A stretch of 64,000 nucleotides of DNA from Octopus vulgaris (taxonomy: Eukaryota). Where the stretch lies: the NCBI GenBank assembly GCA_951406725.2, contig OX597822.1, positions 116,126,001 to 116,190,000 of the forward strand, written 5' to 3'. Positions 1-64,000 of the stretch are shown one piece after another (position 1 is the stretch's first letter; each line of letters opens with the position of its first letter). Both the position numbers and the translations under genes were made by a program. Under the pieces are notes generated by a model that was given only the letters and a program-made list of their open reading frames with translations, had not been told where the DNA came from and searched no databases.

Positions 1-80
1 GCAAGGGTCTTCTACTATAGCTTCGGGCCAACTAAAGCATTGTGAGTGGATTTGGTAGATGGAAACTGAAAAAGCCCAAC

Positions 81-117
<37 letters not shown>

Positions 118-318
118 TATATGTATGTATGTATGTATGTATATGTTTATGTGTTTGTCCCCCCAACCTCTCATGACAACCGATGCTGGTGTGTTTACGT
201 CTCTGTCACTTAGCGGTTTGCCAATAGAATAAGTGCTAAGTCCTGGGGTTAATTTGCTCGACTAAAAGCAGTGTTCCAGCATGGCCACAGTCAAATGACT
301 GAAACAAATAAAAGAATA
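1..318 (+). mobile_element. SINE family A (tRNA-derived head, internal microsatellite), cut by the window edge
   Basis: TTGTGAGTGGATTTGGTAGA..GGAAACTGAAA, internal (TA)n, tail CAGCATGGCCACAGTCAAATGACTGAAACAA. Confidence 0.9.
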
Positions 319-373
319 TGTTATCTAGTGAGGGAAAAAATTTCAAAAAGTTGCGATTATAACTCCAAGCTTT

Positions 374-623
374 ATCTTTCTTTTATCTTTTTATCTTTCA
401 CTTGCTTCAGTCATTGGATTGCAGCCATGCTGGGGTTCTGCCTTGAAGGACTTAGCGGAACAAATTAACCCTAGTGCCTATTTTTTGAAGCCTGGTACTT
501 ATTCTATCAGTCTCTTTTGCCAAACTGATAAGTTATGGGGACATAAATCTACCAACACTGGTTGTTGAGTGGTGGTAGACAACAAACACAAGCACAAAGA
601 CATACACGCATTCATGTGCACGT

Positions 624-712
<89 letters not shown>

Positions 713-888
713 CATATTCATGGTAGACGTCTTTCAGTTTCTGTCTACCAAATCCACTCAGAAGTCTTTGATTAACCCAGAGCCATAGTTGAAGACCCAT
801 GCCCAAGGTGTCACACAGTGGGACTGAACTCAAGATCACATGGTTGGGAAACAAACTTCGTGGCTACAGCTACACCTGCTCCTATGTC
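374..888 (-). mobile_element. SINE family A
   Basis: Reverse-complement copy with internal (CA)n. Confidence 0.9.
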
Positions 889-1862
889 TATACTAATGGG
901 GGTAAAATCACTCAATACAGGGAGCAAAGTTTATTTATTCATTTGAAGCCGATGATCCTGTCTGTGACTACTCAGGGTTACTCTTTCTAGAATTGATCCT
1001 TCTAGTGACAAAAAGATAAACTGAGGAACTCAATGGTTTTTTTTCCTTCAAAGGAATCCGTCTGTGAGAAGAGGAAATAATCTGCTCAGAACACCAAAGT
1101 CATGTTGGAAATGCTATTTCATGAAAGCTACCAAACAAAGATGATTCTATGGCAGGTTTAGAAATCCATGAATGACGGAGTGATGTTTGAAAGAAATCTG
1201 AATTCCAGTACTTGACCAGAGCAATGACTAAGGTGCTTTCGGCAGAAATACCAGCAATGTAAACAATTTATTTATTGAGAGTGAGTAAAATAAATAGCTT
1301 TTTCCTAATTCATACTGTACAGTTTTTACCACTACCTTATCTAAGCAGATACACAGTACTCTGGTGTGATTTTCCAACTATTTCAAATATATATATAAAT
1401 GCATATTTAGTCAGACGAGAGGCAGGGAAGAAGTGAAAATAGTTATGATTACAGCTGTATTAAGATATTTGGGCAGTTTGGATGGAAGATTTCAGCAAAA
1501 GTTCACACAACAGAAGAAGAGAAGAAAATGGCACTAATAAAATCAAATTTGTAGGCAATCTGTTTAGAAATGGTATTTCCTGAAAGCTGCTAAAGTTTGG
1601 CAAAAGAAAGGTTACCCTGTTGTACTCTTTCGCCCCAACTTTCTCTCACTCTTTCTTCCTGTTTCTTGAGTAACGCTGCGATGGACTGGCGTCCCGTCCA
1701 GCTGGAGGGAACACATACACCACAGAAACCGGGAAACTGGGCCCATGAGCCTGGCTGGGCTTGAAAAGGGCACATAAAAAAAATGTATACATACACACAC
1801 ACACAAATAAATTTATATACGCATGCATAAATATATGCATGTATGAATATGTGTGTATGTAG

Positions 1863-2328
1863 CTTTTATTCTTTATCTTTTACTTGTTTCACTTACTGAA
1901 CTGTAGTCATGCTGGAGCACCACCTTGAAGGGTTTAGTCAAACAAATCAACCCCAGTACTTATATATATATTAGTTAAAGTCTGCTATTTATTCTATCAG
2001 CCTCTTTCGTCAAACTGCTAAGTTGCAGGGACAAATACTAACGAACAGAAGTTGTCAAGCAGCGGTGGTGATGGGGACAAACACAAAGACACACACATGA
2101 CATATATACATACACATAAATATACATATACAATGGGCATATATAAATATATACATATAACATACAACGGGCTTCTTTCAGTTTCTGTCTACCAAATCCA
2201 CTCACAAGGCTTTGGTCAACCCGAAGCTATAGTAGAAGACACTTGCCCAAGGTGCCACGCAGGTGGGACTGAACCTGTAACCATAAGGTTGGGAAGGAAA
2301 CTTCTTATCATACAGCCATGCCTGCACC
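1863..2328 (-). mobile_element. SINE family A
   Basis: Full head, body and tail match to the other copies. Confidence 0.9.
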
Positions 2329-2707
2329 TGTATATACAAATACATATAAGTGTATACACAAACACACACACATGAAAGCCTCTCCTGTTTAGTCTACAGA
2401 CGAGGGCCTGCAATTTCTTTTCTGAACAACATGCACAGATGATATTTGTTTATAGGGATCAGACGAATGTGCTGTGCCTCAGCTCACTAGTGCCATCAAA
2501 TTAACATTGCCTGATCCTTTTAACATCTGACATGTGGCACAGTGTGCTACGGTGGCCCCACAGTGTGCCCTGTGTCAGGTGTCAAAGTGATCACAGAGAA
2601 ACAAGAAATAAAGTGCTTTGTTCAAGAACACAATCCACCACCTGATCCAGGAATTGAAACCACAATCATATGATAGCACACTAACTACTGGGGCATGCGC
2701 CGTCATT

Positions 2708-2741
<34 letters not shown>

Positions 2742-2984
2742 ATTTTGATTTTGTCTTCACAAGCTTGTTACAAATGAAAGCTCTAATAAAGGATTATCCA
2801 AAATTCTGACTGCCTCCTTTTCTCAATATACAATATCTCTACACCACTTCAAACACCATACATACATAGAGACACACACACACACACACATATGAATGTA
2901 TGTATGTAGTGGAAATTAGCTGCCCAGCAGATCTTAACATAAAGCTAAAGATAAATGAGAAAGAAAAAAAAAAACTAAGCTGAA

Positions 2985-3390
2985 CTATTGTGAAATCTGC
3001 AATTACTCTACCCAGTTCAAGATTATACCCGTAATTATTGGGGCACTGTAATATGTAACACACCGCCTAAGCACCAATCTTGAGAAATTAGGTTTCCCAA
3101 AACCAGAAAGGAGAAAGCTGATTCAAAGATTACAGATCCAAGCCATTACCGGATCTGTAAAAATTTGTAAAACTTTCCAGAAGTTTATCAAATATGCACA
3201 TGTTTAGACATGCAACAATATGCATGAGAATACATGCATAAAATGAAACATACAAATCTGCACATGTTGCAAATGCATGCAAAAATACCCAGTTGATGTT
3301 GTTGAAATTTCAATGAAGTTGCCCTGGATCTAGGTTAGAAACCAGCTCCTTCTCTACGGGCAAGAAATTTTGAAATAAAACTGAATAATG
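2985..3390 (+). mobile_element. 3' end of a restriction-like-endonuclease (R4/Dong/NeSL-type) non-LTR retrotransposon
   Basis: Translates (with lesions) as FKIIPVIIGAL..VT..L..NLEKLG...LQIQAITGSVKICKTF, then a 3' UTR ending AATAAAACTGAATAAT. Confidence 0.7.
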
Positions 3391-3394
3391 ACTC

Positions 3395-3576
3395 ACACAC
3401 ACACACACAAATATATGTGATGAACTTCTTTCAGTTTTTGTCAATGACAATCCTCGCAAGGCTTTGGTTGGTCTGAGGCTGTAGTAGAAGACACTTGCCC
3501 AAGATTCCAATGCAGTGAGACTAAAACCATGCGGTTGGGCAGCAAAGTTCTTATCACACAACCGATGCCTGCACCT
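3395..3576 (-). mobile_element. SINE family A, 5' half
   Basis: GGCTGTAGTAGAAGACACTTGCCCAAG and head motifs. Confidence 0.85.
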
Positions 3577-4009
3577 AGTTTCAACTAAGCTGTTACTACT
3601 AGTGTTCATTTTATTAAGGGAAGAAAGGAAGAGTTCAATGAGGCAGGGGTTTGGGGCTGAAAATAGAGATACAACCAGCCCCAGATCCCATAATACATCT
3701 AGTCTACAATTCTTCTGTTTCTACTCACTCTCTACCACTGTTAATATGCAAATATTAGAGGTCAGCATAATCTGCAACATTTTGACATCTGAGTTGCTAT
3801 CAATAACCAAACACTGCAGCCACTAATCTCATCCTCGCTAATTATGCAGTTTAGTAATTTTAAAACCAGGATGTACCATTTTCTATTTAGGTTCCTTGTG
3901 AGATAAGAGAGTAAGTTGCACTTTGCTTATGCAACAGCACTATTTCCAATTTTCTTTTATCGTGACTCATTCATGTTTTAGAGGATGAAAAATTAAACTA
4001 CAACTTTAC

Positions 4010-4050
4010 CTTATCCTCCTTTCTTTGCCGACAAGATGCCACTGTTTTGA
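4010..4050 (-). other. Candidate 41-nt spliced exon of an unidentified host transcript
   Basis: Minus strand: GCTAAC branch-like motif, TTTATTTGTTACAG acceptor, exon, AAG|GTAAAG donor. Two frames are open (KTVASCRQRKEDK or SKQWHLVGKERRI). Non-repetitive context. Confidence 0.35.
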
Positions 4051-5714
4051 CTGTAACAAATAAATGTGTTAATGGACTTTAGGTTAGCTAAAATATGTTT
4101 GTGACATATTTCAACTTCTAAAGGCAAAATCACTGCGGTTATCACAGAGAAAAAATTCTCTCTTGTGGTAGAAGAAAAGTGTAAAAATACCATATCTGTC
4201 CAGTGCTGCCGCCTGTTGAATTAATTCCCAAATGCATTTCTAACATTCTAGCTATTATCAATGGGAAATAATGAAGAAAGGCAACTCCGGGTAGACTTAA
4301 TTAAAGTTATGGTTTTAACGAAAACACAGTCAACAATACTGACTGAGTTTTGCCAGTCGGCAGCCAGGTCAGAAGAAATTCACTCCTCTTTATCATAAGA
4401 GAGAATGTTTTCTCTCCAAAGTAGCTGCAGTGAATTTGCCTTTAGAAACATGCAGTCACAAATATATTTTAAGAAACCTAAAGTTCACTTATGCCTAAAC
4501 ATTGCATGGCACTGATACTGCCAAAATAAATGTATGAACATTTTAACTTGTATAAAATCAGAAGGGCTCCTACCCAGAATAACCTCCCTCTCAAATGATG
4601 AAGTCAAATAAAACACCCAAAAGTGACTTCATGATAAAGCAACTGAAACTAAGATCCCTAACTGTGAAACCCTTGCTTTGAGAAGGGTGTTCCCATTTCC
4701 ATGCTTCAGTTGAACAGTAAGGAAAAGACAACTATTTTGTAGACCAAGGCAAAATAATTTAGTCAAGCTGAGAGGATTCTCTGGTTGTAGCAAAGGGAAA
4801 ATAAGCTCTATAGGGTAGGTGCCATGAAAAGTGCACCCAGTACACTCCATGAAGTTGTGGATATTACGAAGGCCATTGAGCTGTAGAAACCATGCAAAAC
4901 AAAACTTAGACATGGGAACAGGATCTGGTCCTCTGAACCATTGGAGCTTGATAAGCCATTCAAACCAATCAATAATGGAAAGCAGGCATCAAATGATGAG
5001 GAGAAGGGTGAGAAAGTCAGGGGGAGGGAAGAGGAGGAGGAGGAGGCCAACTACTACTTAGACTCTGAAGTCAATAATATTTTTTAGATTAGAGTTTGGC
5101 TGTCTGGGACAGGGGCTGGGGGTCAGCTACTACTTAGACTGTGAAGTCAACAGTGCTCCTTTGATTAGAATTTGGTTGTCCTTATGACAATTTATATATA
5201 AAACACACATCAATGCATCAAGACATTTATATATGTGTTTGTATGTGTGTGTGTGTGGGCATGTGTACACTCACACACAGGTATAGTTATAAGGTTAAGA
5301 AGTTCAGTTCTACAACCTCAGGCAAATCTCTTCTATTATATAGAGCTGGGCTAAATAAACCCATGTGAGTAAATGGGGTGGACAGAAATTGTGTGTATGT
5401 TGAACACTCTCACACACACACACACATATATTATATATATATGCACACACACATATGTGCATATGTTTGAGTGCATGTGTGTGTCTGTGTGTTTTGCACA
5501 TATCTGCATAACTCCAGAAAGCATTGAGCTCCAACAAGTAGTGATTATTTTCCCCTGCCAACATGCGTAAAATAAGAGATTCCTTACTTGAAAAATCAGT
5601 AAGGGTTGGAACAGGAACAACGTCTAGGGGTAAAACAATATGTCGATAATATAGACAACTTATCCATGTGACTAAGGAAAAATGCGTGTTAAAAACAAAG
5701 GAATGTACAAGTAC

Positions 5715-5769
5715 ATATGTGTGTATAGCATATATACACGTGTGTGTGTATGTATGTGTATGTGTATTC

Positions 5770-5817
<48 letters not shown>

Positions 5818-5912
5818 TAATCGTTTAAAGTCTGCTTTCCATGCTGGCATGGGTGGAACATTTATATATATACACACACATATATATATATATATATGTA
5901 TGTATGTATGTG

Positions 5913-5972
<60 letters not shown>

Positions 5973-5991
5973 TATAAATATATATATATAT

Positions 5992-6046
<55 letters not shown>

Positions 6047-6080
6047 CATATATATATGTCTGTATATATATATGTATATA
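5715..6080. repeat. Compound (TA)n/(CA)n/(TATG)n microsatellite
   Basis: Directly visible. Comparable arrays at 12277-12390 (GATA), 32960-33028 (TA) and 61460-61670. Confidence 0.95.
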
Positions 6081-6505
6081 CTCTAGCTACTCTTAGTTAT
6101 AAAACAAAGAAGACCACTTCCAATTAGACAGTCGGTGTATTGTATAAAGCAGACTGACAATTTATTCATAGAGTTTATCTCTCTCCCAATTTTGCAGATC
6201 TTCTTTTCAACCAGAACCGGAATCACTGGGACACTGGGAGAGAATCCACTTCTCTCTGGCAAAGGAAGTTAAATGAAGGATCTGCAGAGAAGTCATGCAA
6301 ACAGCCATAGGGAAAGCAAAAATTGAAATAAAACCCAAAACTAGACTGAAAAATACCTGATTTGAGGATACACTACAACCCCAAAATCAAGCAGTCCCTA
6401 TACCTGGGCATTTTGAAATGAATAGGGGTGAGTTTAAGAAACTAGATAAAGTATAAAAGAATATGGGATATAAAGAGATAACAGGGAGGAGGAGTGATGG
6501 GATAT

Positions 6506-6736
6506 TAATGCTTTAGTAGATAAATTGGCTCAAATATTCCACCCGTTTTTAATGTTCAAACCAAACACATTTGGTGTCCTACACCTACCCTGCAATGTCA
6601 TTCCAAACACCTGAAATAAACAACTGAAATCATCATTGTTGAAATCTTGAAGCTATGAGATCCTGCAAGATTAATTCCAAACCCTGTGAATAAGCAAACA
6701 TTACATTTGACAGAATAATCTAAATGCTAAAGGATA
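6506..6736. mobile_element. Short MITE-like repeat (piggyBac-like ends, ...ATGCTAAAGG)
   Basis: A homologous copy lies at about 26972-27190. The ends CTTTAG.../...CTAAAG are weakly inverted with degenerate TTAA flanks. Confidence 0.55.
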
Positions 6737-6779
<43 letters not shown>

Positions 6780-7032
6780 TACATATTCATAGATAGTAAT
6801 TCACCTAAACAGGAAGACTTGAAGGACTTAATGTAATCAATGATAAAGGTGTTATATTAGATATATTATCTAAATAAAAGCTCACAGTCTATCAATGTGG
6901 TAATGCAAAGTGGAGTCAAATATATAATATATAAGTATATAATTGATATATACATATATTTATATATATATACATATATAGATAGATAGATAGATAGATA
7001 GATACACACACACACACACACACATATACTTA

Positions 7033-7213
7033 TAGATCGTTAGCCACTACACATTCTTTATTTTCTCTCCTTGTTTCTTTCTGTGTTTCTTTCTGTGGAA
7101 GAGCGTAGGCTCGACACATTAAAAACTTTTTCACTTCCCGAGCGTTAAACTAATACATCTGTTTGTTGTCTACACCACCTGTCTTCATCTTTGTTTTTTT
7201 GTGAATTCTCCCT
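7033..7213 (+). mobile_element. About 180-bp short repeat with degenerate hammerhead-like motif (copy 1)
   Basis: Closely similar to 9793-9977 and to the reverse complement of 59086-59272. Here GAAACGTT is mutated to GACACATT. Confidence 0.8.
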
Positions 7214-7228
7214 ATGTGCGGATGCTAA

Positions 7229-7296
<68 letters not shown>

Positions 7297-8477
7297 TCAC
7301 ACATACATCTATGTAAGTACATATACAAATAGACAGAAGGCACTTACAAGCACTAGATGAAGAGGTCAGATGTAGTAAGAGTATATGTAAACCAATTTAC
7401 AGAGGTCTGACTATGTAATTAAATCTTTGAAGCCTTTTGGCTTGGTGGGGATAAGAAGAGTTAAGCTGATATTAAATAATTTGTACAAATTTTCAGAAAG
7501 TGAAGAAAGAAAATCATCAAAACGGTAGTAAGAACACCTGAAGATGGTACGTGCATGCACGTCCACGTGCACACACACACACACACACACACATACATAT
7601 ATAGAGAGTTGAATACAGTCAACGTAAGAATATTCCCAGTGTTTGCTTCGTAACAGCAGAAGGATGCAAAGCAAAAATAATCTAAATGGAACTCACTGTT
7701 ATAAAATACTTTCCTGAAATGTCTACAGTCAGTTCTAGGTTGAACCACCAAAGAATCAGACGTTCACTGATGTTGTTGCTGAGAATCTTTTCGTTTGCCA
7801 TTAAAAGGTTGAACACTCAAAGCAAATTAGTCATTTTCTTACATCACCATGTTTTGCAAAATAATATTTAAAAAGCAGCTATTCCAAAAACTAATTTAGA
7901 TTTCTCTCTTAGATACAAACCAAAACAGATGGAGCCAAATGACTCAATTCTTTTATGTTACAAGTAATAGTTTTATTAATGCAAAAAGAAAAAAGAAAAA
8001 AATCCTGAAAGGTAAAGAGAATTGCCCAGAGGAACTTGAAGAAGAAATTATATTGTATCTGATATTACAGTAAACTCTAAGAGCGTACTCCACTTGCCAC
8101 CAAAATATTCCTTTCTAGTCTATGCTCAAGGTCTGAAATTTAGTGGGAGGGAATAGCCAACTATAGTGACCCCATTGCTTGACAGGTTCTCATTTTATTG
8201 ACTGCAAAAAGGATGAAAGGCAAAGTCAACCTTGGTGGCATTTGAACTCAGAAAGTAAGGCCTGAAGAGATACCACAAAGCTTCAACAACTATCTCTTTC
8301 TCTCTCTCTCTCTCTCTCTTTGCATACACACACACACACATACACACATACACTCAATATTAAGACACATGCACTACCACTGCCATGCCATAAATAGTAG
8401 TAATGAAGTATTTTTCACCAAAAGTCCTCAACAAATATTCATGAGATTTTCAATATCATTACATATGTGTGTGCATA

Positions 8478-9472
8478 TCTATATATATAAAACTGTAGTT
8501 GTGTGAGTGTCTGTCCCCTTCGATTTAGATTCCTAACTACTCCCACATTTTGCGGTGCAGTTTAACCAAATTCGGGTATCTTATAGTCGTGATTCAGATC
8601 GAGCCCGTCTGAATATTAGCGCACGTCAACGATGAGTCTACGATTTTAAAAATAATTTAACATCATTTTTTATTCCATTTTAATGCATATTTTTTCGTGT
8701 GTCGATGGCGGCGGAGTTGGCGTCCATGCTCACATCTGCACCTGTGTTGCTTCTCCCCCTTCTTCCCTCCCTCGTGAAGCTGTGGGGAAGGGAGTGTAAG
8801 GAAATCAATGTCGTAATGCGTTGTCAAGGAGACCAGCATTCTTTTAGAACAACGACTTCATGGCTTGAAGTCGCCAAAACAGAAATCGCTAAAAAAGCTG
8901 AAACAGATCCACAAAAACGGCAATTACCGTCACACAGGGCAGGTTTCCTGTGCAAACAATTTGCACAACTGAATGTTTTAGTTGTTGCACAAATCTTTAT
9001 ATATAAAAGTAAGATTGTGTGTCTGTCTCCTACGATTTAGATTCCTAACTCCTCCCACACTTTGAGGTGCAGTGTAACCAAAACCGGGTATCTTATAGTC
9101 GTGATTCATATCGAGCCCTTCTGGGTATTAGTGCGCGTCTACGATTTCAAAAAAAAATTACCATAATTTTTTATTCCATTTTAATGCATTTTTCGCTATT
9201 ATATAAGGGAAGTAACTCTCTAAAAATGTCTACAATGAGTCAACGATTAAAAAAAAAAATTACCATCATTTTTTATTCCATTTTAATGCATTTTTCGCTA
9301 TTATATAAGGGAAGTAACTCTCTAAAAATGTCTACGATGAGTCAACGATTTAAAAAAAAAATTACCATCATTTTTTATTCCATTTTTAATGCATTTTTTG
9401 CTATAACTCACTAAAAATGCTTATATAGTTATTTCCCTTACAAACCCGAGCAATGCCGGGCGATACTGCTAG
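8478..9472 (+). mobile_element. Non-autonomous Helitron, compound (two 5' ends)
   Basis: Starts TC after A(8477) and ends CTAG before T(9473). Subterminal hairpin CCCGAGCAATGCCGGG (9445-9460). A second TC..TATATAAAA start at about 8994 duplicates the first. Internal tandem units of about 100 bp at 9138-9400. Confidence 0.85.
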
Positions 9473-9736
9473 TATATATATATATATAAATATTATTCTA
9501 TTCTTTTATTCGTTTTTGTCATTCAACTGCAGCCATGTTGGAGCACTGCCTTTAATCAAACAAATCGACCTCAGGACTTATTCTTTGTAAGCCTAGTACT
9601 TATGCTATCAGCTTCTTTTGCCGAACCGCTAAGTTACAGGGATGTAAACACACGACCATCAGTTCTCAAGCAATGTTGGGGGGACAAACACAGACACACA
9701 AATGAATACACACACCTACATATACATATATATATG

Positions 9737-9792
<56 letters not shown>

Positions 9793-9795
<3 letters not shown>

Positions 9796-9977
9796 CTTGC
9801 TAACCACTACACATTCTTTATTTTCTCTCCTTGTTTCTTTCTGTGTCCCTTTCTGTGGAAGAGCATAGGCTCGAAACGTTAAAGACTTTTTCACTTCTCA
9901 AGCGTTATACTAATACATCTGTTTGTTGTCTACTCTACCTGTCTTTGTCTTCTGCTTTTTTGTAAATTCTCCCCCCT
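9793..9977 (+). mobile_element. About 180-bp short repeat with hammerhead-like motif (copy 2), inside the (TA)n tract of a SINE
   Basis: Contains CTTT-CTGTGGA-A-GAGC-ATAG-GCTC-GAAAC-GTT-AAAG and is flanked by TA repeats. Confidence 0.8.
9845..9886 (+). ncRNA. Minimal type-I hammerhead-ribozyme-like motif (core CUGUGGA, A6U variant)
   Basis: Helix I CUUU/AAAG, helix II GAGC/GCUC, GAAAC, palindromic AACGUU minimal helix III, putative cleavage after GUU (9880). Confidence 0.5.
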
Positions 9978-10435
9978 ATATATACAATCGACTTCTTTCA
10001 GTTTCCGCCTACCAAATCCACTCACAAGGCTTTGGTCGACCCAAGGCTATAGTAGAAGATACTTGCCCAAGGTGCCACGCAGTGGGACCGAACATGAAAT
10101 TATGTGGTTAGGAAGCAAGCTACTTACCACACAGCCACTCCTGCGCATATATATGCATATATACTCTGTGTGTGTGTACAGATATACAGATATCATAGAA
10201 GGTGATTCACAGACCAAAAAAAGGTGCTTTGAGCTCAGCTTAAACAAGGGGAATAATCCTGTGCACCTTACTTGGAATTGTTGCTTGCAACTATCAACAA
10301 TGCAGTGAGAGAAACTCAAATGATTAAAACTCTACTGTATGGGTGAAAATACAGAGGACCACATGTAGAAATGTGCATATACACATTTACATAGAGACAC
10401 CCCCCACACACACATATATATCTAAATATATATCC

Positions 10436-10868
10436 TATACTTGTTTCAGTCATTAGACTGTAGCCATGCTGGGGCAACACATTGAAGAATTTTTTGGTCG
10501 AATAAATTGACCCTAGTACTTACTTTTGTTAAGTCTGGTACTTATTCTATCAGTCTCTTTTTCTGAACTGCTAAGTTACAGAGACATAAACACACCAACA
10601 CCGATTGTCAAGTGGTGATGGAGGACAGACACAGACACAAAAACACACACAAATCTATATATATGTATATGTATATATATATATGTATGTATATATATAT
10701 ACATACAACAGGTTTCTTTCAGTTTTCATCTACCAAATCCACTCACAAGGCTTTGATCGGCTCGAAGCTATTGTAGAAGTTACTTGCCCAAGGTTCCACA
10801 CAGTGGGACTGAACCTGGAACCATGTGGTTGGGAAGCAAGCTTCTTACCACGCAGCCACTCCTGCACT
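10436..10868 (-). mobile_element. SINE family A
   Basis: Full-length match to the other copies. Confidence 0.9.
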
Positions 10869-10879
10869 TGTATATAATA

Positions 10880-11320
10880 ATAATAATTATAATGATGAAC
10901 TTATTGTATACAGTGCTCAGGTGCACTACAACTCATCAGAAAAAATAACCAAAATTGCTTGAACAGTTCATAGAATATGCACAAGAAGGGAACAGAGAAT
11001 AGGTCTAACAAAAAACAAAAACCCAGCATGGTGGGCTTCAGGTGTACTGTTGGCAATTTCAGGAAGCATGGAGGTTTAGAAGGATGTAGTGCCCTGATAT
11101 GTAACAAGTGATGCAGGTAGTTTATTCCATGCCTCAGCAATTTTGAGCATTAAAAAAATGTTTCTGAAAGTGATGTGTGCTGTGTTGTTTTTTGATTTTG
11201 TAAGCATCTCCATGAGTATTAGATAAATGGAATTCATAAAGGTTATCTGAGGTTGTCGTTGGAAAGATGGTGGGTAATCTTGTGGGTGTCAACCAAGTTA
11301 GTTGCCAGACGTTGGAGCTA
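10880..11320 (-). mobile_element. Decayed CR1/L2-group LINE 3' fragment
   Basis: Minus strand gives NTHGDAYKI...KHFF...IAEAWNKLPASLV, followed by a 3' UTR and an ATT-rich tail. Confidence 0.7.
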
Positions 11321-11570
11321 TAACCAATGGGCTTCTTTCAGACAGCTATTATAGAAGACACTTGAGTGGTATGCAGTGAGACGGCACCAATGACTACAAA
11401 GATGGGAAGCAAACTTCTTAGCAACACAGCAACGCCTGCACCTGTATTACATCGCATCTAATGATAATTACTTATGTAACTAAAACCCCTTCAAAACAAA
11501 TTAATTTCCCTTAGCAACAAAGTAAAAAGAACATTTCACAAATGTGTAACTGCATCTAATTATGGAGTTC

Positions 11571-11647
11571 CTATGATCCATCCTATGATCCATCGTGTGA
11601 TCCATCATATGATCCATCCTATGATCCATCCTATGATCCATCATATG
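11571..11647. repeat. 12-bp tandem repeat (CTATGATCCATC) x about 6
   Basis: Directly visible. Confidence 0.92.
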
Positions 11648-12286
11648 GTGACATGCAAGCACTAATAAGCAAGCACAAGCAGACATTAACAGAAAAGTAA
11701 CAACTGAAGTTATTTCAACTTTTGTTCTTCACACAGAGACTGACTGCGATATTGAATTAGAAAATATTTTCCCAATACGTGTCATTGAAACTGTGGTAAC
11801 GTGAAAAGCTGGCAAAATGCAATTTGACAAGTAAATACAATGAAACCCAAGATGGCAACAGCAGCTACCAGGCAGTGGAAGCAATTCGGGTAATTTTCAA
11901 ATATTCAAAGACTTGGGTGACATTTTTATTACCTAAAAAGGTCAGTGATAATAACTGAGGTAATTTGCCACAAATGATAAAGTTAGCTCTGCTCTGCAAT
12001 GAAGACAATGGACAGAACAAAAGCAGGTTCAATGGCAAAGAGTCTGTTACAAATGCATGTCTATATATTATAAATATTGATTGGTTTGTTGGTAGATTTC
12101 TTCAGTCACATTTGACATTGTACAGAAAGAGGGGACGGAAGAATTCACCCAAGGGATGCAAAATGGGTGCACAGACATGGCTTGGTAGAAGACGATGAGT
12201 AAATGAATGCTACACACACACACACACACACACAGTGAGAAAGAAAGGGTCAGTGACACAGGAGAAAGAGAGGGAAGATAGATAGG

Positions 12287-12389
<103 letters not shown>

Positions 12390-25320: not shown

Positions 25321-27290
25321 ATGCCACCAGGGAAAAGGCAAAAAATTTACTCTCAAAGTCACTCCTTTAAAGAACATAGGAGAATGGAATATTTTGTAAT
25401 GGTAAAAAAACAACAGTAATCTACAGCAAGGCTGTGTTAAAGGAATATAAAATATGGAGGCATTAGCAAATGAAGCAGTCATCTCATTATTTCCATCTAA
25501 TAGGAAAGTTACGTTATAAGAAATACGAAAGCTTGGAACAGTTGTTTTTCCCTCGGATAAAATGCTAATACTGAAGCTACATCTAAAACTAATTTGAGAG
25601 TAGCTTATTCGTTAGTGAAAAAAAAAAATAAACCATTTACTGACGATGAATTAATTAAATTTTGGTCGATAGCAACAGCTGAAAAAGCTTCCATAGGAAA
25701 AATAGATGAATTCAAGAATATTAGTCTTTCTGCAAAAAAAACAATAGCATTGTGAATCAAATACACAGAAAACAACATCCTGTACCAATTAAACAATGAA
25801 GTAGAAGGTTTCCAGAGGCTTCCCCAAGCTCTTGACAAATCAGCAGTTATGTTGGACAATATGGTGTTGCTGGTCATTTGAGAAATTAATGCCAGCATTG
25901 ATGTAATGGAACTAGCTTTGGTAGGCAGCTGCTTACAAGCACAAATGATGAAGAGATTTTCAAAGACATGCAGAAGATATTGATAACGTACAGTCTGATT
26001 TGGATTTGTCTAAAGTGTATTAAAAATGATAGTGGGGGTAAAATTTATGATATGTATGAAAATATCTTGTTGGACAAGTCTATAAAATTTGTGACAGTAC
26101 AGTGTGTCAAAATCTGTGGTATTTCACAATATTACTTATCAGCAGGAAATTTGTGAAAAACCATTTCCATTTGTCATGTAGGATAGACCAAGTTGTATCA
26201 ACAGTGAATTTTATTAGCTTTCATGCATTTAATTATCATTGTTTTGAACAACTTTAGAAGAAACGGAAGCTGAATATAGCAACTTGTGCCATGTTACTGT
26301 AAGATGGCTGAGTAGCAGTGGAGTTATCTCACAAGTTTTTGAACTTTAGATGATGACTGACAATTTTTTAAATGAGAAAAAAAAAAAAAACCCACACCCA
26401 AACTGCTTCTTGCAACAGTGAATAGCTATTGAAAGTAGTTTTCCTGGTTAACTTAATGATACATCCTAGATCTTAGTCCAATCTTAGATTATAATGGGAT
26501 TCTAATTTTATACGTGACATATTACTCTGCAGTGAATACTTTCCAACATAAATTAACATTTTTTTTACTCTCCAATAAAGATAAATGACTTCAACTAATT
26601 TCCCTGTTGTGAAAAATACAGCCAGGAAGCAAATTCTTCATTTCGTTTTGAATTTGCTCAATCTGAAGCTAGTTTCAACAGAGTTTTTCAAGAATCAAAG
26701 AAAATGTGAAAAACATAAAATGTCCTTCAATAATCATTTGTGTACATTATTGAGGAACTTCCATTGGATCTTCAACTGAAAGTTATTGACTTGCAGCCAA
26801 ATGGTGTGTTAAAAGATAAGTATGCAAAAGAACCTTGCTAGGCTTTATAAATGCCTCCTACATGAAGGAAACATTCCTTTAAAATCCTTTGCTCATGGAT
26901 GAGTTTCAGCATCTGGCACAACCTATTTATATGAAAGAGAAAGAAAACCCCACACTTTTTAAAGATGATGTGCAGCATTTAAACCAGCAGTATGAGGCCC
27001 AAATATTCCACCTGTCTTAAGTGTAAATTGGCCACATCTGGCCTTTTTATACCCCTCCTACAATGTCGTTTTAAAAATAAACAATCACATTGATGAAATC
27101 TCAAAGCTATGAGATAATGCATGATCAACACAAAACAATGTGAATAAACAAATGTTATACTTGACCGAGTAATCTGAATGCTAAAAAGTGAAACAAATTT
27201 ACAGGTAAGTGATACCTGATCATAACTTGCACTCAGTTTTGTTTACAGGAATCCCACAACCTGAACTATCATTTGACAATATTTTGTTCC
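25321..27290 (+). pseudogene. hAT (SPIN/Charlie/GTF2IRD2-like) transposase remnant
   Basis: Colinear motifs MPPGKRQKI..SF...EYF, KPFTDDELIK, FKNISLS, ALDKS, VRWLS, LPLDLQLKVIDLQ, SGTTYLYE. Many stops and frameshifts; interrupted by a MITE near 26972-27190. Confidence 0.8.
26972..27190. mobile_element. Second copy of the same MITE, inserted in the hAT remnant
   Basis: Shares CAAATATTCCACC, GAAATCT..AAGCTATGAGAT and AATCT.AATGCTAAA with 6506-6736. Confidence 0.6.
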
Positions 27291-27599
27291 CCTGACACAC
27301 ACTAAAATAAAAAGAAAGAAATCGTAGAGGATTTGGGAGGGGAGGGTCCTAGTGGGGGGAAGAGGTTTACATAGAAGTTTATGAAGGTATATATTCTTAT
27401 GATGGAAAACAATAATGTATTAGAGCATACCACATAAAATGTTTTTTTTTTTTTAATATGAACCATTTTTAAGATGTGATTATAAATGTTCGGAAAAGTA
27501 GTGAGTTAGATATATTTTGTGTCAGCAAGCTTTGAAATTCATTTGGCTTCAATTTCTAGCTAGATGGTGTTAGTCTTGCAAACATTCATTTCATGTCCC

Positions 27600-28640
27600 T
27601 TGGTAATATGGTGAGCATTGAATGAACACAACTTGGTCTTTTATAACAGTTCAAATTAAGACACAATGCAACTTGAAGCTTCAAACAAAAAAATCCATTA
27701 ATTTAGCATTTGGAGACAATTACGTTAACCTCCAAATAGTAATGGTAGTTTCAGAAATTTCACTCGAGAGACAAGAACCTTCAAATAGAACCATAGGTAA
27801 GGTTGAGTTCTGTCATAACAAAAAAAAAAAAGGAAAAAAAAGAAAAAATTAAGAAAACTAATGAAAAGAAGCTCTCCAACAATAATTTGACAATTTGTAG
27901 AAGACTTGGCATTACTGTTTCCCCATGGTCCCCCCCCCCCAAAAAGTGAAAACCTGTATAAATGGATTCTAGATGAATTGACTAAACATCAGAAATAGCA
28001 GTGTTTAGTGCTACTAATCCATAGTAAAAAATCAAATATTTTTCTGTCTGTATCATTACTTCTGATACGAAATGGATATTTTTTTAACAATTAAAAAAAA
28101 TAAATGATCTGGCAGTAGATAAATACAGATGAAACTCTAAAACATTTTCTAAAGCAGCCACTGCTCTGCTGAAACGAAATAAAAATGGTTATGGTGACTG
28201 GATGGTGGTTTGTAAAAGATATAAGTCAGACTTATGTTTTTTTGTATCAAGGAAAATCAATGACAGCAAACTCATACTATCAAAGGAATTGATCGTTTGC
28301 ATTGAAATCAAAACAACCAAGATTGATTAACAGAGAAACAGACCAATTCTGCTGCTGCCAATGATACTTCACCATACACTTCTGAAACAACACTTTGAAA
28401 ATTAACAGACCTTGAGTATGGAATTTACCTATTTGACATCCCAATACTTGAAATTGTCCACATGTAGGAAAAAAAATTTCACAAATCAAGAAGAGATCAT
28501 TGAAGTCTTTGAGAAATTTATAGTCTCAAAGGAAAAAGAGTTTGGGGCTTGTTTTTCTTTTTCAATAAGTATATCTAATTCGACAACATGTTGGCAAAAG
28601 ACAATTGAACATCATGGAGCATAATCCCATTTATAATGAG
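27600..28640 (+). pseudogene. Old, highly decayed mariner transposase
   Basis: Remnants INLAFGDNYVN, QKFHSRD, ITSDTKWIF, KMVMVTGWW, QPRLINR, WQKTIEHHG in mariner order. TIRs not recognisable. Confidence 0.7.
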
Positions 28641-30839
28641 TTTATATTTGCTTTTTAAAATGTTTCATGATGTACATGAAAATGTAACAACTCATGTGGT
28701 ACATGAAAATGAAATAGATCATGTAGTACATGCTGCTAATTAAAATGAAGCTTTCTCTATAGCCTTGTGTGACTTTTGACTTGATTTTTACATTCACCTT
28801 TGTTCAGCAAGACACAAAAGTTTGCTGACTTCTGATCAAGGCTCTGCACTCCATCGCAATCTCCTTTCATAACTCTATGCTAGCATTTTGTAGATGCACA
28901 AGCACCACACACACAGAGCAATACACATACGTACACAGCCCTGATAATGCTCTGCATACACTGACTTGACAACAAACAATCATAAATTACAAATTCTCCT
29001 GTAACTCAAAATAATTTGATAATTTCAAATGACTTAATTGTAATATTTCATTGGTTAGAAACTGCTGCTTGATGGGCCAAAGCCTGCATTGGACCAATCA
29101 GAAGTATTTGATTCAAGATGTATGCTTGAGCTCTTTCTGTTTTATAAAACCTAGCTCTTTGATAGGTAATTCCAATGAGCCACAGATTGCACCATTCAGA
29201 AGAGAACAAGACAGTAGGAACTTCTGAAGACCGCTGCTCGACAGAACTGCTACAATCAAATTTTATACTTCAGTAACTTTGGCTTCACTCTAATAACAAC
29301 TGATGTTCGTTGCATCAGAGAAACCCACAAATCTTGAGGTAGACTTTCCTTCTGGACATTCTCAATAATAGAACTTACCTTAGCAGTCTTTGAAAATGTA
29401 AATCTGTTGTATCTTCTTGATATACGTGCTACCAGTTGGGCAGTCTAAGGAAACACATTTCCCAGTAATTAGCATAAATTAATAAATGAATGTTTAAAGA
29501 GAATCTTTGTTTGTCTCTTTCGGTTTTTCTTCATCCAACACATACAACAACATACTCTGCAACTATATCCACATCCACATCAATATCATAATTTATATTT
29601 TCAAAAATTTTATCAACCAAGACAGACAGCTATTTTGGAATAGTTAAGAGAAATTTAATAAAGAACTATTCTAAACAGATATCTTTCAAAATTTACTAGT
29701 TGTCTTGTAAATTCCAATGATGCAAAAATGTCAAGAACTTTCACAAGAAGAAAATAGCAAATCATTTTCTTTTTTTTCTTTCTTTGTTCTACTCATCATG
29801 ATAAAATATTGCTTGTTTCATATTCATATTGGAAACCAGATCTCACATTATGAACTCCTATTGTTTATACAATTGTCTATAATCTTTGGCAATATGATAA
29901 ATTAGCTTTAATTCTTAGTAAATTTTCCTTTCTGATTATTACAAAACGGAACAGAAAAAGCAATCCTAAGAGATTATAGTTATACTCAAATTCTTGTCAG
30001 CAAATATTGAAACAAAATCCATCTCTGTAATTGTAGTTGTTGCAATAAGGTATAAAGCTCAAGTGGTTTTCTTGCGTCTGATGTCATATTTGCTGTGTTT
30101 GTATTGTTTAGTCATGAACTCATCAGCATCTGCTCAATGCATTTGAACCAAAATTATTCAATACGCATTTAGGAAAGGCATTAATAGGGACTTGTTTCCT
30201 ATTAGTAAAAGCAATAGTCACACAAAAGGTTCAGTATAATCTAGAAAACTGGAAAGAAAGCAGAACTACAGACATGATGGATGTATAAAGAAGGGTTAAC
30301 AATAACAGCATCTTTGCAGTGAAATACGTGAACTGCTCAGATAACTTTGAGTCGGAGAGTAGATGTGATTGCAGTACATGGAGTCAGGAATAGGGGAAAG
30401 AAATTCAAGTTTTCACTTCTGTTAGAAACAAAGGGCTTCTAAGAAAGATAGTCTGTTTGAAGTATATATAGGAAATATCATTCTGCATAACAGAGAGATG
30501 TAGACACTGAACATGGAGCCTGATAAAGGCTCCAGAGACATAAGCTGGGTGGGATCCATTGGCTTTTCTTAAGTAAGACCTTTACAGGAGTATTGTTCAC
30601 TAACAAGTATCTTAGACCACATCCCAAAAAGTCGTTCACCGAAATCACAATGATTCAATCACTATCCTGCTTTTAACCATGAGTAGACAGACACGCAGTT
30701 TCCTATCTCCCTCGTTTTATTGCTAGCATGAAGACCTAAGAATTCTGCTCTTAAACTAACAACTAGCTGCATGTGCTTTCCACCCAGGTCCATCTGCCAT
30801 CTCTCTCTCGCTCTCTTTCCCTCTGTCTCTCACTCTCTC

Positions 30840-30886
<47 letters not shown>

Positions 30887-32956
30887 CTCTACTATGTTTC
30901 GCCTCCCAAACCCAGCACAAAACATTTCCTCCTGTCAGTGTTATTCCTGAAGCTATTGACCTACAGATGTTCAAACTGGATATCAACCACATCCATCACT
31001 CTAGTCTGGGAGGGTCTGTAAAGGACACGGCTAAATTTCTGCTGAGTAACTTATTTAACAAAGCAAAAAACGAAAGAATGAAAAGAAAAAGTCATGAATG
31101 AAAGCAACAGTTTAAGAATATATCAAAAGCTTCAGCTCATGTGTGGATTTGTGTCTATATGGACATGAGATGTGAAAACACATGGCAGAGGGAGACCATA
31201 AGAACTAGTGAAGTCAGGTTTCAGAATGGTTGGTCTCAGAGATGGTATTGCAAAGGATTAAAACATAAGAAAAAGGTTCTGGACAGAAGACCCCCACCCC
31301 CACCCCCTGCTGGTATAGAAAACAGGTATGACAATAGCTGAGATGAGAATGATGCTTACTGATGTTACGACACACGTGCTAGCATGCATCAAACCTCAAC
31401 TACATTATGGTAATCGGTATCTTTGTATTGGGATTGTTGGTATCCAGTTATGCACTGCGTAATAAAATACATCTTTTAATTTGAAAACATCTACAGATTT
31501 TATGTATCAACCCGACTTAGAATTTTAATAAATTCCTAATTTTTGGCCAACTTTAATTATTATAAAGCATTTTTTTTTTACAGTAGGTTATCATATGAGA
31601 CCAGTTGGCTCAGCTGGCAAAAATAAGTAATCCTACGATAGGTCAGCATCCCATCCAGTGGGAAATATATATACCACAGGAAACCAGCTCTATGAGTCTA
31701 TAGGACTTGACAAGGATATCCAACCTTATATTATCCTTTATCACGTGAGAACAATTTCGGATAATCATAAATATTTACTATTTAATTAATTGCATTACGA
31801 TGAATGCAAATATTAAGTGTACAAACCGGACAGACTATTTTGATTATGTTCTAGTGTTTGATTAGTAAAAATAGCTGCTGAGCTCTAATTCTCTCTGTGG
31901 ACAGGAAATGGAAGCATATGCTTTCTGATAAACAACTAATTGTGAAACAGTTGTAAAGGCATTTGCATTTTTTTTTTTTTTTTGCAAAGAGAAAAAGCTA
32001 AGTGTATTTACATTCATTCATATTTTCATAGTGAAGCTTTTTACAACAACTCTAGCTATAGTTTTATTTATGCTTATGTAATTGTTCAGGAACTTACCAC
32101 AACAGCAAAGTATGTAAAGAAATGTTTAACATGACAAAAAAAAAATCTTCTTACATAGAATAACAGCATCTAAAGAACATGGACACAAACAGTCTATGCA
32201 GAGGGATAAAACTACATGCTGACAGAAGTTCTTACAATATCAGATATTTTCATTCAGATTGAGGAAACTTATGGAAGCAAAATATTGAATGAAATGAATG
32301 TAAGAAAACCAAAGAATGAGAAAATAAATACACAGAAATCTCAAATATATTTCCTAAATTTGGTAAATAACCAGCTAAATAAAGAGAAAGATAGATATAA
32401 AATTTCAAATAATGAACTATCCTTTTTACTTGTTATAATTTAAGCAATTCTCTGCAATAGAATCTAAATTTTTAATAGCAAATATAGCACAATAAGAGTT
32501 AGACAAACATTAGATAAAACAGACTTAATCAAAATTCTTAGCCAGTTATAAGCAATGAATATGTCTCGGAATGCTCTGAAGAATTAGCTGCAAGATATAC
32601 ATCATGATAATTCTGAAATGTAATGACATTTTAATGACAGAAAAATAAATAGTTCCATCAAATCATATCTAAAAATAAATTAGAAGTTTCTGAGACATTC
32701 TGGAAAACAAAACAATCCCTTTGGCAGCCTAATTGGATCAATTTAAAAGATTTCATCTAAGAAAGTGCTATATATTGTTAAAACAACTTTTATCAGCTGC
32801 GATCTTATTATCTTCAGAGGAAACTTTTTACCCACTGGCACAATAGCACTGTTTTAATCAGTTCTATTTCTCACAATTTTAACTCATTATCTTCAAATAA
32901 AAATTTCTTAAAATCTATGAATGAATAGGGTTAATTTCCTTTGAATATAACTTTAA

Positions 32957-33032
<76 letters not shown>

Positions 33033-34269
33033 ATTTATATGGCTTAAAAATATATTTGCCAATTTCCTTCAACAAGAACACATTCTACAAAAATTAATAA
33101 CAACAATAGGTTGAAATGAAACTGTAGCATATAAAAGGATGTAATGTGACACTGAAATCATGCAGAAACTGCATTGAATCTCCACTTAGACACATATGGT
33201 TTCTTAGCAAAAAATAACAGGATAGTTTATTTAAAAGAAATTAGGTTACTTAGTAGAAATTATCATATTTCAACAATTTTACAGACTTTCAATTTTAAAG
33301 AGAATTAAAAATAATTGTTTATTTAAGTTTGTCCACATTGTAAAATGGTGCACTGAGGAATTGATGCAAGATTTCTTGAGTCAATTCTACGACCATTATT
33401 GCAAATTTATATTATTAGTAAATATGGATTTGTGTTTTCTTTCTCTCTTTCTCAAATTCAATTTTATTTCAATGACCTCTTCAATATTTTCATTACATAT
33501 ACTCTTGCTTAGAAATTTACAGTAATATTCTTACTGCTATTTACTTGAAATGATTTTGGAATTTTGCTCTGCTCAACCAGGTTTCTATGTCTTTTTGCTA
33601 CTTTTAGCTAGTTGCAATACATAAAACTTTAGTACAATTGAATTAGTGATTCATTCACCACTACTTTGCCAAGTTTGGTGAAGACTGTGTTATTTCAAAG
33701 ACAAAGTTAGAACAAAATTTAAACATGCCTGGAGTTGTCTACTCCAGATAAATGAAAATATCAGTTAGAGACTAATATAATTTTTCCCCCTCATTGCATA
33801 TCTATTTGGAGTTGGCTTTCAAAGCTTAATATATTAAATATGTTAACACTAACTTATATATTGTTTTTCATATGAATGTTATCTATGAATTATTGAATTT
33901 CTAGACAATCATGAGACAGTTTGATTAGTCTACAGTTTAACTCCTAGTTTTCCAGAAAGAGAAACCAAGCAATTTTTCCAAAAATGAAAAGCTACAACTA
34001 TTAAGAAAAGTTCCACAACAGCTTAAGCCCTCCTACTCTGAGTTTAAAAAAAACATAAATTTGGCTAATTCATCTTCTTGGATTTCTAAAACTTCCACTG
34101 AACCATTATTCTAAAGAATTAGAAGAGACTTATAGTGTAGGTTTAAAGCAATACCTACCAAATCTACCATTTCCCTTTTTTATTATTGACAATAGAGGAC
34201 ATCAAACACAACCAACCATCGTACTCAACAAAATAAACATACTACATACACAGAAGACAAAGCTTTGAG

Positions 34270-34560
34270 CAAACCAAAAGCCTTATGAGTGGATGTAGTA
34301 GATGGAAACTGAAAGAAGCCCATTGTGTGTGTGTGTGTGTGTGTCTTTGTGTCTGTGCTTGTCCTTCCATCACAAATTGATGTCCAGTGCTGGTGTGTTC
34401 ACATTCCCGTAACTTAGTAGTTCAGCAAAAGTGAGCAATAGAATAAGTGCCAGGTTTTTAAAAACTAAGTACTGGGGTCGGTACAGTTGACTTAAAACTT
34501 TTTCAAGGGGTTGCCCCAGCATGGCCACAGATTGAAACAAGTAAAGGACAAAAGACAAAA
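34270..34560 (+). mobile_element. SINE family A, 5'-truncated
   Basis: Body and tail match. Confidence 0.85.
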
Positions 34561-34569
34561 GATATTAGG

Positions 34570-35570
34570 GTGATCAGAGGCATCACATTTTACCAACAGA
34601 AAGAAACAATAATTGGTTGCAAACAACACTTCACAAACACTCACGGAGCATTCCAGTGCTGCCTGGACCGGCTCAAATTTCCCTACAACAAATAACAAGG
34701 TACTTCAAAGTACACAAAACAGTGCATTATCTATCAAAATAGATATATTACACTGTCCCCTCCACACACCAACTACACAGGGAAACCAAACTGCTCAAAT
34801 TGAAAGACCACCGGCACATGCAAGAGGCAAAGTCTGTTGCTGCAGCAAACTTTAACCCCCCCACACACACACAATCCCTGCCACCACTACATGAGACACC
34901 ACCTCCAAACATCCAGTCAGGCAGGTGTGGCCATGTGGTAAGTAGCTTGCTTCCCAACCACATGATTCCAGGTTCAGTCCCACTGCATGGCACCTTGGGC
35001 AAGTGTCTTCTACAATAGCCTCGGTCTGACCAAGCCTTAGTAGATGGAAACTGAAAGAAGCCCGTCATATGTATATGTATGTATGTATCTATGTGTGTGT
35101 GTGTGTCTTCATGTCTATGCTTGTCCCCACCATCACTGCTTGACAACTGGTGTTTGTGTGTTTATGTCCCCATAACTGAGCAGTTCTGCAAAAAGAGACT
35201 GGACAGAATAAGTACTGAGCTTTAAAAATCAAGTCCTGGGGTTGATTTAATCAACTAAAATCCTTCAGTGCAGTGCTCCAGCATGGCCGCAGTCAAATGA
35301 CTGAAACAAGTAAAAGGAAGAATGCACAACACATCAAATATCCTCCTACATTCCTCCCGCCCAGCCCCATAGAACAGAAAACGCACACACATAGAAATAG
35401 CGGTAGCATCAAATGCCTCACTACACTCAAATGCTGTCCAGGGGTGCACACCATTAACCATAGGTACAAAGGAACAGCAACTGTCACACTCTGACCAAGT
35501 CTACCTTGCATACCTCACCTACCGCAAAGATTTGTGATTGTACAAGTTACAGTTGTCAAGTGGTACCTAC
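34570..35570 (+). mobile_element. Decayed LINE ORF2 3' region (I/Jockey-like), interrupted by a SINE at 34918-35318
   Basis: Remnants SSAAW...LQSTQNSAL...LHRETKLLKLKDH. The sequence resumes after the SINE. Confidence 0.45.
34918..35318 (+). mobile_element. SINE family A
   Basis: Full-length, with A-box and B-box motifs. Confidence 0.9.
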
Positions 35571-35799
35571 GCGAGTGGAAGAGACCAGTTAAGGAGACCT
35601 CCAATCAGGTGGGAAGAGGATTTGTTAAGTAAAATGTTTGGAGCAATGTGGAGGAGAATGGCAAGCGTATGAGGGGAATACTGTGGCCAGCAGAGCCGAC
35701 TCAGCACCAGAAAGCCTGGCTGATCCAGGTGATTCAGGTGAGAAGTATAGACTGGAGGGAGGGTGAATGTAGTGTATCACTACATAAAAATCATTACTA

Positions 35800-37068
35800 T
35801 CAGGTCATCCCATAAGTTGTGTCCGATTTTACCTTTTTTAAAACTGAATGAAATTTAATAGCATTTTAGAATGTTTAATGGAATTAAAAATTATTTTTGT
35901 GCATTTGTGTACATTTAAACTAATTAAATATTATTTTACAGAATAATAGAATTAAAATTTCTTTGATTAAAATTCTTTCTAACATGGAAATATCCAAAGA
36001 GCATTTAAGGCAAAAAATTCTTTATGAGTACAAAAAAGGAAACTCTGCCAAAGAGACTCGAAACATACACTCAGTTTATGGGAAAGAATGCTTGAATGAA
36101 AGAACTTGTAGAAGATCGTTTGCAAAATTCAGAAGTGGAGATTTCAGCCTTGAAGATGAAGATCGAACAGGACATCTAGTTGAGTTTGATGATAAGCTCC
36201 TTGAGGCATTACTTGAAGAAAATCCTGCATTATCAGTTGAAGAATTGGCAATAAAGCTTAGTTCAAATCATACAACTGTTCATCGTCATCTTCAACAACT
36301 TGGAAAGGTTCCTAAACTTGGAAAATGGGTGCCTCATGAATTGTCCGAAAGCAACTGCAAATCCCGAGTTGACATCTGCTCTTCTCCCCATTCTCGTGAA
36401 CTCATTTCACCTTTTTTGGATAGACTTGTGACTGGTGACAAAAAATGGATCTTCTATTGAAATGTTAAATGTCGTAAACAGTGGCTTGGTAAAAGGGAAA
36501 AAGCTCAACCCCAACCGAGAAGGGAACTTCATGGAAAAAAGGTTCTTCTCTCTATCTGGTGGGATTGCAAAAGAGTAATTCACTTTGAATTGTTATCACC
36601 TAATGCAACAATCAATGCTCAAGTCTACTGTCAGCAATTAGAGTGTTTGAACCAAGCTTTGAAGAAAAAAAGACCCGCTTTAGTGAATCGAAAAGGAATG
36701 AAGTTTCATCAGGACAATGTGCGACCACACACTGCAAAGATCACATGATGGTTGGGAAAAAATTCCTCATCCACCTTAATCTCCCGACCTTGCTCCTTCA
36801 GACTACCATTTGTTTCGTAGTATACAGAATCATTTGGAGGACATAACTTTCGCAAGCCAGGAGGAGGTCGAAACTGACATTTCAGAGTTCTTTGCTTTGA
36901 AACCAAAACAGTTTTACATCGATGGGATTAAAAAGCTTGTAAAATAGATGGAAGGAAGTCATAGATAATCAGGGAAAGTACATTGATGATTAAATTTCAA
37001 TTAGATATAACTTTTGATCACATCTTTTCTTCGTTCACAATTCGGACAGAACTTATGGGATGACCTGA
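35800..37068 (+). mobile_element. Full-length Tc1/mariner (mariner-type) DNA transposon, defective
   Basis: Left TIR TCAGGTCATCCCATAAGTTGTGTCCGATTT (35800) and right TIR AATTCGGACAGAACTTATGGGATGACCTGA (ends 37068) are near-perfect reverse complements. TA flanks both ends (35798-35799, 37069-37070). Length about 1.27 kb, typical of mariner. Confidence 0.96.
35984..36993 (+). pseudogene. Mariner transposase pseudogene
   Basis: Motifs FRSGDFSLEDEDRTG, WVPHEL, VTGDKKWIFY, KKVLLSIWWD, HQDNVRPH, SPDLAPSDYHLF and C-terminal YIDD*. In-frame stop at 36458-36460 and an apparent deletion/frameshift after RPHTAKIT. Confidence 0.93.
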
Positions 37069-38804
37069 TACATGTTAGAAACACTTGCACACACAGGCAC
37101 ACACACATACACAGACAAACACACACATGGGTGGTCTTCTTTATAGTTCCATCACACAAATTTCACTCACAAGGCACTGGTTAGTCTGATGCTGCAATAG
37201 GTGACACTTACCCAAGGTGCCATGCCAGTGGGAATGGGTCCCAAAGCTATGTGGTGGCAATGTAAACTTTGTAACCACACAACCATGTCTGTACATATGA
37301 TATATCATACATAGCATTGCTTAGCCTTCCAAGATATTTTTCTAACACCTTTTTCAACATGAATAGTTTCTGAAAGATGCATTACATCTATAAATATCTG
37401 CTCGATAGGAACTGTTTACTGAATGATGTTTGATCAAATTGTGTTTCTATAAAGTCACATCATGTCACAGCTAGATAACTGCTAACAGAATGAGACCTTA
37501 TGTTGCAAAATACTTTTCTCTTCATAGACAACATGTGGAGAAAGAAAGAAAAAATCCCCAAAAGTGTTGATGTGACAAAAACGAAAGATTCAAGCTGAAA
37601 ACTTATTCTACTAGTTTGGGAGCTGAAACGTCTGTAGGTCACAAGGAAATGTATTTTAACTAAAGGAATCAACTCCCAACAACTTAGGCACTGAAAGAAT
37701 GGGAAAAAAACAAACTAAAAATCCCTACCATTCTTTGTTTTAATATTTAAAAAAAAGAGTCTTAACTACATTGAAGGTAAACTCTGTAGGATGTGAAAGT
37801 GATTAATTACAGGTGTGATATTAGGGAGGACAATAAACTTGAAACTGATCTGGGTTTATAAGGATTTTTCAGGTGAAGCATAACATGTTATGGTTTTCCA
37901 TATCTTCAATAGTAATACCATCCTTTTTTGTTGAAGTCAGACTCTTCTCTCAGCCCATCACTCACAAATGACTTTGTAGTTGAAAAGACTGCTTTTTCAT
38001 ACAATATGCTTCCTTTGTTCATGTGTTAGGTACCTTTACAGTCACAAGTAGACACAGAGACCCTGTCAAACTTCAAATGCTTGACAAGTCAAAGCATCAA
38101 AGATGTAAAAGCTGGTGAGAGAGAGAGAGGACTGCATCTATCTAAACTGACAGGTAAATGCAATCCTTATATGAAGGTGACCTAATTTATTCACCTTGTA
38201 ACAACACCAATTCCAAAATCCTCTTCACTGAGTTACTGCACCCAAGTTGAATACTTCCACTGCTGGTGTGTGACTGCTTATTAAACACCAAGCTGGATTA
38301 TTTGCATCTACCTTCCCTATCTATCTCAAGGCCTTACTACAATCCATCATTACTCGTGGATGGACCCTGTAGCAATACAATTCTACAAAAGGCTATCAGA
38401 ATGACGTCGATATTTCAAAAACAAAATTATAGAACACACTCGGTAGCAAAACCACAATTGTAACAAACCATTTACTGCAGCTTTATTGAGTTGGGGATCT
38501 GAAAACGAGAGTGTGTATTATGCCCAGTATACAATAAGAAAGTTCAATAAACATTGTCGTTCTCCTCTAAATTGAAATCAATAACTGTTTGTCCCAGGCT
38601 TTGTAGGTTTTGAATGTAGAATAACTTGGTTACTATTATGTTTAGCTGTCTATTTAGGTTTGCCTTGAGATACTAGATCCATAACTCTACAGCTTTTTCA
38701 AACAATATGAATGTGAATTAAATTAAAAGGTGTGAAAAACTTCATTTTGCGTAACTAAAAAAGTAAATTAGTCCTACAAGTTTATACCTAGAAAATTAGA
38801 ATAA

Positions 38805-40430
38805 TATTAGAGTTGATAGCAGCATAATAGATGAAGCAATTAAGAAAGTGAAGACTGGGAAAGCTCCTGGACCATCGGGTATCACTGCCGAGGGGTTTAA
38901 AATATCCGGTGGTGTGGGACACAGCCTAGTCACTTGCATATTTAATCATGTTATTCAGGAAGGCATCATCCCCAAAGACTGGTGTAACAGTATTATAGTC
39001 AGCTGCTTCAAGAGTAAAGGTGATGCCTTAGATAGAAACAACTACAGAGGTATCAAACTGCTGGACCCGGTTATGAAAATTACAGAGAGAGTTGTATCTC
39101 AACTGATTAGGGATAGAATTGAACTAGATGAGATACAGTTTGGTTTTATTCCAGGGAGAAGTACCACAGATGCCATCTTCATAGTGAGACAGCTGCAAGA
39201 AAAGTATTTGGCCAAAAGTAAGCCATTGTATTTAGCCTTCGTTGACGTGGAGAAAGCTTTCGACAGGGTTCCCCACTCTCTGATTTGGTGGTCTCTAAGG
39301 AAGCTAGGAACAGAGGAGTGGCTTGTTAGAGCTGTTCAAGCCATGTTCAGAGATGCTGTTAGTAAAGTGAGAGTTGGCCTTGAATACAGTGATGAATTTA
39401 ATGTACAAATTGGAGTACACCAGGGTTCAGTTCTTAGTCCACTCTTATTTATTATAGGTCTTCAGGCCATAACAGACGAATTCAAAACTGGATGCCTATG
39501 GGAACTACTATATGCTGAGAATTGGAGAAGCTCCAGGTTTGGAAGCAAAACCTGAAATCAAAGGGCCTGGGAGTTAATTTAGCTAAAACTAAAGTTGTTG
39601 TTAGTGAGAAAGGAGATAAGACTCTCATTCCAACTGGTAAATGGCCCTGCTCAACATGTAGGAAAGGAGTAGGACATAATTCCACTTACTGCACCACATG
39701 TAAGCTTTGGAAACATAAGAGATGCAGTGGAATTGTGGGTGGGTTATCAGATAAGGTCACTTTCGTGTGTGGCAGATGCACAGGAACAATAGGTACTAAG
39801 AATATGAGGGACTTAAACTCTCTCAAATGCACAGGAGGCTGTCTTTGCGTAGTAGATAGCTTCTGATATTTTAGGTGATGAAATTAGTAATGGTGGTGAA
39901 TGCTCTGAAAGTATTGTTTCTAGAATAAGAATAGGATGGAGGAAGTTCAGAGAACTGCTTCCTCTGTTGGCAACGAAAGGATTATCTCTCAGAGTGAAAG
40001 GTAGATTGTATGATACTTGTGTGAGAACGGCTATGTTACATGGTAGTGCGATATGGGCTTTAACTGCTGAAGACATACACAAACAGGAGAGGAATGAAGG
40101 TAGTATGCTCCATTGGATCTGCAACATCAGTGTGCATGACCAACAAAGCACAACTATGTTGAGAGAAAAGTTAGGCATAAGAAGAAGGATTAAATGTGGT
40201 ATGCAGGAGAGGAGAATGCGTTGGTTTGGAGATGCAATGCGTATGAGTGAAAACAGCTGGATTCAGAAGTGCTTGTCACTGAAAGTGGATGGTACCTGTG
40301 GAAGAGGGAGACCCAGGAAGACATGGGAAGAAGTAGTGAGGACCAATCTTAGGATGTTGGGGCTCATAGAGGAAATGAATATGGACCAAAACATTTGGTG
40401 ATATGAGGGTCTAGAGAAGACCCATCCACA
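38805..40430 (+). mobile_element. 5'-truncated RTE-clade LINE (reverse transcriptase with embedded PHD-type zinc finger), frameshifted
   Basis: ORFs 38848-39555, 39522-39866 and 39967-40401 give RT motifs KAPGPSGI, NNYRGIKLL, QFGFIPGRSTTDAIF, FVDVEKAFDRV, GVHQGSVLSPLLF, GLGVNLAKTKV, and the RTE C-terminal motifs RMRWFG and RGRPRKTW. Confidence 0.93.
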
Positions 40431-41499
40431 AAACTGGGTGCTAGAAGAACTGTGTCCCACCCACATGTAACAACACACTTTTCACCCACTCTACTCTAAG
40501 AAACCAAACTACAACCCCTCTTCTAAACTGCATCTTTCTCTTCCTCACATTTCCTCTTCATAAACTACAATTTTTTTCCAATCCCCTTTCTTGCCCTCAC
40601 TGCTCCCCCATCCCCAACACCCACACCCTATTTTTCTACCCAGATTCTATGTTCAGATCCTTGTTACTTGTGACTTTACTCTAGCACTACACCATCTCTC
40701 TTCCGCTCTCCCTTGCACTTCTGCTGTTTCCTACTCCCTCTCTTTCTCTTTCCCTTGATCACTCTCTCTCTCTCTCTCCTTTTGTTTTTCCTCTGACTAG
40801 GTAACCAAGTATCTCCTTTACATCAGCATGCTCATTTCTGGCCTCTTCCTTGTACCTCTCCCTCTCTCTCTCTCTCTCTCTCTCACTGGGTAACCATGTA
40901 CCTCTCCTATAGCAAGATACCATTTTCTGCCTTGCTATTTCTCTGTTACACTCCAACCTTTCTGCATCACCACTTCTAATGCCCCACCACCACTGTTGTA
41001 GGAAGACACCTGCTTCTGCCTCTCGGCCTCTTTGTCACACTCTAACCTTTCATCTTCTGACACAAGTTCCCCTCCTCAAATGCCCCCCTCCTCTCTCATA
41101 ATTCTTTGTCTTGCAAGTTACTTGGTTACCCAACCAGTGCTGGTGCCATGCTAAAAGTATCCTATCCACACTGTAATGTGGATGGCATTTGCAAAGGCAT
41201 TCAGGTGCAAAAATCATGCCAAAATTAACCTCACCTGTGCTAGTGCCACATAAAAAGCATTAGGTCCACTCTGCAGAGTGGTTGGTGCTAGGAAGAGCAT
41301 CCAGCTGTAAAATCCCTGCCATAACAGACAGAGTAGCTTAGGGTGGTTTTTCTACCTGACCAGCTCCTGTCAACTGTTCTACCCATGCATGTATGGAAGA
41401 TAGACATTAAACAATGGTGATGATGATGATGAGGATGATGAGGATTGGTGGCAAAGTAGTAGCGATTTTTTATCACTAACTCAGTGAGACCTCATTTCT

Positions 41500-41640
41500 T
41501 AGGTGCAGGTGTGGTTGTGTGGTAAGAAGTTCCCAACTATATGGTTCTAGCTTCAGTCCTTCTGCCATAACCCTGGGTTGACCAAAGCCTTGTTAGTGGA
41601 TTTGGTAGAGAGAAACTGGAAGAAGCCTGTAGTATATATT

Positions 41641-41671
<31 letters not shown>

Positions 41672-41868
41672 ATCTATTTGCATGCAGCTTTGTGTTTATC
41701 ACCCACCACCACTTGACGACTGATGATGGTTTGTTCACATCCCCATACGGCAAAGAAGGACAGAAGCTTAAAAAATCTGAGGCCAGTATTCCATTTTACA
41801 TAAACCCTCAAGGCAGGACCACAGTATGGTCACAGTCTAATGGCCAAAACAAGCAAAAGATAGAAGAT
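41500..41868 (+). mobile_element. SINE family A, diverged
   Basis: Head, (GT)n and degraded tail. Confidence 0.8.
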
Positions 41869-43848
41869 AGCCATAATTTGAAAGTAAATCTGTAAAGGCA
41901 AAGACAGAACTTGACCAGGTTAAACTTTCGTTTTTGTAAAAACTCCCATGGCGATAAAAACTATGTGAAGTTACTGTATATAACTTAGGATTTGGGAAAA
42001 CTTACTTTTTAGCAAAGAACTCCTTTCTCAAGCAAATATTTTGTCATATTCAAAATTTACTAAGTAGTCCTTATGTGTCACCAAGAGCTAAAAGGTTAAA
42101 TAACAATAAATTTTAAGATATTGAAAAGTTCACTGCAATCATTCACTGAACACTTTAGCTTTTTGAAAGCTTCCAATTACAATGAGATCTCGTCTTCAAC
42201 ACTATGCTGACAACATTATGCCGTACATAAAGAAACTGACTTAGATTCTCACAACACAATACAGCAACATTACAAGGGCTATCGACAACTTATTATTGAC
42301 AGAAAATCCTCAACTTCAAAAACTTCTGCTAACTTGATGGCATTTTACTCATCTTTGATAGATAGCTAATCAATCTTTTTCCAGATTTTCTAAAGAAATC
42401 AGTTTGCCATTTTTGACATCAACAATTCACTTTGCATAGTTTTAGAAATTATGATTTGTCTGTCTAGGATTTTAAAAGTTTTTGAAAAACTTTCTTGTAA
42501 ATAACTCCTGATACAACTTAAATTTTACTTACTTGAATTTATTTTCCATTTGAAAATGATTTAACTATAAAGAAAAAATATGATTTATATGACAAAATAA
42601 TGCATTTAATATTTTAATATTAATATGTTAATTTTTTAATTTTAATATTTCAATTTTAATATTGGGTCATTTTGCAATAATTACCTAATATTTATTTGAA
42701 ATATTTGTTAGTATTTTTTCACATCTTTATATAAAATGGTAATGGTACTTGTAGAACACCCTGACATGTTATTCTGAGCCATTTTTGCAATAATTTTAAA
42801 GTCAGAAATAAATCATATGGAAGATGCAAGATTATTTCTCTAATGATTCCAAATTTAGCTTTAACTGGACTTGAATCCATTCAAGCCATTATTGTGCCAG
42901 CAAGACATCTTAGCCTGCTTTCATCAATCTGTTTAAATGAAAATAGAAACTACTCTTATTTCTTTGTTGATTTATAGAAAAGAAGGACTGCAAGCAGTTG
43001 AAACAATTGTACCAACAAATCATAAGTAAATACACAAATCTATTGAACTTGATGAGACTACAGGATTTAATGGAACCATGATTGACAAAAGTATACATTG
43101 CTCGATATACAAATCATGATAAAAACAGAAAAAATAGACCATAAATAAATGTTTCTTATAATTAGTTATTTAAATTACTGTAATGAATACTTCTTGGATG
43201 TGTAGTTATTGCTAAACAATTTTAAACCACAGAAAAGGTCATAAAGACACAATATATATATATAAAGATATCTCCTGAGTATGCTATCGTGAAAAGAACT
43301 GATGCAAGACAAATGTTTCGATCAACTTTGGTAGATACTAAGTTCTCAACAGATTTGGACTTGGAATTTTTAAAACTTCCATTTTTTTTTTGGATGCCGT
43401 AGTTTTTTTTTATTTAATATTTATATTTGTATTGTATCTACCTTTCAGTTATAATATTTATTGTAATTGTCATCATCTTAATAATAATAATAATAATAAA
43501 TGGACAAAAGTGCTGTATGTAATATCATTCTTGACTCATCTGTGAGACCTGAATCTAATTTCAATTATTTTTTGTCTTCTAATGTATTCTTTGGTCTTCC
43601 TCTGCCACAGGTACATTACATAGTATTAGAGCAGCTGCTCCTTCTTCACATATCGCATAAAACCACTGAGGCCAGCTGCTTTCTTATTCCACTTGCCGTC
43701 CAGCTTTGATGCAAGCTGATGCTGTACAGCCAACAAATCACATTTAGCAAAATCCTTGCAGAGCCTCTACAAACCATCCACATTCAATGTTACATAGCAT
43801 CATACTCCTTATACACACATCATGTTTTGCAAGCAATTCTAAACACTT

Positions 43849-43849
<1 letters not shown>

Positions 43850-43897
<48 letters not shown>

Positions 43898-44270
43898 CTG
43901 TTGTCATCATTTGACGTCCATTTTCCATGCTGGCATGGGTTAGGGAGTTTGACTGGAGCTGGTCATCCAGTGAACTGCACCAGGCTCCACTCATCCATTT
44001 TGGCTTGGTTTCTACAGCAGGATGCCCTTCCTAACACCAACCACTTTACAAAGTGTGTACTGAGTGTCTTTTACATGTCGCCAGCATGGATGCCCTTTTA
44101 TGTGTCACTGGCATGGGTGCCCTTTTATGTGTCACCAGCACAGATACCTTTTATGAGGTGCCTTTTACATGTCACCATCATAGGTGCCTTTTACATGTCC
44201 CTCGCACAGGTGGCCTTTACATGTCCCAGGCACAGGTGCCTTTTACGTGTCACTGGCACAGGTACACGTC
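43850..44270 (-). mobile_element. SINE family C with an internal minisatellite of about 29 bp
   Basis: (CAT)n tail, family motifs, then about 7 units of TGCCTTTTACATGTCAC..GCA..GG at 44062-44265. Confidence 0.85.
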
Positions 44271-45287
44271 ATCACCCCTTTAATTCTGTCGCTTCTGTCA
44301 GTCGACCAAACACCCTATTGTGTGCATGTTTTGTGCACCCTTTTCCTGCATTTGATTAGTCTGTTCAAATTCATATGTGTATTGAAAGAATTAGATTGGA
44401 CTCTTTTCAAAAACCATTTTAGAAAGAGCAAGCTCATACCACCACTTCTTTATGTTTAAGTGAAAAGTATTTTTTATCCTATTTCAAGAGGAATCGGTTT
44501 TAAACCAAAAATTTGAATTATTGAAGTGTTGCTAACATTCCTAAAAATGTTTGGTTCCGAGGCTTCTCCCACCAAACAAATGATATGTATAATCCGTTTC
44601 TCTCAACCACAAATTGCAAGTGTAGGGAGAGAAAGAAAGAGAAAAGGGAGGGACCGAAAAGTAAGAGGGGTAAGAAAATGAGACAGATGAAAGAACAAAG
44701 GAATAAAAGAATGAGGGACTGAAATATTAAATGAATGAATGGTTGTACAAACTGCGAGAAGTGACGGAGAGGTGGTACTGGTGTTGAAATCCTTATAGTG
44801 ACTTAGACCAATATCTGAGAATATACATCCACTCACGTATACAAGATGTCAACCTCTCCGATTTGGCATTTTAGTACTTCCTGGTTGTGAGACAAAACAC
44901 AGCCTGCATTTTTTGATGCTAATTTTTCCCTTGCCAGAGAAATAGTTCTTCAATCCTCAGCCATAAGTTATAACCCCTACACAATTAACTCATAATACTG
45001 ACAACATTCTATGCTATAAAAAATGTTTTTTAATTTACTTTCCCCAAAAGTTTTGTGTGCAGGACTTCGGCAGCAGCCATCTGCATAATGTACACATTTG
45101 ATGAGCAGAGGGGCCACCAACTTTACACAAAACTCAAGAGTCATAAGTACTGTTTATTGGTATGATTATCATTAGATTATATATGTGTATAGGTTGTATG
45201 AAAATAATTCAAAATTTAACCTTTTCCTTCGGTATCAACTATTTTTGAGTTTTGAGTTCTTGTATGTCCCCTAAATGTGAGCTGGGT

Positions 45288-45319
<32 letters not shown>

Positions 45320-47309
45320 GTCTCAATATAATTCATGCAGACATTTTGTCTCTTTCTTTCACATGCTCAAACCATTATCCTGCATCAGAATTTTTCTCAT
45401 TATGGTGATAGTTACATACCTTATTTCTGATAAGATTAAAGTTCTGTTGATTGGGTATACAAGTTTCTTTAAATGCTCCAACCTAACAATTAAAACCTCC
45501 AGAAATAAGCTGTTGCTGTTTTTTATAGATAAAACTAATATCTAGTAACCAGCCAATAAAAAAATAGATAATGACAAATATAACCAATTAATAAATTAAA
45601 GCTAAGAAAGACAAAATGCATAAACTAGCAATAAGATATACCATGGCATCAATAAAAAAGTTATGTTAATATCCAAAAGAATTAAGATGAACAATAGAAC
45701 AGAATGCCTACCCAAGGGAAGTATATGTAACTATAAAAGATCATAAAGCAGTCTTCATGAGAAAAATTAATTACTGCTTCATATACTCAGAGATAAGAAT
45801 TTACATACAAAAACATTATTATTATTGAGAGTGAGCAAAAGGGTTCCTTTGGAATGTTTATATCTTGTAGCACTTGGCTCAATTTTCTGAAAGGGTAGCA
45901 TTTTTTGGTGATTAGTTTCGGCATTATGTCTAGGAAATTTACAGAAAGTACACGAGTTTGAATGGTTATTTTGAGATTGAATTCTTGATGGCATTTATTA
46001 AGTTTTTCCTAAATGAATCTAATTCATGTTTTTAGATACTGTTAGACCATCATCTCTGTAGAGTCCTATTCTATCGTGGCTGAATATACCGTTTCTAGTA
46101 TGTACAGTCCAATTAGTTTATATATCATTGCATTGGCATTTCATCCCATGTTTGTGCCAAAAAGCTGATAATTTCCAATTGATTTCATTAATTATTATAG
46201 AACAGAAGAGAATTAGGATACTTACCTATCGGTCAATGACAATAGTGAATCTTTTTGCAAAATTCATAGCTCCAAATTAGAGTATAAAAATAGAAGGCTT
46301 TCAAAGAAACAGACATGAAATATGTCTCATATATAAAACTGCTCACACATATATTTTTTTATACACTCTCCAATCCAAATATATTGAGTCCTACATGAAT
46401 TGTTGACTCCCTAATCAAACATACATACATATACACAAACACACACACACACACATGTATATATATATGTACACACACACACGTTATTAATGAAATTTCC
46501 ATGCCAAATGTTGTTGCAAGTCATCATCTGATTAATGGTTTTGTTCTTAGAATTAAATAGTGCTGGGAGAAGGTATTAACAAAAAGAGAGAGAGAGAGAG
46601 AGAGGAAGTGGAAAGGAGAGAATACTAATAGAGAAGAAGGGACTGAGAGGAGGTAAGTTGGAGAAAGAGTCTGTTTTAGAAGAGACATAGATACATTGGA
46701 AAAGAGAGAGAAAAAGAGAGAGAAAGAAAGAGAAGGAAAGAGAGAATATCCTAACGATTCAAGTTGAATGGGTGTAATGAAGATTATGTGTTTTAATGCT
46801 TTTTCTTGGTTGTTTATTCCAATAGCTTCAAGCAAAATGATAAAACTTGTTTCGTCATGCCAAAAATTACATTGGAGCAATCTGTTACATACTCTAGATT
46901 TGCAGTAAATCTTTTCTTTTTGATGTTTCAGGATTAAAAAAAAAGAAAACAGTTTTTCAAGTGTTTTTTTTTTTTCTAGTCATAAATAAGTGAGCAATTC
47001 TCTATTTGAAATGAAGCATTAATAATGTACAGACTTCACTCACAATGTTAGCCAAGAATCAGTAGGATAGAGATGAAAAATGGCAAAAATATACTCAGAG
47101 CTAACTTTTATAAAGATGTGTTGTGCAGTAGAAAGCAGTAAATCCCAAACTCAGAGTCTAAATGCTATAATCCTTTAGAAGAAGAGCTTTAAAATGTAAA
47201 AAAAATTATTGAAAACAATTTTAGTTTTAAAATAACTGAAATGAACAAATAATATATAAAAAAAAGGTAAGTTTTTTTTTTATGTAATTATCCTTTTAAT
47301 TCAAAGATA

Positions 47310-47690
47310 ATATTGGTTTCAAATTTTGGCACACAGCCAGCAATTTCAGGGGAGGAGTTAAGACAGTTACACGAACCTGAAGGCAAAGTTGACTTCGGTG
47401 TCTTTCTGTCAAAAGGTGAAGACAGACAAAATGCAGCTAAGTATTTTTGCAGGGCATGCTAAAGATTCTGCCAGCTCACCACCTTAAATTCATAGATAAC
47501 ATTGGTTTCAAATTTTGTCACAAGGCCAGCAATTTAAGGAAAGGGCTAAGTCGATTACATCTGGTACTTATTTTATCAACTTTGAAAAGACGAAAGGCAA
47601 AGTTGACCTCAGCGGAATTTGAACCCAGAACATAGAGATGGACAAAGTGCCACTGAGCGTGCTAACGATTCTGCCAGCTCACTGCCTTAA
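47310..47690 (-). mobile_element. Two tandem SINE family B copies
   Basis: GATTCTGCCAGCTCAC at about 47465 and 47668; GGTTTCAAATTTTG at about 47315 and 47503. Confidence 0.85.
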
Positions 47691-48002
47691 ATTCAAAGAT
47701 AGTATCAGAAGCAATTTTAATCAATTATAAAATAAACACCAATAGAATTCGAACCTAGGAACATAAATATAAGCAAGTAGAGTCTCCAATGATGATGATG
47801 ATGATGCAGTAATTCTACTGCCCTTTTTTTTTTTTTTTAGGTACTAAATCTGGCTACATACATGCATGAACAAAGTCCTTTAAACAGTTCCAACAAAATA
47901 AATTTAGCTTCTGTTTAGCATTGTAGGAGAGTGACCCTTAACAGCTGCCAGATCTACAGGTAATATCACAGCAACTAATTGTAATCTACATCATCAAGAT
48001 GT

Positions 48003-48219
48003 ATTCTTTTAGTCTTTTACTTGTTTCAGTCATTTAACAGTGGCCATGCTGGAGCACCGCCTTTAGTTGAATCAAATAGACCCCAGGACTTATTCTTTGT
48101 AAGCCTAGTACTTATTCTATCGGTCTCTTTTGCCAAACCGCTAAGTTACGGGGACCTAAACACACCAGCATCGGTTGCCAAGCAATGTTGGGGGGACAAA
48201 CACAGACACACAAACGTAT

Positions 48220-48256
<37 letters not shown>

Positions 48257-48420
48257 CGATGGGCTTCTTTCAGTTTCCATCTACCAAATCCACTCACATG
48301 GCTTTGGTCGGCCCAAGGCTATAGTAGAAGACACTTGCCCAAGGCGCCACACAGTGGGATTGAACCCGGAACCATGTGGTTGGTAAGCAAGCTACTTACC
48401 ACACAGCCACTCCTATGCCT
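48003..48420 (-). mobile_element. SINE family A, low-divergence copy
   Basis: Full-length, CpGs retained. Confidence 0.92.
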
Positions 48421-48756
48421 ACTTACTAACGATCCACAAATTTATCATGCCAACTATAATTTTGCTTTCTTTGAAAATTATCATTAGACATGTTTCTAGA
48501 TTTGTTTTGCAAAATTCTTGGTGTGAAACGGTGAGTTGAAACAAATATTGTTATACTCGGGGATGGTCATCTTTCACCAATAAACACACACACTGTTTAT
48601 CTGATCTCCACTTTTAGCTTTATTGCCATTATTATTAGTAGTAGTTTATTTATCAGGGTTCTTTCATCACACATTTTGCGACCCCTTTCTGTCACTCATG
48701 TCTCCTCTTCTCTCTAGTCGGCTCTTCCATTTTGTCTTCCTATGGTATCACATATC

Positions 48757-48765
48757 AGTAGTAGC

Positions 48766-48822
<57 letters not shown>

Positions 48823-48969
48823 GGTGGTGGTGGTGGTGGTGGTGGTGGTGGTGGTGGTGATAGTAGTAGTAGTAGTGGTGGTGGTGGTGGTGGTAGTAGT
48901 AGAAGTACTAGTAGTAGTAGTTGCAGTGATGGTGGTGATGGTGGCAGCAGCAGCAGTAGCAGTAGCAGG

Positions 48970-49004
<35 letters not shown>

Positions 49005-49011
49005 TAGTAGT
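48757..49011. repeat. Compound trinucleotide microsatellite (GTA/GTG/GCA)n
   Basis: Directly visible. Similar arrays at 18005-18054, 18335-18461, 21364-21494 and 63828-63943. Confidence 0.95.
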
Positions 49012-49014
49012 AAG

Positions 49015-49230
49015 ATGGTGAGCCGGCCGAATCATTAGCATGCTGGGCAAAAGCTCAGTTGTATTTCATCCATCTTTATGTTCTAAGTTCAAATTCCACC
49101 AAGGTCAACATTGCCTTTCATCTCTTTGGGGTCAATGAAATAAGTACCAGTTAAAAACTGGAGGTCGATGTAATTGACTTAGATCCCTTCCCCTTGAAAT
49201 TGTTGGGCTGTGCCAAAATTTGCAACCAAT
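49015..49230 (+). mobile_element. SINE family B
   Basis: Full family-B match. Confidence 0.88.
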
Positions 49231-49244
49231 ATTAATATCATAAT

Positions 49245-49525
49245 TATTATTTATTGTCTTTGCACAGCTTCTATCGCTGGAGATGTACTACGGTACCAGC
49301 TGTTCCCTACCAGTGAACTAAGGTGAGAACCCTTATTTTTCGAGCACCATCTGGAGTATTGAAGCAGTTCCAAGCAGTGCTGTTTTCTGCAAGTGCTCCA
49401 CCCTTATTGCAACCCCTATTTGTTCCATGTACTTCTCAATATTTTTACTCACTGTTCCCAGGGCTCTGACAATTATTGGTGCTACTACCACTTTTTCATC
49501 GACCACAACTGCTTAACCTCCCAAG
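49245..49525 (-). mobile_element. R4/Dong-like non-LTR retrotransposon 3' end
   Basis: Minus strand (one frameshift): WEVKQLWSMKK.VVAPIIVRALGTV...LQKTALLGTASILQMVLEK*. The 3' end abuts (TAA)n. Confidence 0.8.
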
Positions 49526-49529
49526 CTCG

Positions 49530-50450
49530 TCTCCTTGATGGAGCTGCAGTTCTGGGTAAAGGACAGGCCAAGTCTGGGTGCTTGGTACTTAGGATCGGTG
49601 ATGTTCCACTTTAGCTATATACAGAGGACTAGCAGCAGCGAAATGTGACAATGTCCTCAGGGAAACCCTAAGTGTTGACAGAGACGGACTGGCAAGCCTA
49701 TTCCTGAGGACTTTCTGGTTGGGGACTATTATAGATAATTTTCAGGTGTCTTTGGCCTTCAGTGCTACCAGGGATCGCTACTGGTTCAAAATAATCTCTA
49801 CAGGCACAGATGTGCTGCCATACAGGATTGTCAGAGGTTCTTGCAGAGCCACGAAATCCTTTTGCATGCACTTGTTCGATGTCCAGGCATTGCTGATTTG
49901 CAGAGTTATGTCAAACAGCTGCTGTCGCATGTGCCATGGGTCCGTTTATCAGCCAAGTCCATAATGATGATTGCCCCGCCACCCTCCTTCAATGAGGCAG
50001 GCAAGGCAGTTTTCCTTTGTCTGGTGGCTGTGGCAAAAGAGGTTGTCTGGTAGATGAGGCTGAAGGGAATGAGGGCAGAAGTATTCCTCTTTGGTAAGGC
50101 CTTTGCTGACCTTTTCAAGTTTCACTTGAAAATGAAAGTGAGGGTGGAGAGGGAGGTGCTGTCCTTGAGTGAATTTATGAAAAGATGGGTGAAAGTTGTG
50201 AAAATGGCAAGAGTGGATGGTATCACTCCCAGTGTAAACCTGTGACTTGGAAGAAAGGAGTTGGAGAGGGCTCTCGTCCTTGGTATTCAGGGTGATCTTG
50301 GATGGTGGGGTTCCTTGAGTATCCCTAGAGGTCCTCCCATATCAGGAGAACCCCATCCCTATCAATATTTCCCCCCTCTTTCTCTCCTGTCATATACTAT
50401 GTTTACTTCCTGTTCCTTCTCCCTACCAACAAAAAACAAAAAAATGTAAT
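49530..50450 (+). mobile_element. Tx1/L1-like LINE ORF2 3' end with zinc-knuckle remnant
   Basis: HEILLHALVRCP (the H-x4-C half of a CCHC/zf-RVT motif) followed by AKEVVW*MRL. GC-richer than the flanks, with an A-rich end near 50430-50445. Confidence 0.6.
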
Positions 50451-51724
50451 TTTGTGTCAATGTTAGAAATTATTATTACTAGTATGGTTGTATGGCCAAA
50501 TACTAGGTCTTTGGATTTCAATATTCCTTATTCCTGACAAAATCATGGGTTAATTCCTTCTAAGTGTCTATTTTGACTGCAATAAAACCTGATAAGATGG
50601 AAGCAGATATTTAGCTAAAATATTAAGAAGCCATTGCAGTGATAGGTATCGACCACCAGTACCTGTAATCTATTTCATTTAACTGTGTTTTATGGAATTT
50701 ATAGATAATGGAGAGTCACAGCTGGTCAAGTGAATGACATGTCAGCTAACTGACCAAAGACTGCACAGGTTAGTTTACTATCATCAACACTGTGTGCTGT
50801 CTGTACTTAAGTCATCTCAGTCTTACTATCTGCAAACAAGTGTAGTGAGAAGCAGCCAAGTACTGTAGAGTAGAAAGAAACCTTTGTGATAAACATATGT
50901 TTTATTGACATGCAGTACTAATTCCATTTCCTATTGAAAGATGCTCTTCTGAAAGCTATGGAACTAGTCATCCATTGATGTATGCAGTTAGTGAAAAAAA
51001 AAAGTGGAAGCAACTAGCTACTTATCACACTTATATGAAATAACAAAGATTGATTCATTGATGGTTGTTGTTCAGTGTTACAGCTTTCTTAAGACGCCCA
51101 TCTTAATGTTGCTGGAAAGGTAATAATCATATGAAGAAAAAAAACAAAAAACATCACAGTAGATTATGATGCCTGAATCATGGAAGCAGAGTTAAAAAGG
51201 AAAAAAACTGAAAAAAGAAACAGAAAACTCAGAGAAACTATTTATTTCATTATGGTGAAGATCTTTGAGCAAAGAACAATATTAATCTTATAAAATCATA
51301 ATCAATATTTAGAAAGAGTATAAGAGTTGGAAACTACCAAAGAGTTCATCGTTTATAAAGCCGAGACAAGAATCTATCTCCGAGTCGTATTACTTGATCC
51401 GGCATTTAAATTTAGTTCAATAGGTTGATCCAACTTAATATTCCGATAGCTTTCTCACCATAACGTTTCTGAGTGTCTTATCAATTTAGCAAAATACCAT
51501 GGGATAAGTAACCCCAGCATCAAAGACAGTCATTGATATATTGGCAGAACTGGCAGACCCTCAGACAGTTTTATCACCCTATATTCTGAGTTCCCTATCA
51601 ATTATGGACAACTTTCCCTTTCATACTTTTGGGCTTAATAAAATAAGTATCAGTGTTTTAATCAACTCTACCAAACGTAATCCTTCTGACTTGTAAAAGA
51701 AACCAAGATTATTATGGCAGACCA

Positions 51725-51935
51725 AGGTGGCAAGCTGGCAGAATCCTCTGCATGCTGGGCAAAATGTTTAGTGCATTTCCTCTGTATTTACATTCTGAGT
51801 TCAAATTCCACCAAGGTCGACTTTGCCTTTCAGAGTCAACAAAATAAGTACCAGTTGAGCCCTGGGGGTCAATGTAACCAACTTACTCTCTCCACTGCAC
51901 TTGTTGGCCTTGTGTCAAAATTTGAAACCAATATT
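51725..51935 (+). mobile_element. SINE family B
   Basis: Full family-B match; a more degraded copy precedes it (about 51540-51700). Confidence 0.85.

Positions 51936-64000: not shown

What the first reader, a model, noticed from the sequence alone, without database searches (positions are those of the whole stretch)
9845..9886. Family of about 180-bp repeats carrying a minimal hammerhead-ribozyme motif with a non-canonical CUGUGGA core
Seen: three copies (7033-7213 +, 9793-9977 +, 59086-59272 -). Two read CUUU-CUGUGGA-A-GAGC-AUAG-GCUC-GAAAC-GUU-AAAG, which gives helix I, core, helix II, GAAA and a palindromic AACGUU in place of helix III. Helix II is intact in all three copies while its loop varies (GUAG/AUAG). 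Established: Penelope-like elements and retrozymes carry minimal type-I hammerheads that cleave as dimers via a palindromic helix III. Inference: this is a non-autonomous, Penelope-mobilised retrozyme-like family. All three copies have U at the normally invariant A6, so the change is family-level: either a variant catalytic core or a dead ribozyme retained as a recognition signal.
Basis: partly seen in the sequence, partly recalled or inferred. Interest (0 to 1): 0.72.

Follow-up and report, generated by a model that had tools for sequence, protein, structure and literature searches.

The report
Penelope hammerhead with fixed core change
These repeats are cut-short tail ends of a very abundant Penelope-like jumping gene whose small self-cutting RNA motif has one normally fixed letter changed in about 20,000 copies, young intact elements included, which likely weakens cutting and suggests the element copies itself from uncut RNA.

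Summary
The three copies and the motif are real. They are not a retrozyme. They are 5'-truncated 3' ends of a protein-coding Neptune/Nematis-type Penelope-like element: longer copies of the same subfamily run into its endonuclease and RT. The motif fits the published minimal-hammerhead consensus except A6→U. CUGUGGA marks only one subfamily (2,665 exact 25-mers). U6 spans the whole lineage: 17,273 more with N7 = A/C/U, against 78 with CUGAUGA, which scatter like point mutants. A young sister subfamily (4.48-kb unit, 1,082-aa ORF) also has U6. Across six subfamilies only N7 and N17, the two free hammerhead positions, change, and helices covary across related families. Natural U6 copies are predicted to mispair the core shut. 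Of 48 long young insertions, 45 end 113-115 nt past the cut site, 23 read through an upstream motif, and none starts at it. Short copies show no peak there. Best reading: a throttled ribozyme, with insertion from uncut RNA. Cleavage was not tested. The scan's unchecked notes report similar fixed core changes, A6→U included, in other genomes. I found no A6U hammerhead in print.

The parts
9799..9976 (+). Copy 2: 5'-truncated 3' end (pLTR part) of a Neptune/Nematis-type Penelope-like element, CUGUGGA subfamily, between TA/CA microsatellite and TATATA
   Evidence: family link to ORF
9849..9884 (+). Minimal type I hammerhead motif with A6→U: helix I 9849-9852/9881-9884, core 9853-9859, extra A 9860, helix II 9861-9864/9869-9872, G12-A15.1 9873-9876, palindrome 9875-9880, predicted cut 9880/9881
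   Evidence: compared with the min-HHR consensus of PMC4209133 supplement; covariation across families
7033..7212 (+). Copy 1, same subfamily; motif (C3 at 7093) decayed at A14, G16.2 and helix I
59083..59272 (-). Copy 3, same subfamily; motif intact apart from U6 (C3 at 59212)
13170..13315 (+). Copy of a related repeat family whose minimal hammerhead keeps A6 (core CCGAUGA at 13236, U4→C); used as outgroup

Best explanation
The window repeats are 5'-truncated tail ends of an older subfamily of an autonomous Penelope-like retrotransposon, and their minimal hammerhead carries a lineage-wide A6→U change that likely throttles self-cleavage, so that the element's reverse transcriptase would copy mostly uncut RNA. 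Shown: the element (RT, CxxxRCxTC linker, C-terminal GIY-YIG), insertion into (TA)n, a fixed 3' end 113 nt past the predicted cut, read-through of upstream motifs, and U6 in old and young subfamilies. Predicted by folding only: U6 pairs with A15.1 and, with G5-C15.2 and U4-G16.2, closes the core and hides the ACGU palindrome needed for the dimer. Inferred: reverse transcription starts internally downstream of the motif, as shown for Poseidon PAc; a low, probably protein-assisted dimer cleavage persists and keeps the other core letters under selection.
For: Element link. U6 lineage-wide: 2,665 + 17,273 exact 25-mers with U6 against 78 with CUGAUGA; 23 U, 2 A, 1 C among the 26 of 30 copies that reach the core when sampled on a downstream anchor only. 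A6 copies do not cluster on a tree (12 changes for 23 rows, shuffled mean 14.0, 103 of 500 shuffles as low). Across six subfamily majority rows only N7 and N17 vary in 36 motif positions, against 33 of 85 downstream (Fisher p=1.3e-4); N17 is A or U, never G, in these rows. Contig depth in DNA-sized runs peaks on the motif and loose ends flank it. Helix pairs change on both sides across families (4 of 9 pairs, 0 of 500 shuffles). Natural U6 copies: P(G5-C15.2) 0.45-0.98, natural A6 copies 0.01-0.12; a natural pair differing only at position 6 shifts the monomer by 2.4 and the double hammerhead by 4.8 kcal/mol towards the closed form. Uncut template. Literature: natural A6C has low but detectable activity (PMC3088659 section 8); CUGA-turn single mutants have low activity (PMC9901934 passages); PAc hammerhead cuts only with protein and is not needed for insertion in vitro (PMC11167929 parts 1-2).
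Against: No cleavage was measured and no residual cutting is seen: 5' ends of short young copies are no denser at the cut site than at other TA microhomologies, which fits a dead motif equally well. The closed fold is only 0.2-1.2 kcal/mol better than the open one when N7 is A, C or G. Most copies in the subfamily analysis were picked by motif-bearing patterns, which inflates motif conservation; the motif-independent sample shows a smaller gap (mean column identity 0.86 against 0.81 downstream). The covariation alignment has 12 hand-picked related rows, and some helix changes rest on one row. A circular template would also give read-through.
Confidence: 0.5

Rival explanations
1. The motif is catalytically dead and is kept as an RNA structure (closed rod or hammerhead-shaped fold) that the element's protein recognises, or that positions the start of reverse transcription 113 nt downstream.
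For: No 5'-end footprint at the cut site. Closed fold predicted for U6, strongest in the young subfamily. Position 6 mutants are poor catalysts. The hammerhead is dispensable for PAc insertion in vitro.
Against: The only positions that change between subfamilies are N7 and N17, the two that catalysis leaves free (chance 1 in 78 among 13 single-stranded core letters). N7 pairs in the closed rod yet takes all four letters. An active PAc hammerhead also left no RNA ends at its cut site, so the missing footprint is weak evidence.
Confidence: 0.33
2. U6 is a fully functional core variant: the RNA is cut efficiently, re-ligated into a 4.48-kb circle, and copied more than once around, which yields the partial tandems.
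For: The internal junction is the same in 21 of 21 partial tandems, and the two ends of one insertion differ less (mean 2.6) than ends of different insertions (mean 6.1), as one template copied past unit length would give. A circle model is proposed in PMC4209133.
Against: Homogeneous tandem donors (C6 array) or template jumps give the same pattern. No compensating change accompanies U6, and the pairwise scan found no rescue in the CUGA turn except the C3-G8 swap. 0 of 48 long copies start at the cut.
Confidence: 0.08
3. The motif is a neutral relic, or is conserved for a DNA-level reason such as a promoter or splice signal; U6 simply hitch-hiked with a successful master copy.
For: The whole 3' 200 nt is well conserved. 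Naiads spread without canonical hammerheads (PMC8557442 passages).
Against: 2 of 36 motif positions vary against 33 of 85 downstream and 24 of 37 upstream. No spliced joint in four guessed-RNA contig sets (weak).
Confidence: 0.06
4. One reading: a 180-bp non-autonomous retrozyme-like family mobilised by Penelope.
For: Most copies are short: 32 of 40 start within 95 nt of C3; no ORF remnant lies in the window.
Against: Lengths form a continuum up to 914 nt in that sample; longer copies run into EN/RT; the window copies are solo, not head-to-tail units, whereas non-LTR retrozymes are defined by tandem units each with a hammerhead (10.64898/2026.07.22.740005 part 1).
Confidence: 0.03

Closest known systems
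Minimal type I hammerheads (min-HHR) in pLTRs of metazoan Penelope-like elements (Cervera and De la Peña 2014, PMC4209133; parts 1-2 of 4 and passages of supplement file 2 read; file 1 not searchable)
   Same: U-rich leader, short helix I, extra nucleotide after A9, G10.1-C11.1, palindromic 15.2-16.2, no helix III loop, mostly solo truncated copies, two motifs flanking the ORF in full elements.
   Different: Their consensus is CUGANGAH; the core variant they report is the compensatory U3-A8. Here A6→U is fixed with no compensating change; helix II is only 4 bp.
Neptune/Nematis-type EN+ Penelope-like elements (PMC8557442, passages read)
   Same: Single ORF, RT then Cys linker then C-terminal GIY-YIG; partial tandems; inverted truncated copies; (TA)n target.
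   Different: Non-canonical hammerhead core. Neptune versus Nematis was not resolved by a tree.
Poseidon PAc element of Anolis (Frangieh et al. 2024, PMC11167929, parts 1-2 of 4 read)
   Same: Insertion 3' end lies downstream of the hammerhead; templates appear uncut; AT-rich target.
   Different: PAc has an active, protein-assisted hammerhead overlapping the ORF start; here the motif is non-coding, 730 nt before the ATG, with A6→U.
Natural A6C hammerhead of phage Bcep176 (Perreault et al. 2011, PMC3088659, section 8 read)
   Same: Natural change at position 6.
   Different: A single phage sequence with C6 and k_obs under 0.1 per min; here U6 in about 20,000 exact copies of a minimal motif, untested.
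Metazoan non-LTR retrozymes (PMC7229834, search listing only; 10.64898/2026.07.22.740005, part 1 of 5 read)
   Same: Type I hammerhead, Penelope-related.
   Different: Retrozymes are non-coding tandem units; these repeats are dispersed truncations continuous with a coding element.

Membership tests
EN+ Penelope-like element | Single ORF with RT and C-terminal GIY-YIG endonuclease | tested here: met
   1,082-aa ORF in L137; RVT_1 E=1.7e-7 above cut-off; GIY-YIG E=3.3e-4 to 7e-3, just under cut-off. Window subfamily reaches aa 547-961 in long copies.
EN+ Penelope-like element | Partial-tandem pLTR structure, 5' truncation, inverted copies | tested here: met
   23 of 48 long copies are partial tandems, unit 4,482 bp; inverted pairs in L010, L186, L187.
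Neptune/Nematis clades | Cys-rich linker between RT and EN; (TA)n insertion bias | tested here: met
   CxxxRCxTC before GIY-YIG; (TA)n flanks; criterion.
Neptune/Nematis clades | Placement in an RT phylogeny with named references | not tested
   No named reference sequences were fetched.
Minimal type I hammerhead | Helices I and II with compensatory changes | tested here: met
   Across 12 hand-picked rows of related families 4 of 9 pairs change on both sides. Within the U6 lineage the helices are invariant and so uninformative.
Minimal type I hammerhead | Core C3 U4 G5 A6 N7 G8 A9 / G12 A13 A14 | tested here: not met
   A6 is U in the lineage; all other core letters are canonical.
Minimal type I hammerhead | Palindromic 15.1-16.1 and non-G N17 | tested here: met
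   ACGU with N17 = A or U in six subfamily rows.
Minimal type I hammerhead | Self-cleavage after N17 as a dimer | not testable with these tools
   Only contigs, no raw RNA reads, were offered.
Minimal type I hammerhead | Genomic copies starting at the cut site in excess | tested here: inconclusive
   No excess beyond TA microhomology, but an active PAc hammerhead left no such ends either.
Rfam hammerhead families | Match to a covariance model | tested here: not met
   No hammerhead family among 112 matches at E≤5.
Non-LTR retrozyme | Head-to-tail tandem units each with a hammerhead | tested here: not met
   Window copies are solo; tandems found are 4.5-kb coding units. Not searched genome-wide for short-unit arrays.
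Non-LTR retrozyme | Non-coding, discrete unit | tested here: not met
   5' ends spread 1-914 nt upstream; long copies enter the ORF.
Non-LTR retrozyme | Abundant small circular RNA | not testable with these tools
   No raw RNA reads.

The most novel reading that the evidence does not exclude
A6→U is a selected safety catch: it folds the hammerhead's own core onto its dimerisation palindrome, so the ribozyme stays shut until the element's protein opens it. Penelope lineages in unrelated animals would have found this switch independently, making it a natural, protein-gated ribozyme class that standard hammerhead searches miss.
Probability: 0.2. Interest if true: 0.68.

Novelty: new variant of a known kind. 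Interest (0 to 1): 0.4.

Why it matters
What hammerheads do for Penelope-like elements is an open question. Here a young, recently very active element and its older subfamilies spread to about 20,000 exact copies with a change at a position regarded as invariant, while related families in the same genome keep A6. That gives matched natural pairs for testing whether cleavage matters. It also shows that CUGANGA-based searches and Rfam models miss whole lineages. If the motif is dead yet conserved, it points to a non-catalytic role; if it is gated, it is a new way to control a ribozyme.

Tried and rejected
Rfam scan: no hammerhead match. Idea that the 78 CUGAUGA copies are an intact ancestral family: not supported; they are interspersed on the tree, and C6/G6 mutants number 297, with 9 G in the 100 listed. 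A is about three times G there, against equal rates at other T sites (42:40), so a small old A6 subfamily is not excluded. Cut-site peak of 5' ends: it first looked real (about 18 of 100 at -1, read by eye) but equal peaks lie at u7 and u17, and the control shows 11 of 69 at the loop TA with an anchor about half as sensitive; rejected. Idea that U4→C in the sister family stabilises the same closed helix: not predicted (P≤0.06). Fold z-scores against shuffles are weak for the window copies. Metagenome scan for the U6 motif: 3 hits, none with PLE protein or helix I; treated as chance. Sequencing runs: no RNA holder listed; contigs cannot show ends, and no joints appeared in guessed-RNA sets. Sequence look-up in earlier findings: nothing. 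Lünse et al. on small Penelope hammerhead variants is not held, so A6 variants in that paper or its supplements are unchecked.

Full report
Observation. The three copies are at 7033-7212 (+), 9799-9976 (+) and 59083-59272 (-) and are 90-92% identical to copy 2. Rfam reports no hammerhead among 112 matches at E≤5. The genome has 2.8 Gb in 227 contigs. It looks like an octopus from its size and SINE-like repeats; that is recalled, not tested.

How wide is the change. Exact 25-mer counts: CUGUGGA core 2,665, CUGU(A/C/U)GA 17,273, CUGAUGA 78 (A6 with other N7 letters was not counted with this helix), CUG(C/G)UGA 297; reversed controls 0. So CUGUGGA marks one subfamily and U6 marks the lineage. In 30 copies picked only by a downstream anchor, 4 are truncated before the core; of the other 26, 23 have U6, 2 A6, 1 C6. 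On a 43-row tree of the three older clusters with position 6 blanked, 23 A6 rows need 12 changes against a shuffled mean of 14.0 (103 of 500 as low), so they look like scattered point mutants. One poorly supported subclade holds 10 A6 of 13 rows, and A exceeds G about threefold at this site, so a small old A6 subfamily is not excluded.

What the repeat is. Copies share a 3' end followed by (TA)n and differ at the 5' end. In 40 CUGUGGA copies (40 of the first 100 listed, two inverted pairs skipped) the 5' end lies 1-914 nt upstream of C3: 2 under 30 nt, 30 at 30-95, 8 beyond. Long copies run into a GIY-YIG endonuclease preceded by CxxxRCxTC. That domain finds 150 scored matches at 99-100% identity out of 17,614 candidates, with open frames up to 1,214 aa. 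L137 holds a 4,482-bp unit with a 1,082-aa ORF: RVT_1 E=1.7e-7, GIY-YIG E=0.007, under its cut-off. All 30 motifs found in 29 of those 30 loci read CUGUUGA. Long copies found with a CUGUGGA-subfamily query match this protein over parts of aa 547-961, mostly at 63-86%. The window holds no such coding remnant. By the criteria in PMC8557442 (passages) this is a Neptune/Nematis-type element; no reference tree was built. The window repeats are therefore truncated tails of an older subfamily, not a retrozyme as defined in 10.64898/2026.07.22.740005 (part 1).

Is the motif a hammerhead by descent. It matches the min-HHR consensus in the supplement of PMC4209133 in all respects but A6. The genome holds 6,967 matches to a CUGANGA minimal pattern; many belong to a related family with the same helix II stem, one copy of which lies at window 13236 with a CCGAUGA core, and some of these may be CpG decay of CCGA. 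On 12 hand-picked rows from these families, 4 of 9 pairs change on both sides (0 of 500 shuffles, which ignore relatedness; slid controls at most 2). A6 in the relatives makes U6 the likely derived state.

Is it still under selection. 147 of 187 collected copies (young ones thinned) were clustered without the core; a two-row cluster was dropped and A6-picked rows were left out of the majority rows. Across six subfamilies only N7 and N17 vary among 36 motif positions, against 33 of 85 downstream and 24 of 37 upstream (p=1.3e-4 against downstream). These are the two free positions of a hammerhead. The sample was mostly picked by the motif, which inflates the contrast; the motif-independent sample gives 0.86 against 0.81. 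Independent support: in the two largest contig sets, depth on the motif is about two to four times that of its flanks and loose ends start on both sides of it. The GUAG/AUAG loop change is on a CpG and splits 19:19.

What U6 does. ViennaRNA predicts that U6 pairs with A15.1, with G5-C15.2 and U4-G16.2, closing the core over the palindrome: P(G5-C15.2) 0.45-0.98 in five natural U6 copies against 0.01-0.12 in four natural A6 copies. For a natural pair that differs only at position 6, the closed monomer gains 2.4 kcal/mol and the double hammerhead falls 12.1 rather than 7.3 kcal/mol behind the best dimer; with N7 = A, C or G the monomer gain is 0.2-1.2. Published data point the same way: natural A6C is slow but active (PMC3088659 section 8), and CUGA-turn mutants have low activity with no rescue but the C3-G8 swap (PMC9901934 passages).

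What insertions say about cutting. Of 48 long young loci (picked for long open frames; two overlap one array), 45 end 113-115 nt past the predicted cut, 23 read through an upstream motif by about 400-1,470 nt, and none starts at the cut. The template thus includes uncut or re-ligated sites. Among short copies with AT-rich flanks (119 found, 100 listed) I counted by eye about 18 starting at -1, 7 at -2, 18 at u7 and 17 at u17; a script on the first 30 gave 4, 2, 5 and 5. The control upstream (69 found) has 11 at the loop TA; it recovered 3 of the 7 copies at -2, so it is about half as sensitive. There is no step or peak beyond TA microhomology. This is weak evidence on catalysis, because the active PAc hammerhead left no RNA ends at its site and was not needed for insertion in vitro (PMC11167929 parts 1-2). 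The two ends of one insertion are more alike (mean 2.6 differences) than ends of different insertions (6.1) in 21 of 23 tandems that could be paired, which fits a circle, a template jump or homogeneous donors.

RNA. No run on record as RNA was listed and only contigs could be laid; nothing follows about expression or ends.

Verdict. Identity as Penelope-like tail ends: about 0.95. Mechanism: throttled ribozyme 0.5, dead structural signal 0.33, fully active with circles 0.08, neutral or DNA-level 0.06, retrozyme 0.03. Searches for an A6U hammerhead in print found none; an octopus repeat annotation has no mention of hammerheads in its main text (PMC13282606 passages); Lünse et al. could not be read. 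Unchecked notes of this scan report fixed core changes in Penelope hammerheads of other genomes, one of them A6→U; my reading was formed before that look-up and I did not test them. New variant of a known kind; interest 0.4.

Noticed in passing
window 13170-13315 (+); L261-L290, L325-L353: Related abundant repeat family with a minimal hammerhead that keeps A6 and reads CCGAYGA or CUGAYGA; U4→C is a second non-canonical core in this genome. No ORF link was established.
   Followed up: partly
G000 C3:65630393, C5:114877428, C17:12868239, C17:69333272: 4 of 69 short young copies carry a small duplication of the first letters after the cut site, as if RT copied to position -3, slipped back on a GTT match and copied again; it may mark a structural block at the palindrome.
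   Followed up: no
CUGUGGA copies L354-L393: 5' ends pile up 50-85 nt upstream of C3 and drop sharply beyond 95 nt; this could be a transcription start or an RT stall and would explain the 180-200-bp modal size.
   Followed up: partly
L135-L141, L191-L229: The two ends of one partial tandem are more alike than ends of different insertions, with an invariant internal junction; compatible with a circular or jumped template.
   Followed up: partly
G000 C6:117.39-117.41 Mb (L135, L136): Head-to-tail array of at least three units of the young element.
   Followed up: partly
L062 and other CUGUAGA copies: In this subfamily the pyrimidine tract plus UAG inside the core looks like a 3' splice site; no spliced joint was looked for on this subfamily.
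   Followed up: no
window 9982-10146 (+) and families D14/D17, D19: Two SINE-like repeat families with 7-9 copies each; one copy directly follows copy 2. Recalled as octopus SINEs, not tested.
   Followed up: no
window 9137-9404: 102-bp tandem repeat, 2.6 copies, 95% matches.
   Followed up: no
L339 (G000 C1:4515046, -): A further minimal hammerhead family with canonical core and different helices I and II.
   Followed up: partly
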